A stretch of 64,000 bases of DNA from Gemmatales bacterium (GCA_041640595.1 JBEPZY010000001.1:704001-768000); one strand, 5' to 3'; positions 1 to 64,000 are shown, counted from the stretch's first letter. A program made the numbers and translations. Notes: generated from the sequence alone by a model not told the origin.

Positions 1-1357
1 CCTCATGACAAGCCAGCGTCTGTCGCGCCAGGTCGGGTAAACGACGTAGCTCCTCGATAATACGGGCTCCCTGTGTTGCCGACAGGTGGCGCATGCGTCC
101 AAAGTAAAGGGCCAGGAGGGTAAGGACAAGCACCTGGGAGGTAAATGCTTTGGTGCTGGCAACGCCTATTTCCGGACCGGCACGAAGGTAAACGCCACCA
201 TCTGCCTCGCGTGCTATGGTCGAACCGACGACATTGCAAATACTCAATGTTGGTATTCCCTTCCGTTTCGCCTCGCGTACAGCTGCTAACGTGTCAGCAG
301 TTTCACCGGACTGTGTAATCGCGATCAGGATCGTATTTTGCTCAATGGGGGCGTTGCGATAGCGGAATTCGCTTGCGTATTCGACTTCGACGGGAATTCG
401 ACTCAGTTCTTCAAACAGGTATTCTCCCACCAGTCCGGCGTGGTACGAGGTGCCGCATCCGGTAAGAATGATTCTGTCCACCTGGCGAAGGCGGCGCGGA
501 GAAAGATTCAGTCCGCCAAAGTGGGCCGTCGAATCGGTTTCGTCGAGCCGGCCTCGCATGGCGTTTTCCAGGGCTTCCGGCTGCTCGTAAATCTCTTTCA
601 GCATGTAATGGTCGAAACCATTGAGTTCGACATCCTCAGGTTGCCAATCCAGGGCATGGATGCTCGCCTCTACGGGAGTGCTATCACGATCGAATATTTC
701 CCAGCGCTCTGGTGTGAGCACGCAGATTTGCCCATCGTTCAGGTAAACCGCCCGCTGGGTGTAACCGACCAGAGCACTGGGATCACTGGCCAGGAACATT
801 TCCTGTTCACCCAGCCCCACTACCAGCGGCGAACCGAACCGAGCTCCGATGAGCAGGCCGGGATGCCGTGGACTGATAACAGCCAGACCGTAAGTGCCTT
901 TCAGGCGTGGCAAGGCTTTGCGGACGGCTTCGAGTAAATCCCCTTCGTAGTAGTAGGCAATCAGATGGGCGATAACTTCCGTATCCGTCTGGCTGCGAAA
1001 GACGAAACCTTCGCTTTCCAGTTGTGTTTTGAGATGAGCGTAATTTTCAATGACGCCGTTATGGACCACCGCCACCAGGTTATTGCCCCCGATGTGCGGA
1101 TGGGCATTGTAATCTGTTGCAGCACCGTGGGTAGCCCATCGCGTGTGGCTGATGCCGTGTTTTCCGGAAACCGGTTTTTCCGCAACCAACCGTATTAATT
1201 CGCTGAGCCGACCAGCCTTTTTCCGAACATGTAAGGTGTTGCCAGACAACGTTGCCAGCCCTGCGCTGTCATAGCCGCGGTATTCCAGCCGACGCAAACC
1301 TTCGAGCAAAATCGGCGTAGCCTCACGGTGACCGGTGTAACCAATGATACCGCACAT
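1..1357 (-). CDS. glmS: Glutamine--fructose-6-phosphate transaminase (5' part; runs off the window start)
   Basis: Reverse strand from ATG at 1357 reads MCGIIGYTGHREATPILLEGLRRLEYRGYDSAG, the classic GlmS N-terminus with catalytic Cys. SD GGAGGAG lies just upstream. Absent from the ORF track because it has no stop in the window. Confidence 0.95.
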   Translation of the reverse strand, partial: MCGIIGYTGHREATPILLEGLRRLEYRGYDSAGLATLSGNTLHVRKKAGRLSELIRLVAEKPVSGKHGISHTRWATHGAATDYNAHPHIGGNNLVAVVHNGVIENYAHLKTQLESEGFVFRSQTDTEVIAHLIAYYYEGDLLEAVRKALPRLKGTYGLAVISPRHPGLLIGARFGSPLVVGLGEQEMFLASDPSALVGYTQRAVYLNDGQICVLTPERWEIFDRDSTPVEASIHALDWQPEDVELNGFDHYMLKEIYEQPEALENAMRGRLDETDSTAHFGGLNLSPRRLRQVDRIILTGCGTSYHAGLVGEYLFEELSRIPVEVEYASEFRYRNAPIEQNTILIAITQSGETADTLAAVREAKRKGIPTLSICNVVGSTIAREADGGVYLRAGPEIGVASTKAFTSQVLVLTLLALYFGRMRHLSATQGARIIEELRRLPDLARQTLACHE

Positions 1358-1603
1358 ATTTTCTCCTCCCGAATAGCGCCGGTCTCGAAGATGCTCCGCA
1401 CCGGAGTAAATCTGTCTCCCAATGTGGGCCGAAGAAAATCCCGCAACTTATGAAAAGCTGTGCCCGCAAAAGGCATTCCCGACCCCGCCATGTAGCAGCC
1501 GGCGATGATGCGAGCAAGAGCAGTTCAGGAAAACGGCGATGCCTGGGTCTGGAAGCAGCCAGTAAAATGGCAGTGTCGAAAAGGAAGGAGTCAGGGGCTG
1601 GCA

Positions 1604-2026
1604 ATGAAAACTTTCACACGCTATCTCACGATGCATCTGCCGCAACGCTACGGCTTTGTCAACATCACGCCTCAAGTGAAACAGGCGGTGCGGGAAAGTG
1701 GAGTGAAGGAAGGGATTTGCCTGGTCAACAGCATGCACATCACCAGTTCGGTGTTCATCAACGACGATGAACGTGGCCTGCATGAGGATTTTTTGCGTTG
1801 GTTGGAACAACTGGCTCCTCACAATCCCGATCCCGACGTTTATCACCACAACCGGACGGGTGAAGATAACGCGGATGCGCATTTGAAGCGGCAAATCATG
1901 GGGCGGGAAGTGGTCGTGGCGATTACCAACGGGGAATTGGACTTCGGGCCGTGGGAACAAATTTTTTACGGCGAGTTTGATGGCCGCCGACCCAAACGTG
2001 TGCTCATCAAGATCATCGGCGACTGA
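1604..2026 (+). CDS. yjbQ: YjbQ/UPF0047 family protein (secondary thiamine-phosphate synthase)
   Basis: Motifs [40 protein letters not shown]. Start moved to ATG 1604. Confidence 0.9.
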
Positions 2027-2027
2027 G

Positions 2028-3350
2028 ATGTTTCCGAAGACGGCTTTTCTTGTCGCAACCTCGCAAGCGCCCAGTTGGGGGCAATCGCAATGGCAGACCT
2101 TCGCGCCGTTCGGTATTGCCCTGGCTATCGGTTGCTTGATTGGCCTGGAACGAGAAAGGTCGGCTCCAACGGAGAATCAGGGCCTACCAGGTGGCATTCG
2201 CACCTTCCCGTTGATAGGTTTGCTCGGGTGCAGTGCTGCCTGGTTTGGAGAGCAGATTCATCTGGCCGTTTTCGTGGCGCTGACGGCAGGTTTTGCGGCG
2301 ATAGTGGTGATGGCTTACTTTTTGACCGGAAGTCGTGGTGACATCGGCATGACAACCGAAGTAGCCGCTTTGTTAACTTACCTGTTCGGAGCCATGACTT
2401 ACCAGGGACACTGGTTGCTGGCGGCAGGGCTGGCGGTTGCGACCACCGTGTTGCTCTCGTTGCGCCGAATATTGCACGAATGGGTGCGGCGAATTTCGGA
2501 GCAAGATTTATACGCGGCGTTACAGCTGGCGGTTACGACTGTCATTATTTTGCCTTTGTTGCCCGACGTGGATTATGGCCCCGAGCCGGTTCGTTTGTTC
2601 AATCCATTTCGCACCTGGCTGCTGGTGGTGCTGGTGAGTGGGGTTGGCTTTGTAGCCTACGTCGTTATGCGCTGGATCGGGCCCCGGTGGGGATTGCCAC
2701 TCACGGGTCTGCTCGGAGGAATGATTTCGAGCACTGCGGTTACTTTGGCGCTGGCACAACGGGCCAGCCAGGAACCCCACCTGAGCCGGCATTATGCTCT
2801 GGCGATCGGCCTTTCCTGGGCGGCGATGAGTTTCCGGGTGCTGGTGGTGACCAGCCTGGTGGAGTGGGAGTTGCTTGGGTATCTCGCACCGCCGTTCGTA
2901 TTGGCGTCATTACTGTCCGGAGGAACAGCCCTGGCACTGCTGGCTCCGCAGGTGGCGCGAGAACCAATCGAACTACCTGCACGAAACCCGTTCTCGCTCT
3001 GGTCAGCCATACGGTTGGCAGGGTTATTCGTGCTGATACTATTCGCGGTTCGCATGGCTCAGTATTATTTTTCCGAGTCCGGCTTGCTTTTGGCCTCGGT
3101 GCTGGCTGGTGTGGCTGATATGGACTCCATCACGTTGAGTCTGGCACAATTTGCGGCCCGAGGTGAACTTGCGCCGCACCTGGCCATGTTCGGTATTTGC
3201 CTGGCCGCCCTGAGCAATACGCTGACCAAGACGTTCCTGGCCCTTTTCTTCGGCAAAGCTGGGCTTGGGGTTTTGGTAGTCGGCCTCGGTTTATTGACCA
3301 TCCTCGGAGGAGCAACCGGATTACTGCTGGTGATGGCTTTTATCTCGTGA
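2028..3350 (+). CDS. MgtC/SapB family membrane protein with DUF4010 domain
   Basis: IGLERE...GGIRTF, GMTTE, GGMISSTAVT, GVADMD motifs and many TM segments. ATG 1 nt after the yjbQ stop. Confidence 0.85.
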   Translation: MFPKTAFLVATSQAPSWGQSQWQTFAPFGIALAIGCLIGLERERSAPTENQGLPGGIRTFPLIGLLGCSAAWFGEQIHLAVFVALTAGFAAIVVMAYFLTGSRGDIGMTTEVAALLTYLFGAMTYQGHWLLAAGLAVATTVLLSLRRILHEWVRRISEQDLYAALQLAVTTVIILPLLPDVDYGPEPVRLFNPFRTWLLVVLVSGVGFVAYVVMRWIGPRWGLPLTGLLGGMISSTAVTLALAQRASQEPHLSRHYALAIGLSWAAMSFRVLVVTSLVEWELLGYLAPPFVLASLLSGGTALALLAPQVAREPIELPARNPFSLWSAIRLAGLFVLILFAVRMAQYYFSESGLLLASVLAGVADMDSITLSLAQFAARGELAPHLAMFGICLAALSNTLTKTFLALFFGKAGLGVLVVGLGLLTILGGATGLLLVMAFIS

Positions 3351-3365
3351 CAGGCAGGACTGGCC

Positions 3366-5066
3366 ATGGAACAAGTCGTCCACGTGCGCGTCTGTGATGC
3401 TCAGACGGGCGCTTCTCTGCCGTGCCGACTCTTAATCCGGGATACCACTGGCCAGCTGCACGTACCGTTAGGTTACCTGCGCAATCCCTCGGTAGAAGAA
3501 GGCCAGGAAGTCGGCGGACATCTGGTGCAAGGTGGCGACGTTTGGACTTACATAGATGGCCAGTGTGAAGTGCGTTTGCCTCCCGGACGGTTGTTCTTCC
3601 AGGTTCGGCGAGGCTTGCGCTATCTACCTCTTTGCACAGAGGAAGACCGGGGCCTGGGACGAATCGCTGTTCGTCTGCGTATGCGGCAGGCGATTTCGTC
3701 GGAGCCAGGGTGGTACTGGGCAGACACACGTGCTCACTGGCTGACGCCTGCTGCCGCGGCTCTTGAAGGTGCAGCAGAAGACCTTGATCTCGTTCATGTC
3801 CTGGCAGCCCGCTGGGATCGGCCAGGACTGCCTCGCATTTCTAACCTTTTGGATTTCAGTGGGCAGCAAGTCTTGCTGGAACGTTACGGGTGTAAGGTAG
3901 TGGTCAATACCTACCAGCGCGGTGGTGCTTGGGGCGACCTGGCATTGCTCCATTGTCATCGAATTGTTTTTCCGCTGGTGTCGGGAGAAACCGGCTTTGA
4001 ACACTACACCTTGGCTGATTGGTGCTACCAGTGCCACCGCAAAGGCGGACTGGTCATCTGGCCCGGTTTTCCCGGTGAAATGGGAGAACGCTTCCTGCTG
4101 GCGGTGCTTGGAGACATAGACGGGATCGAATGGTGCGGCGAAACGTTATGCGCTCAGGAAGCGCAGGCTTCGGACCCGTCGAATCAACCCGCTAAATTGG
4201 GCCCAGACGATTGTGCTGACTGCACATCCGGCCTGCAACCCGACACCGGTTTGACTGCCGGAGGGTTAGCTCTTTGGTATGCTTTACTTAATCTGGGCAA
4301 GCGTCTGGCCATTGTCGGAGCCAGTGGCAAGCGCTCCAACGCTACTCCCCTCGGGGCTGTTCGCACGGCGACGTTTCTTGGAGCCGAGCCACTAACGCCA
4401 GCTGCCTGGGTGGCGGCTGTCAAACGAGGCCAAACTTACGCTACATGCGGTCCCGTTCTGCGCTGGCAAATCAACGGGCAGCAGAACATCTGGAACTGGC
4501 CACCTCCTGCTGGCGAACTCCAACACGGTCCCCCTGAACGCCTTGAAGATGCATCCTCACAACAGACTGCCGTTCCGCTCCCTCAAAAGTCCGAACCGGA
4601 AGTTTTGGACATTCAGGTTCAAGCTCGCAGTGTCTTGCCATTTATGCGTCTGGAGTTGATATGTGCTGGACAGGTGATGGAAAGTGCTTCCGCGAGCGAA
4701 ACAGTAGTTGAAGCGGTTGAAGGATCGAAAGCGAGTGTCGGGAATGCCGAGAGAGATGCTAACCACTCGCCTCGAATCTGGCTTGCGGAACTGCGCTGGC
4801 AAATTCGGTTCGACAAGCTCGCCGAACTACCTGGCAATTGGCTGGCCCTTCGCTGCTGGCGAGGGGATTGCCTGGTGGCGCATTCCTCGGCGATATGGTT
4901 ACCGACCTTTGCACAGCTAAGCAGAGCGGATCGGGACTTGCTGGAACATGCCCTTGGTAAAAGCGAGGCGATTATTCAAAACACGGCCCATCCGCGGCGA
5001 GAGACATTGTTGCAGCGGCTAGACGAAGCTCGCGCACTCATTCATTGCCGTGGTCGGAACCGCTAA
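3366..5066 (+). CDS. CehA/McbA-like (PHP-fold) metallohydrolase-related protein
   Basis: 566 aa. GWYWADTRAH, WYALLNLG-x-RL, GAVRT, WVAAVKRGQTYATCGP and AHSS motifs resemble this family. Confidence 0.55.
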   Translation: MEQVVHVRVCDAQTGASLPCRLLIRDTTGQLHVPLGYLRNPSVEEGQEVGGHLVQGGDVWTYIDGQCEVRLPPGRLFFQVRRGLRYLPLCTEEDRGLGRIAVRLRMRQAISSEPGWYWADTRAHWLTPAAAALEGAAEDLDLVHVLAARWDRPGLPRISNLLDFSGQQVLLERYGCKVVVNTYQRGGAWGDLALLHCHRIVFPLVSGETGFEHYTLADWCYQCHRKGGLVIWPGFPGEMGERFLLAVLGDIDGIEWCGETLCAQEAQASDPSNQPAKLGPDDCADCTSGLQPDTGLTAGGLALWYALLNLGKRLAIVGASGKRSNATPLGAVRTATFLGAEPLTPAAWVAAVKRGQTYATCGPVLRWQINGQQNIWNWPPPAGELQHGPPERLEDASSQQTAVPLPQKSEPEVLDIQVQARSVLPFMRLELICAGQVMESASASETVVEAVEGSKASVGNAERDANHSPRIWLAELRWQIRFDKLAELPGNWLALRCWRGDCLVAHSSAIWLPTFAQLSRADRDLLEHALGKSEAIIQNTAHPRRETLLQRLDEARALIHCRGRNR

Positions 5067-5076
5067 TAGTTTTTGC

Positions 5077-5106
5077 TTGACGGCGGCCCCAGCGCATTTT
5101 TATAAT
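5077..5106 (+). promoter_or_regulatory. sigma70-type promoter of the DUF1559 gene
   Basis: TTGACG (5077)-18 nt-TATAAT (5101); SD AAGGAGG before ATG 5163. Confidence 0.65.
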
Positions 5107-5162
5107 TTGGTAAGTGTGGCCTTTCCGGATGAATTTATGCTGCTCATCAAAGGAGGCGGAGC

Positions 5163-6110
5163 ATGTACAGGCGAAGAGCATTTACGCTCATTGAATTGCT
5201 CGTGGTAATTGCCATCATCGGCTTGCTTCTGGCGTTACTTTTACCGGCCATCCAGCGTGTGAGGGAAGCATCCAATCGCATGCGTTGTGGCAACAACCTG
5301 CGGCAACTGGCGATTGCACTTCACAATTATCACAACACCCATAGCGCATTTCCCTATGGCGGTAAAAATGCTTGCGACAACCCGGTGGATCCCAACACAC
5401 CTGCTGGCTATTGTCCCGACCCTAGTGGCTCAGGGGGTTGTTGCGCGCCGTTTCCTCACTCCAATCCTGATCTGCGAACAGAGTGGAACTGGACGTACCA
5501 TATTTTGCCTTACCTGGAGTTAGATTATGTCCATAGGAATACCAATGCCAGTCAGGTGCAAAATTACATCGTTGCTCTTTTCTATTGCCCGACGCGCCGG
5601 CGTCCTAATGCCCCGAGTCGAAGTGACTATGCAGGCAATATAGGCAGCTCCAGTTCCCAATCTAATATCAATGGTGTTTTCGTGCACAACAGCAGACCTT
5701 TCCCAGTTTCCGTGGACCAGATTTTCGATGGGACCAGCAACACGATATTGCTGGGTGAGAAGCAAGTTTCTGTGCGATTTATGGGACAGTCAGGTTATTG
5801 CTGCGATGACAATGAATCGCCATTTACCCCTGGTTGGGATGCGGACGTGCTCCGCTTCGGTAACGCCACACTAGCCGCTAACTATAGTAGCGGCCCACCT
5901 GGGCCCGATAACCAGGATCCGCATGATTTGGCCAACTCAGCTAGCGGACCCAGTTCCTGGCGATTTGGTTCGCGGCATCCTGGCTCGTTCAATGCTGTAA
6001 TGGCGGACCACAGTGTCAGGAAGATTCGCTTTACCTGCAACCCGATGATGTTCCAGAACCTGTGTGTCCGTGATGATGGCAATGCGGTCAATTTCAGTCA
6101 ACTCGAATGA
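5163..6110 (+). CDS. DUF1559 family prepilin-like protein
   Basis: [31 protein letters not shown]...[27 protein letters not shown]-terminal H-X9-D ([11 protein letters not shown]). Confidence 0.95.
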
Positions 6111-6149
6111 GCAACTCGGAGATGCTACAGGATGTTTTGGGGCACCACG

Positions 6150-6326
6150 ATGCGAAAATGGCTGCTGCGCGTGTTTGTTGCGGTCATGGTTGGGGCGGCT
6201 GTGACCGGCTGCGGTAACGGTACTCGACCGCCAACGGAAGAGGAAATCCGCAAATACGAGGAGGAACACAAGAAAGCCGTTGAACAGGAGGCACAGCAGC
6301 AACATCGTACCGATCAGGAACAGTAG
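6150..6326 (+). CDS. Small lipoprotein downstream of DUF1559
   Basis: MRKWLLRVFVAVMVGAAVTGC lipobox followed by a charged helix; a usual partner of DUF1559 genes. Confidence 0.7.
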   Translation: MRKWLLRVFVAVMVGAAVTGCGNGTRPPTEEEIRKYEEEHKKAVEQEAQQQHRTDQEQ

Positions 6327-6545
6327 TCAATTTCCTTAGGCGTCCGAAAAAGATTCGACCAGTGCATCGCCTGCAGGCTGCTCTGGTCGCTTTTGGCATT
6401 TTGCGTGGATTCTCTAACAAGCTCGCTGCGTGAATTCGCTGGAGGCACGCGGCTTTGCTTTTTCCGATGACTTGCGTGGGCTGTGCTTTACTTTTTGTTG
6501 CTGCTCAGCAATAATGTTTCCCTGCTCAGAAGCGTTGCCGAGACT

Positions 6546-7175
6546 ATGCAGGGAGCATTGCAAACCATGCCTTATAGTGCGCGACTGGCAAAAGCCCTGG
6601 ACTACGCGGTTGGTTTGTTTGGCGAACAGAAGCGCAAAGTGGGTGGTGCCCCGGTCATATCCCATTTGCTGATGGTGGCAGCTTTGGTAAGCGAGGCAGG
6701 CGGTGATGAAGACCAGATCATCGCTGCGTTATTGCACGACGCTGCCGAAGATGCTGGCGGTGAGCGTACCCTGCAGCAAATTCGTGAGCAGTTCGGCGAC
6801 CGTGTGGCCATGATCGTGGACTGGTGTTCCGATACACTGGAGTTTCCAAAGCCCCCCTGGGAGACGCGAAAGCGGGCGCACGTGCAACGACTTTATCAGG
6901 CGCCTTCGGAAGCTTTGCTGGTTGTACTCGCGGACAAACTTCACAACGCTCGCTCTATCCTGGCAGCCCTGCGGCGAATCGGCCCAGAGGTTTTTTCCTT
7001 CTTTTCCGGCGGTCGGGACGGAACGCTCTGGTACTATCGGGAAATGGTACGGCTATTCCGGAAACAGCTTCCCGACTGCGACCTGACAGGCGAGCTTACC
7101 CGCACAGTGGAAGAAATCCATCGCCGCCTCGAAAACCCTCCGCTCCCCGTTAGTTATGAACAGCCGGGGCAGTGA
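6546..7175 (+). CDS. HD-domain hydrolase, RelA/SpoT-hydrolase (small alarmone hydrolase/Mesh1)-like
   Basis: ISH, ALLHDAAEDAG and LADKLHN motifs; single domain. Start is 6546 or 6567. Confidence 0.75.
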   Translation: MQGALQTMPYSARLAKALDYAVGLFGEQKRKVGGAPVISHLLMVAALVSEAGGDEDQIIAALLHDAAEDAGGERTLQQIREQFGDRVAMIVDWCSDTLEFPKPPWETRKRAHVQRLYQAPSEALLVVLADKLHNARSILAALRRIGPEVFSFFSGGRDGTLWYYREMVRLFRKQLPDCDLTGELTRTVEEIHRRLENPPLPVSYEQPGQ

Positions 7176-7207
7176 AGCGACTCGCCGTAACCCGGAACGG
7201 GAGCGTA

Positions 7208-8755
7208 TCAGAGCGTCGGACCGATAGTCCAGGGGGCGAACTCTTCCTCGCCGACACCGTGTAATTCGCTTTTGGTTTTTTTGCCGCTGGCCACTGCAAG
7301 AATCTCCTCGAAAATCATCCTGCCCACGTCCGCAACGCTAACCCCGCGACTCAGGATTACGCCGGCATCTATGTCCATGTCGTCGGACATTCGCTCGTAA
7401 AGCGGAGTGTTTGTCGAGACCTTTATCGTGGGTACCGGTTTACAACCGTAAACCGAACCGCGACCGGTGGTGAAAACTGCAATGTTACAACCGCCCGCTA
7501 CCAGCCCAGTCATCGAGACGGGATCATAGCCGGGGGTATCCATCACCACCAAACCCGTGGAACGAATAGGCTCGGCATACAGGACAACGTCCATGAGCGC
7601 TGTGGTGCCACCTTTAGCTACCGCACCGAGCGATTTTTCGTAGATCGTGGTCAAGCCACCGGCCTTGTTTCCTGGAGAAGGATTGTTGTTGATTTCCGCC
7701 CCGAACAGTCCCGTGTACCATTCCCACCAGCGAATCCGCTCGACCAGTTTCTCCCCGACCGCACGTGTGATCGCCCGGCGAGTAAGAAGATGCTCGGCAC
7801 CGTAAATTTCCGGTGTTTCTGCGAGAACCACGGTACCGCCCTGGGCGACCAGCAGATCGGAAGCGTAGCCCAGCGCGGGATTTGCCGTCACGCCGCTGTT
7901 ACCGTCGGAGCCACCACATTGCGTGGCCAGCACCAGCTTGCTTGCCGGGAGAGAAACGCGCTTCACGTCGTTGACGCGGGGCAGTATCTCAGCAACGGCA
8001 CGCACACCGGCTTCGACCGTTCTCGCAATGCCGCCACATTCCTGAATGGTCAGCACTACAGGCAACGAATGCTTCTGTCCCAGCTGCAAAAGGCCTCCCT
8101 GCACCAGATGCAAAGCCTGAGCGGTTTCACAGCCTAATCCGACCAGAATGGAGGCACCGATATTGGCATGGCGAGCGAATCCCGCCAGAGTACGCTCCAG
8201 TTGTTGATGGTCAGGCCCTTCAAACGGAATTGCGCAACCGCTCTTATGAGTGATGGCAATCACGCCGTCCACATTGGGATATTGACGCAGCAGGTCGCTG
8301 TGGCGGATGCGTTCGGAAATGTATTTACTCACGCTGGCCGAACAGTTTACCGTACTGATAACGGCCACGTAGTTTCGTGTGCCATACCTGCCGTCGCCGC
8401 GATCGTAGCCGTGGAAGTAGCGTACTTCCTCTGCACGTACCGGTGGCGGGACCTCCGTACAGAACGCATAATCCCGTTCAAAACGCCCCAGGTGAACGTT
8501 GTGCACGTGCACATGTTCGCCAGGAACAATATCCTGGCTGGCAAAGCCGATGATCTGCCCGAACTTGCGAATAGCCTCCCCGCGAACAATTGGTCGCAGG
8601 GCCACTTTGTGCCCCATAGGAATACTTCCGGTCAACCGAATTCGCTGTCCGTTGCAACTTATTGCCTGGCCAGCTTCGAGATTGCGAGCGGCAACGGCTA
8701 CGTTATCTTCCAATCGCAAATGCACCACATCCGGCGGTGTGTGGGTATTGGACAT
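7208..8755 (-). CDS. uxaA: Altronate dehydratase family (UxaA/GarD) with N-terminal SAF domain
   Basis: DNVAVA/GHKVAL/HVHVHN SAF motifs; CGGSDGNSGVTANP, NNPSPGNKAGGLTTIYEKSLG, FTTGRGS. Confidence 0.88.
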   Translation of the reverse strand: MSNTHTPPDVVHLRLEDNVAVAARNLEAGQAISCNGQRIRLTGSIPMGHKVALRPIVRGEAIRKFGQIIGFASQDIVPGEHVHVHNVHLGRFERDYAFCTEVPPPVRAEEVRYFHGYDRGDGRYGTRNYVAVISTVNCSASVSKYISERIRHSDLLRQYPNVDGVIAITHKSGCAIPFEGPDHQQLERTLAGFARHANIGASILVGLGCETAQALHLVQGGLLQLGQKHSLPVVLTIQECGGIARTVEAGVRAVAEILPRVNDVKRVSLPASKLVLATQCGGSDGNSGVTANPALGYASDLLVAQGGTVVLAETPEIYGAEHLLTRRAITRAVGEKLVERIRWWEWYTGLFGAEINNNPSPGNKAGGLTTIYEKSLGAVAKGGTTALMDVVLYAEPIRSTGLVVMDTPGYDPVSMTGLVAGGCNIAVFTTGRGSVYGCKPVPTIKVSTNTPLYERMSDDMDIDAGVILSRGVSVADVGRMIFEEILAVASGKKTKSELHGVGEEEFAPWTIGPTL

Positions 8756-8874
8756 GGCAACCCTCGGGTTATGGCCTTATGGTTCGTTTGTCCATAAGGT
8801 CGGCACACTGGTTTGCTTACGCCGACTAGGGCGTAGGCGAGTTACTCTGGATATTGTATCTGTGGAGATAGCGA

Positions 8875-9852
8875 ATGCCGGCAACAAAACCTTATCTGCA
8901 TCTGCAACACTGGCTTACCATCGGCGAGCTTTTACGCATCAGCAACCTTCCCACCGCCTGGGCTGATGTTGCCTGTGGCTGGCTCATTGGTGTGCACCAT
9001 GGCCCGGAGGGAATGGTCGTTCCAGGCAACTTGGCCGGTCTTTTGGGACTCCTGATCAGTAGCAGTGGCCTCTATCTTTCGGGCATGGCCTGGAACGATT
9101 TTTTTGACGCCGCAGTGGATGCGGTAGAACGCCCCTGGCGACCGATTCCTTCCGGCCGTATCAGCCGTCAAACTGCCGCTGCAATTGCAAGCGGGCTGAT
9201 GCTGACGGGCATCCTCGCCGCAGGCCTGACCTCGTGGTGGAATGCGACCTGCCTGCCCCTGGCGCTCAGTGGTTGTCTCGCCTTACTTATCCTGGCCTAT
9301 GACGGCTGGCTCAAGCAAAACTGGACTGGCCCGTTTGTCCTGGGAGCGTGCCGCTTCCTGAATGTGATCCTGGGTGGCAGTTTGACCCCGGAAGTCTTTT
9401 CCTCGTGGTTGCTGTACGTCGCTGCCACCAATGGCGTTTATGTCATCGGCGTAAGCTCGCTAGCGCGGGGCGAGACCGGGAACGTCAGCCGGGCTTGGTT
9501 CCTCGCTTCCGGCCTGTTCCTGACGCTTTCGTTTTTGATGACGCTGGCGACTGGCGTTTGGCCCATCATTGGAGTTTCTGATTACGCATCCGTCTCGGAG
9601 CATCCACGCTGGTCATGGTTCGTGTGGTGGACCATGTTTGCTTGGTGGGGAGTTGGGCTAGTGCGGCTGATCCTTGGTGTGCGATCCACACAGACCCCTG
9701 GTCAGATACAGCAAGTCGTTGGAAAGCTTCTGGCCAGGATAACTGTGCTGGACGCGCTTCTGGCAGCAGCAATCGTTGGCCCTGTCGCGTATCTTATTGC
9801 TGTGCTGATGGTTCCCGCGTGGTGGCTGCGGCGGTTCTTCGCGCCTTCGTAA
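8875..9852 (+). CDS. UbiA family prenyltransferase (EboC-like)
   Basis: RISNLPTAWADV, NDFFDAAVDAVERPWRPIPSGRI, YD, GACRFLN. Confidence 0.85.
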   Translation: MPATKPYLHLQHWLTIGELLRISNLPTAWADVACGWLIGVHHGPEGMVVPGNLAGLLGLLISSSGLYLSGMAWNDFFDAAVDAVERPWRPIPSGRISRQTAAAIASGLMLTGILAAGLTSWWNATCLPLALSGCLALLILAYDGWLKQNWTGPFVLGACRFLNVILGGSLTPEVFSSWLLYVAATNGVYVIGVSSLARGETGNVSRAWFLASGLFLTLSFLMTLATGVWPIIGVSDYASVSEHPRWSWFVWWTMFAWWGVGLVRLILGVRSTQTPGQIQQVVGKLLARITVLDALLAAAIVGPVAYLIAVLMVPAWWLRRFFAPS

Positions 9853-9931
9853 TTCGCTTCTTCCCGGTTGCCGCTACTCGCCAACGTTGTTGCCGTAATA
9901 GTCTCGCCAACCGCAGGAATTGCCGGGCTGT

Positions 9932-10387
9932 TTATTGCGGATTCGTCGGTAATAACATCGGCCCCGGTGATCCTGGGCGGAACTGAAGACTGTAAAGAAC
10001 GGGGCCCTGGTCTGGAACGAAGATGAGGGTCTGTAGCAACACCCGGCCGGTCTGAGCGTCTCGAACGATAACGGGACGGCGACTCTGGGCTGGCAAACGC
10101 TCCCAGACAGTTTCGCCCGGCACCAGGCGAATGGAGGCACCGGCTCCGGGAGTCAAACCGATGACCAGTACAGGAATTTTCAGGTCGTTGCGGATGCCGA
10201 CACGGACCGGCGACGGCTCCAGGGCCAAAAGCGTTTCAGCCCTGCTTGCGACAGTCATGCCGATTAGGAAAGCAAGCCGCCATGCCAGACGCACGGAATA
10301 CCTCCATCTGTTTGCCACTAGCATAACGCAGGAAAAGAGCCGAACTTGCGCTAAGTAGGTGCCCCCTAGCGGTGTTGCGATGCTCAA
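9932..10387 (-). CDS. Hypothetical, probably exported protein (true start likely downstream)
   Basis: 151-aa ORF filling the gap, with a signal-like hydrophobic segment followed by a beta-rich stretch. Confidence 0.45.
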   Translation of the reverse strand: MSIATPLGGTYLAQVRLFSCVMLVANRWRYSVRLAWRLAFLIGMTVASRAETLLALEPSPVRVGIRNDLKIPVLVIGLTPGAGASIRLVPGETVWERLPAQSRRPVIVRDAQTGRVLLQTLIFVPDQGPVLYSLQFRPGSPGPMLLPTNPQ

Positions 10388-10431
10388 CGTTAGCTATTGT
10401 CTTTATCTAGCTGCCGCCAGCCAAATCGGAA

Positions 10432-10460
10432 TTGAGCAGCACGCCAGGACGGCGTATAAT
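10432..10460 (+). promoter_or_regulatory. Putative sigma70 promoter for DUF2617-fwdC
   Basis: TTGAGC-17 nt-TATAAT. Confidence 0.5.
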
Positions 10461-10509
10461 CGTGGAAAAGGGCGAATTTTCATGGTGCCATCTGCCAGGA
10501 AACCTTGTC

Positions 10510-11049
10510 GTGCTGCTGTGTCGTCCGCGGGTGGCTGATCTGCTTTTCTGCGTCTATAATCGGGCGTTGCACCCCGAGCTGTTTGACGTTTTGTCCACTC
10601 ACCGGCTGGAGCGGTCAGATTTTTTGCTGCATGTGTGGATTACCTGCAGTGGGCACGTCTTGACCTGGACCGACGGTAAACGCCAATTGACGGAAGTTGT
10701 GGCGTCGCAACAGGATACGTTACCGGAACAGTGGTTGGTGCGTATGCCCTTACGCGGAGAACGTCAGGCGGAAGTCGCAGAACTACCCGGAGTTCGCTAT
10801 CAGGCCAGTTTCCAGGAGGAACGCCTGCCCCAGGAAGTGTTCGTGCAGGTACATGATGAGATTGTCCAGGACGGGCAGACAGAGGGCATCCTCATTCAAT
10901 TGGGAGCCGGTGGCCGCATGGCTGTTGTCCCAGTTAGTTATCTCAACCCGCAAGCTCGCCCTCGTTCGCTCCTGGTTTACGCATTCCACACTTTCCCGGA
11001 CGAATACACAATAGTCAAAACCCAGACGTTGATCGAATCCGTGCCCTAG
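10510..11049 (+). CDS. DUF2617 family protein
   Basis: RPRVADL...RALHPELF...AFHTFPDEYTIVKTQTLIE resembles planctomycete DUF2617 proteins; GTG start assumed. Confidence 0.65.
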   Translation: MLLCRPRVADLLFCVYNRALHPELFDVLSTHRLERSDFLLHVWITCSGHVLTWTDGKRQLTEVVASQQDTLPEQWLVRMPLRGERQAEVAELPGVRYQASFQEERLPQEVFVQVHDEIVQDGQTEGILIQLGAGGRMAVVPVSYLNPQARPRSLLVYAFHTFPDEYTIVKTQTLIESVP

Positions 11050-11055
11050 GCAGTC

Positions 11056-11967
11056 ATGCTGAAAATTACGCTACGCACCGCCCTTACCGTTCCACTGGAA
11101 GCCGAATGCATTCGGCCGGATAGCCTGTGCCATCTAAAACCGGCTGAGATTTTGCAACAGCCTGTCTGGTACGGTAATCGAGAGGAGAAACTGGGGGATT
11201 TTTTTGACGTGCAGGGCAGCGGGGAAGATGGAGAAATTCATATCGAGGGAGATTTGTCCAAAGTGAAATGGTTGGGCGCCCACATGACAGCGGGCCGGCT
11301 GATCGTGCATGGGCCGGTCGGTATGCATCTCGGTTCTCAAATGCGCGGTGGCAGCATTGAAGTATTCGGCTCGGTTTCCGACTGGCTCGGCGCGGAAATG
11401 CGTGCCGGGAAAATTCATGTCCACGGTAATGCGGGGCACCTTGTTGGCGCGGCGTATCGTGGCAGTCGGGCTGGCATGCGGGGTGGCGTCATTCTTGTCG
11501 AAGGGAACGCGGGCACCGAAGTCGGACACGGTTTACGGCGGGGTCTGATCGTGATCGGCGGTGACGTTGGCGATTTTTGCGGTGTCAATCTGATTGCCGG
11601 CACCGTCTGCGTTTTTGGCCGGGTGGGCTGGCGTGCTGGAGCAGGTCTCAAACGCGGCAGCATTGTCCTGTTCAACCAGGACAGCGGTTTTCGGCCATTG
11701 CCAACGTACCGTCTCAGCGGCGTCTATGAACTGGTGTGGCTACGCATTCTGGCCAGGCAGTTCGCGTTCTGGCGGTTCCGTCCGGCTGCGCTCGCTGGTG
11801 AGCAACAAGAAGGTAATGGCGTGGGACACGCTGCACAACCTAACGCCCACGCATCCGACACAAACTTGTCCGAACGGCTTCTGGAGCTATGTTCTGGCCG
11901 GTTCTGCCGCTACTGCGGGGATTTTGCAGAACTGCCCAAAGGCGAAATTTTGCAACGAACATCATAA
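11056..11967 (+). CDS. fwdC: Formylmethanofuran dehydrogenase subunit C (FwdC/FhcC)
   Basis: PLEAECIRPD start, GxGxG beta-helix repeats (LGAEMRAGKIHVHGNAG), C-terminal GD...KGEIL. Confidence 0.9.
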   Translation: MLKITLRTALTVPLEAECIRPDSLCHLKPAEILQQPVWYGNREEKLGDFFDVQGSGEDGEIHIEGDLSKVKWLGAHMTAGRLIVHGPVGMHLGSQMRGGSIEVFGSVSDWLGAEMRAGKIHVHGNAGHLVGAAYRGSRAGMRGGVILVEGNAGTEVGHGLRRGLIVIGGDVGDFCGVNLIAGTVCVFGRVGWRAGAGLKRGSIVLFNQDSGFRPLPTYRLSGVYELVWLRILARQFAFWRFRPAALAGEQQEGNGVGHAAQPNAHASDTNLSERLLELCSGRFCRYCGDFAELPKGEILQRTS

Positions 11968-12624
11968 GATGCCGTAACGAGCAAAGGTTTCTCGAACGCT
12001 TTTACCAGCCGCCAGTTCATCTCGTACCCGATTTTCACCGGTTACCTTCGCCAGAGCCAGCTGCAGTGCCCGTTCGGCCAGCGTAAGCGGCACGACCACA
12101 ATTCCGTCGAAGTCAGCAAAAACGATGTCGCCAGGGTGAATCATACACTCACCTATCAGAACCGGTCCGTTCATGTATAGCCCTTGCAGCCTACCTTTGG
12201 AATCGAGCGGACAGAATCCAGCCGCGAACACGGGAAAATCGAGGCGGAGAATTTTCTCAACATCCCGCGTCAAGCCGTCCGTGACGACGCCTGCAGCGCC
12301 ACGTGCTTTACAGGCTGTCGAAAGTAACTCGCCCCACAAGGCACAACTGGTATCATTGCGGGTACTGGCCAGTAACACATCTCCCGGTTGGAGCTGATCT
12401 ACGCATTCCATTTCCAGGGCGTATGGGATCTCCGGCATTTCCGTGGCAGGGCCCAGCGCCAGTGTTACGGCACGACCGACAATTCGCCAGTGAGGTGCGA
12501 GCGGGCGAATATAGTGGGGCAGGGCACTCGTGCGATGTCCGAGCGTATCCAGAACATCCGCCAGCACCGCACTGTATAACACGGACACATGGCGACGATA
12601 CTCGGCCAGCACGGAGTCGTTCAT
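11962..12624 (-). CDS. RraA family / HMG-aldolase-like protein
   Basis: ALWGELLSTACKARGAAGVVTDGLTRD and IHPGDIVFADFDGIVVVP motifs. Confidence 0.85.
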   Translation of the reverse strand: MNDSVLAEYRRHVSVLYSAVLADVLDTLGHRTSALPHYIRPLAPHWRIVGRAVTLALGPATEMPEIPYALEMECVDQLQPGDVLLASTRNDTSCALWGELLSTACKARGAAGVVTDGLTRDVEKILRLDFPVFAAGFCPLDSKGRLQGLYMNGPVLIGECMIHPGDIVFADFDGIVVVPLTLAERALQLALAKVTGENRVRDELAAGKSVRETFARYGIL

Positions 12625-12730
12625 GACCTGCCCCTCTTTTTGCAAGTTGGTCTGGTCAGATGCCATGCGGATAGAATATTCACGTGCAGGTTGCTGCCAA
12701 CGGATGTATCGCACAAACACACGAATGAAT

Positions 12731-13081
12731 ATGGCGGAAACTTTTGTGCTCATTGCTGGCCGTACCTCGCGGCAAGGGACCAGCCTGAACGAGAGCAAAT
12801 TCGGTAAGGAATATCTGGAGGAGACCCACACGCTGTGGATGAACAGTGCTGACCTGGCTGAGCTGGGCTTGAAACCTGGAAGTCGTGTGCGAATTCGCAG
12901 CCAGTGGGGTAGTGCGGAGGTGATTGTACAGGTGGACAAACGAGGAGAACTGCCGCGGGGTGTGGTTTTCATCGCCTACGGGGATGCGTCCAGCCGACTC
13001 ATGGGGGGCGACACTCACGGGACAGGGATGCCGGATAGCAAAGGAATCGATGTAACCATCGAACCGCTGCCAGCTAGCTGA
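12731..13081 (+). CDS. fwdD: Formylmethanofuran dehydrogenase subunit D (molybdopterin-dinucleotide-binding)
   Basis: LIAGRTSRQG...MNSADLAELGL...GVVFIAYG...THGTGMPDSKGI; immediately upstream of fwdB. Confidence 0.85.
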   Translation: MAETFVLIAGRTSRQGTSLNESKFGKEYLEETHTLWMNSADLAELGLKPGSRVRIRSQWGSAEVIVQVDKRGELPRGVVFIAYGDASSRLMGGDTHGTGMPDSKGIDVTIEPLPAS

Positions 13082-13117
13082 AGTTTTGGACCGGCTTCCC
13101 GATAACAGGAGACGACC

Positions 13118-14443
13118 ATGAGCGCCACGCTGACGGATATACGAATCGTTGAAAACGCGACGTGTACGTTTTGCGGCTGCGTGTGCGACGATATGGTTTT
13201 GAAGGTGCAGGGCGACCGCATTGTGGAAGCGAAAAACGCCTGTGTGCTGGGAAAAGCCTGGTTCCTGAGCCATCACGGCGAAGATCGGCCGGTGGCACTC
13301 ATTGAAGGCCAACCAGCCAGCCTGGAAGAGGCGGTGGAGCGTGCCGCGGAAATACTTGTTAAGGCCAGGTATCCGGTCGTTTACGGGCTATCGGACACCA
13401 CCTGCGAAGCTCAGCGTATAGCGGTGGCGATCGCCGACTGGATTGGCGGCTGCGTTGATACTACCACGTCGGTTTGTCACGGACCGTCCGGAATGGCGTT
13501 TCAAGGAGTGGGTGAGGTAACCTGTTCGCTGGGCGAGGTCAAGAATCGCGCCGATCTGGTGGTCTTCTGGGGTTGCAATCCGGCGGAATCGCACCCGCGA
13601 CACATGACCCGATACTCGACCATGCCCCGTGGTTTATTCGTTCCGAACGGCCGCAAAGATCGGACTGTGGTGCTTGTGGACGTTCGACGCACCAAGACCG
13701 CTCCAGCAGCGGACATTTTCCTGCAAATCAAGCCGCGCAGGGATTTCGAAGCTCTCTGGGCACTTCGAGCCCTGATCAAAGGATATTCTCCGGGTCCTTC
13801 CATTGAGGAAGAAACGGGCATTTCGTTAGCGCAACTACAGGACTTGGCTCAGCGAATGAAATCGTGCAAGTTTGGCGTGCTCTTTTTCGGTATGGGTTTA
13901 TCCATGACTCGGGGCAAACACCTCAACGTAGAGGCGGCCCTGGCACTCGCTCGCGATTTGAACCAGTACACCAAGTTTTACATCAAACCAATGCGTGGTC
14001 ATGGGAACGTGACTGGAGCAGATAATGTCGTCAGCTGGCAGACCGGTTATCCTTTTGGTGTGAATCTGGCCCGGGGTTATCCGCGATTTAATCCGGGGGA
14101 ATACACGACCGCCGATCTGCTAGCCCGAGGCGAAGCAGACGCGGCATTGATTATTGCTTCCGACCCCATGGCTAATTTCTCGGAGCCGGCCCGAGAACAT
14201 TTGCGCCGGATTCCGTATATCGCCCTGGATCCTAAAGAGACCCCCACCACGCGACACGCTACCGTCGCTTTCACGACGGCGGTATATGGCATCAACGTGG
14301 CAGGCACGGTTTATCGCATGGACGATGTACCGATTCGCCTGCGACCGGCCATTCCGTCGCCGTATCCGAGTGACGAAGAAGTCCTGCGACGCCTGGAGCG
14401 CCGCATTAGGCAATTACTCGGAGTCGGCACACAAAAAGCATAA
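13118..14443 (+). CDS. fwdB: Formylmethanofuran dehydrogenase subunit B (Mo/W catalytic subunit)
   Basis: CTFCGCVCDD Fe-S motif, TTSVCHGPS ligand motif, LGEVKNRADLVVFWGCNP..SHPRH, MRGHGNV, YRMDDVP. Confidence 0.92.
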   Translation: MSATLTDIRIVENATCTFCGCVCDDMVLKVQGDRIVEAKNACVLGKAWFLSHHGEDRPVALIEGQPASLEEAVERAAEILVKARYPVVYGLSDTTCEAQRIAVAIADWIGGCVDTTTSVCHGPSGMAFQGVGEVTCSLGEVKNRADLVVFWGCNPAESHPRHMTRYSTMPRGLFVPNGRKDRTVVLVDVRRTKTAPAADIFLQIKPRRDFEALWALRALIKGYSPGPSIEEETGISLAQLQDLAQRMKSCKFGVLFFGMGLSMTRGKHLNVEAALALARDLNQYTKFYIKPMRGHGNVTGADNVVSWQTGYPFGVNLARGYPRFNPGEYTTADLLARGEADAALIIASDPMANFSEPAREHLRRIPYIALDPKETPTTRHATVAFTTAVYGINVAGTVYRMDDVPIRLRPAIPSPYPSDEEVLRRLERRIRQLLGVGTQKA

Positions 14444-14453
14444 ACGCGGAAGT

Positions 14454-14969
14454 ATGGCTATGAATGAGGCAGCAAGTCATCAGTCGCAATCATCCCATGA
14501 AATAACTGCCACGGAGCCGGTGACCGGGCAGCCCAGGGAAAAGACATCGCGGCGTCGGGGCAGGAAAACTGTGCTCGTGGCCTTCAAGGTCGAGCAGGAG
14601 TTGGCGCGTGTGCTCGACCAGTTGCCGAACAAAAGCGATTTCATTCGTCGGGCTATCATCGCCCAGTTGAACATGGCGTGTCCGTTGTGCGAAGGGACGG
14701 GCGTCTTGCCGCGCGGATTGCATGACCATTATGTAGCGCACCTGCGGGAGATAGCTCAACGCAACTGCGAACGATGCGGGAGAAGCGAACCATTACCCGC
14801 CTCGCCAGCCGAAATCCCTGCCGAGGACAGACCTAGGTTAGAGCAGTTCTTTTTCGGGGGTCCGTTTTACTGCCACAACTGTTATGATACTGCTCCTGCC
14901 TGTGACGATTGCGGCTGGCATATTGCTCCCGAACAGGCACGTCAGCATCAGCACGAACATAAACGCTAA
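14454..14969 (+). CDS. Ribbon-helix-helix protein with multiple CxxC pairs
   Basis: VLVAFKVEQELARVLDQLPNKSDFIRRAI (RHH-like), then CPLC, CERC, CHNC, CDDC. Confidence 0.65.
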   Translation: MAMNEAASHQSQSSHEITATEPVTGQPREKTSRRRGRKTVLVAFKVEQELARVLDQLPNKSDFIRRAIIAQLNMACPLCEGTGVLPRGLHDHYVAHLREIAQRNCERCGRSEPLPASPAEIPAEDRPRLEQFFFGGPFYCHNCYDTAPACDDCGWHIAPEQARQHQHEHKR

Positions 14970-15086
14970 CCGGTTTTTCACGATAGCACCTGCGCAGGAT
15001 AAGGCACACCGTGGTTTTCGCATCTGGCCAGGGTTGCGATAGAACCACCAAACGGACGTGCAAACCACACCAAACTCACCTTCCGT

Positions 15087-15824
15087 TCACGCCTCCGATG
15101 CGTCCAGAGTAATCCGGTACTCCACTGCCTGGGGCGAATGAAGCAAGGCGCGCAGATAGCACGGAGCCGCAGACGGTAGTTGCAAAGGCTGCAATATCCA
15201 ATGGCTGTCGGACGTTTGGCAGTGTGCTACCAGCGTGTAACCACGCCCGCCCAGGATTAGCCGGGAACCTTCTATTTTGGGTGCATCGCTAGGGCGACTG
15301 AGCGCTACTGGAATTTGCAAGCGAAAGCCGGGGATCGTCCACTGCATCCGGCAAACGTATTCCAGCCCACTTGGTGCCAGTGAGAAAAATTCCTCGATGA
15401 CAGGGCCAGCGTAAAGTTTCCAGGTCACACTCCACGACAGGAACTGGCCAGACTCCTGCTCGATGTCGAGCCACGCATCGTACCAGCTGGCAGGCAAGCC
15501 GGCCAGAGGTATCCACGAACCATCAGCCTCACGGTAAAGAGGACCAAGAGCAATGGCATTGGTGTTGACGCTGTCCGGAGCCAGGTCTTCTGAAGTCCGC
15601 AAGGACGAAGTGTCCCAGAAAGGCACCTGGTTACCGAAAGCAAAATGCACTACCCCCAGTGGTGTGTCGCTCGTTTCTCGTTGAAGAACCAACACCAGGC
15701 GATAAAAACCAGAAGCGGCTCGTAAGTAGCGTGGCTCGGAGATAGTGCCTTCGACAAGCAGGCGGTCAGGCTCAAAGGCTATACTCATGGGATCGGTTTG
15801 ACGAGCTTCCTGGTACTGCGACAT
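15087..15824 (-). CDS. Hypothetical protein
   Basis: 245-aa ORF codirectional with the kor operon; no recognisable motif. Confidence 0.55.
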   Translation of the reverse strand: MSQYQEARQTDPMSIAFEPDRLLVEGTISEPRYLRAASGFYRLVLVLQRETSDTPLGVVHFAFGNQVPFWDTSSLRTSEDLAPDSVNTNAIALGPLYREADGSWIPLAGLPASWYDAWLDIEQESGQFLSWSVTWKLYAGPVIEEFFSLAPSGLEYVCRMQWTIPGFRLQIPVALSRPSDAPKIEGSRLILGGRGYTLVAHCQTSDSHWILQPLQLPSAAPCYLRALLHSPQAVEYRITLDASEA

Positions 15825-15931
15825 TCAGACATTTGTGCTCCAAGGCTCCGATAGGGTAACTGATACAATTAGCTGCGGAGTGCGGATAAAAGAGTCGCAA
15901 ATCCGAAGGGTTGCCTCAAGCCCGGCCATGA

Positions 15932-16438
15932 CTATAAGTAGTTCGCTACAAACCGCAAAATGTCCCGAGCCGAAATTACTCCCAGCGGTCGTTCTTTACG
16001 GACTACCGGCAGATGGCGATAGTCGCCAGCATCCATCTTATGGACTGCGAACAACACCGGATGGTCGGGGTGAACGGTTTCCGGGTTGGGAGTCATGAAC
16101 ATACTGACCGGCAAATTTTCGAATTGTTCGTGTTGTCCGACCACACGCATCAACAAATCGCGCTCACTGAATATGCCAACAATTTGCCCGGCGTCATTAA
16201 CGACCAGGACAGCACCGATAGAAAAATCCACCATGCGGCGGATAGCTTCTCGTACCGGGGTATTGGGCAAGACGGTAACCGGTTTCTGGGGACGCAATTG
16301 CTTGATTTTCGTGTCCATCAAGGCCTGGCTCAGTTCATCGCGGGGTTGCGGCATGTCCAGCGGAGTCAATGGTTGCCCGCAGTACATACAACTCTCTTCG
16401 CCAGGCAGGTTGTCGTAGCCGCAAAAAGGGCAAATCAC
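15932..16438 (-). CDS. CBS-pair protein with N-terminal zinc ribbon
   Basis: CPFCGYDNLPGEESCMYCG, then GIFSERDLL, MTPNPETV, YRHLPVV. SD GGAGG. Confidence 0.88.
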   Translation of the reverse strand: MICPFCGYDNLPGEESCMYCGQPLTPLDMPQPRDELSQALMDTKIKQLRPQKPVTVLPNTPVREAIRRMVDFSIGAVLVVNDAGQIVGIFSERDLLMRVVGQHEQFENLPVSMFMTPNPETVHPDHPVLFAVHKMDAGDYRHLPVVRKERPLGVISARDILRFVANYL

Positions 16439-16544
16439 AGAAACACCTCCGCAGCACTGTCTATTACCCGGCAGCGCTTGACGCTACCGAGTAGATGGGC
16501 GTTGCTGCACAGTATATGAGACGAACGTGTTTGCTCGCTTGGAG

Positions 16545-17597
16545 TTAATCCTGGGCCGCGGGTCCGTTGGCTTCGCTTTCTTCCACCACCCAGATGTCAT
16601 CGCTCTGGAAAAGCTCTTCGAGTTTGCCCCGACCTTTGGCCTTGATGACATCCTCCACCTGCCGATTGAGCAATTCCTCAAAGGTTGGGCGTTCAATGGC
16701 GCGGAACACACCCACTGGCTCGGGAAATTGGGGATAGTACATGCGGCTAAGAATAAAGGCCAGGGTCGGCTCGGCTGCCTTCTCGTCGTGGATGACCAGA
16801 TCGTCCACACTGATTCCCTTGCCCAGTTCCACGACCTCCGGCTCCAGCCCGTTCAGTCGAATCCCCTTGTCACGTTGCTTTCCGAAAATAAGCGGTTTAC
16901 CGTGCTCCAGGTACAAAATATGGTCTGCTTTGACCTCTTTATCGGTCAGATATTCGAAGACACCATCGTTGAAAACCTTGCAGTTCTGATAGACCTCGAC
17001 AAAAGCCGACCCCTTATGCAGAGCCGCGCGACGAAGGGTATCGGTAAGGTGATTGATGTCCACGTCCACAGTGCGTGCTACAAAGGTTGCTTCCGCAGCC
17101 AGGGCCACGGTAATCGGTCGGATGGGGTTTTCCACCGAACCGAGTGGACTCGATTTGGTGCGGGTTCCCAATCGGGAAGTCGGCGAGTACTGCCCCTTGG
17201 TCAAGCCGTAAATTTCATTATTGAACAGCACAATCTTGATATCCACATTGCGGCGCAGCGCGTGCAGGAGGTGATTGCCCCCGATAGAAAGACCGTCACC
17301 GTCGCCGGTAATCACCCAGACCAGCAAATCCGGCCGGGCTACCTTCAGCCCAGTGGCGAACGTGGGCGCCCGACCATGAATGGTGTGGAATCCATAGGTG
17401 TTCATGTAATAAGGAAAGCGGCTGGAGCAGCCGATACCGGAGATGAACACAAATTTCTCTCGCGGAATGCCCAGCGAGGCACAGACCTTTTTCATCTGCG
17501 CCAGAATGGAATAATCACCGCATCCCGGGCACCAGCGGACGTCCTGGTCGCTGGCAAAATCCTTCGCAGTTAGTGTAGGTAGCGTTGCAGTAGGCAT
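16545..17597 (-). CDS. korB: 2-oxoacid:ferredoxin oxidoreductase beta subunit
   Basis: WCPGCGD, SGIGCSSR, TPP motif GDGD...NNEIYGLTKGQ. Confidence 0.93.
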   Translation of the reverse strand: MPTATLPTLTAKDFASDQDVRWCPGCGDYSILAQMKKVCASLGIPREKFVFISGIGCSSRFPYYMNTYGFHTIHGRAPTFATGLKVARPDLLVWVITGDGDGLSIGGNHLLHALRRNVDIKIVLFNNEIYGLTKGQYSPTSRLGTRTKSSPLGSVENPIRPITVALAAEATFVARTVDVDINHLTDTLRRAALHKGSAFVEVYQNCKVFNDGVFEYLTDKEVKADHILYLEHGKPLIFGKQRDKGIRLNGLEPEVVELGKGISVDDLVIHDEKAAEPTLAFILSRMYYPQFPEPVGVFRAIERPTFEELLNRQVEDVIKAKGRGKLEELFQSDDIWVVEESEANGPAAQD

Positions 17598-17763
17598 GGT
17601 CGTCTCTCGCAGTCACCGGTCCGGGCACTGTTCACAGTACCCTATTCTGGTAAGCCTGAGTCTGTTGGACAATTGATCATCAGAAGCGACGTCTGGTTCC
17701 GCGTATTAACCCGGCCGCACCTTAGTGTTCTGATATTGCCGGCCGTTTCAGTCCCCGGCCGTT

Positions 17764-19644
17764 TCAGACGCGGAGAAGTTCGTGGATTTTTTCCTCGATC
17801 TCGCTGACCAGGAATGGCCGGCCCTGAATCTTATTCAATCCGACGCAGTCAACGAGATAACGTCCCTGCAGAAGCAGGCGTAGCTGGCCGGTATTAAGTT
17901 CCGGGACCAGTACGCGCTTATAACGCCGCAACACTTCTCCCGTGTTCTTCGGCATCGGATTGAGATAACGTAACTGGGCACAGGCCACGCTCAGTCCTTT
18001 TCGTTGAGCACGTTCCACGGCAGCCATGATAGCACCATACGTGCTACCCCAACTGATCACCAGCAGGTCGCCGCTCTCCGGGCCTTTGACGCTCAAAGGT
18101 GGGATTTCGTTAGCGATATTGGCAATTTTCTGAGCCCGTGTTCGCACCATGTGCTCGTGATTGAGCGGGTCGTAACTGACGTTACCCGTTACATCTTCCT
18201 TTTCCAACCCTCCGATGCGGTGTTCCAGGCCCGGTGTGCCTGGCAATGCCCAGGGTCGCACCAGCCGCTCATCCCGTTTGTAGGGCATAAACTGACCATC
18301 ATGATTCGGCTCGGTCGGGTGCCGAATTTCGATTTTTGGCAACTCTTCAAGCTTGGGAATGGGCCAGGGTTCTGCCGAGTTCGCCAGATAACCATCCGAG
18401 AGGAAGATGACCGGTGTCATGAACCGAACTGCCAGGCGAACGGCCTCCATAATCATGGTGAAGCACTCCGCCGGGGAAGCAGGGGCGACTACGGCTAGCG
18501 GAGATTCACCGTTGCGACCGAACAGGGCCTGCAACAAGTCGGCCTGCTCGGTTTTGGTGGGCATGCCCGTGCTGGGGCCCGCTCGCTGAACGTCTATCAC
18601 GACCACGGGAAGCTCTGCCATAACCGCCAGGTTGATGGCCTCCGATTTCAGGCACAAACCCGGCCCACTGGTTCCCGTTACGCCGAGAGCACCGCCGAAC
18701 GACGCACCGATAGCGCAACCCACGGCAGCTATTTCGTCCTCGGCCTGGATGGTGATTACGCCATACCGCTTCATCTCCGCCAGCGTGTGCAATATGTCAC
18801 TGGCTGGTGTAATAGGATAGCTGCAATAGACCAGGGTCTTGCCAGTGATTTGCGAGACGGCCACCAAACCCAGAGCCGTAGCTTCGTTCCCTGTGATTTT
18901 GCGATACCGACCTGGAGCAATTCGGGCCCTGGGCACGCGATACTGCACCGGTAACTCTTCGAGGGTCTCACCATAGTGATAGCCGGCTTTCAGAGCCCGA
19001 ATATTAGCTTCCATGACCGCAGGATTGCGGGCAAATTTTTCGCGAATCCAGCGAAGCGTCGGTTCGAGTGGACGCTCATAGAGCCAGTAAACCAGACCCA
19101 GAACGAAGAAGTTGCGGCAACGATCCACCTCGCGGGGACTGAGCTTGAGGTCGCTAAGAGCCTCCCGATTCAGACGAGTAATGGGCACCGCCAGCAGGCG
19201 ATACTTTTTCAGGCTGCCATCTTCCAGCGGGTTGGTTTTATAACCGGCTTTCTGCAGATCGCTGGTGGTAAAGGAATCCGAATTGACAATCAGAATGCCG
19301 CCTTCTTCCAGGTCTTTGATGTTGGTTTTGAGAGCGGCGGGATTCATTGCTACCAGAGCATTGACCCGATCGCCAGGGGTGTAAATGTCATAGCTGCTGA
19401 AATGAATCTGGTAACCGCTGACACCCGCTAAAGAACCTGCTGGTGCTCGAATTTCCGCAGGGAAGTCAGGAAGCGTGCTGATGTCGTTCCCGAACACCGC
19501 AGAGGCGTTGCTAAACTGCGTGCCCGCCAGTTGCATACCGTCGCCGGAGTCTCCAGCGAAGCGAACAACAACCTCGGGGCGCTCTTCAATTCGGTAGGAT
19601 TTAGTCCGATCGGGTTTGGTTGTCGCTTCCACAGTCGCGCTCAT
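17764..19644 (-). CDS. korA: 2-oxoacid:ferredoxin oxidoreductase alpha subunit (gamma-alpha fusion)
   Basis: [43 protein letters not shown]. Confidence 0.93.
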
Positions 19645-19780
19645 GGGTCTTTCACTCCTCAAGACGACTTCGGCTGGCCAGGATTGCCGGCTCAAGCCTT
19701 TGCGTCCTTCTAATCCATCTTACGCTTGGCCAGGCGATAAATCTCTCTCTGCTGCGAAAATTTGGTGCTGCATCTGCGAT

Positions 19781-20251
19781 TCAGCCCCCGTATTCCTGCT
19801 GCACCTGATTAGGATCGGGTGGCTGATTATAGACCAGGTCAGGCATGTGTTCTGCAATGTAGCGCAAAATCCGCTTTATGGACAGGATGGCAATTGGAAA
19901 ACCGGCCTCGTTGACCACGGGCAGGTGGCGATAACCGCCGTGCTGCATTCGTCGCAACGCGATCCCGATGGTTTCGTTATCGCGCACCGTGACCGGATTC
20001 GGCGTCATGCACTCGCGCAGGGCAACATTGAGCGGTTTTCCCGTTGCGACCACTCGCCGCAGCAGATCCCGTTCGGTGAAAATTCCGATCAGTTGCCCAT
20101 CCTGACAAATGAGAACACAGCCAGTGCGATTTTCCTGCATACGCCGCACCGCTTCGCGGACAGTGTCCGCCGGTCGCAACAGCAACGGTTTCTGCAGGTC
20201 GGTCAACTGGCCGACTTTTTCGCTACGCAAGTTGCGGTCAAGTAACGGCAT
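19781..20251 (-). CDS. CBS domain protein
   Basis: GIFTERDLLRR, MTPNPVTV, GYRHLPVV. Confidence 0.9.
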   Translation of the reverse strand: MPLLDRNLRSEKVGQLTDLQKPLLLRPADTVREAVRRMQENRTGCVLICQDGQLIGIFTERDLLRRVVATGKPLNVALRECMTPNPVTVRDNETIGIALRRMQHGGYRHLPVVNEAGFPIAILSIKRILRYIAEHMPDLVYNQPPDPNQVQQEYGG

Positions 20252-20685
20252 GATGAAGCTCGTCCCCTTACAACCGTTCCGGCTTATCCAATCCGTTCCC
20301 TCTAGTCAAGGATACCACCATCCGTCCGTGCGAGCCTCCCCATCAGCAGCCAAGTCCATTATTCCGATGCCGTCGCTTGCGACAGCCTTGCTTTGGCGGT
20401 ATCCTCGTAATGGACACTATATGACTTTTTCTCGGCAGAGTAAGCGCCAGGCTCAAATTTTGTTTGAGCGGGAATACCCGCAAAGCCTGCGATGTTTATC
20501 CAAATCCCAATAATATCCGGGAAAAACGCCTCGCCCCCTTGACGCTAGAGAACCAACCGGCTTTTCTCCGGTACCGAAGAAGGAGGCAGGTTTGGACAAA
20601 AGCGAACAATTGAGCTTCCCATAATTGCGACGGTTTGATACTGTCTGGCGGCTGTTCTTCCGACACGGCAAAAGGGAATGCTGAC

Positions 20686-21570
20686 ATGAAACGAATGATC
20701 GGCGTCGCTTGTGGAACAGTCGCCTGGTATAGCCTGGCCGTGGGTCAGTTCCTTACTCCGATTTGCAGCGGCAGTACCTGAGGTCCCGCACCAGGTCCTG
20801 CCGGCCGGGTGCCGGCTTCGGTCGTCCCTCCTGCTCCCGCCTATGGCAACCAGCAAGCGAATCCGGTACAAAGGCCGCGAGTTCTGCCGGCTTCCCAGGA
20901 TGCAGCCATGCCGTCAGCAATTCGCCGGCCCGTCGCCCATCCCAGCCCGTATTTGCCTCCCATGCCCGAAATGATGAACAATCCGCTCCGCTCCACGGTC
21001 GTGCAAACCGATCCTAACCGGGTTCATCCGGGTTCCAGCACCAGGAATGGCGTTCCGCCTTCTCCAGCGTCAACGCCAACGGCCGACAACGGTGTACGCT
21101 CGCATCCTCAACCGGTCGTTCGCGGCCGTCTTGACGAAGAGGCCTCGCCGCCACCTTCTGCAATTACCTTACCGCCGCCGGAAGTCCTTGGACTGCTTCC
21201 GCCCAGTTCCACTGTCGGCAACACGAACGACAGGAAGGGCAATTCACGTGTCCCTGATGCGAAACCGGATCAACTTTCTCGGGGAAATCCTGCTGCACGT
21301 TCCGCGTCAGAAAACGGCAACAAGGAAACGGGAATGAATCCTTCGCCCGACTTGCAATCGTTCGGATTGCGGCAGCGGTGTGAAAGGTTAGGAATCACGA
21401 GCTACCGATTGGAAAAAACGGAAGACGGACAATGGCGGTTTCTGTGTGTCCTGGCAGCTAGTTCCGGCCAGGCTCAACGCGAACTTGAAGCGGTTGCCGA
21501 TTCGCAAAGCGAGGCAGTTTCAGCTTTGCTCGAGCATCTTGAACGCACTACCACTACCGCAAACCGCTAA
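20686..21570 (+). CDS. Secreted Pro-rich protein, candidate selenoprotein (TGA at 20779-20781; CSGSTU)
   Basis: SD AAAGGGA and ATG 20686 give a signal peptide MKRMIGVACGTVAWYSLAVG-QFLTPICSGST, then TGA, in frame with the 253-aa ORF at 20809. GC-rich hairpin follows the TGA. Confidence 0.6.
20788..20816 (+). promoter_or_regulatory. Candidate SECIS hairpin
   Basis: GCCGGC-CGGGT-GCCGGC (20800-20816; loop 24 nt after UGA, G in loop position 2). Alternative fold pairs GCACC/GGTGC. Confidence 0.4.
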
Positions 21571-21612
21571 TTGTGCGGGGGACGTAACACACTTCTTTTG
21601 TTTCAGCGCCGC

Positions 21613-22665
21613 TCAACACACGACCAGGCGGAAACTATCCGTCGCCGGCAACGCCTCGCCAACACGCGCGGCCAGGCAACCGCCTTCGCGCAACCGCGTT
21701 TCCAGTTCCGAAAGATTCTCCTCTGCTACCGCGATGAGTAACCCGCCTGAAGTTTGAGCGTCGTAAAAGATTTCCATGCGAATTCTGTCGGGCCGACCTT
21801 CGATACGCAGGCCGGGCTCAACGAACGCGCGATTCGTCCTGCTGGCGCGGGTGAAAAACTTCCGCTCGACCAGTTCCTCAACGCCAGGAAGTAAGGGTAA
21901 CCGCTCCAGATAAATGCGAAAAGTGCAGCCACTTGCCTCGGCCATTTCGTAAGCATGTCCGGCCAGGCCGAATCCCGTAATATCGGTCATCGCATGAGCC
22001 CGTGCCGCTTTGGCCGCTTCTGCCGCTTCGCGATTCAGTTGAATCATGCTGGAAATAGCTGCTTGCAACGTGGCTTCTGGACATTTGCCAGCTCGATGAG
22101 CCGTGGTAACGAACCCGGTGCCTAGCGGCTTTGTCAGTACCAGCACATCTCCAGGTCGGGCACCCGCATTGGTGATCACCTGAGAAGGATGAACGACGCC
22201 CAGAACTGATAATCCATACTTAATCTCGCGATCTCGAACCGTATGTCCGCCGATAACAACGCAGCCAGCTTCCCGGCATCGCTCAGCGCCGCCTTGCAGA
22301 ATCCTGGCAAGAATCTCCAGCGGTAACTCATCGTCCGGAAATCCCACCAGGTTCAGCGCGGTCTTCGGTGTTCCCCCCATGGCGTACACATCGCTCAGGG
22401 CATTCGCGGCGGCGATCTGCCCGTACACATAGGGGTCGTCCACAACCGGCGGGAAAAAGTCCAGCGTCTGCACCACTGCCAGATCATCACTGAGACGATA
22501 TACCCCTGCGTCGTCGGCTGTCGCGGTGCCCACGAGAACGTTGGAATCTTTGATTGTCGGCAACTCACGCAGCACCTGCGCGAGGCCCGATGCGGGCAGC
22601 TTGCCTGCTCAACCTGCGCAAGTTGCGTAATCCGTCAGCCGTTTTCTGCGACCAAAGTTCCACAT
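21613..22665 (-). CDS. selD: Selenide, water dikinase (selenophosphate synthetase), Sec-containing (TGA at 22611-22609)
   Basis: MWNFGRRKRLTDYATCAG-U-AGKLPASGLAQVL in frame with DDAGVY, QTLDFFPP, ANALSDVYAMGG, TDITGFGL, DAQTSGGLL. Confidence 0.95.
22585..22597 (-). promoter_or_regulatory. Candidate SECIS of selD
   Basis: GCCC-GCAUC-GGGC hairpin starting 11 nt after the UGA; loop begins with G. Confidence 0.55.
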
Positions 22666-22722
22666 TGGGACTTGCCCATCATGGGTCGGGTTGAATTGTA
22701 CCCTGAATTGTACCCGGTTACG

Positions 22723-22759
22723 AAAAAGGCCCACGAGCAGTTATTGTGCTCGCGGGCCT
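22723..22759 (-). terminator. Intrinsic terminator between the Rdx gene and selD
   Basis: Minus strand AGGCCCGCGAGCA-caataac-TGCTCGTGGGCCT followed by TTTT. Confidence 0.7.
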
Positions 22760-22821
22760 CCAGAGCTTTGTTTCGGTCAGTAGAACCTAACGGCTGTTGA
22801 CCGAGCTGGACTCCGGCATTG

Positions 22822-23061
22822 TTACAGGCCGGCACGCTTTTTCAGTTGCTCCACCACCCAGTTTTCGTCCGGGAATTGGCCAGTCTTGAGTTTCGAATAC
22901 AGGGTCTCGCCGTTTACCTGAATTTCAAAGCAACCTCCAGTTCCCGGCACCAGGGTGAACTCGCTGATTTTGTTTTTCAGGGCGGTGAGCACCTGGCTCG
23001 TCAAACTGACGGCCCGCGGCTCGTAGTTTCACTGGTAGCAGTATTCCAGTCGGATTTTCAT
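22822..23061 (-). CDS. SelW/SelT/SelH (Rdx) family selenoprotein (TGA at 23031-23029; CxxU)
   Basis: SD GGAGGTG, then MKIRLEYCYQ-U-NYEPRAVSL...GTGGCFEIQVNGETLYSKLKTGQFPD. Confidence 0.92.
23004..23028 (-). promoter_or_regulatory. Candidate SECIS of the Rdx gene
   Basis: AACU-ACG-a-GCC-GCG-GGC-CGU-c-AGUU hairpin directly after the UGA. Confidence 0.55.
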
Positions 23062-23269
23062 AGCATCACCTCCTTTGAGCCTTGCATGTCTCCGCGGACG
23101 AAAGACCGGTTTCTTTCGTCCGTCGGGTGATTTTATTCGCCTTACCGGACTCCTTCAATCCCGCGCTGCCGGCGTTTCCGATGTCACATTCCGCTCCCCA
23201 CATCCGTATATGTTAGCAGGGGCCTACGACCGACGCGCTCCAGCGTTCGTCTAACTCGCAGGAGGTACC

Positions 23270-24148
23270 ATGAGCAAGAAGGCGTGGATACTCCTCTTCT
23301 GTGGCATTCTGCTGGGACTGGTTGGGTTTCGGCTGGCCCGGGACCAGTACCGTGCCTGGCAAACGAGCCGATTGGCTGGTCCCCATTTGGAACGCTGTCA
23401 GCAAGAATGCCAGGACGCTGTCGATCGGCGAATCCAGGAACTACGGCAGTATTTCGCTGATCGCCGCCAGCGCTGTCGCCCGTTCGCCGAGGAAGCGCTC
23501 AGCTTCACGAGCAAGGTCAAATTACTTTTTTACGGCGACAGCCATATTCGAGAAGCTTTCGAGAAACATCTGTTCTCCGCAGAGAGTTTGCAAAAAGAAA
23601 TCGAGCGCACCATCACATTGTGCTTGCAGGACATAAACAACGCTGAGAACAAGATGCTGGTCGCCTTGCAAGCTGATTTAGCCACCCACGCTCCGTCCTT
23701 AGCCGGACTTAGTAACGAAGAGCTTCGCCGCCGCTATGACGAACTTATAGCCCGGATAGCCACCGACCCCAGCATGAGCTTAAAGGAGGATGTTATCCGC
23801 GAAGTTTCTCTTACGGTTGCATCGGAGATTCTCGTTGCGGTGCTGCGGCAGCTAGCTGTCCGCGCGGGAATACTCGGTACCGGGGCAGCCAGCGGTTGGG
23901 CTTCTTTCGGTGTAGGCTTGATTATCGCCATTGTGTTAGACCAAATATGGGATTGGTACTTTGACCCAGTGGGTCAGTTAGCCACTAAGCTGGATAACCA
24001 ATTGCGAGACCTGGAGATGTGGATTATTCAGGGATCAAACGAGCAGCCGGGGCTCTATGCTCGACTAACCAAGGTCGCCAGTGATCGCGCCAAATGGCGA
24101 GAGGAAGCAGTGATTACTATGCTTCGCCAATCACAGGGGAGCAACTAA
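23270..24148 (+). CDS. Hypothetical membrane-anchored coiled-coil protein
   Basis: SD GGAGG; N-terminal TM segment, helical body, Gly-rich hydrophobic segment GILGTGAASGWASFGVGLIIAIV. Confidence 0.75.
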   Translation: MSKKAWILLFCGILLGLVGFRLARDQYRAWQTSRLAGPHLERCQQECQDAVDRRIQELRQYFADRRQRCRPFAEEALSFTSKVKLLFYGDSHIREAFEKHLFSAESLQKEIERTITLCLQDINNAENKMLVALQADLATHAPSLAGLSNEELRRRYDELIARIATDPSMSLKEDVIREVSLTVASEILVAVLRQLAVRAGILGTGAASGWASFGVGLIIAIVLDQIWDWYFDPVGQLATKLDNQLRDLEMWIIQGSNEQPGLYARLTKVASDRAKWREEAVITMLRQSQGSN

Positions 24149-24149
24149 T

Positions 24150-25022
24150 ATGTTCGGCCAGTATCTAATCACATTTGCGACCGTGAGCACATTGCTGATA
24201 TTCAGCTTGATATCAGTACCGAGCAGCTACGCCCAGGCTAAGGGAAAGGCCGCTCGTGAAGTAGCGGAGTACCTCATTAGAAAGTTCGGCAAAGAAGCTG
24301 CCGAAGAAACTGTAGAATCGTTGACTCGTCGTCTGGAACGTTTAGTGCTTCGGCATGGTGATGAAGTCCTCGAAGCCGTCGAGAAAGGCGGTTTCAGGGC
24401 GCTGTTTGCGCTGGAGAAAACGGCAGAACGATCGCCGCAATTGGTTAAGCTGCTGATTCGTTATGGCGATGAAGCAGTTTGGATTGTTGAGCGACCAAGA
24501 AGCACAGCCATCTTCCTCAAACACGGGGACGACGCTGCCCGTGCCTTGATCAAGCATGGCGAGATAGCCGAACCGGTCATCGAACAATTAGGCCAGCCCG
24601 CCGCTAAAACGTTAGCTAACCTGTCCAATCAGCAGGCACGTCGATTAGCTATCATGGCCAATAATGGCGACTTAGCGAAAATCGGCCGTACCACCGAACT
24701 ATTGGAGGTCGTAACTAAGCATCCTGATCCAACCTGGGCCGACACTGTGATGGACTTTATCTGGCGGCATAAGGGAGCTCTAGCGGTATCAGCTGCCCTG
24801 ACGGCATTCCTAGCCGATCCCGAACCATTTATCAATGGCGTCAAGGATATTACCAAAATTGCGGCGGAAAATACCGTTGGAAAAGTGGCCGAAGAAGCCG
24901 CCCGACAAATCAATTGGACGCTCATTATTCTGGCACTTATAACATTGGGCGCTGCGTTGATCGTTATCAGACTCTATTTGAACCATCGAAGACGAGGTTC
25001 TTCACCTCAACAAGTTGCGTAG
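24150..25022 (+). CDS. Hypothetical exported protein with C-terminal TM anchor
   Basis: Signal peptide, repeated (R/K)(H/Y)G(D/E) helical units, C-terminal TM segment with basic tail; starts 1 nt after the previous stop. Confidence 0.75.
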   Translation: MFGQYLITFATVSTLLIFSLISVPSSYAQAKGKAAREVAEYLIRKFGKEAAEETVESLTRRLERLVLRHGDEVLEAVEKGGFRALFALEKTAERSPQLVKLLIRYGDEAVWIVERPRSTAIFLKHGDDAARALIKHGEIAEPVIEQLGQPAAKTLANLSNQQARRLAIMANNGDLAKIGRTTELLEVVTKHPDPTWADTVMDFIWRHKGALAVSAALTAFLADPEPFINGVKDITKIAAENTVGKVAEEAARQINWTLIILALITLGAALIVIRLYLNHRRRGSSPQQVA

Positions 25023-25104
25023 TTCCTTGGGCTACCCAATTGGTACTTACAGCAGTTATAGAACACGCGGTACCTTGGTAGCGATGGGCGGTTGGCGTGC
25101 AGGA

Positions 25105-25578
25105 CTAACAGTTATCGGAAAGGTTTCTGCCAAAGAGTTCGCGGCTATCCAGAAGAATAGTAACCGGGCCAGAGTTAATCAGTTCCACCTCCATTTCCGC
25201 GGCGAAAACGCCGGTCTCCACATGCACACCGAGCGATCGCACAGCGGCAATAAACCGGTCATATAGCTGTCGGGCCTGGTCGGGCGGAGCAGCATTTACG
25301 AAACTCGGTCGTCTGCCTTTGCGACAGTCAGCCAACAATGTGAACTGGCTGACCACTAACATAGAGCCGCCAACCTGAAGGATATCTAAATTCATCTTGC
25401 CCTGCTGGTCGTCGTGAATGCGCAGGGCCACTATTTTCTCGGCCAAACGTTCAGCATCTTCGTGGGTGTCTTCCTTAGCCACGCCTAGAAACACGAGCAG
25501 CCCCCTTTCAATCTGGCCCACTACCCGTCCCTGGACACGCACGGCTGCCCGGCTAACACGTTGAATCACCGCCCGCAT
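25105..25578 (-). CDS. dtd: D-aminoacyl-tRNA deacylase
   Basis: [27 protein letters not shown]. Confidence 0.95.
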
Positions 25579-25630
25579 CGCTGGTCCCTCACTGCACTCG
25601 GCAAATATTATATGGGCCAGAATCGGCTCC

Positions 25631-27226
25631 TTATGAACTGCCAGCATAAACGCGATAATCCAGATTGGGGAAGATATTATGACGTGCTTCCAGTTTCGCT
25701 AGCCAGGGCTCATCCACAGCATTCTTATTGACCTGGTCGTACAGGGCGTTGAAGTTGAGGATATGCACGCGGGTACGCTCTCGGGCATATTCGACCATAG
25801 TGCCGGTTTTCATAATGAAGGCCCAGTCGCTCGATTGGGCCAGGAGTAATTCCCGTGCCATCTGATTGAGAGCGCGCTCTAATATTCCCGTCGCTTTCGG
25901 AAATCGCCTGGCCGCTTCCACCATACGGTCTGCCATCATGTGCAGGTGAGGATAAATCCAGTCGTTGGAGCCCTCTAACCACACCTCGCAATAACCTTTC
26001 CAACCCCAGCTTGAAAATGCAGGCTGACAAATCTGCAGGCGGGGCTGCAATTCTAAATACTGGGGAACTGTGATGGTCTTGATAGTTTGCTGATCATAAC
26101 ACATCTTGCGGAGTAAGAAATTGAGCCATTCGGGTCCCTCGAACCACCAGTGCCCGAACAGTTCCGCGTCGTAAGGTGCGACCACCAAAGGTGGACGACC
26201 TCCCATAATGCTATGCAACCATTCAACTTGCTTTTCGCGGTTGAACATAAAGTTACCCGCATGTTCAGCCGCCTTTTCTAAGGCCGCCTCACGAACATAG
26301 GGGAGCTTATGATCCGTGGGCCCGGTGATTTTATAGTACTTGATTCCCAGATTGTGTCGGATGCCAATACTATGCAGGTGCGGACGGATATAGTCGTAAT
26401 CTAAGTCAAAGCCGACGTCGCGATAAAACTCGCGATAATTATAGTCCCCTGGATAGCCTTCGATGGCACTCCAGACTTGTTTAGAAGATTCGGTATCCCG
26501 CCCCAAAGCGGCGACATTAGTACCTGGGCAAAGAATGGGGGCATAGACGCCATAGCGTGGTCGCGGATCGGCAAAGAGCACCCCATGCGTGTCCAGGAAG
26601 AAATATCGGAGGCCGGACTGCTCCAGGTAGCGTTCGATACCAGGTGCATACCCGCATTCGGGCAGCCATATTCCACGGGGTCGGCGTCCGAAGTGGCGCT
26701 CAAACTCGCGGCAACCGATTTCAATCTGGGCCCGGACAGCGTCCCAGTTGATGGTCATCAACGGCAGGAAGCCGTGTGTGGCAGCACAGGTAATCAATTC
26801 CAGTTTGCCGGTCTCGAAAAATCGGCGGAAACCTTGCAAAAGGTTGTTCCCGTATTTGCTGGTGAAGACCTGGCGGCAATGCTCGAACCGCTCCAGATAC
26901 ATGCGAGCCAGGCAATGAAATTCAGGCTGCCAGCGTGTGCGGTCGAGTTCCTTGCGAGCCAGGGCAATGAGGTTGTCCAGATGACGCAGGTAACGGTACT
27001 GCAGGAGCGGATCGGTGAGCATGGCGGCCAGCGTCGGGGAAATGGACATGGTGAGCCGCCATTCCACGCCATCTCGCTCCAGACCTTCCATCATGTCCAG
27101 AAGTGGGATATAAGTCTCCGTGATGGCCTCGTAGAGCCAATCTTCTTCCAGACAATCTTCGTACTCGGGATGCCGCACGAAGGGCAAATGGGCGTGCAGC
27201 ACCAGGCACAGATAACCTAAGGGCAT
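25631..27226 (-). CDS. GH57 family 1,4-alpha-glucan branching enzyme (DUF1957)
   Basis: [43 protein letters not shown]. Confidence 0.92.
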
Positions 27227-27349
27227 GACTAAATGTCTCCTCGTCGTCGCAGGATAAGCCCCATGCCAGCACTGAGGCACGGTTCCAGTGTAGCAGAATC
27301 GCAAAGTTTCGGCGAGTTTTCGTTTCCCAGACTGTACAGGGTTTATCTG

Positions 27350-27829
27350 ATGATATGCATTGCCGTGCTAGCCAGCAGCTTTGCCTGGTGTATGCTGGCC
27401 GCACAGGAAAAAGACCAGCGGCAAAAGCGTGAGCTGGAGCGGTGGCAAGGCACGTGGAGGGCAGTTGCAGGAGAACGAGATGGGCAATTGCGTCCCAAGG
27501 CGTTTCTGGAAGCGCTTCGGATAGTTGTAGAGAATGATGTCATGACAATCCAGGCCGGCAAGCGCAGCCAGAAGTTACGCTTGGTGCTCGACCCCACTGT
27601 CCGACCCAAGGCCGTGGACCTGATACATCTCGATGGCAAAGAGCAGGGCGAGGTCTGGCTCGGCATTTACCAACTGGAACCGCAGCGCCTCAAGTTATGT
27701 GTAAGCCCGCCTGGGACACCGCGGCCCGATGATTTCGTGACCCGTCCCGGCTCTGGTCGGGAGTTGCTGATCCTGGAACGCACAGATTCCCGCGAGAAAT
27801 CGCAGCCCACGCCAGGTCCCGGCAAGTGA
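27350..27829 (+). CDS. TIGR03067 domain planctomycete protein
   Basis: Signal peptide; WQGTW...LDPTVRPKAVDL...GIYQLE...RPDDF. Confidence 0.8.
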   Translation: MICIAVLASSFAWCMLAAQEKDQRQKRELERWQGTWRAVAGERDGQLRPKAFLEALRIVVENDVMTIQAGKRSQKLRLVLDPTVRPKAVDLIHLDGKEQGEVWLGIYQLEPQRLKLCVSPPGTPRPDDFVTRPGSGRELLILERTDSREKSQPTPGPGK

Positions 27830-27906
27830 ACGCTTAGGAGACCTCGCCTGGAACGCCCGTGCTGTCCTTGAGCATGATGGCGCGAATATCTGTCGGCTGG
27901 CCTTGC

Positions 27907-28515
27907 TCAGACTCCGTGGCAGGGAGCGGGCTCTAAGGCCAAATGCCTGCCCTGTACGCGAATTTGCCAGTATGCAGGTAAGTCCAGTTCGCCGACGTGG
28001 CACCGGCCAGAGTATTCCACGCCCACCGAGCAACGCAGCAACCAGCCATCTTCCCTTGGGTAAAGCCAGAGCTCTGGTAAGCCAGGGACGCATACGTGAG
28101 AAGTTGGCGTTGCACCAATTCGCAAGGCCTGGCTTACAAGAATGGCAGCGTGCCAGTGCAAAACTGGTCGCGCTGGTGGCGACCAGGTCAACCGGGCCGT
28201 CAATAGTCGGCGATCCGGTATGGCTAAATGAAGCTGGCATGCCTCTCGCCCTGAGTCGGCGAGCAAAGTGAGTGTAGTGTCTGGCCACCAGATTCCTTGA
28301 GCAGCTTCATGGTTTTGATAACGGCAGCGTCCTTCCGCCTGCCAGATGTAACCCTCGCATTCGCGCTCGATCCAGACGTGTATTGGCCGCAACGGAGCCA
28401 GTAAGGCCAGGTCTGACCGCGTTGGTTGGTGCAACCCGCCCACGCTCAATCGTCGTTGGGAGTAAAGCAACGTTCCCCCAAATTCGTCAATCCAGAGCAC
28501 CGCTGATGTTGCCAT
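27907..28515 (-). CDS. Hypothetical (FHA-like beta-sandwich) protein
   Basis: LWIDEFGG start and DLALLAPLRPIH segment; ends near LEP. Confidence 0.5.
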   Translation of the reverse strand: MATSAVLWIDEFGGTLLYSQRRLSVGGLHQPTRSDLALLAPLRPIHVWIERECEGYIWQAEGRCRYQNHEAAQGIWWPDTTLTLLADSGREACQLHLAIPDRRLLTARLTWSPPARPVLHWHAAILVSQALRIGATPTSHVCVPGLPELWLYPREDGWLLRCSVGVEYSGRCHVGELDLPAYWQIRVQGRHLALEPAPCHGV

Positions 28516-28792
28516 CGTTGCTGTTAACGTCTGTCCTACGCCCTGAGTGCTCAATGGGCAAGCGGCAGTGCGCACGGCTGGGCTGTCAATCTGGGAAAAA
28601 GATAGTGAAGGTATGCAAAATGGGAACAAAGCCACCAACCATGTCGCCTGGTTTGCCTACGATCCAAAATTCTTCCCGCCGATGCATCTTGGGGACATAT
28701 CGCAGCCTGACTGGTCCGCAACCAAAATCGAACGTGCAAAGGGTTAGCCAGAAGAACCAGAATTTGTGGTCGTGGCTAGGAAGGAGAAAATC

Positions 28793-29986
28793 ATGCGGGG
28801 GAAGCGGCAACGGCTGCTGATAGCGATCGTGCTTAGCCTCGTGGCGAGCCAGGCACAGGCGAAATGGTGGGTCTGGCCCTTCGGACGCAAGGCTACTCCT
28901 GACACGCAGGAAGCCGCTCAGCTGGCTGAAGATGCCGGGATGTATCAGCCGACTCTGCCGGGTTGCAGTAGCGGTTGGTGCAAGCATGGTTTGTCTCGCG
29001 ATTGTACCGAAAGCGGTTGCAGCGATGATTTTGGCTGGTACGCGGTAGGCGATTTCATTTATCTGCGGCGCGAACGACCAAGCGAAACTTTCCTCGGTCG
29101 TGAGGTTGACCTGACAACGCTCCCGGTGCGACAACTCCGCGACCTGACGACGGACAGCGACCGGTTCAATTACGAACCTGGGTTCCATGTCTTGATCGGT
29201 CTGCCGATCAAACCGGAATGGTCGGTAGAAGCGAGTTTCTTCGGCATTTTTGACTGGTCGCAAGAAGCCACGCTTGTCAACCGCAACCCGCCATTTTTTG
29301 GTATTGATTCGCCATACCTGACGATCAACGGTGGCGCAGTGGATGCTATCCGGTACAACTATGAGACCGAACTGCGTAATTTCGAAGCGAACTTTCGCAA
29401 TTTTCGCCCATTCGGGCCGTTTTGCACTTTCTCCTGGTTTTTCGGAGCCCGGTACATTTGGATCAGCGACGAAATCATGCTCACCGGTTCGGAAAACCTG
29501 TTCTTATCGGCTGAACGAACGCACGCCGACGTAGATAACCACCTCATCGGAGGCCACGTGGGTGCCAGCCTGGCCGTTTCGCCCTTCCATTGCCTGAGCA
29601 TGGGGTTATACTCGAAGGTCGGCGTTTATGGGAACATCATTCGCAGCCGTGTCAACAACTTCCTGCGCGACCCTGCATCCTTCCCCGCCGAAACAGAACG
29701 GTTGCTCATTGCACGCGATGACGGATCCACTGGCGTATCTCTCGAAGCCGGCGCCAAAATAGCATGGCGCCTCACCGAGAACATTTCGATTCGCGGCGGT
29801 TACAGCGTGCTCTTCCTCGACGGCCTGGCTCTGGCTCCCGACCAGTTGAACGTCAACAGGCAAGTATTTGCCACCACCGTCTTACTCGATCGCACCAGCG
29901 TTTTCGGTCGCCAGCCAGGGCGCACGGACGAAACTGGAAGCATGCTGATTCACGGCTTTTCTGTCGGTCTCGAAATTGACTGGTAG
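28793..29986 (+). CDS. Outer-membrane beta-barrel protein (BBP7-like)
   Basis: Signal peptide, Cys-rich linker, amphipathic strands, GYSVLFLDGLALAPDQ, C-terminal HGFSVGLEIDW. Confidence 0.8.
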   Translation: MRGKRQRLLIAIVLSLVASQAQAKWWVWPFGRKATPDTQEAAQLAEDAGMYQPTLPGCSSGWCKHGLSRDCTESGCSDDFGWYAVGDFIYLRRERPSETFLGREVDLTTLPVRQLRDLTTDSDRFNYEPGFHVLIGLPIKPEWSVEASFFGIFDWSQEATLVNRNPPFFGIDSPYLTINGGAVDAIRYNYETELRNFEANFRNFRPFGPFCTFSWFFGARYIWISDEIMLTGSENLFLSAERTHADVDNHLIGGHVGASLAVSPFHCLSMGLYSKVGVYGNIIRSRVNNFLRDPASFPAETERLLIARDDGSTGVSLEAGAKIAWRLTENISIRGGYSVLFLDGLALAPDQLNVNRQVFATTVLLDRTSVFGRQPGRTDETGSMLIHGFSVGLEIDW

Positions 29987-30051
29987 TCGCGGTTCTAAAG
30001 CGGCCGGTCTGCGATCGCACAGAACAACTGTACTTGCGACGGCATTAGCAA

Positions 30052-30086
30052 AAACGGGCCACCAAGGTGGTCCGTTTCGTTTTTTT
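30052..30086 (+). terminator. Intrinsic terminator
   Basis: AAACGGGCCACC-AA-GGTGGTCCGTTT followed by a T run. Confidence 0.75.
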
Positions 30087-30213
30087 GTCGCCGAAATGTC
30101 GTCTTGCATTTTTCGTTTCCGTGCGCTAAGGTGTTGCCACAACTTGAGCGACTGGCCCTTTAGCCAGGGATGGCTGAAGTTTTTACCAGGCAAGGATGCT
30201 GAAGGTGCACGAA

Positions 30214-31794
30214 ATGGTGGCGCACACGCACCAGGCTTGGCTCGTCGGGCTTCTTGCTTTCGTGGTAACCGGTGGTGTCGTAACAGGTAGTGATCCTGCT
30301 TCATCGCTGTTAGTGCAGCAAGCATTGCGGGAAGCCCGGCTCTGCTTGCAACGCGGCGAAGCGGGCACTGCTGTACGCGTGCTGGAACGTCAGCTACCTC
30401 ATATCAACGGCGATGCGGCGTACCTGGAACTCTTAGGGCAAGCCTACGAAGCCTACCTAATCGAGTTGCACCAGCTAGGCCGCACAGATCTGTTGCCGAC
30501 TTATTTAGACCGACTGGCCATTATCAATCCGTCCCGGGCAGGAAGCCTGCGCGAGCGGTGGCAAGTTTCTCCGGTCAACGAGCTGGCCGCTCATCGCATC
30601 GTGGCACGCGGTCGCATGGATGATGAACCACCCCTTAGTACCGTCCGTTTGGAAGATTTACTATCCTCGGCCGACGACGCCTTCACGCAGGGACATTATC
30701 CCCGAGCGCGACTCCTTTATTGGCGCGCTTATCACAGTGGACAGTCTCTGTCTCTGCTTCAGCGGCAGCGTTGGGCCTACTCCATTCTGCATGAGGTCTA
30801 TACTCGCTTGCAGCAACCAGCTTTGAACAATCCTTACTGGCCCGTCATCTATAGTGAAGCCCGACATGCTTTAGAGCTGGTGCCTGATTGGCCATTCGCC
30901 CAGCAAATTGTCAAGGAAGTAGAGCTAAGGCTTCACGGATACCGGCTTCCTATTCAGCACGAAGCTGCTCGTCGCGGAGAATGGTACGTAAGCCGTTCGA
31001 CACATTTTCGCATCTATCATCAGCAGGCGGGGCTAGCCGAGCGTGTGCTCGTACAGGCTGAACAAACGCTCTATGCAACCACCTGGTTCTGGTTTGGCGA
31101 ACTGGAACCACCGAACTGGACCAATCCATGCGACATTTACCTGCATCCTGATGGCCAGACATTCGCCCGAAGCACGGGTGTCCACCCCACCGCCTGTGGT
31201 TTCTCTACACTCACGCATGATAGCCACACTTCGGGCCGAATCGTCGCCAGACGTATAGACCTCAATGCCCAGGCCCCGGATTTGCTTATCCGCATTGTGC
31301 CACACGAAACGACACACATCGCCCTGGCTGGTCGGTTTGGCGACCGACCTTTGCCACGATGGGCCGATGAAGCACTGGCTATTCTGGCAGAGCCTGCCGA
31401 GTTCCGTCAGCATTACCGCGAGCAAGCACGCCGTGCATGCCAACAGAAGGTCGCTTTACCTATCGAAACGCTCATTACCCTGGAGGATTATCCTGCTCAG
31501 TTCCAACCCACTATCTTTTACGGGCAAAGTTTGCTTCTGATAGAATACTTGCTTCAACATAAAGGCAGGTGGAACTTAGTGCACTTCCTGGCAGAAGTGC
31601 GCCGCCTGGGTTTTGAGCCGGCGCTACGGCAATGTTATGGATTGGCATCCCTGGCAGAACTGGCCGAGAACGCCTGGCAACGCAACTTTTTGCCGCCACA
31701 AAATCAGATTTCTCAATTATCCGCGCCTTTTGCCCCTGGTGTGAATTCGAACGCTAAGTCGCAGACCTTGCATTATGGCTGGAATCGCCGCTAG
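30214..31794 (+). CDS. Secreted TPR-like / MA-clan zinc metallopeptidase-domain protein
   Basis: Signal peptide, helical repeats, HETTH and PRWADEALA motifs. Confidence 0.7.
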   Translation: MVAHTHQAWLVGLLAFVVTGGVVTGSDPASSLLVQQALREARLCLQRGEAGTAVRVLERQLPHINGDAAYLELLGQAYEAYLIELHQLGRTDLLPTYLDRLAIINPSRAGSLRERWQVSPVNELAAHRIVARGRMDDEPPLSTVRLEDLLSSADDAFTQGHYPRARLLYWRAYHSGQSLSLLQRQRWAYSILHEVYTRLQQPALNNPYWPVIYSEARHALELVPDWPFAQQIVKEVELRLHGYRLPIQHEAARRGEWYVSRSTHFRIYHQQAGLAERVLVQAEQTLYATTWFWFGELEPPNWTNPCDIYLHPDGQTFARSTGVHPTACGFSTLTHDSHTSGRIVARRIDLNAQAPDLLIRIVPHETTHIALAGRFGDRPLPRWADEALAILAEPAEFRQHYREQARRACQQKVALPIETLITLEDYPAQFQPTIFYGQSLLLIEYLLQHKGRWNLVHFLAEVRRLGFEPALRQCYGLASLAELAENAWQRNFLPPQNQISQLSAPFAPGVNSNAKSQTLHYGWNRR

Positions 31795-31954
31795 GCTTGC
31801 GTTTAGGCTCACATTTAGAAGGATTACGCAGAAGATGCGAGGCTGTGACCGCTAGCAATTCCCCTAGGCCGATTGGTACCGAGATTGCGACCGATACACG
31901 GCCGGAAAACAAACCCATGTGTGTGCTTTACCAGGTCTAGACCAGGAGGCCCCT

Positions 31955-33232
31955 ATGACCCGTCTGTGCGTTTATGAGGACCCGGTTGTTGACAGCTTAG
32001 ACCCCATCACCTTGACGCGACCCATGACCGAGGTGCTGGTGGGCACCAGTCGAATTCTTGATAAGCTGTTGAAACTTTTTCGGCCAATCTCCTGGGGATT
32101 ATGGGTGCGTCCTCATATAGTGCCGCTGGCGAAATCGTTGTACCCTGACATACCGGTAAACGACCCAGCCTGGCTCAGCGCTGGAGATACCGTCCTGGTC
32201 AATGCTCGCTGGATTCCACCAGAACAGTTAAGGTTAGAACCTTTTTATTCTATGGGTGTTTGTGACAACGTCCCGGTCATATTTCGCCTCGATCGCGATA
32301 TGCTACGCACTGTTGCATACGATTGGCCTTTGCAACTTGATCACCTAAGCTCGGATATGCGGATGCAACCTGTCAGCGGAACGGTTATACATTTTCCCTG
32401 GGAGTTAATCGCGCTCAACGAAAATCTTATAGCAGAAGAGGCGGCACTCTGGTTGCAGAAGGAGAAAAACCATTTTCGCCACGAGGGGATAACCATCCAC
32501 GGCGACCCACTTAAGGTTTATGTTGCCCGGGAAGCGGAACTAGAGCCGCCTATTGTTTTCGATACGCGGCACGGTCCAGTCATAGTGGACCTGGGCGCGC
32601 AGATTCATAGCTTCAGCCGCCTGGAAGGTCCCTGCTATATTGGCCCAGGGTGTATAATCCTTAGTGCTCGTGTTCGTCGCGGTACTAGTATCGGTCCAGG
32701 TTGTCGAGTCGGTGGCGAGGTAGAAGCCACCATCCTTCAGGGCTGGAGTAATAAGTACCATGACGGTTTCATCGGCCATTCCTGGATAGGCGAGTGGGTA
32801 AACATTGCTGCCGGCGTACAAATCAGCGATTTGCGACATGATTACAATCCCGTACCTATAACGCATGGCGGCCAGCGGCATAATAGCGGCATGTTAAAAT
32901 TGGGCGCGCTCATCGGAGACCACACTAAGATCGGCCTAGGTGTCCTCGTGAACACGGGCAGTAAGTTTGGCATTTTCTGCAGCATCTTGCCCTGGGCGGG
33001 TTATGCTCCCAACTTCGTACCTTCTTTTTGCCGATTCACTCGCGGAGAGATACGTTCCTGCGACGACCTCGAAGAGCATTTAACCGTGGCCTCCAGGGTC
33101 ATGCAAAGGCGTGGCCAGGAACTATCGCATGAGCTGGCTGATCTATACCGCCACGTTTACTTACGTTCTGCTTCCGAGCGGCTAAGCTACACTGCGGGAA
33201 CTAGCAAATGGGCGTTGCGCGCTACTGCGTAA
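31955..33232 (+). CDS. Putative sugar nucleotidyltransferase / hexapeptide-repeat protein (GlmU-related)
   Basis: PITLTRP, LVNARW, left-handed beta-helix repeats, NKYHDGFIGHSWIGEWVNI, GDHTK. Confidence 0.85.
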   Translation: MTRLCVYEDPVVDSLDPITLTRPMTEVLVGTSRILDKLLKLFRPISWGLWVRPHIVPLAKSLYPDIPVNDPAWLSAGDTVLVNARWIPPEQLRLEPFYSMGVCDNVPVIFRLDRDMLRTVAYDWPLQLDHLSSDMRMQPVSGTVIHFPWELIALNENLIAEEAALWLQKEKNHFRHEGITIHGDPLKVYVAREAELEPPIVFDTRHGPVIVDLGAQIHSFSRLEGPCYIGPGCIILSARVRRGTSIGPGCRVGGEVEATILQGWSNKYHDGFIGHSWIGEWVNIAAGVQISDLRHDYNPVPITHGGQRHNSGMLKLGALIGDHTKIGLGVLVNTGSKFGIFCSILPWAGYAPNFVPSFCRFTRGEIRSCDDLEEHLTVASRVMQRRGQELSHELADLYRHVYLRSASERLSYTAGTSKWALRATA

Positions 33233-33485
33233 GAGGTCAGCGTATATGGTGTAGTAATTGCCTCTATAGCGCGATCGAGAATCCGCGAGTGTTCAGACCT
33301 AATCCGCAGTTTAGATGCCAGCGGCGCTCCTCTTGTTAGCGCTCCACGAATCCTGGTTGCTTCTATACATTCGAACGAACGGATGTACGCTGTATTTAGC
33401 GATGCTTGCCATTTGCTTTGTTGGTTCATAATCGTCTTTAGAATCAATCAGGTAGGCTCACGGACAAATTGACAGGGAGACATTC

Positions 33486-34367
33486 ATGAAACTGGCCATT
33501 GATTCGTACTGCTATCATCGCTACTTCGGCGAATTTTACGAAGGCCTGCAAGAAGACATTCGAGAACGACGCACTGTCTGGCAAATCTTGGACCGTGCCA
33601 AACGGCTAGGTTGTGCGGGAATTTCCCTCGAATCATGTTACTTGCCAGCGCAGGAACCGCAATTCCGCGAGGAGCTAAAAGGGGCTTTGCAACGTAAGAA
33701 TTTAGAGGTGGTGTGGGCGTGGGGGCATCCTAATGGTTTGTATTCCGGTACGAACGCCGAGGCGGAAGCTGACCTTGTGCGTCACATAGAATATGCCCGG
33801 GAGATAGGTGCCAAAGTGATGCGAATTGTTGGCGGGAGCTGGCGAACGAAGCCACCACGCTGGAACGAACATCGCCGGCTGATGCTTGCAGCGTTGAAAC
33901 GGATCATTCGACACGCTGAACGAGTTGGCGTCGTTTTGGCTCTCGAAAATCATCTCGACATAACTGCCGACCAGTTACGCGAGTTGATGCAAGCGACCAA
34001 CTCACCTTATTTAGGTGTTTGTTTAGATACGGCGAACAATTTGCGGATGTTCGAGTATCCAGTGGAGGTGGCAGAAAAGCTGGCTCCGTGGGTGCGAGCC
34101 ACGCATATCAAGGACGTAACCGCCTACAGGGGTGATCCACGAACGTTTGGCTTCTGGCCCAGCGTACCACTCGGAGAGGGGGCGGTAGAAATTCCGCGAA
34201 TCCTGGAGATATTGCGAAGTGTCGGCTATGCAGGTCTGCTTGCCATCGAGATTGACTTTCTTCATCCTCGCTATAAATCGGAAGATCGTGCAGTAGCTCG
34301 TAGTGTTCGCTACCTAAGTTCCTTATTAACGAGCATGAACATAAACCATCTTAAAAACATGCTGTGA
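33486..34367 (+). CDS. Sugar phosphate isomerase/epimerase (xylose isomerase-like TIM barrel)
   Basis: LALENH, CLDTAN, THIKD, PLGEG, LAIE. Confidence 0.85.
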   Translation: MKLAIDSYCYHRYFGEFYEGLQEDIRERRTVWQILDRAKRLGCAGISLESCYLPAQEPQFREELKGALQRKNLEVVWAWGHPNGLYSGTNAEAEADLVRHIEYAREIGAKVMRIVGGSWRTKPPRWNEHRRLMLAALKRIIRHAERVGVVLALENHLDITADQLRELMQATNSPYLGVCLDTANNLRMFEYPVEVAEKLAPWVRATHIKDVTAYRGDPRTFGFWPSVPLGEGAVEIPRILEILRSVGYAGLLAIEIDFLHPRYKSEDRAVARSVRYLSSLLTSMNINHLKNML

Positions 34368-34403
34368 ATAGCTAAACGGCTAGTGCTGCATGCTCAGTGG
34401 TAT

Positions 34404-36803
34404 CTAGGCAGCAAGATTATCACGGTTGGCGTTAAGGCCGTCGGGCTGCGATAACCCGTCGGCCAACTGAGTAGAGCCATGCTCGCGATTCATCGAAACC
34501 ACCGTGTTGGTGTTATCACTCCATCGGCGACGGTACCACCATAGTAAGGCTGCCGGGACTAGTATGGGGCGAACTACAAACGTTTCAAGCAATACGCCAA
34601 TCGCCAGCGCCAGTCCCAGTTGAGTTAATGTAACCAATTTGCTTAAAATCATCGTGCTAAAAGCCCCGGCCATGATTAGTCCACAGATACTGATAGTTGC
34701 CCCTGTGCGAGCCAAAGCGTGAACAATTCCCTGAACGGCTCCCAGACGGCGTTGCTCTTCACGAATGCGACTCATCAGGAAGATGTTATAGTCTTCGCCG
34801 ATAGCCACCAGAATGACGAAGAGAAAGTAGGGGACTTTCCAATCGGTAACACCGAGTTCCGTACCTAGCCAGAAGGTGCCCAGCCAGCTTACCGCACCTA
34901 GCGTGACGAAATAGTTAAGGAGTACGGTGGCCAACAAATAAATGGCCCAGCCGAGGCTTCGTACCACGGCGATAAGAATGGCTAAAATGCCGAGTAAAAC
35001 CAGTGTATTCACCCGCCAGCGGTCTCGCTCATGCACCTGCGCCAGGTCTGCGGTAAAGGAGGTAATCCCGTAAACCGCAAATCGCACGAACGGGCATTGC
35101 CCGTGGGCAAGGTAATCCTGCAACGTTTGGCGAATTTTCGCTAAAGTGGCAACGCTGGCAGGGGAGAATGGGTCGGAACCTAAAACAATTTCCAGTCGCG
35201 TTACCCATCCCGTGGCATGCCGGCTTAGGTAATAAGAAGTAGCTAACTGAGTGCTGAGCCAATCGAGGCTGTGAGACAGTCCAGGAAGACCAGCCGGGCT
35301 GGCACCAGATGAAGAGGAAACTACCGACCGGCGTCCCAAAGGATGTGCCCAACTGCGAACTTCCAGTACATTGTCTATTCCCGCCAGCACTCCGCTGACC
35401 TTTTGTACAGCCTGCCGCAAAGTTGCGGAGGATGTCTCTTCGGGAGCGATCAGAAGAACGGTGAGTGGCCCGATTTCCCCCGCAGGGAAATGCTGGCGGA
35501 TGATTTCCATACCCTGTCGGCTTTCGGCCTGGGGGCTGAGTTCGGCACAAACGTCCATCGTGGCACGGTTGCAGGCACCGGAGCATGCTAAGGGTACCAG
35601 CACAAAAGTCGTGGCGAGCCAGATGGTTCCCGGTCGAGCCGCGAGTCGTTCACTGATCCATCGCCAAAAGTGCCCAATCGTTTCATGGCTGGGAACCCTG
35701 TGACGCCCGGCGACAACCTCTGGGCGACGCCAGGCAGTCAGGCTCAGCAAACAGCCAGGAGCCAACGTCAGAGCAGCAACCAGGCAGATTGCCAGGCTTA
35801 CAGCAACATACGGACCCACCGCGCTGACACGCGCAAATTCCGCAAAGGCCATCATCGCTAAACCAAAGATCACCACGCCGGCACTGGCAAACAAAGCCCC
35901 GCCCACTCGGCGAAGCGTGACTTCCATAGCCTCGACAGGTGACCGGTAAGTCAGCTCCTCGCGGAAACGGCCCAACAAGAAAAGGCAATAATCGGTGCCG
36001 GCTCCGAACAGCACAACCACCACGAATATCCGCGCTATGTTGATCAGCGGTACGCCGAAAATGGCGGAGATTATTTCCAGGCATTTCAACGATACCCAAA
36101 CGGCTGTGCCAACAGTTAACACTGGTACGAGAGCCATGCTAGGGTCGCGGTAAAGCACCAGCAGCAAGCCTACCACCAGCGCCAACGTGGCCCATGTGGT
36201 AACGTCGAGACTGTGATACATGGCTTCATTTAAATCCCGGCCGAATCCAGCCGTGCCGGTTACCGTAAGCTGGACAGGTGGTTCAGCGGGATAAGCAGCA
36301 TTGTGAGCCTGAACGAGCGTGGCAGTAACCGCTTGCACAGATTGGACGGCTTCGCTGGCACGATCGTGAACAAAAGGCCAATTGACATCCACGATGACCA
36401 GTGTGCATTTTCGATCGGCACTAACCAAGCGCCAGCCAAACCAGGGCGAGTTCCAGGAGCGGATTTTTCCAAGACGAAATTCCGGATGTTGCCGCCGCAA
36501 TTGTTCGATGGCCCTTTCTACGTGTTGCACCAACTGTTGTTCCGATTTTCCCAGGGGAGTATCGCGATGCAGAACCAGGACGATGGAACTTTCAGCGACG
36601 TCTTCATCGAAACACTGACGCAGTAATTGGTACCCCTGAACAGTCGGGCTGTGTTCGGGTAGGAAATCACCGCTGTCCGGGGGCATGTAGGGAGCCAGGC
36701 AGTTCGCCAGCACCGTTACAATTAGGGCCAGAAGTCCCCAGACGGCAACGACTATCCACGGACGGCATAGAAGTGGCCGTAAAAATGTACACGACATATC
36801 CAC
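34404..36803 (-). CDS. MMPL family (RND) transporter
   Basis: FGAGTDYCLFLLGRFREE and AIGEDYNIFLMSRIREE; two TM bundles. Confidence 0.9.
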   Translation of the reverse strand: MDMSCTFLRPLLCRPWIVVAVWGLLALIVTVLANCLAPYMPPDSGDFLPEHSPTVQGYQLLRQCFDEDVAESSIVLVLHRDTPLGKSEQQLVQHVERAIEQLRRQHPEFRLGKIRSWNSPWFGWRLVSADRKCTLVIVDVNWPFVHDRASEAVQSVQAVTATLVQAHNAAYPAEPPVQLTVTGTAGFGRDLNEAMYHSLDVTTWATLALVVGLLLVLYRDPSMALVPVLTVGTAVWVSLKCLEIISAIFGVPLINIARIFVVVVLFGAGTDYCLFLLGRFREELTYRSPVEAMEVTLRRVGGALFASAGVVIFGLAMMAFAEFARVSAVGPYVAVSLAICLVAALTLAPGCLLSLTAWRRPEVVAGRHRVPSHETIGHFWRWISERLAARPGTIWLATTFVLVPLACSGACNRATMDVCAELSPQAESRQGMEIIRQHFPAGEIGPLTVLLIAPEETSSATLRQAVQKVSGVLAGIDNVLEVRSWAHPLGRRSVVSSSSGASPAGLPGLSHSLDWLSTQLATSYYLSRHATGWVTRLEIVLGSDPFSPASVATLAKIRQTLQDYLAHGQCPFVRFAVYGITSFTADLAQVHERDRWRVNTLVLLGILAILIAVVRSLGWAIYLLATVLLNYFVTLGAVSWLGTFWLGTELGVTDWKVPYFLFVILVAIGEDYNIFLMSRIREEQRRLGAVQGIVHALARTGATISICGLIMAGAFSTMILSKLVTLTQLGLALAIGVLLETFVVRPILVPAALLWWYRRRWSDNTNTVVSMNREHGSTQLADGLSQPDGLNANRDNLAA

Positions 36804-37086
36804 TACCAGGCCAATGGAGGTTGTTCCGTAGCGGCTAAATAAGCATTGCGCAGTAGTGCCGTGCTAGCAGCGGGAGGCATTTTGCGGGCTGGCGCATGCG
36901 TTGGGTTCCCTGCTGGTTCGGGCGAATCCACTAAGGGTTTTCAGATGAACCGTTCTTACCTGGAATCCGCAGGCAGGTAAAGAGCGTTTGCCCAAGGGTT
37001 GTTGACATCCTGCAAGCTGGGGAGCAAAACAGGCCGGGTGCCTGGGCGAAACCGGAGGTGCTGCGTACAAATGAAGAGGAATCGAA

Positions 37087-39009
37087 ATGTTCGGATACCA
37101 CGGCCAGTATCTGCGCATTGACGTCAGCACAGAACAAGCGGAATCTGTGCCACTGCGGGAGAGCGTGTTACGGGATTTCCTGGGTGGTGTTGGGCTGGGG
37201 GCATGGTTGTTGCTCCGCGAGTGGCCGGAAGCGTTAGTTCGTTCAGCAAAGGGGCCTGTTCCGTGCGATGAGAGCAGTTGGTATCAGGCTGTGCAAAATG
37301 CCTTGAGCCCATCCGCTCCGTTTATTTGCGCTTTCAGTCCGTTGATAGGTTCGCCGGTGACCACGTCGGCGAAGTTCGCGCTGGTGGCTTGTTCGCCGCT
37401 CACCGGTCGGTTCAACGATGCGCTGTGTGGTTCCCAGTTTGCCCTGGCTGGTAAGCGGACTGGCTACGACGCTCTGGTAATTCGTGGCCGGGCTGCTGAG
37501 CTATCGGTGCTCCTGATTGACGAGAACCAGGTTCGGTTAGTGCCAGCAAAACACCTCGCAGGGCTCACTGCATCCCAGGCGGAACAATTCCTGCGAACCT
37601 GGTTGGGCGAAGACTGGGCATTTTTAGTCATCGGGCCGGCCGGAGAAAATGGCGTTCGTTACGCCGGCGTGAGCCACGGACATCGGCACGCGGGAAGAGG
37701 GGGTTTAGGAGCGGTATTGGGAGCGAAGCGGATCAAGGCAATTGGCGTGCGTGGTCGGCAAAGCGTGCGGTTTGCCCGGCCGCAAGCCCTGGCTGAGTAT
37801 GCACGGGAATTGTCGCGGCGTTCGCTGGGACCAGCCACGGAAAAATACCGCGAACTCGGCACGGTTGCCAATCTATCGGTATTCCACCGTCTAGGAATCC
37901 TCCCCCAACGCAATTTCCAGCACCAACCAGGCAAACGCGAACCGGAGAGTGAGCCAAATCAGGGCGGAACAAGCTACCTTGTAGCTGAATTGCAGCGATT
38001 GCTGCAGGGCGGTGAGAAAAGGATTCGCCAGGGGTGTGTCGCCTGCACGATCGGTTGCGAACACATTTATGCGGGTCCGGAACCAGTGCGGCTGGAGTAT
38101 GAAACGGCGTTTGCCCTGGGGCCGATGTGCGGCCTGTACGATGCCCGGGAAGTTCTGCAGCTCGCCTGGCTCTGCGATGAATTGGGAATGGACACGATTT
38201 CTGCTGGCGGGACACTGGCCTGGGCGATGGCCTGCGCGGAACGCGGCTGGTTGCCGGAAGTGGACTTGCGTTTCGGGGATGCGACGGGGATGCGACGCTG
38301 GCTGATCAAAATCGCCAGGCGTGAAGGTTTCGGAGATTTGCTGGCCGAGGGTAGCCGGCTCGCGGCTGCTCAGCTGGGCAAGGAAGCTCTGGCTATTGCC
38401 ATGCATTGCAAGGGGCTGGAGCTGCCGGGTTATGATGTTCGGCGGCTGCGTCATCTGGCATTAGGTTTAGCCGTTACCGCGCGGGGTGCCGACCATAATC
38501 GCTCCAGCGCCTACGATGCCGACTTTTCCATCGAGGGACAGCGCGACCAACACCCCGAAAGCTGGGCCGCACGCGTGGTCGAATGTGAAGATCAGGCGGC
38601 ATTGTTAGACTCGCTCATCCTTTGCAAGTTTCTCCGCCATGTCATTGCTGATTGGTTCGAGGAAGGAGCACGGATTTTGCAACTGATCACGGGCTGGGAT
38701 GTTTCAGGCAAGGAGTTGCGGCAGACGGCAAAGCGGATTGTTCAGGCCAAAAAGTTGTTCAACCAATGGGTTGGCTGGACGCAGGCAGAAGATATGCTGC
38801 CCGAAATGCTCTTTGCGACCGCGAGCCAGTTCTCGGAGCAGCACGGAGGAATGTTACGCACATCGGAGAGCCCACCGCACTCGGAACATTGCTTGCGACG
38901 CGATGAGTTTCTGCTGGCACGCCAGGCTTATTATCGGTTACGCGGCTGGGATGATGCGGGCCGGCTTGCTGAATCAGATGTGAACAAACTCCTGCAAAGC
39001 CTAGCCTGA
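37087..39009 (+). CDS. aor: Aldehyde:ferredoxin oxidoreductase family (W/Mo-pterin)
   Basis: LGGVGLG, SPLTG, IGPAGEN, AGRGGLGAVLGAK, CVACTIGC, EYET, CDELGMDTIS, RGADH. Confidence 0.9.
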   Translation: MFGYHGQYLRIDVSTEQAESVPLRESVLRDFLGGVGLGAWLLLREWPEALVRSAKGPVPCDESSWYQAVQNALSPSAPFICAFSPLIGSPVTTSAKFALVACSPLTGRFNDALCGSQFALAGKRTGYDALVIRGRAAELSVLLIDENQVRLVPAKHLAGLTASQAEQFLRTWLGEDWAFLVIGPAGENGVRYAGVSHGHRHAGRGGLGAVLGAKRIKAIGVRGRQSVRFARPQALAEYARELSRRSLGPATEKYRELGTVANLSVFHRLGILPQRNFQHQPGKREPESEPNQGGTSYLVAELQRLLQGGEKRIRQGCVACTIGCEHIYAGPEPVRLEYETAFALGPMCGLYDAREVLQLAWLCDELGMDTISAGGTLAWAMACAERGWLPEVDLRFGDATGMRRWLIKIARREGFGDLLAEGSRLAAAQLGKEALAIAMHCKGLELPGYDVRRLRHLALGLAVTARGADHNRSSAYDADFSIEGQRDQHPESWAARVVECEDQAALLDSLILCKFLRHVIADWFEEGARILQLITGWDVSGKELRQTAKRIVQAKKLFNQWVGWTQAEDMLPEMLFATASQFSEQHGGMLRTSESPPHSEHCLRRDEFLLARQAYYRLRGWDDAGRLAESDVNKLLQSLA

Positions 39010-39264
39010 GCCAATGACCGCGATCGAGAGGCTGTTTTGGACAACTCGCGTTGGAAGCATTGCTGGGAAACATCCTGCTGGCTGTGGCTGGCACACAACA
39101 CTTTCAGTCGGCTGGCGGAAGATCGGCCCTGACCTATCCGCACTTTTGGGCCTCGGATAAAAGCGCTCCGAGAAGGGCATTAAGTGCCTCGGCTAGTTGA
39201 CGGCCAGGCATGGCGGTATAGACTTTACCATTCCTTTGCCGCAGGCAAAAACACGGAAACCAAA

Positions 39265-40149
39265 ATGCACGACGCCATTCGCAAAGCCGAAGTCCTGATC
39301 GAAGCGCTGAGCTACATCCGGCAATTTCGCGACCGGATCACTGTCATCAAACTCGGCGGTAGCGCCATGGAAGAAACCGAGGCGCTGCAGGCGACTTTGC
39401 AGGATGTGGTATTTATGGAAACGGTAGGCATGCGTCCGGTGCTGGTACACGGTGGTGGCAAGGCCATTGATCGTGCCATGGCACGCAGCGGACTGACGCC
39501 AAAAAAAGTCCAGGGACGCCGCATCACAGACGAAGCGACCTTGCAGATCGTCGTGCAGGTTTTGCGGGATGAAATCAACACCGACATCGTGCACCGGATT
39601 CAACAACTGGGCGGGCGGGCCATCGGTTTGCACACCGGCTCGATGCGAGCGCTGTATGGAGAACGGCTGCGCTTGCAGGGCGAAAACGGCGAAACTATCG
39701 ATCTGGGTCGAGTTGGCCGGGTGACTCGTGTGGACACCGACCTGATTCGCAACATCTGCTCAGCCGGGGTGGTGCCGGTGATTCCGTCGCTGGCGGTTGG
39801 CGACGATGGCGCCTGGTTGAACGTGAACGCCGACACCGCAGCCGCTGCCGTCGCTGCCCATTTACGTGCTGAGAAACTGGTGTTTCTCACCGACACGCCG
39901 GGCCTGCTTCTCGACCGGAATGATCCCGGTTCGCTGCTGAGCAGCATTACCGCCTCGCAGTGTCGGCAACTGATCCGCGACCGCGTCATTGAGGAAGGCA
40001 TGATCCCGAAAGTCGAAGGTTGCCTCGAAGCTCTGGCTGCCGGTGTGCGTAAAACCCACATTATTGACGGCCGAATCCGTCATTCTTTGCTGCTGGAGAT
40101 TTATACCGACCGGGGTATAGGAACCGAAATCGTGCTGGATCCATCCTGA
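39265..40149 (+). CDS. argB: Acetylglutamate kinase
   Basis: VIKLGGSAM, VHGGG, NVNADT, GMIPKV. Confidence 0.95.
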   Translation: MHDAIRKAEVLIEALSYIRQFRDRITVIKLGGSAMEETEALQATLQDVVFMETVGMRPVLVHGGGKAIDRAMARSGLTPKKVQGRRITDEATLQIVVQVLRDEINTDIVHRIQQLGGRAIGLHTGSMRALYGERLRLQGENGETIDLGRVGRVTRVDTDLIRNICSAGVVPVIPSLAVGDDGAWLNVNADTAAAAVAAHLRAEKLVFLTDTPGLLLDRNDPGSLLSSITASQCRQLIRDRVIEEGMIPKVEGCLEALAAGVRKTHIIDGRIRHSLLLEIYTDRGIGTEIVLDPS

Positions 40150-40195
40150 CGCTGTCAGTGCAATTGGCTATTTGCCACCGAGTGAGGGAACCACC

Positions 40196-41431
40196 ATGGC
40201 TCACAACGGCCATCTGAGTTCGCAACAGGTAATAGAGCTGTTTTCGCGCTATGTCATCGGCAATTATCGGCGTTTTCCGGTGTGCCTGGTGCGTGGCGAG
40301 GGTTCCTACGTCTGGGATGCGGAGGGAAACCGCTACCTGGATTTGTTCCCCGGTTGGGGTTGCAATCTGCTGGGGCACTGTCCGCCACGAGTCGTGCAGG
40401 CAGTGCGGGAGCAGGTAGGCGAATTGATCCATGTCCCCAATACCTGGTACATGGAGGCTCAGGGGTTACTGGCAAAAGCGTTGAGCGAGCGAAGCTTCGG
40501 TGGGCAATGCTTTTTCTGCAACAGCGGTGCAGAAGCCGTGGAAGCGGCGATCAAGCTGGCGCGGTTGCATGGCCGACCCAATCGTTACAAAATCATCGCC
40601 ATGCTCAATAGTTTCCATGGCCGAACCTTCGGAGCGTTGAGCGCCACCGGTCAGCCGAAATATCATCACGGTTTCGAGCCGTTGCTGCCTGGATTTCGGC
40701 ACGTACCGTTTGGGGATGCGGACGCGGTTGCGGAAGCCATTGACGATGAAACTTGCGCCATTCTGGTAGAACCGGTGCAGGGCGAAGGAGGCATTCGCAT
40801 TTCGCCCCCGGACTATTTGCCAGCGTTACGTCAACTGGCCGACCAGCATAATTTGCTCCTCATTTTTGATGAAGTACAAACCGGCTTAGGGCGAACCGGA
40901 AGGTGGTTTGCCTACCAGCACTGGGGCGTGGAGCCGGACGTGATGACGTTGGCGAAAGGACTGGCCGGCGGGCTTGCCGCAGGGGCAGTTATTGCCCGCA
41001 AAGAAGTCGCTGACCGACTGCAACCTGGTATGCACGCAGCCACCTTCGGAGGAAATCCGATTGCCTGTCGGGCCGCTCTGGCTGCTATAGATACGATTGA
41101 AAATGGCGACTTACTGGCTCGAGCCGGGGTGATTGCAGAGCGGTTTCGAGAGCACCTGCTCGACCTGCAACAGCGTTGCCCACTGATACGCGAAGTGCGA
41201 ATCCTGGGGGCGATGATTGGCATCGAGTTGCATGGCGACGGCACCCCGATCGTTCAGGCGTGCCTGGAGAAACGGCTATTGGTCAATTGCACGCAGCAGA
41301 CAGTAATTCGCCTCTTGCCGGCCCTGACCATCACGGACGACGAAATTGACAGGGGATGCGAGATTCTAGCGGATGTTCTAATGAGTGCAGCCCATCAGCC
41401 CGCAGTTGCCACTACTTCCAGTCCAAGGTAG
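40196..41431 (+). CDS. argD: Acetylornithine aminotransferase
   Basis: NSGAEAVEAAIK, FHGRT, EPVQGEGG, DEVQTG, TLAKGL. Confidence 0.93.
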   Translation: MAHNGHLSSQQVIELFSRYVIGNYRRFPVCLVRGEGSYVWDAEGNRYLDLFPGWGCNLLGHCPPRVVQAVREQVGELIHVPNTWYMEAQGLLAKALSERSFGGQCFFCNSGAEAVEAAIKLARLHGRPNRYKIIAMLNSFHGRTFGALSATGQPKYHHGFEPLLPGFRHVPFGDADAVAEAIDDETCAILVEPVQGEGGIRISPPDYLPALRQLADQHNLLLIFDEVQTGLGRTGRWFAYQHWGVEPDVMTLAKGLAGGLAAGAVIARKEVADRLQPGMHAATFGGNPIACRAALAAIDTIENGDLLARAGVIAERFREHLLDLQQRCPLIREVRILGAMIGIELHGDGTPIVQACLEKRLLVNCTQQTVIRLLPALTITDDEIDRGCEILADVLMSAAHQPAVATTSSPR

Positions 41432-41442
41432 GAGAAGTTGCC

Positions 41443-42402
41443 ATGCGTCATCTGCTCAGCCTGCTTGATTTAAGTCCGCAAGAGTTGAGAGAACTTATCG
41501 CCGTTACGGTGCAGCGGAAAAAGCGAAAGCGATCGGAGACACCGCTACGGCAATGCGTTTTGGGGCTGATTTTTGAGAAACCGTCCCTGCGAACGCGCGT
41601 CAGCTTCGAGGCTGGCATGGCCCGACTCGGTGGCAGCAGCATCTTTCTCAGCGGTCAGGAAGTTGGCCTCGGTGTGCGTGAAAGCCTGGCCGATTGTGCC
41701 CGCACGCTGAGTCAGTACGTGCAGGGGATCGTCTTGCGCGTATTTCGGCACGAGACGATCGAGGAATTTGCCAGGTACGCCAGTGTGCCGGTGATAAACG
41801 GCCTGAGCGATCGCGAACATCCGTGCCAGGCGGTCGCCGATTTCGTGACCATGACCGAGTTGCTAGGTGATCTCTCAGGCCGCACAGTGGCGTTTATCGG
41901 GGATAGCAACAACATTGCCCGGTCGCTGGCCATTGGTTGTGCCATGCTGGGTATGCGCTGGCATCACGCTTGCCCGCGGGAGTTTCGGTTTGAGCCGGAC
42001 TTTTACCCCGGTTTGCAGCAGCAATTTCCGCAAGCGGTACTGCGGTATTTTGACGAACCGGCGGAAGCCGTGCGTCAGGCCGATGTCATTTATACCGATG
42101 TCTGGACGAGCATGGGTCAGGAGAACGAACAGGCTCGGCGGCGGCAAGCATTTGCCCAATTCCGGGTGGATGCAGAATTGCTGAAACATGCGCCGGCCCA
42201 TGTGCGGATTATGCATTGCTTGCCGGCACATCGCGGCGAAGAAATTACTGACGAAGTGCTCGACGGGCCGCACAGCGTTGTTTTCCAGCAAGCCGCTAAT
42301 CGAATGTATGCACAAGAAACGCTGCTATTGTGGTTGCTAGGGAAATTACGGAGAATCGCTCCTACTTCGCGCCGGCGTTTGCGCAGTGGGCGAAATACCT
42401 GA
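41443..42402 (+). CDS. argF: Ornithine carbamoyltransferase
   Basis: FEKPSLRT, HPCQ, DVWTSMG, HCLPAHRG. Confidence 0.95.
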   Translation: MRHLLSLLDLSPQELRELIAVTVQRKKRKRSETPLRQCVLGLIFEKPSLRTRVSFEAGMARLGGSSIFLSGQEVGLGVRESLADCARTLSQYVQGIVLRVFRHETIEEFARYASVPVINGLSDREHPCQAVADFVTMTELLGDLSGRTVAFIGDSNNIARSLAIGCAMLGMRWHHACPREFRFEPDFYPGLQQQFPQAVLRYFDEPAEAVRQADVIYTDVWTSMGQENEQARRRQAFAQFRVDAELLKHAPAHVRIMHCLPAHRGEEITDEVLDGPHSVVFQQAANRMYAQETLLLWLLGKLRRIAPTSRRRLRSGRNT

Positions 42403-45400
42403 CGTGGCTGTCGCACTAAGGTATAGCGTCAGGGCAGGGTATTCACAAACGAATCCACACGCTTTCAGCCAATGAGCGGCGGGTGTCTGGAGGATCGGCG
42501 TGTTGTTCCAGGTTTCTACTCGCAGTCGGCCACGAAGCCAGGGTTGCCAGATGACCGCCAGTTCGCCTAACGCTGTGACCGCGGTTTGACACTCGTCGGG
42601 CGAAACCCCTTCGCAAGCACTCAGCTTTTTGCCGAAAGATTCTACCAGCAAGACCGGTCGGCCGCGGTGCCAGATCATGGCGTTGCCGAGACGACGGAAG
42701 CTTTTCCCTATTTCGCCGACGAGTTTCGTATCTATTGCCGTACTCAGCCCTGCCAGACAGGCCGGGTCAACAGCCTGGACGGTCATCAGTTCGGTGGCAG
42801 GTGATGTTCCCGATGCCAGCAGGTGTGCAGCTTCGGGCAAGGCGTACTGCTCTCCGCAGAGACCCGCGACAAAGTAACCGCGGTAAATTTCCCCGGCCCA
42901 TTCCAGTTGCTGCAACGCCAGGCGCAACACGGACCAGGGCGGGCCTAAGTTGTCCCATTCCGCCAGTTCACGGCAAACGATACCGTAACGTTCCAGCAGA
43001 ACGTGCACACGCCAGAGCACCACCAATTCAGCTGCGGGTTTCCCGGAAGGAAGCAGAAACCACCGCCCCTCACCGCTGTTGCCGGTGAGATAGCTGCTGC
43101 CTATCCTCGGTCGCCAGGAACCGTCGCGGCATGCGTCCCAGCGTTCGGCGTAACGTAGCACATCGAGCTGATCATTGGAAACCAGTCCCGCCGCAAGCAA
43201 TTCCAGTAAAGCCCGGCGTATGCGCCCGGGAGATTGGCCACTATAGCGAGCTAAATCCACTACGAAACTGGCTCCCCGTTCCTTGAGCAGTTGCTGGACC
43301 TGCAATGCTTCCGCCGAAAGCTCCGGTGTAACCTCTCCGTGCAGGAAAGAAGCATAATCGGCATCCGACCTCGGCAGGAACGCCAGTTCGCATTCGCCCA
43401 AGCGGAAACTGGTTTCGGCTTTATCGGCATGGTTCGGCGAGCGAGTCAACCAGAGCCATTCGCCACTTTGCACCAGATGGTTCAACCAGGCGGGCTGATA
43501 ATCCGGTAACCGCGGACGCAGGAGTAACGGCTCCCACCACTGCCACGCCAGCCACAATCCCTGGAGTCGTCGCAGCACCTGCCGCAAACCTTCCACGCCT
43601 CGGTGCTTTTCCACGCCGGCCAGTCCTTGCCAGTGCAACAAAAAGCGAGCAAACTGCAGCATGCTTACTTCGTGAAACGCAGCGCGGCGTCGCAGGCGTT
43701 GCTGACGCGCCGCCAGTTCTCTCAGCTGACGCCGAACGTACCGGGTGTTGCCGTCAGGTTCCTGCAAAGCGCAGAGCCAGCCTTCGCTCACCCAGGATTG
43801 CAGTGTGTGGTGCAACCACCCGGCTGGAATCGGATAGCGTTGCTGAATCTCCTCCACGCTCGTCGTGGCACGCTGATTCAAAAACCGCCGGAGTATCTCT
43901 CGCCATGCCGATTCCACTTCCGCCTGTCGAGGACGGTCAGCGTCACCGTCCGCCTGGACGAGATCGTTTGCCTCCCCGAAAGCTGTCCGGTAAAGCGACA
44001 AATCTTCCGCAGCGATCCAGCGTTGCGGTTGCCAGAACTGGCACGGAATCTGCCACAAGACCACTCGCTTTTGTTCGATTAAGCGTTGCAGGCGGGGCCG
44101 TTGTTCCGCGGGAATTTCGTCGGGCAGGGTATCGCCGCGACGGCGAAGCCATTCCGCCAGTTCGTGTTCGGAGCGAATGGGGAAATCCAGGGTTTGCTGT
44201 GCGTTAACCAGAGCCGTCTCGTCTAAACTTTCCGGGGTCGCGGGAGCCAGCAGTTGCCGGAGCGGTTCGACATTTACCGCCGGTGAACGCTGGGCGGGTT
44301 CGACCCGGTCGTAGTCGTACATAAACGCGCCGGTAAACTGAAACCGCAACTGAGCGGCAAATGGCGAGGGGAAGTCGTGCACAATACGCCGCACAGCAAT
44401 TTCACCGTTGCGAATCTTTTCAAGCACCTGGCGTAACCGTGGCACATCGAGATGTTCATTCAGGCACTCGCGGTAGGTTTCCATCACCACCGGGAAATCC
44501 GGGCAGCGCTCCACCAGTTGCAGCAGGTTGCGGGCTTTGAGCCGTTGCAACCATAACGGTGTGCGTCGCTGCGGATGAAGCCGCGGTAACAAAAGCGAGC
44601 GCATCGCGTTTTGTCGGAAGCGGATGGCGAAAAATGCGCAACTTCCCAGCGACGCCAGCACATCTTTTTCGACCCGTTCCGGCATTAACTCGTGCAGCAC
44701 ATCAACGGGCGGTTCTCCGGTATCCAGCAGGCGGATCAACACTCCGTCATCGTGGTGCACTGCGGGGGCCGCACAGCCGTAACGTTCCTTCCACCACGAT
44801 TCCAGCGCCAATCGCAGCGTGAAATGCCAGCGCTGGCCAAAGGGCGAAAGCACAGCCAGATACCAGTCGCCCATTTCGTCGGGAAACGCCTCAACCAGGA
44901 TGGTGTCCTCGCAGGGAACCACGCCGGTTTGTTCAAGCTGCCGATGAACATAGTCCCAGAGCTGACGGGCGGCGTGGGGTTCTAAGGCACATTCGCGGCG
45001 AAGCCAATCGAGACAATCGCGATCATGCAGACGGTTTCGGAGTTCGCGTAATAACCGGCCTACCGCCAGTCCCAGTTCCCAGCTTCTCCCCAGCCGTTCA
45101 CCTCGCCAAAAGGGCATGACGGCTGGCTCGTGGGGAGAGGTTCGGCGAACGACCACTTCCTGGGCACCGATGTCCTCGATTCGCCACACGCCGGTGCCCA
45201 AAACGAACACATCGCCCAGCCGCCGTTCGTAAACGAATTCTTCGTCCAGCGTACCCAGCACCACGCCGGTATCTGCGAGTATCACCTTATACTGACCCGT
45301 ATCGGGAATGGTGCCGCCATTGACCAGGGCGAGATGCTGGCTGCCGGGCAGCGGATAGAGCGTGTCGCTGGCCCGATCCCAGGCAAGACGGGGTCGCCAT

Positions 45401-46824
45401 AAAGCCGAATCCAGCCCCGGCCAGCGAGCGCTCAACATCCGTAAGACGTTTTCGAGTGCCGTATCCGGCAGCTGCCGGTAAGGCCAGGCCCGGCGAATCA
45501 CCTGCCGCAATTCAGCCACCGGCCAGGCGTCCATGGCGACCATCGCCACAATTTGCTGGGCGAGCACATCCAGGCAGTTTGGGGGCGTCGTTGTTTCTTC
45601 GAGGATGCCCTGGCGCATGGCCCGTACCAGTGCCGCCAGTTCTACCAGATCGGAAGCGGTCTTGGCGAGGAATCGTCCTTTGCAGACCGCACCAACGCGA
45701 TGACCGGACCGGCCCAGCCGTTGCCACGCTCGCCAGATGCTACCAGGCGATTCGATTTGGCAGACCAGGTCCACCGAACCGATGTCCAATCCCAGTTCCA
45801 GCGACGCCGTGGCTACCACCGCCCGCAACTGACCAGCCTTGAGTTGCTGTTCGGTTTGCCGACGCACTTCCAGCGACAAACTGCCGTGATGCGACCGCAC
45901 GGGGATGGCGTGCGGATCCTCCGCATCGCCCGCCCCGATCTCCCAACTTTCCCGTAACCGTGCCGACATTCGCTCTGCCGCCCGGCGATTATTGGTGAAG
46001 ACCAGGGTCGAGGTATGCTGCTCGATAAGGTGGAGCGTGGCCGATTCGATCGCCGGCCAAACGCTGGTTTCCTGTAGCAAAGCGCTATCGGCAGCAGGCG
46101 CGAGCACGGCAACATCGAGTGGCCGCGATTGCCCGAGATCCACAATGGTCATGCTCCGACCAGTTCCCGCCAGCATGCTGGCAGCCGCTTCGACAGGTCG
46201 TAGCGTGGCCGACAGACCGATACGCTGGAAATCCCGACCTGCCCACCACGCCAGTCGTTCCAGCAACAGCGTCAAGAACACACCGCGTTTATTCGGGCAC
46301 AGGGCGTGCCATTCGTCCACGATGCACCATTCCACCCGCCGCAAAATCTGCCGACCCTGTGAGGTGAGCAGGAGATGGAGCGATTCCGGCGTGGTAATGA
46401 GGATGTGGGGCGGTTGACGCAAAAGACGACCGCGATCGCGGGAAGAGGTGTCGCCGGTTCGCACGGCCAGACGCAAGCGCGGTAAGCTTACGCCCAGCTC
46501 CGCCGCGACCCGGGGAACTTCGCGGAGCGGCAACTCCAGATTCCGCGAGATGTCATAACTCAGCGCCCGTAGCGGCGAAACATACAGGACCCGCACGGTA
46601 TCGGTTTCGCTTGCAGTTCGCCACAACCGGTCGAGCCCCAGCAGAAACGCCGCCAGCGTTTTGCCCGAACCTGTCGGTGCCACCAGCAACGTGTGCTGCC
46701 CGGAGGCGATCACTGGCCAGCCCTGCACCTGCACCGGCGAGGGTTCTCCGAAGGTTTGGCGGAACCATTCCGCGACTACCGGCAAAAACAAATCCAGCAC
46801 CGCAGATGCATTCGGTTCGCTCAT
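42346..46824 (-). CDS. lhr: Lhr family ATP-dependent helicase (long form)
   Basis: APTGSGKT, TTPESL, DEWH, SAT, HHGSLS, LELGLD, GTIPD, long C-terminal winged-helix region. Confidence 0.9.
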   Translation of the reverse strand: MSEPNASAVLDLFLPVVAEWFRQTFGEPSPVQVQGWPVIASGQHTLLVAPTGSGKTLAAFLLGLDRLWRTASETDTVRVLYVSPLRALSYDISRNLELPLREVPRVAAELGVSLPRLRLAVRTGDTSSRDRGRLLRQPPHILITTPESLHLLLTSQGRQILRRVEWCIVDEWHALCPNKRGVFLTLLLERLAWWAGRDFQRIGLSATLRPVEAAASMLAGTGRSMTIVDLGQSRPLDVAVLAPAADSALLQETSVWPAIESATLHLIEQHTSTLVFTNNRRAAERMSARLRESWEIGAGDAEDPHAIPVRSHHGSLSLEVRRQTEQQLKAGQLRAVVATASLELGLDIGSVDLVCQIESPGSIWRAWQRLGRSGHRVGAVCKGRFLAKTASDLVELAALVRAMRQGILEETTTPPNCLDVLAQQIVAMVAMDAWPVAELRQVIRRAWPYRQLPDTALENVLRMLSARWPGLDSALWRPRLAWDRASDTLYPLPGSQHLALVNGGTIPDTGQYKVILADTGVVLGTLDEEFVYERRLGDVFVLGTGVWRIEDIGAQEVVVRRTSPHEPAVMPFWRGERLGRSWELGLAVGRLLRELRNRLHDRDCLDWLRRECALEPHAARQLWDYVHRQLEQTGVVPCEDTILVEAFPDEMGDWYLAVLSPFGQRWHFTLRLALESWWKERYGCAAPAVHHDDGVLIRLLDTGEPPVDVLHELMPERVEKDVLASLGSCAFFAIRFRQNAMRSLLLPRLHPQRRTPLWLQRLKARNLLQLVERCPDFPVVMETYRECLNEHLDVPRLRQVLEKIRNGEIAVRRIVHDFPSPFAAQLRFQFTGAFMYDYDRVEPAQRSPAVNVEPLRQLLAPATPESLDETALVNAQQTLDFPIRSEHELAEWLRRRGDTLPDEIPAEQRPRLQRLIEQKRVVLWQIPCQFWQPQRWIAAEDLSLYRTAFGEANDLVQADGDADRPRQAEVESAWREILRRFLNQRATTSVEEIQQRYPIPAGWLHHTLQSWVSEGWLCALQEPDGNTRYVRRQLRELAARQQRLRRRAAFHEVSMLQFARFLLHWQGLAGVEKHRGVEGLRQVLRRLQGLWLAWQWWEPLLLRPRLPDYQPAWLNHLVQSGEWLWLTRSPNHADKAETSFRLGECELAFLPRSDADYASFLHGEVTPELSAEALQVQQLLKERGASFVVDLARYSGQSPGRIRRALLELLAAGLVSNDQLDVLRYAERWDACRDGSWRPRIGSSYLTGNSGEGRWFLLPSGKPAAELVVLWRVHVLLERYGIVCRELAEWDNLGPPWSVLRLALQQLEWAGEIYRGYFVAGLCGEQYALPEAAHLLASGTSPATELMTVQAVDPACLAGLSTAIDTKLVGEIGKSFRRLGNAMIWHRGRPVLLVESFGKKLSACEGVSPDECQTAVTALGELAVIWQPWLRGRLRVETWNNTPILQTPAAHWLKACGFVCEYPALTLYLSATATSGISPTAQTPARSRSDSP

Positions 46825-47002
46825 CGCAAGGGCTCGAAGCAGTCCGGAGCAAAAGTTTCTCAGCCAGGGCTAAATACCAGCTGACCAGCATTCCCGGTGC
46901 AAAAAGCGGCTCCATCAGATTGTAGAAGCGCGACGGTTACCGACCACGACGCACTTACCGGTCGGGAAACTGCCAGGCAGGCCGATCTGCTCTCCTTTTC
47001 TG

Positions 47003-47629
47003 TCAGCGCTGCGTCAGCCAGTACCAGGTGAACCACAAAGCCACCGCGAGCGACCCTCGCGCCAGCAATTGGGCTGACCAGTACCACATGGCCCAGTTGA
47101 TCGTTTCTGCGACAGCCTCGAGGGCATTGCGGAGATGCTCCGCTACCATCTGCCGGGGGCGTACACGCCGTAGGGTGAACCATTCCACCACATTCGCCCA
47201 CCGGCTCGAAAGCCAGAATTCCGCCTGGTCGAGCTGCTTATCCAGTTCGGGCGTGCGAATGTCGCCGCGGATGGAAAGTGCGTAGCCGTCCAGCAGCACC
47301 ACCACCGCAGCCAGTGCGCTGAGCAACCCGGCCAGGAAGAAGTGCCCACTCAAATCACGCGGTGTCAGCGTCGCTTGCGGCAGCAACAGGTAGTACACGG
47401 CGGAGTTTACCGCAGTCAGCACCAGAGTGAGAACACTGGGCAGCAGGGTGCGCCAGTTCAGAAACAGCCAGCGGTGTTCCAGTACCAGCTGCGAAAGTTT
47501 CGGCCAGCGTTGCGGTAATGCCAGCACCAGCGAAACCACTTGACCGTACACGCGATACCGCGCTGCTGTGCCCAGCGCGAAAATCACAATCAGGTAAAGG
47601 TTGTACAGCGCCAGCAGGTTGACGTGCAC
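47003..47629 (-). CDS. Hypothetical membrane protein
   Basis: About 4 TM segments; codirectional with neighbours. Confidence 0.65.
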   Translation of the reverse strand: MHVNLLALYNLYLIVIFALGTAARYRVYGQVVSLVLALPQRWPKLSQLVLEHRWLFLNWRTLLPSVLTLVLTAVNSAVYYLLLPQATLTPRDLSGHFFLAGLLSALAAVVVLLDGYALSIRGDIRTPELDKQLDQAEFWLSSRWANVVEWFTLRRVRPRQMVAEHLRNALEAVAETINWAMWYWSAQLLARGSLAVALWFTWYWLTQR

Positions 47630-47643
47630 GGTCGGGACAATGC

Positions 47644-49152
47644 TTACCGACGCTCGTTACGACGTGGTGTGGGCCAGCGGATGGGCTCGGCAGCAACATC
47701 GGCCAGCCGCGATAGCTCATCGGCGGTGAACGTGATCAGTCGCGACACGTGCACAGCCCCCGTCACCTGCTTCGAGATCGGATGGTCGGGGCGAAGGATC
47801 CGCCACGGGGCACCGTTCCCTGAACCGCCGCCGGAATTACCTCCGCCACCGCTGCGGAACGGCGGTTTCGAATACGGATCGGCTGCATTCAGGTTGACGA
47901 CGTAGCCCAGATCGGCCATGGACGCGGCGGTGATTCTGCTCAACGGATTGGGTGGCGGGTCGGCAAAGCCGGTCATCAGTTCGTTCTTGAAAACGCTCTC
48001 GCGCCAGTGACTGTCTCGCGTGCCAGCACCGCCGGTGTTCTCCACCGGCACCGAGGTTTCGTTGGTGTTGAAAATCGCCCGATATTGCTGCGTGGCCTGC
48101 GAGCCGGTGAAGCGTGGGTTCGGCCCGCCCGCTCCGCTCAGTAACCCCTTCAAATCCCAGATCGTGCCGAAGCCGAGTACGTGCCCCATTTCGTGCAAGA
48201 TCACGTCGCGGAGCAATCCGCTTTGTTCCATGTCGGCCAAGTCGGCAGTGTCGAATTCCATCGTGCCGTGGATCGGCAGGAATGAGCCTAACCGCAAAAA
48301 ATCGGGTCCGGCTTGACCGAGAATGCCACCGGTACCGTCAATCGGCACACCGCTGGCATCTATGAGGATGTCGTCGACCGGCTGGCCCTGGTAAACGGCA
48401 TCCGGCACATCGCCGACGATGATTTGCTCCCAGCGTTGGGCGGCCTGCTGGAAAACCTGCCATTGCGAATCGGTGAGACCGCTCCCGCGTCGCAAAGTGA
48501 TATTGAACTGACTGGCGGGCGTCCCACCGCCACCTCCACCCCCGCCGCCACCGCCCCCGCTACCTCCGCCGCCACCACCTCCGCCGCCACCGCCTTCCGG
48601 TGGAACGAGTTTGATGATCAGCGAGTACGGCCCGGTGCTGCCTTCCACATCTCCGGTGCCCTGGATCGGGTCGTAATTCATGTTGGGGTAGCCGGAGATG
48701 CCGATGTAATAGGTGCCGGCGGTGCTGAACTGGTATTTCAGATACGGGCTGAATCCGGGCGGCTGGTTGGGAATGGGGCCATCGTCGTTGAAGGCCAGTT
48801 CGTTTCCCCGACGGTCAAACAACCGCAGGTACGGATCGGTGGCCGGTGCTCGCGCCTGGACGATGAATTCCACGGTTGCGCCAGCCGCCACGCTGAACCG
48901 GTACATATCCACGTCTTCGGGAAAGCCAATCGAGGCACTTCGCCGCACCGATCGCGTGGGCGAGATGCTGCCGACGTTGATGGCCTCGGCCAGCGTGTCG
49001 TCCGCATCGCCAATCGGAGTGCCGAGCCGTGCCGGAACACACCGCGACTCCAGCTCCTCCAACTGCAAACTCGCGCGGGCTGTCTGCCGGGTAGCACTTC
49101 TGCTCCTCGACTCGGTGCATTTCCGCCACCAGCTCGACCCGCCGGATCCCAT
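47644..49152 (-). CDS. Secreted leishmanolysin-like (M8) zinc metalloprotease with PPC domain and Gly linker
   Basis: LEELESRCVP export motif, DVDMYRF/DPYLRLFD/NDD PPC domain, HEMGHVLGFG, SHW and ELMT. Confidence 0.85.
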   Translation of the reverse strand: MGSGGSSWWRKCTESRSRSATRQTARASLQLEELESRCVPARLGTPIGDADDTLAEAINVGSISPTRSVRRSASIGFPEDVDMYRFSVAAGATVEFIVQARAPATDPYLRLFDRRGNELAFNDDGPIPNQPPGFSPYLKYQFSTAGTYYIGISGYPNMNYDPIQGTGDVEGSTGPYSLIIKLVPPEGGGGGGGGGGGSGGGGGGGGGGGGTPASQFNITLRRGSGLTDSQWQVFQQAAQRWEQIIVGDVPDAVYQGQPVDDILIDASGVPIDGTGGILGQAGPDFLRLGSFLPIHGTMEFDTADLADMEQSGLLRDVILHEMGHVLGFGTIWDLKGLLSGAGGPNPRFTGSQATQQYRAIFNTNETSVPVENTGGAGTRDSHWRESVFKNELMTGFADPPPNPLSRITAASMADLGYVVNLNAADPYSKPPFRSGGGGNSGGGSGNGAPWRILRPDHPISKQVTGAVHVSRLITFTADELSRLADVAAEPIRWPTPRRNERR

Positions 49153-49377
49153 CGCCTTCCTCCCGCTACTAGGACGTGGTTGAGCGCGCACCACCACGCC
49201 AACCGTGTGTGGTGCATCTTCCTTCAACATTACCACATTCTTGCGAGCGCGGCCAGGGCGATGGATGCTCAGTTATGCCCCAGCAAGCCCTGGAGGCGCA
49301 TAAGCAATACCACTCCAACTGCCAGTCGGCAAAATGGGGGGGCAGAGTGCTCGCTTTCTTCGAACGAACCCGCCAGA

Positions 49378-50415
49378 TTATTCAACCTGTGTCCAGTCAA
49401 TGGACTTACCGTCAGCCCTGTTGCAGAGATAGAAGAACACATTGAGCTCTGCGGAGAAACGGATGCGTCGAATCGACCGATCGCCCATCACGGCATTCAC
49501 CGAACCCACGTGCGGGCCACCAAAAGCGGGCTCGGGGTTTCCAGTAATGGGGTTTAGACTAATAGAGTCAGAAGTTGCGTTGATTAGGTCCCCCCGAGGC
49601 ACCCACTGGGCGGGGGGTGAGGGCGGAATTGTTGTCTGGCCGCCACTCCAGCGGATGGTGCTGTAGTTGTAGCCGGGCCAGAAGCCCTGGTCCCAATTTG
49701 CACCTGACTCCATCAGATTACGAATCACCCACTTTTCGCCCAGCAAGAGGGTATTGGACAAGCCGTCTGGAACATCGCTCATCATGTTGATCGGCCGGTA
49801 GGATGCCAGGATTGTTAGTTTCGCATCCTCGGCTAGACTGGGTTTCAACAGGCCGAGCATCTGGGCCTCCCATGTATTCACGGGCCCGGTTGGGGTTAAA
49901 ACCGGCCCACCGTTGCCGGCGTAATCCGTCTGCGCCATCCCGCCATAAAGTTCCGGCTGGCGACGCGACGGGCAATAGTACAGCGGTACTACTGGAATAG
50001 CATTCGCTGGCTGCGAACTTGGCCAGTTGTTGTAGGTGGTGCCTAGCTCGATATACGGCAGAATCTGAAAACCCCAGCCAAGTCGCTGGTACCTGCCTGG
50101 AGCGGGAGGCGGAGGTGGAGCGGGAGGCGGAGGAGGGGGTGGACTTGGTTGATGACCGTTCGACCAAGTCGTAGTGGGCCCGACACTTACCTGCCACGCT
50201 CCCGCTGTGGGAAAGTAATTGTGATCGTTGTGAAAACTATGGAATGCCAGAGCGATCTGGGTCAGGTTGCTGGAACAGCGCATGCGGTTGGCCGCTTCGC
50301 GGGCACGCTGAATGGCCGGCAAGAGCAGCGACATCAGTAAGCCGATGATGGCAATGACGACAAGCAGTTCAATGAGCGTGAAGGCTTTGCGGAAGACAAG
50401 AACTCGGCGTTGCAT
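49378..50415 (-). CDS. DUF1559 family prepilin-like protein
   Basis: [38 protein letters not shown]; contains a poly-Pro insert. Confidence 0.93.
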
Positions 50416-50547
50416 GATTCGACCTCCTGAGGCTACCTGATGCGAGTCGGTTCGCTGCGACCGTTCCCCACACTTTTCGGGTGCCACACACCCCGCGAGT
50501 CCAACGCTGAATCGAAATAGGTGCACGGCTGCCCGGTCTCTGCTTCT

Positions 50548-50577
50548 ATGATAGCTGAGCCAGCCTGGCAGCGTCAA
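50548..50577 (-). promoter_or_regulatory. Putative sigma70 promoter for the second DUF1559 gene
   Basis: Minus strand TTGACG-18 nt-TATCAT. Confidence 0.5.
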
Positions 50578-50882
50578 GCCCCTTTTTGCAAAATTTTCCG
50601 GCAGTATCGCTTCACGGCCCGGGAACCGCCAGGTGCATGGTACACTGCCGGAATCGCCGGTCGGCACAAATGCTGGCGATTCGCAGGGGCAGGCTAGCCC
50701 TGGTCGGTCTGACTCGTATAACGGTTGTGAACGCCAGGAAAGGTGTGTCCGGCCTGGATGACGGTGGGCGAAGCGGGGGTGTGCCCTGGTCGGGCCAAAG
50801 TCGTGCCCGATCCTGGACGATACCACAAACGCACTCCCGCATAGCTCCAGGTCAGGACACCCGGAACGAGCATCCGTGAGCT

Positions 50883-51122
50883 ATGAGCAGCCAACCCACA
50901 TCCGCTGCCAATAACGATCCCCCGGTGCGCTGGGAACTGGTCGCGCGAGTTCGGCGGGCGATCCAGGAAGGAACTTACGAGACGCCGGAAAAATGGGCGA
51001 TTACCTTGCGGCGGTTACTGGCGTTGCTGGGACAGCCAGCGGTTACGGAGCCGGATTCGCAGGCTTTATCGGGGCCGGATAGTAGCATTCCCCGGTCGCC
51101 GCCCATTCCACACCGCGAATGA
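50883..51122 (+). CDS. Small FlgM-like (anti-sigma C-terminal motif) protein
   Basis: VRWELVARVRRAIQEGTYETPEK resembles the FlgM C-terminal helix. Confidence 0.55.
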   Translation: MSSQPTSAANNDPPVRWELVARVRRAIQEGTYETPEKWAITLRRLLALLGQPAVTEPDSQALSGPDSSIPRSPPIPHRE

Positions 51123-51885
51123 ACAGCAGCTGGAACCCGGCACTGCTTTTCATCGCCTCGACATCGTGGCCGAGCACGTTGTGATACACCCGCCCCTTGC
51201 CGTAGCGGGCAATCCAGACCATCGGTTCATGCAGGCCGGTGTTTTTCGGGTCTTTGCTTTTGTCGGAATAAGCGGTAGCCAGGACTTCGGCGTCGGGCGG
51301 AATGACGGAGTTCTGGTATAGCTCATCGCGGCCATGCTTGAATTCCTTGATGCCGCGGGTGATCGGATGGTCTTTGCGGACGGTAACGACGAATTCGTGC
51401 ATTTTGCCGTGGTATCCCTGCCGTCGCCAGCCCCCGGCGATGATTTTTTCAAACTCGCGGTCCCAATCACTGTCGCCGACAAAGGCTGCGGAAGCGTGGT
51501 GATACACGACCAGCCCTTTGCCGTTGCGAACGGCATCGGCAAACGCTTTCTGATTCGCTTCCGACCAGACGCTGTCCGGATTTTCCTTAGCCCCTTTGGG
51601 CGTGTTGCGGTAGTTGAGGACGAAAACGTCGTAGCGAGCGAGATTCTCCGGCGTGAGGTCTTTGCGTGGCGTTTCGGTCACATCCACCTGATGGCCGGCA
51701 CGAGTCAACAGGTCTTTGAGAAACGGCGTGGTTTCCCGCCAGGCGTGGCCGTGATCGCCGGTGATGATCAGGACGCGGATCGGTTTGGGTGGCTGAGCCG
51801 GGGTCTGCGACCAGACGGCGCTGCCGCCGGCCAGGCTGAAGATTGCGACCAGCGCTGTCCAGAATCGGTACACACGTGCACTCAT
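51043..51885 (-). CDS. Secreted ThuA-like domain protein
   Basis: Signal peptide; VLIITGDHGHAW, DELY, YGKGRVYHNVLGHD, RGVEWAA. Confidence 0.85.
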   Translation of the reverse strand: MSARVYRFWTALVAIFSLAGGSAVWSQTPAQPPKPIRVLIITGDHGHAWRETTPFLKDLLTRAGHQVDVTETPRKDLTPENLARYDVFVLNYRNTPKGAKENPDSVWSEANQKAFADAVRNGKGLVVYHHASAAFVGDSDWDREFEKIIAGGWRRQGYHGKMHEFVVTVRKDHPITRGIKEFKHGRDELYQNSVIPPDAEVLATAYSDKSKDPKNTGLHEPMVWIARYGKGRVYHNVLGHDVEAMKSSAGFQLLFIRGVEWAATGECYYPAPIKPANPAP

Positions 51886-52234
51886 GGTTGGCCTCCTGAT
51901 TCGCTCTTCACGGGTGGCGTGCGAGGCATTTTTATGGGAAACGGGTCGGAAAAACCAGCACCGTGCATGGTACCGCTCAGGAATGAGTTATCGCCGAGCG
52001 CGATCCACCCGGCCTGGATGGCAAGTAAACCGAATCGCAAAGAATTCCGCTACGGCAGCAAACTTGCGATTCTTGCCCAACAATTTACGGACTGCCTGTG
52101 GTTCGATCGGGCTATAACAATGGTGAGGCAGGGAAGCGAGTTGGTGTGGAACGGAAGAGTGGGTCGCTTTGCTGCGGCAATCGGTACCCTGACCGACACG
52201 GCTGGCGTATCGCTAACAATCGGGCGAGGCGAAC

Positions 52235-53107
52235 ATGTGGCGGAAAATACGGGATTTCCTGGAACTGATCCGGTTCAGCCATACGGTGTTCGCTCTGCCG
52301 TTTGCGCTGGCGAGTGCAGTGCTGGCCTGGCGGACTGAGCCATTCCGCTGGCTCGACCTGCTGGGCATACTGGCGTGCATGGTGCTGGCCCGCAGCGCGG
52401 CGATGGGATTCAACCGTCTGGCCGACCGCCATTACGATGCCGCCAACCCGCGGACTGCCGGTCGCCATTTGCCCAGCGGACGGTTGTCGGTTCTGGCGGT
52501 GGGCATTTTTACGGCTGTCTGCAGCGTTGGTTTTCTTGCCGCCACGACGCTGTTCATTTTTTCCAGCGGCAACTGGTGGCCGACATATCTTTCTCTGCCG
52601 GTGCTGCTGTTCATTCTCGGCTACTCGTACACGAAGCGGTTTACGTGGTTGTCGCACTTCTGGCTGGGGGCATCGCTGATGCTGGCCCCCTGGGCGACCT
52701 GGATCGCCATTGCTGGCCGACTCGATTGGCCCGCGGTCTGGCTCGGGGCAGCGGTGCTGTTCTGGGTGGCCGGTTTCGATACCATTTACGCACTTCAGGA
52801 TGTCGAATTTGACCGGCGAGCACGGCTATTGAGTTTCCCCGCCCGCTGGGGAGAAAGGGCAGGGTTGTGGCTGGCGCGAATCTGTCATGCCCTGACGGTG
52901 GTCTGGTTATTGGCGGTGTGGTGGTCGGCCCAGCTGGGCCCGATTTTTCTGGCCGGAATCGCTGCGGTGGCCGGTCTGCTGGTTCTGGAGCACTGGCTGG
53001 TACGTGAGCAAGACCCGGCCCGGATCAATCTCGCCTTTTTCCACGTCAACAGTATCGTAAGTATCGGCGTGCTGGCACTCATCTGTGCCGATGTGCTGCT
53101 GGCGTAG
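52235..53107 (+). CDS. UbiA-like polyprenyltransferase (futalosine-pathway MqnP type)
   Basis: IRFSHTVFALPFA, ARSAAMGFNRLADRHYDAANPRT, YSYTKRF, GFDTIYALQD, FFHVN. Confidence 0.88.
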   Translation: MWRKIRDFLELIRFSHTVFALPFALASAVLAWRTEPFRWLDLLGILACMVLARSAAMGFNRLADRHYDAANPRTAGRHLPSGRLSVLAVGIFTAVCSVGFLAATTLFIFSSGNWWPTYLSLPVLLFILGYSYTKRFTWLSHFWLGASLMLAPWATWIAIAGRLDWPAVWLGAAVLFWVAGFDTIYALQDVEFDRRARLLSFPARWGERAGLWLARICHALTVVWLLAVWWSAQLGPIFLAGIAAVAGLLVLEHWLVREQDPARINLAFFHVNSIVSIGVLALICADVLLA

Positions 53108-53200
53108 GAGAATCTCGCGGCACTGCGATTGGCAAACTGGCCAATTCTCTTTGCTGCTTCCTAACCGGGCTGGCCAACACGAGCGATCTTACGAGCGAAT

Positions 53201-53914
53201 ATGCTACCCATTTGCGATACCATTCCCTCGCGACGGTTTCCTTTAGCGATGTGGTCGCTAATCGGGTTGAACACGGTGGTCTTTTTCCTGGAGCAGATGT
53301 TACGGCCCGCGGAACTGGAAAAGCTGTTCTGGCTTTACGGGATCAATCCGGCGTACACGACCGCGCTGATCCGCGAGGGAGCCTGGCCGGAATTGCTGCA
53401 GGAACTGTACTGCTTCGTGACCAGCATGTTTCTGCACGGTGGCTGGCTGCATTTCCTGAGCAATATGTGGGTGCTTTACCTGTTTGGGGATAATGTCGAA
53501 GACCGCATGGGGCCGGTGCGGTTTTTGCTGTTTTACCTGGTGTGCGGCCTGGTAGCCGGATGGGTGCATGTTTTGTTCAATCCGACCAGCGAAGTACCAA
53601 CGATCGGCGCCAGTGGGGCAATCTCAGGCGTGATGGCGGCGTACTTGTTGCTGTTTCCGAACGCGACGGTCATTACCCTGATTCCCATCTTCATCTTTCC
53701 GTGGTTTGTACCGTTGCCGGCGGTGCTGTTTATCGCCCTGTGGTACTTCACGCAACTATTCGAAGGTGTGCTCTCGCTGTCCGAAGATGTGGCGTTCAGC
53801 GGTGTAGCATGGTGGGCGCATATTGGCGGATTTCTCGCTGGGTTGTCATTAGCGCCTCTATTTGCCCGCCGTCCGCATCGCAAACGCTACGCGGACGAAT
53901 ACGCACCCTGGTGA
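53201..53914 (+). CDS. Rhomboid intramembrane serine protease
   Basis: SMFLHGGWLH..NM, GASGAISG, AWWAHIGGF. Confidence 0.92.
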   Translation: MLPICDTIPSRRFPLAMWSLIGLNTVVFFLEQMLRPAELEKLFWLYGINPAYTTALIREGAWPELLQELYCFVTSMFLHGGWLHFLSNMWVLYLFGDNVEDRMGPVRFLLFYLVCGLVAGWVHVLFNPTSEVPTIGASGAISGVMAAYLLLFPNATVITLIPIFIFPWFVPLPAVLFIALWYFTQLFEGVLSLSEDVAFSGVAWWAHIGGFLAGLSLAPLFARRPHRKRYADEYAPW

Positions 53915-53922
53915 GGCTGAAC

Positions 53923-54753
53923 ATGGGCATCGGAGACATCTTCTGGCTCTTTCTCATGCTGAGCATGATGCAACCGTGGTTACGACAACGGATGCTAGAG
54001 GCAGCCCGCTGGCGGAAAATCGAACAGATCGAGCGTCAGCGGGGCAGCCGAGTTATCGTTCTGATTCACCGGCAGGAGACGCTCAGTTTTCTGGGCATAC
54101 CCATCTTCCGCTACATAGACGTCAACGACGCGGAAGAAGTAATCCGGGCTATCCACCTGACCGACAAAAGCGTGCCCATTGATCTGGTGCTGCACACACC
54201 TGGCGGGCTGGTGCTGGCGAGTCTGCAAATTGCCCGGGCGATCAAGGCCCACCCGGCCAAGGTAACCGTGTTCGTGCCGCACTATGCCATGTCAGGCGGG
54301 ACTTTGATTGCACTGGCTGCGGATGAGATCGTTATGGACAGCCATGCGGTTCTGGGACCGGTGGACCCGCAACTGGGCGAATTTCCTGCCGCTTCCATCG
54401 TCCGAGCGGTGCGGAGCAAGAATGTCAACGATGTCGAAGATCGCACGCTGATCCTGGCCGATGTCGCGGAAAAAGCCCTGGCGCAAATCGAGCGGGAAGT
54501 GCTCGAATTGCTGGAGGGGAAGATGCCGCCAGAACAGGCCCGCCTTCTGGCCAGCAAACTCACCCAGGGTACCTGGACACACGATCATCCAATCAGCTTC
54601 GACGAAGCACGGGAACTCGGTTTACCGGTTTCCAGCAACATGCCTGTGGAGTTCTACGAACTGATGACGCTATTTCCGCAACCGGTTCGCCAGCAGCCGA
54701 CGGTGCAGTATATTCCGCAACCTTACAGGCCAGGTGCCCCCAGCAGCAAATAG
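53923..54753 (+). CDS. SDH family Clp-fold serine proteinase
   Basis: IHRQE, LHTPGG, PHYAMSGGTLIALAADEI, LGPVDPQ, WTHD. Confidence 0.88.
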   Translation: MGIGDIFWLFLMLSMMQPWLRQRMLEAARWRKIEQIERQRGSRVIVLIHRQETLSFLGIPIFRYIDVNDAEEVIRAIHLTDKSVPIDLVLHTPGGLVLASLQIARAIKAHPAKVTVFVPHYAMSGGTLIALAADEIVMDSHAVLGPVDPQLGEFPAASIVRAVRSKNVNDVEDRTLILADVAEKALAQIEREVLELLEGKMPPEQARLLASKLTQGTWTHDHPISFDEARELGLPVSSNMPVEFYELMTLFPQPVRQQPTVQYIPQPYRPGAPSSK

Positions 54754-55174
54754 AGCGATCTCTCCGCCTGACCGATTGTTCAGGCACATTGTGGGTTAGT
54801 CCGCGGCCAGGTTCCCATATCGAGCAGTAGAAGCGGAAAGTGTGGCCGTTAGTCGGTGCCCGTTGACCACGTTATCGCTGCACATACAGGAAAGCCGCTT
54901 CGAATTGGCAACAGGAATCGGTGCAGGCTGGGCGTTACCCAGGCAAAAACCGCTATTGACCGGCACGCACCGGTACATTATTGAGCCGCTCTCTGGCAAG
55001 GGGCCTGTGCGCTCGTCATCTGCGATCGGGGAAAAGACTCGCGCCGTGAAGGCCACCGTTGCCTGGCATCGCAACCCGAAAAGCAACCGCGAAAGCTCAA
55101 AAATCGCTCTGCCGGCAATGCGGGGGACACCGGCAGCGAGCAGGCTTAGGCGGGAAGCACAAGGAGGAAGCACG

Positions 55175-58100
55175 GTGAACAGGGGTCAGTGGCTGGCCTG
55201 GTGGACGAGTGTTGGGCTGGTCATCGGGATTGTGGGCAGCCTGACGGGACAGCAAGCGGATACCGTTACTCGGCCGGCTGGCGCAACCATGCGTCCGGCG
55301 GCGGCGTTGCAGGAAGCCATCAATCTCTACCGCAAAGGCGAGTACGAAGAAGCCGCCAGGTTATTCGAGTTGGCCCAGCAGGGTCGCCAGCAACTCAGTC
55401 CAACCGAGCAGCAACGCCTGGACGAATACCGCAACCGCAATGAGGTGGCTCGTCTCGGTCGCCAGCAGACCCTGCAACAGTTGCAGGCTGCCCAGGAAGC
55501 GGTCAAGAACGGTCAGTGGAACGAGGCCGAGAACCTTCTGAAACAGCTGCGATCTAGCAACTATCTCAAACCGGAAGAACAGGCCCTGGTCAACCAACTG
55601 AGCGATCGCGTAGCTCGCCGGAACAATCGGCGCTGGTCGCTCTTCAACCGTGAAAGCAACGGGACGCGCAGCGACGCCGAGTCGTTGCTGGCGCAGGGGC
55701 GCGAGGCTCTCAAGAATAACGAACTCGACCGAGCCGAGACGCTGGCCCGACAGGCGAAGGAAGCCGGATATTCGGCTATTTTCCCCTGGAGCGATTCCCC
55801 CGACAAACTGCTCCGCGACGTTCAAGCAGCCCGATCGCGTCAGCAACCGGACAACGCCGCTACTGCCGCCACTCCCGATGCGGATCAACTGCTGGCGCAG
55901 GCGCGTGAAGCGTTTCGGCAAGGCGACCTCGACCGCGCCGAACAACTGGCACAGCAGGCCAAACAGGCCGGGCATTCCTCCTGGTTGCCGTGGAGCGATA
56001 CACCCGATAAAGTCCTGCGCGACGTCCAGCAAGCTCGTCGCACCCAAGGGCAGGGGACGCAGCAGCAATTGAAGCTACAGCAAGCTCGCCGACTGCTGAG
56101 CGAGGCCCACCAGGCGGTGCAGCAGGGTGACCTGCCCAAAGCTCGGCAATTGCTTGCCCAGGCCGAACGGTTGCAGGTTACATTGCCTCCTTATGAGCCG
56201 CATACCCCGGAGAAAATCCGCCAGGCCATCGCTCAAGCCGAGCAATCGCAGCGAGCAGCTTCGAACGTTTCGGAGCCGGCTAAGCCTGCCCCATCCACAA
56301 ACCCCAGCGACGCTGAACCTGTGACACGCCAGAATGCGCGTGCGAAACTCAAAGAGGCCCGGCATCTGTTCGAAGCAGGCCAGCTCGACCAGGCGGAGTC
56401 TCTCGCTCGCCGTATCCGGGTGGTTCCTGATTGCCGCTGGGGACTTTTCGAGGACACGCCCGACAAACTGCTCGCGGACATTTACAAAGCTCGTCAAGAA
56501 GCACATCGTCAACAGGCCGACGCTTTACTGGCCCAGGCCCGGCGAAAGCTGGAGCAAGGCCAGTTCGACGAAGCGGAAAAACTCGCTTACCAGGCCCGCG
56601 CTTTACAACCGCGTTATTCCATCTGGCACCGCGGCGAACATCCTGACCGTCTCCTGGCCGAAATCAAAGCGCGTCGCCAGCAGGCCAATCGTCCCCGCAT
56701 CCCGAACGACACTGCTACTGCGAACCAGCAGGCCACTCCGCGACCAGTCGAAGTTTCCCCCGCCAAGCAGCAGGCCCAGATGCTGTTGGTGCAGGCTCGT
56801 GCAGCACTCCAGGCAGGTCAACTTGTGCAGGCTCTGCAACTGGCACGCCAGGCCCGTCAGTATCCGGTTACCTGGGGAGCTGACGAAGATTCACCCGACA
56901 AGATCGAAAAAGCTGTAGAAGCACTGCTGGCCCAGCAACGAGACCGTGATCAACCCGAACAGGCTGCTCGTTTGCGCCAGCAGGCCTTGCTGTTGCTCGC
57001 CGATGCCCGCGAATTGCAACGTCAGGGGCAAGTCCTGCCCGCTATCCGTCGCGCCCGCGAAGCTCAGAAACTTCGTGCTGCCTTTCGCCCCGAAGACGAA
57101 ACTCCCGAACAGGTCTTACTCGATTTGCAAAACCAGGCTCATGGGCACATCGAAACCTTCAGCCGGGCCGCTCACACCTGGAAACAAATGGGCCGCTACT
57201 CTGAAGCGGAACAATGCCTCAAGTATGTCCGCACTTTGCAATCGGAATTACATCTCGACACGTTGCAAACCGATCAGCAATTCGCCGAACTTCAGCGTCT
57301 CCGTCAGGGTGCCCCTGTGGCTCAACTTCCCAACCAGGATGAAGGTCAACGTTTGCTCGAGCAGGCTCGGCGGGAATTGCGCGCCGGGGAACTGGTTCGC
57401 GCCCAGGAACTTGCCCGCCGTGTCTATACCGATCATGCTCACCTCCGCGTCGAAGCCAGCCAGTTGCTCGCGGAGATTGACGATGCCCAATATCGCCAAT
57501 CGGTACGCGAAGCCAATCGTTTCTACGAACTCGGTGTCCGAGCTTATAGCCGTGGCGAATACGCCCAGGCCGCCGCTTATTTCCAGAGCATCAATCCCCG
57601 TTTGCTCGACGAACGCAAACGCACTCACATGCAGGAAATCCTCTCAAGCAAGGAGATGCAGCCACACGCACTGGTACAGGCAGGACAGTTGCCACCAACT
57701 CCAGAAACCGCACCCGGTCAGGCAACCGCCACCGACCGCCCCAAACCTGCCACTACCACTGCCGACAATCTCCTGGACAAGGTGCAGCAACAACGGGAAG
57801 TGGAGTTGCAGCGGCTCCGCCACATCAAACTCGAAGCGGAACGCCAGGCCAATCGCTTCGCACAGAACAACGAACTCGACAAAGCCGTGGAAGTTCTCCA
57901 GCAGGCATTGCACGAAATCAAACATTCGCCCCTGGAGAGCGAAGCTGTCCTGGCTATGCAACGCCAACTCGAGCAGCGCATCCGAACCTTTGAGGCCAGC
58001 CGCCAACAACTGGCCTACGACCGACTCCGCCAGCAGACCTTGCGCGGCTCCAGTCCTCGAGAACGCGAAATTCTCGCCGACATTAACCGCAAGGAGCAGG

Positions 58101-60115
58101 TGGCCCAGCTGATGCAACAATACAGCCAGTATCTCAAAGAGGCCAAGTACAAGGAAGCTGAAGTGGTCGCCATGAAAGCCAAGGAACTTGACCCGGATAA
58201 CCCGGCCACCGAGGCGGCACTTATTCGGGCACGCACGCTACGAGCCCTCAGCGACGAAGAGCGCATTAAGTTCCAGAAAGAGCGCGGATTTGAGCTGGCC
58301 ATGCAGTCGGTCAACGAAGCTTCTGCCGCTCCCGAAAGCGACTGGCAGTACCCCAAAGATTGGGCCGAACGCAACCGCCGCCGCAACAAAGCCATTCAGC
58401 CTATCCGCCCGGAAACTCCGGAAGACAGGGACCTCTACCAGCGGCTCCAGCAGCCGGTCTCCATTGATTTTCGCGATAAGCCGCTCAGCGAAGTGCTCGA
58501 CCATCTTCGTTCCCTGTATGGTATCAACATTGTCCCGGACGAACCCGCTTTGCAGGCCGCTGGTATTTCTTTGAATCAGCCTGTAACCATTCGCCTGGAT
58601 AACCGCCCGCTGCGTACCTGTTTGAACCTCATCTTGCAAAATGCCCGGTTGACCTGGGTGGTGCGCGATGGTGTGTACATCGTTACCACCGAAGAAGGCA
58701 AACGCGGCAAGCTGGTGCAGAAGGTTTACCCGGTGGCTGACCTGATCCTGCCGGTGCAGGATTTCGGTAACGTTGGCAACAATTCCGCCAGCATCCTCAG
58801 CGTGATCCAGCAGAACATGAACAACCAGCAGCCCGCGCTGACAGCGCCGTGGACACTGCCCGGCGGCACTACCGTCAGCCAGGGAAGCATGGCTGGCAGC
58901 ACCTCGCCAGGACAAGCACAGGTCAAAGTCGAACCACCTAAAACCGCCAGCCTCGAGCAAACCCTCATCCGCCTCATCCACGAAACCATTGAACCGAAAA
59001 GTTGGGATGTCGCTGGCGGACCGGGCCACATTGACTACTACCCGCTGGGCATGCAATTGGTGGTCAGCGCAGATCCCGAAATCCAGGAACAGGTCGAACA
59101 ACTGCTTACCCGACTTCGCCAACTGCAGGAGCTACAGGTCACGGTCGAAGTCCGATTCATCACGCTGAGCGAAGCGTTTTACGAACGCATCGGCATTGAC
59201 TTCAATTTCCAGGTGGACGACGACCAGACCCGGTTCGACCGCATGGTGGTGGCCCAATCCTTCGCACCTCCAGGAATGATCAACGAGCCGGACCATCTCG
59301 ACAAAGTAGTAGTTGGCCTGGCGCCCACCGGGGCAGGGTTCAGTCAGGACCTCGATATACCGTTTACCAACAGCAGCTTCAGCAGAGCCATTCCGCCATT
59401 CGGCAACTTCCCCAACGCTGTGGGGAACAACGGCGGCCTTTCCTTCGGTTTTGCATACTTGAGCGACATAGAGGTTTTCCTGTTCATGGAAGCCGCCCAA
59501 GGAGACACCCGCGCTAACGTCATGCAGGCACCCAAAATCACACTTTTCAGCGGACAGACGGCTAACCTGACGGTTCAGGATGTGCAGTTCTTGGTAACTG
59601 GTGCCACTCCGCTGATTGGCCCGTTTGGTCAAGTGACCCTTGTACCGCAGGTACAGCCTTTCCCAACCGGGCTGCAGCTGTTTCTCCAAGCGGTGGTTCA
59701 TTCCGATCGCCGTTACGTTCGCCTCAGTCTCGCCCCGACATTCACCGCCTTGGCTCAGAACATTCCCCTTTTCCCGATCCAGATCAACGTCCCCGTGGTC
59801 AACCCTGACGGCTCCATTTCGCAGGTGCAGCTGACCCAGTTCATTCAGTTGCCAATCGAGTCAATCCTCTCGGTGCAAACAACGGTTATGGTACCGGATG
59901 GCGGAACCGTACTGATGGGCGGTTTCAAAACCCTGTCCGAGGGACGCACCGAATTCGGTCCGCCCATCCTCAGCAAAATTCCGTACCTGAACCGGCTGTT
60001 TACCAACACTGCGTACGGCCGCGAAGCCCGCTCCCTGATGATTATGATCACCCCACGCATCATCATCCCGGAAGAGGAAGAACAATTCCTGGGGCAGCAA
60101 CTGTTGCCGCCCTAA
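55175..60115 (+). CDS. Large secretin (type II/IV secretion GspD/PilQ-like) with N-terminal helical repeats
   Basis: SD AGGAGG and GTG start; signal peptide; QVTVEVRF, QAPKITLF, TTVMVPDGGTVLMGG, PILSKIPYLNRLF, IMITPRII. Confidence 0.88.
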   Translation: MNRGQWLAWWTSVGLVIGIVGSLTGQQADTVTRPAGATMRPAAALQEAINLYRKGEYEEAARLFELAQQGRQQLSPTEQQRLDEYRNRNEVARLGRQQTLQQLQAAQEAVKNGQWNEAENLLKQLRSSNYLKPEEQALVNQLSDRVARRNNRRWSLFNRESNGTRSDAESLLAQGREALKNNELDRAETLARQAKEAGYSAIFPWSDSPDKLLRDVQAARSRQQPDNAATAATPDADQLLAQAREAFRQGDLDRAEQLAQQAKQAGHSSWLPWSDTPDKVLRDVQQARRTQGQGTQQQLKLQQARRLLSEAHQAVQQGDLPKARQLLAQAERLQVTLPPYEPHTPEKIRQAIAQAEQSQRAASNVSEPAKPAPSTNPSDAEPVTRQNARAKLKEARHLFEAGQLDQAESLARRIRVVPDCRWGLFEDTPDKLLADIYKARQEAHRQQADALLAQARRKLEQGQFDEAEKLAYQARALQPRYSIWHRGEHPDRLLAEIKARRQQANRPRIPNDTATANQQATPRPVEVSPAKQQAQMLLVQARAALQAGQLVQALQLARQARQYPVTWGADEDSPDKIEKAVEALLAQQRDRDQPEQAARLRQQALLLLADARELQRQGQVLPAIRRAREAQKLRAAFRPEDETPEQVLLDLQNQAHGHIETFSRAAHTWKQMGRYSEAEQCLKYVRTLQSELHLDTLQTDQQFAELQRLRQGAPVAQLPNQDEGQRLLEQARRELRAGELVRAQELARRVYTDHAHLRVEASQLLAEIDDAQYRQSVREANRFYELGVRAYSRGEYAQAAAYFQSINPRLLDERKRTHMQEILSSKEMQPHALVQAGQLPPTPETAPGQATATDRPKPATTTADNLLDKVQQQREVELQRLRHIKLEAERQANRFAQNNELDKAVEVLQQALHEIKHSPLESEAVLAMQRQLEQRIRTFEASRQQLAYDRLRQQTLRGSSPREREILADINRKEQVAQLMQQYSQYLKEAKYKEAEVVAMKAKELDPDNPATEAALIRARTLRALSDEERIKFQKERGFELAMQSVNEASAAPESDWQYPKDWAERNRRRNKAIQPIRPETPEDRDLYQRLQQPVSIDFRDKPLSEVLDHLRSLYGINIVPDEPALQAAGISLNQPVTIRLDNRPLRTCLNLILQNARLTWVVRDGVYIVTTEEGKRGKLVQKVYPVADLILPVQDFGNVGNNSASILSVIQQNMNNQQPALTAPWTLPGGTTVSQGSMAGSTSPGQAQVKVEPPKTASLEQTLIRLIHETIEPKSWDVAGGPGHIDYYPLGMQLVVSADPEIQEQVEQLLTRLRQLQELQVTVEVRFITLSEAFYERIGIDFNFQVDDDQTRFDRMVVAQSFAPPGMINEPDHLDKVVVGLAPTGAGFSQDLDIPFTNSSFSRAIPPFGNFPNAVGNNGGLSFGFAYLSDIEVFLFMEAAQGDTRANVMQAPKITLFSGQTANLTVQDVQFLVTGATPLIGPFGQVTLVPQVQPFPTGLQLFLQAVVHSDRRYVRLSLAPTFTALAQNIPLFPIQINVPVVNPDGSISQVQLTQFIQLPIESILSVQTTVMVPDGGTVLMGGFKTLSEGRTEFGPPILSKIPYLNRLFTNTAYGREARSLMIMITPRIIIPEEEEQFLGQQLLPP

Positions 60116-60200
60116 TCGCACACGGGCATTGCAATCCTGGTGCACGACGTTCGTCGGGCCGAACATAAGCGACGCCGTCAGCGCCAATACACACATTCAC

Positions 60201-61157
60201 GAGAGCGGCGGGCGTCAGCCCGCCGTGGTTCTGTGAACCGAACGCTGCCCCGCGAGAATCGAACATTGTGCAGCGGCTATCGAACACCCATCCAAGAGCG
60301 GCGGGCGTCAGCCCGCCGTGGTTCGGTAACGCTCTGCAACGGGGTTGATAGTCCACGGCTGGCTTACGCCAGCCGCTCTTGGTGCACGAACGGACGTTTG
60401 ATGCAACATACGCTTGTCGCAATATGGACACGCACATTCGCAAGAGCGGCGGGCGTCAGCCCGCCGTGGTTCGGTAACGAGACGGGCCTGCAATGCACAC
60501 CGAACCATGTTCGCCCATTAACGACTACCGAACGAAGAGCGGCGGGCGTCAGCCCGCCGTGGTTCGGGAATCGCACCGGCAACGGCGAGCGTGTCTTGCC
60601 GAACGTGGATGCTCGCATGCCACGGGGGGCTTACGCCCCCCGCTCTTGTGTTGCCGTGCGAATGTCTGTCGACGAAAAAGCGATTTTTGCGATGGACGAA
60701 CGCATGTTCACAAGAGCGGCGGGCGTCAGCCCGCCGTGGTTCGGTAACGAGACGGGCCTGCAATGCACACCGAACCATGTTCGCCCACTAACGACTACCG
60801 AACGAAGAGCGGCGGGCGTCAGCCCGCCGTGATTCGGTAACGCTCTGCAACGGGGTTGATAGTCCACGGCTGGCTTACGCCAGCCGCTCTTGGTGCACGA
60901 ACGGACGTTTGATGCAACATACGCTTGTCGCAATATGGACACGCACATTCGCAGGAGCGGCGGGCGTTAGCCCGCCGTGGTTCGGAACGAGACGGGCCTG
61001 CAATGCACACCGAACCATGTTCACCCACTAACGACTAACCGAACGAAGAGCGGCGGGCGTCAGCCCGCCGTGGTTCGATGACGCATTTGCACTGGCCAGC
61101 GTTTTTCGCTGAACCAAAACGCGCGCGTCGCACGGCTGGCTCGCGCCAGCCGCTCCT
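60201..61157. repeat. REP-like palindromic mosaic array (8 direct + 4 inverted units)
   Basis: Unit AAGAGCGGCGGGCGTCAGCCCGCCGTGGTTC at about 60201, 60294, 60442, 60535, 60712, 60805, 60953, 61046. Inverted variants at 60354, 60621, 60865, 61131. Linkers are themselves duplicated. Confidence 0.9.
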
Positions 61158-61313
61158 GGTCGGGAGCGTGAGCGCTGCGCAAAGTATGCGTATCCCATCT
61201 GCGGGTTCGATACGTTTTCCCGGCTGGCTCACACTTGTTTCGCCCAAAAGAGAACCACGTGCTCCAGGAGCGGAACGATGAAGGGCGGTCCCTGCACTTG
61301 CCGTTGGCCCAAC

Positions 61314-61347
61314 AAAAAGGGAGGAGGCTTGAGGATTGCCTCCTCCC
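61314..61347 (-). terminator. Intrinsic terminator after the alpha-2-macroglobulin gene
   Basis: Minus strand GGGAGGAGGC-9 nt-GCCTCCTCCC followed by TTTTT. Confidence 0.8.
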
Positions 61348-61375
61348 GTGGTGTGGCGAGCCAGCTTCCGGTCAG

Positions 61376-64000
61376 TTATTCGCGGACGGTAATTTCGACC
61401 GGCTTGGCTTCGGCACGGTTCGCTGGGGTGTAGTATTCGTAAGCTACCGTGCTCGGTGTCTTGGCGCGGATCGGATACTTCGGTTTGAGGGTGTATTCAA
61501 AGACTTTCACGTCGCCCGGCTTGACGTCGCCGAGGTACAGCGTTACCACCCGAGGCGTGATGGAGAAGCGTTCGATCTTCTTCTGCGATACCATTTCGGC
61601 AAATTCACCACCATCCACGGTGAAGCCGGGCGGAATGCCCAGGTCCACGATCACCATGTAGGTCGGGACTTCACCGTGATAACGAAGCGTGGCCTTCGCT
61701 TTGAGCGTGTCGGAGGTACGCAATTCGGTGCGGTCGTATTCCACGGACACGTCTATCACCGGCTTCTTCGGTTCAGGACGTTGCGTCCACGGCCGGTAAT
61801 AGCGAGTAACAATCTGGTACATCATGCCCGTTTCTGCGGACACGTTGATCCGCACCTCGTTCAAGCCGGTGCGGAGCTTGTCTTTCGGCACTTCAAACAG
61901 TTGCAGCACGTCGGAATTGTTTTGGGTCACTTCGCCGCTGAACAGTTTTTCGCCGTTGATGGTGACGGTAAAGGTGGCGTCTTTGGTCTGCGTAATGCCG
62001 CCGTAGCTGGCAACCAGAGCTTTGAGAGCGAGAATGGTGGCCTGGGTGCTGCCCCAGGTAGGTCCCTGTTTCGACTTGACCAGATAAGTCAGGGCCTGGT
62101 TGATGCTGTTGGGGTTGAAACCCGCTTTGATCATCGCCAGGGTTGCCAGAGCAGTGGTTTCGACGGCCAGGCTGTCGCCACGGGCGTACGTCAAGCCAAC
62201 GCCTCGCTCGACCGGGAAGCAGATCGCGTTCCATTCCGGTAGAGCCTTGCGAAGATTGTCGAGCGTCCGCAGCACTTCGAGAGTGGTTTCGTGTTTGGGA
62301 TCGTAGCTGGCCAGCGCATTGGCAACCAGTGCCAGCACGTAAGCATTATCGCCCGCTTCGTTGCGATGCTCGCGAATGTAGGCGATAGCCTTGTCCACTT
62401 CCTTACCGCGATAACCGCTTTCGAGTAGCGCCCAGGTCACGTAGCTGGTGAGCAGGAGTTTCGGATTACCCATTCGTTCGATGGTTTCGCCGTGGGTCGC
62501 TCCAATTTGCGACCAGGTGCCGTCAGACTCCTGCTTGCGGAGCAAGAATTGTTGCGTGCGGGTGATGACACCGGTGTCAATGGGATAGACTTTGGCCATG
62601 TCGGTGAATTCCATCAGGCCGTACGCGCTGAGCCAGACGAGAGATTCACCGTTGCCCCACCAATCAAAACCACCGCCGGGTCGTTCGAAGGTGAGGAGCT
62701 TCTGATAGCCGATGTTCAGGTATTGTTCCGCCTTGGCGAGGATTTGCGGGTTGGCCACACGGGCCTTTTTCACGTAGTCCGCGACCAGAATGTTGGGATA
62801 GGCCACGGACGACGTTTGCTCAAATCACCCAAACGGCATGCGGAGCATGCCTTCGACACCTTCAATGACCTGGCTCATCACGCCCGGATAAATCTTGACC
62901 AGGATTTTCGCGGAATCGGGGACAATACCGTCGGGAATTTCCACCTGATGGGTGGCCTGACCGGTGAGCCTGTCGGTGATGGATTTCTCGATTTTTTCGC
63001 CATCGGGCAGCACCTCAATGGTGCGTTTGATGGCATCGCTCATCTGTGTTCCGCGGGCGGTAACCGTCAGCGGGAGGTCACCGATTTTCTTGGCGCGGAA
63101 GCGGAATTTGACCGAGGTAACCTCGTTCGGCTTGAGGGCCACCTTGCGTTCGTAGCCCTGGCCGTCGGTCAGCTCGAACCAGTCCTCCTGCTTGAGTGTC
63201 AGGACTACCGTTTGCTGCTCCTTGAGATAGTTGTAAATGGCAACCGGGAACGCTATTTCGTCGTTCTGGGTCAAAGTACGCGGCAGGTCGAGGTCCACGA
63301 AGAAGTCCTGGAAGACCCGTAACGGAGCCGTGGTGCCGCCCAACAGTCCACCTTTGGAAGATGCCGAGGCAGTCAGTCGCCAGGTGGTGATCGAGTCGGC
63401 CAGTTGCAACGGCAGATGGGCAACGCCTTTCTCGTCGGTAATGAGCTGCGGCTGCCAGAGCAGCGTCTCCGGGAAGTACTCGCGGACGTAGATGGAAGGT
63501 TGTTCGCCAGCTTCACCGCCACCGGCACCGCCAGCGGCACCTTGCAGACCACCACGGTCTGCTGCTGCTGCCGGAGCGGCCAGAGGTATCGCACGAGGAG
63601 CGGCAGGCCTGGCGGCAAATTTCGCCTCACCCGCTGCTCTCAAGAACTCTCGCCCGTCGAGAGCAAGCTCTCGTATATTTACGTCCAGGAAGCGGTTACG
63701 GAGCCTGAGCCGATCCATCAACTCGTTGCCGCGGTAGCTGGCGAGCAGAGCTTTCCGCTCACCGGGCTCCACCCACCACAGATGAACCAATTCCGCCTCG
63801 GTCGGTGTGACCAGTCGAATATCATCGGCGGTGCCGAACTTACCATCCGGACCGGCGGAAACCAGTGCATAATAGGCGAACTGGTCTGCCTGAGCCTCCG
63901 GTTGTTTTTTATCCACAGCGACGAGACGAATTGGTCGGCCCCAGGCATCCTGAAGCTGGCGTTGCAGTTGCCGTTTCTGATCGGCATTGAGCTGAGGAAC
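61376..64000 (-). CDS. Alpha-2-macroglobulin family protein (3' part) with in-frame TGA at the thioester Cys (62827-62825): candidate selenoprotein
   Basis: One frame open from 64000: VREYFPETLLWQP, LADSITTWR, VFQDFFVDLDLP, RMPFG-[TGA]-FEQTSSVAYPN, GYQKLLTF, GGFDWWG, WGSTQAT, YEYYTP. Confidence 0.9.
62772..62815 (-). promoter_or_regulatory. Candidate SECIS hairpin of the alpha-2-macroglobulin gene
   Basis: 9 nt after UGA: ACGU-c-GUCCGUGGCC-[14-nt loop]-GGUCGCGGAC-u-ACGU (4+10 bp including two G-U pairs). The loop lacks the usual leading G. Confidence 0.45.

Follow-up and report, generated by a model that had tools for sequence, protein, structure and literature searches.

An in-frame TGA at the thioester position of a Gemmatales alpha-2-macroglobulin points to a selenoprotein form of the family and a candidate selenoester

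The thioester of macroglobulins joins the Cys and the Gln of a G-C-x-E-Q motif and is formed in the folded protein. It is exposed after cleavage of the bait region and then acylates the protease. Metazoan-type alpha-2-macroglobulins (A2Ms) and related thioester proteins have a Pfam set made up of MG2, MG3, the bait-region domain, A2M, the thioester-containing domain (TED), and the receptor-binding domain. Bacteria have type I A2Ms, such as ECAM/YfhM of E. coli (5a42, 4ziq) and Sa-A2M of Salmonella (4u48), which are periplasm-facing, thioester-bearing protease traps with a homologous TED, a Cys at the thioester, a lipoprotein signal, and linkage to pbpC.

Bacterial selenoproteins such as SelD and FdhA are encoded by genes with a conserved in-frame UGA, have homologues with Cys in the same column, and carry a G-loop hairpin within the coding sequence. 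In the bacterial SECIS model, as set out in the main text of a 2026 review (PMC13188914), the hairpin has a loop of 3-9 nt with G in the first two loop positions, a spacing of 16-37 nt between UGA and loop, and a minimum free energy of -7.5 kcal/mol or lower.

The DNA analysed here, termed the window, is a stretch of 64,000 nucleotides from a Gemmatales bacterium (GCA_041640595.1, JBEPZY010000001.1:704001-768000). An alpha-2-macroglobulin gene on its minus strand extends past the window edge. In the whole genome, the gene occupies C1:765376-770964 and has 1862 codons, with the start codon outside the window at G000:C1:770964. The parts within the window are as follows.

61376..64000, minus strand: C-terminal 874 codons and stop codon of the alpha-2-macroglobulin
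63197..63466, minus strand: A2M domain (Pfam)
62012..62881, minus strand: thioester-containing domain, TED (Pfam TED_complement, E 3.6e-44 in the window)
62825..62827, minus strand: in-frame TGA, codon 1380, in the thioester Cys column, putatively read as selenocysteine
62816..62830, minus strand: thioester motif G-U-F-E-Q (GGG TGA TTT GAG CAA), aligned to ...PYGCGEQ... of human A2M
61406..61660, minus strand: A2M_recep (receptor-binding, MG8) domain (Pfam)

The minus-strand ORFs 62825..63916 and 61376..62806 have a common frame that is broken solely by the TGA at 62825-62827, reading ...GMLRMPFG-TGA-FEQTSSVAYPN..., and codon 1380 is the single in-frame TGA of the 1862-codon gene. HMMER aligns this position to the Cys of human A2M (...MPYGCGEQ...). 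The Gly, Glu, and Gln of G-C-x-E-Q are present, the Cys codon is replaced by TGA to give G-U-F-E-Q, and the peptide across the site reads MPFG-U-FEQTSSVAYPNILVADYVK. A preliminary description of the locus had proposed one frame interrupted at the thioester Cys, and both the frame and the motif alignment bear it out. Its placing of a terminator after the true TAA was only loosely right, the one terminator-like site found there being ~240 nt downstream at 61119-61134.

Over the full gene, Pfam recognizes MG2 (1.2e-28), MG3 (2.1e-9), the bait-region domain A2M_BRD (2.5e-14), A2M (2.9e-21), TED (1.7e-43), and A2M_recep (9.1e-10), which is a complete macroglobulin architecture and the same set as in metazoan-type proteins. 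The best PDB sequence matches (phmmer, E 4e-66 to 1e-38) are of that type as well, with human A2M (6tav, 7von) at 4e-66, and the PDB relatives include A2ML1 (7q1y), CD109 (8s3o), insect TEP1 (2pn5), and complement C3/C4. The G-x-x-E-Q of the window protein aligns residue for residue with that of human A2M. Unlike its metazoan relatives, however, the protein is bacterial, has a Sec codon instead of the thioester Cys, and begins with an N-terminal hydrophobic anchor or signal (hydrophobic stretch at residues 16-32) rather than in a eukaryotic secretion context. Its bait-region and A2M domains are separated by ~395 residues to which Pfam assigns no domain, and this insert gave no significant Pfam match when scanned alone.

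The type I bacterial A2Ms are far more distant (YfhM at E 2.6e-14 and Salmonella A2M at 1.5e-12, compared with 4e-66 for human A2M), and they have Cys where the window protein has the Sec codon. Their lipoprotein signal and pbpC linkage were not seen here: residues 1-45, where a lipoprotein Cys was looked for, contain no Cys, and pbpC is not among the immediate neighbours scanned, which encode a response regulator-HD protein, a DUF11 protein, and a secretin-domain protein. The protein is not covered by any NCBIfam model, and the public names of its Cys homologues are generic.

The TGA is conserved well beyond this assembly. It occupies the thioester column in each of the four genus genomes, at 79-84% amino-acid identity, while 26 more distant homologues from the family and order carry TGT or TGC there. 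In an even phylum sample of 401 genomes, 127 have a macroglobulin match; 150 matches were listed, with 61 further ones beyond these, and TGA counts refer to the matches listed. Exactly one TGA is found in 44 of the 150, from 26 genomes (the window's own included) and 17 families, and all 44 place it on the thioester column as G-U-[F/M/C]-E-Q. Several genomes of the sample have at least three TGA-type copies each. The motif is intact in 57 of 62 metagenome loci, with TGA in 45 and TGT or TGC in 12; of the others, four do not reach the site and one, L154, keeps the TGA and is frameshifted 40 codons downstream. Among loci from named genomes, TGA is present in at least 19 of 80, namely 12 from Planctomycetota and 7 from Chloroflexota (Anaerolineae, Caldilineaceae), a count that is not a frequency because one search pattern contained the Cys codon and so under-counted Sec forms. 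The closest named relative among the loci listed, a Gemmatales MAG with 88% identity, has TGA.

In all sets compared, homologues without TGA carry TGT or TGC at the thioester column. The closest such case is metagenome locus L098, which shows 91% identity across the query, has TGT between unchanged flanking residues, and retains both of the hairpins described below. Judged from the two sequences, L098 and the window gene are a recent Sec/Cys swap. A full-length protein of 1852 residues with 92% identity likewise has Cys at the thioester position, as do 120 of 120 near-length protein homologues among the matches listed, a list that takes only full-length proteins and in which split Sec forms therefore cannot appear.

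A tree of 87 TED segments, built with the Sec/Cys column masked, places the window protein in a supported clade of 20 rows, all of them TGA (SH-aLRT 96). The Sec/Cys label changes at least four times on this tree, and at least two of the changes are forced by supported branches. The relatives are not independent, so the counts above overstate the number of events. From these comparisons the TGA is no sequencing error, being conserved across species, families, and two phyla, and the alternation of TGA with TGT/TGC at this column, which the preliminary description had suggested looking for, is found.

If selenocysteine is inserted at UGA-1380, as is probable, its selenol would most likely react with the Gln-1383 side-chain amide in the folded protein, as Cys does in other macroglobulins. 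The resulting internal Sec-Gln selenoester would be released for acyl transfer onto the trapped protease once the bait region is cut. Formation of this bond, given Sec insertion, is somewhat more probable than its absence. The preliminary description had suggested it, and the wider comparison argues for it: every TGA form seen retains the Gly, Glu, and Gln, the whole architecture is intact, and Sec and Cys replace each other with nothing else altered nearby, which makes a Sec-Gln selenoester the most economical reading.

Sec could also be inserted and form no selenoester, acting instead as a free selenol or a selenenyl-sulfide in a redox, metal-binding, or sensing role. Compared with thioesters, selenoesters are the more labile, and a selenoester is expected to be more prone to hydrolysis. 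With few exceptions, the 119 prokaryotic selenoprotein families catalogued in Table 1 of PMC13188914 have redox or metal-related roles, and the macroglobulin would differ from them in placing Sec at an acyl-transfer (thioester) site rather than at a redox or metal site. However, all TGA sequences seen have E-Q directly after U-x, even those from searches that did not demand the Gln. The Sec and Cys forms swap with unchanged flanks, as in L098, the bait-region, TED, and receptor-binding domains are all retained, and there is no partner Cys beside the U in the window protein. A Sec residue with no selenoester is thus considered unlikely, while it keeps appreciable weight.

Two hairpins follow the UGA within the coding sequence.

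62772..62815, minus strand: hairpin 1, 14 bp (4 + 10, with one unpaired base on each side) and a 14-nt loop
62753..62765, minus strand: hairpin 2, GGCC-CGUGU-GGCC, with G at the second loop position followed by U; candidate SelB-binding SECIS apex

Hairpin 1 starts 9 nt after the TGA and has no G in its loop. The 96 nt at 62740-62835, which include it, fold at -33.9 kcal/mol (z -2.15 vs shuffles). Over the 66 nt after the codon, the mean fold is -22.6 kcal/mol in 47 TGA sequences vs -12.2 kcal/mol in 40 Cys sequences, the members of both sets being related and not independent. Within the 20-row clade, 73.6% of cells pair, vs 26-42% with slid partners, and both sides have changed in 22 cells vs 10.3 in shuffles, a value reached by none of 500. 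As a structure common to all 47 TGA sequences, hairpin 1 is weak (62.6% of cells paired vs 60.0% in shuffles).

Hairpin 2 is encoded by AAG GCC CGT GTG GCC. Among 32 distinct close TGA sequences, these positions use one codon each, with a single Val-to-Leu exception, while the neighbouring four-fold codons vary, using 2-4 codons. In the 20-row clade, 73% of cells are paired vs 23-50% when slid; both sides have changed in 17 cells vs 8.2 in shuffles (0 of 500 reach this), with double-sided change in four of the five pairs. The covariation score is 0.338 vs 0.169, again reached by 0 of 500 shuffles. Other clades have different stems at this place, with loops GUC, GGC, GGA, AGUU, or GGUC. RNAalifold found no consensus structure on the 47 TGA sequences and only three pairs on the 20-row clade, because the hairpin registers differ between clades, and Rfam gave nothing near its gathering score over 62650-62900.

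Each hairpin agrees with one part of the bacterial SECIS model. Hairpin 1 agrees with its spacing (24 nt) and energy rules and breaks the loop rules, having a 14-nt loop without G. Hairpin 2 agrees with the loop rules (CGUGU), and its loop begins ~64 nt from the UGA, behind the first hairpin and beyond the 16-37 nt of the model (PMC13188914). The 14-bp hairpin had been put forward earlier as the element to examine. It is present, conserved, and covarying in the 20-row clade, but the signal is weak across all 47 sequences, and it is probably not the SelB-binding element, because the second G-loop hairpin further downstream fits the consensus better. On this view SelB would bind at the apex formed by hairpin 2, and hairpin 1 would act as a spacer, reducing the distance to it.

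A scan for G-loop hairpins supports an element of this kind across the TGA forms. It accepted at least 4 bp, at least three G-C pairs, and a 3-6-nt loop with G[G/U] in the first positions, and classed hits as far (loop start at nt 59-85) or near (nt 20-41), counted from the U of UGA. In 98 distinct TGA sequences, 74 have a far hairpin only, 21 a near one only, two have both, and one has none; in 109 distinct Cys sequences, the numbers are 11, 2, 0, and 96. A G-loop hairpin is thus found in 97 of 98 TGA sequences vs 13 of 109 Cys sequences. The near class includes the Chloroflexota type GUACGUC-GG[U/C]-GACGUAC. The region between the UGA and the far hairpin (nt 10-58) has a mean fold of -19.3 kcal/mol in the far class and -11.2 kcal/mol in the near class, and of -7.2 kcal/mol in Cys forms without a G-loop hairpin. 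Placement of the element in the variable K-K-A-R-V-A linker may reflect that the protein fixes the codons directly behind the Sec (F-E-Q-T-S-S-x-x-Y-P-N).

The part of the gene downstream of the TGA is under strong purifying selection. Between genus members, dN/dS is 0.067-0.083 over 480-482 codons after the TGA (dS 0.92-1.10) and 0.093-0.121 over 372-380 aligned codons before it. The downstream value against the Cys twin L098 is 0.061; all comparisons together span 0.06-0.08 downstream (dS 0.73-1.10) and 0.09-0.16 upstream, and no other in-frame stop occurs in the sequences compared. The six codons from the TGA to the first possible restart codon encode F/M-E-Q-T-S-S in 32 distinct close relatives, which argues against a split gene.

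These data bear on the possibility that the UGA mostly terminates, yielding a 1379-residue product that lacks the thioester domain, perhaps alongside a C-terminal piece with a start of its own, and full-length protein only with selenium. Read-through of UGA by Sec is generally inefficient, and a GTG at 62806 opens an ORF of 476 aa. Against this, F/M-E-Q-T-S-S is conserved right up to that GTG, the 482 downstream codons keep the same frame at dN/dS 0.06-0.08, the Cys homologues are contiguous, and SECIS-like hairpins are found in 97 of 98 TGA forms. Predominant termination is accordingly very unlikely.

The genome contains the machinery for selenocysteine. Aragorn finds one tRNA-SeC with anticodon tca, and selA adjoins selB on contig C2, neither having internal stops. 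The window itself encodes two further selenoprotein candidates.

21715..22641, minus strand: selenophosphate synthetase SelD, with one in-frame TGA
22840..23058, minus strand: Rdx/SelW-like selenoprotein, with one in-frame TGA

In the SelD gene, the UGA is followed at 33 nt by a 9-bp hairpin whose loop is GUG; the same GUG occurs within the CGUGU loop of hairpin 2. The macroglobulin gene is predicted to depend on selA, selB, selC, and selD in common with other bacterial selenoprotein genes. Across genomes, SelA passes the family cut-off in 26 of 28 that have a TGA-type macroglobulin (completeness is 59% and 67% in the remaining two) and is present in 24 of 34 with Cys-type macroglobulins only. 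Among the ten Cys-only genomes without SelA are the two Cys-type genomes closest to the window within its own family.

Reading of the UGA by an ordinary tRNA (Trp, Cys, or Gly), or a host code in which TGA is a sense codon, agrees poorly with this distribution. Only one TGA occurs in 1862 codons, selA and selB lack internal stops, TGA alternates with Cys codons only, and it co-occurs with SelA and G-loop hairpins, so that such decoding is highly improbable.

Sequencing runs from 19 studies, six RNA libraries among them, contain the stretch 62300-63300. Contigs from two DNA and two metatranscriptome runs (four studies) all cross 62825-62827 with the TGA unchanged, each spanning contig differing elsewhere at 1 to 8 positions; some of the RNA-library contigs may come from carried-over DNA, and they are no proof of transcription, and the best-matching DNA run may be the source sample. 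An origin of the TGA by sequencing error, by a nonsense mutation confined to one strain, or by decay into a pseudogene, for which no support was found beyond the single frameshifted relative L154, can be dismissed, given TGA in four of four genus genomes, in 25 other phylum-sample genomes (among the matches listed), in 45 loci from metagenomes, and in four independent runs at contig level, with no extra stops and strongly purifying selection downstream. The preliminary description has held up on these points: its SelD and Rdx selenoprotein each have one in-frame TGA, selA, selB, and tRNA-Sec are present, so that the organism very likely recodes UGA, and the TGA recurs in independent DNA and RNA-library runs. 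TGA was found outside this assembly and in close homologues, and selA, selB, and selC were found in the genome, all of which favoured selenocysteine.

Taken together, the data point to a real and widespread selenoprotein form of alpha-2-macroglobulin. For the window gene, it is highly probable that the product is a full-length, exported Sec macroglobulin whose UGA-1380 is decoded by means of SelA, SelB, tRNA-Sec, and a two-part RNA signal, and that likely carries a selenoester. The gene would yield a eukaryote-like alpha-2-macroglobulin of 1862 residues, with UGA-1380 decoded as selenocysteine by the SelA/SelB/tRNA-Sec of the host. Decoding would be directed from within the coding sequence by the stable 14-bp hairpin and then the G-loop GGCC-CGUGU-GGCC, hairpin 1 probably serving as a spacer that draws hairpin 2, with its loop from ~64 nt downstream, close to the ribosome. 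There are good grounds for the selenoester and for decoding through two hairpins, but both are interpretations, and Sec insertion itself is likewise an inference. The broadest claim, that of a natural selenoester warhead in a protease trap, found at least in Planctomycetota and Chloroflexota and with a two-hairpin SECIS in this clade, stands at an even chance.

The macroglobulin family is absent from the 119 prokaryotic selenoprotein families of Table 1 in the main text of the 2026 review (PMC13188914). The words "macroglobulin", "thioester", and "A2M" are absent from the main texts of that review, a 2022 review (PMC9312934), the deep-Sep paper (PMC12013277), and the GOS paper (PMC2398784), and a full-text literature search returned no paper on a selenocysteine macroglobulin. 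If true, Sec at this position would be the first case in nature of selenium serving acyl transfer. Chemists use selenoesters for peptide ligation on account of a reactivity far above that of thioesters. SECIS-based predictors overlook some selenoprotein genes, and a G-loop hairpin set this far from the UGA, beyond a putative spacer hairpin, is relevant to the cause. Gene callers break the Sec-macroglobulin family into two ORFs. The natural Sec/Cys pairs, including the 91%-identical Cys twin, offer a way to learn what selenium buys a covalent protease trap, and the prokaryotic selenoproteome gains a large, widespread family.

The window carries further selenoprotein genes and neighbours of the macroglobulin, which are listed here with two features of the macroglobulin itself.

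21715-22641, minus strand: Sec-type SelD
22840-23058, minus strand: Rdx/SelW-like selenoprotein
54842-60115, plus strand: secretin/STN-domain protein, 1757 residues
about 62400-62420: T-H-G-E-T-I motif in the thioester-containing domain (TED) of the macroglobulin
3467-4651 of locus L095, partly window 63500-64000, minus strand: segment of ~395 residues, residues 772-1166 of the macroglobulin

The Sec-type SelD gene adjoins that of the Rdx/SelW-like selenoprotein, and its own UGA is followed 33 nt downstream by a hairpin whose 9-bp stem closes a GUG loop. The Chloroflexota-type Sec macroglobulins (loci L130, L136, L185, L187, L191, L196, L214, L218, and L226) have a predicted canonical near SECIS, GUACGUC-GG[U/C]-GACGUAC, ~20 nt downstream of the UGA; there are therefore two distinct SECIS layouts within the Sec macroglobulin family.

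Relatives of the window’s protein differ in the state of the thioester column and of the reading frame. A metagenome contig encoding a protein 91% identical to it (L098) is a Cys (TGT) twin that retains both hairpins, the inferred spacer and the candidate SECIS apex, as is expected of a recent Sec-to-Cys change. Another metagenome relative (L154) has the TGA together with a frameshift 40 codons downstream, which may be an assembly error or the mark of a decaying copy.

Within the protein, the THGExI motif of the TED is conserved and lies close to where complement C3 has its catalytic His (IHQEMI); in an HMMER alignment to human A2M, it is shifted by one residue. If the two are equivalent, the motif could offer an acyl-imidazole route for acyl transfer to hydroxyl groups. 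The bait-region and A2M domains are separated by a segment of ~395 residues for which a Pfam scan returned no match. A stretch within this segment, ...WGRPIRLV...YALVSAGPDGKFGTADDI..., may resemble the C-terminal motifs of pseudopilins (GspG-like). The secretin/STN-domain gene and the macroglobulin gene are convergent.

At least three Sec-type macroglobulin copies per genome are present in G253, G184, G165, G054, and G132, some of which carry Cys-type copies alongside. The nearest genomes of the window’s own family, G009 and G005, hold only a 41%-identical Cys form of a different clade (L007 and L008), and SelA was looked for in these two genomes and not found. In the tree of TED segments, the Sec form of the genus clusters with proteins from other families, a placement that ancient paralogy or gene transfer may explain.
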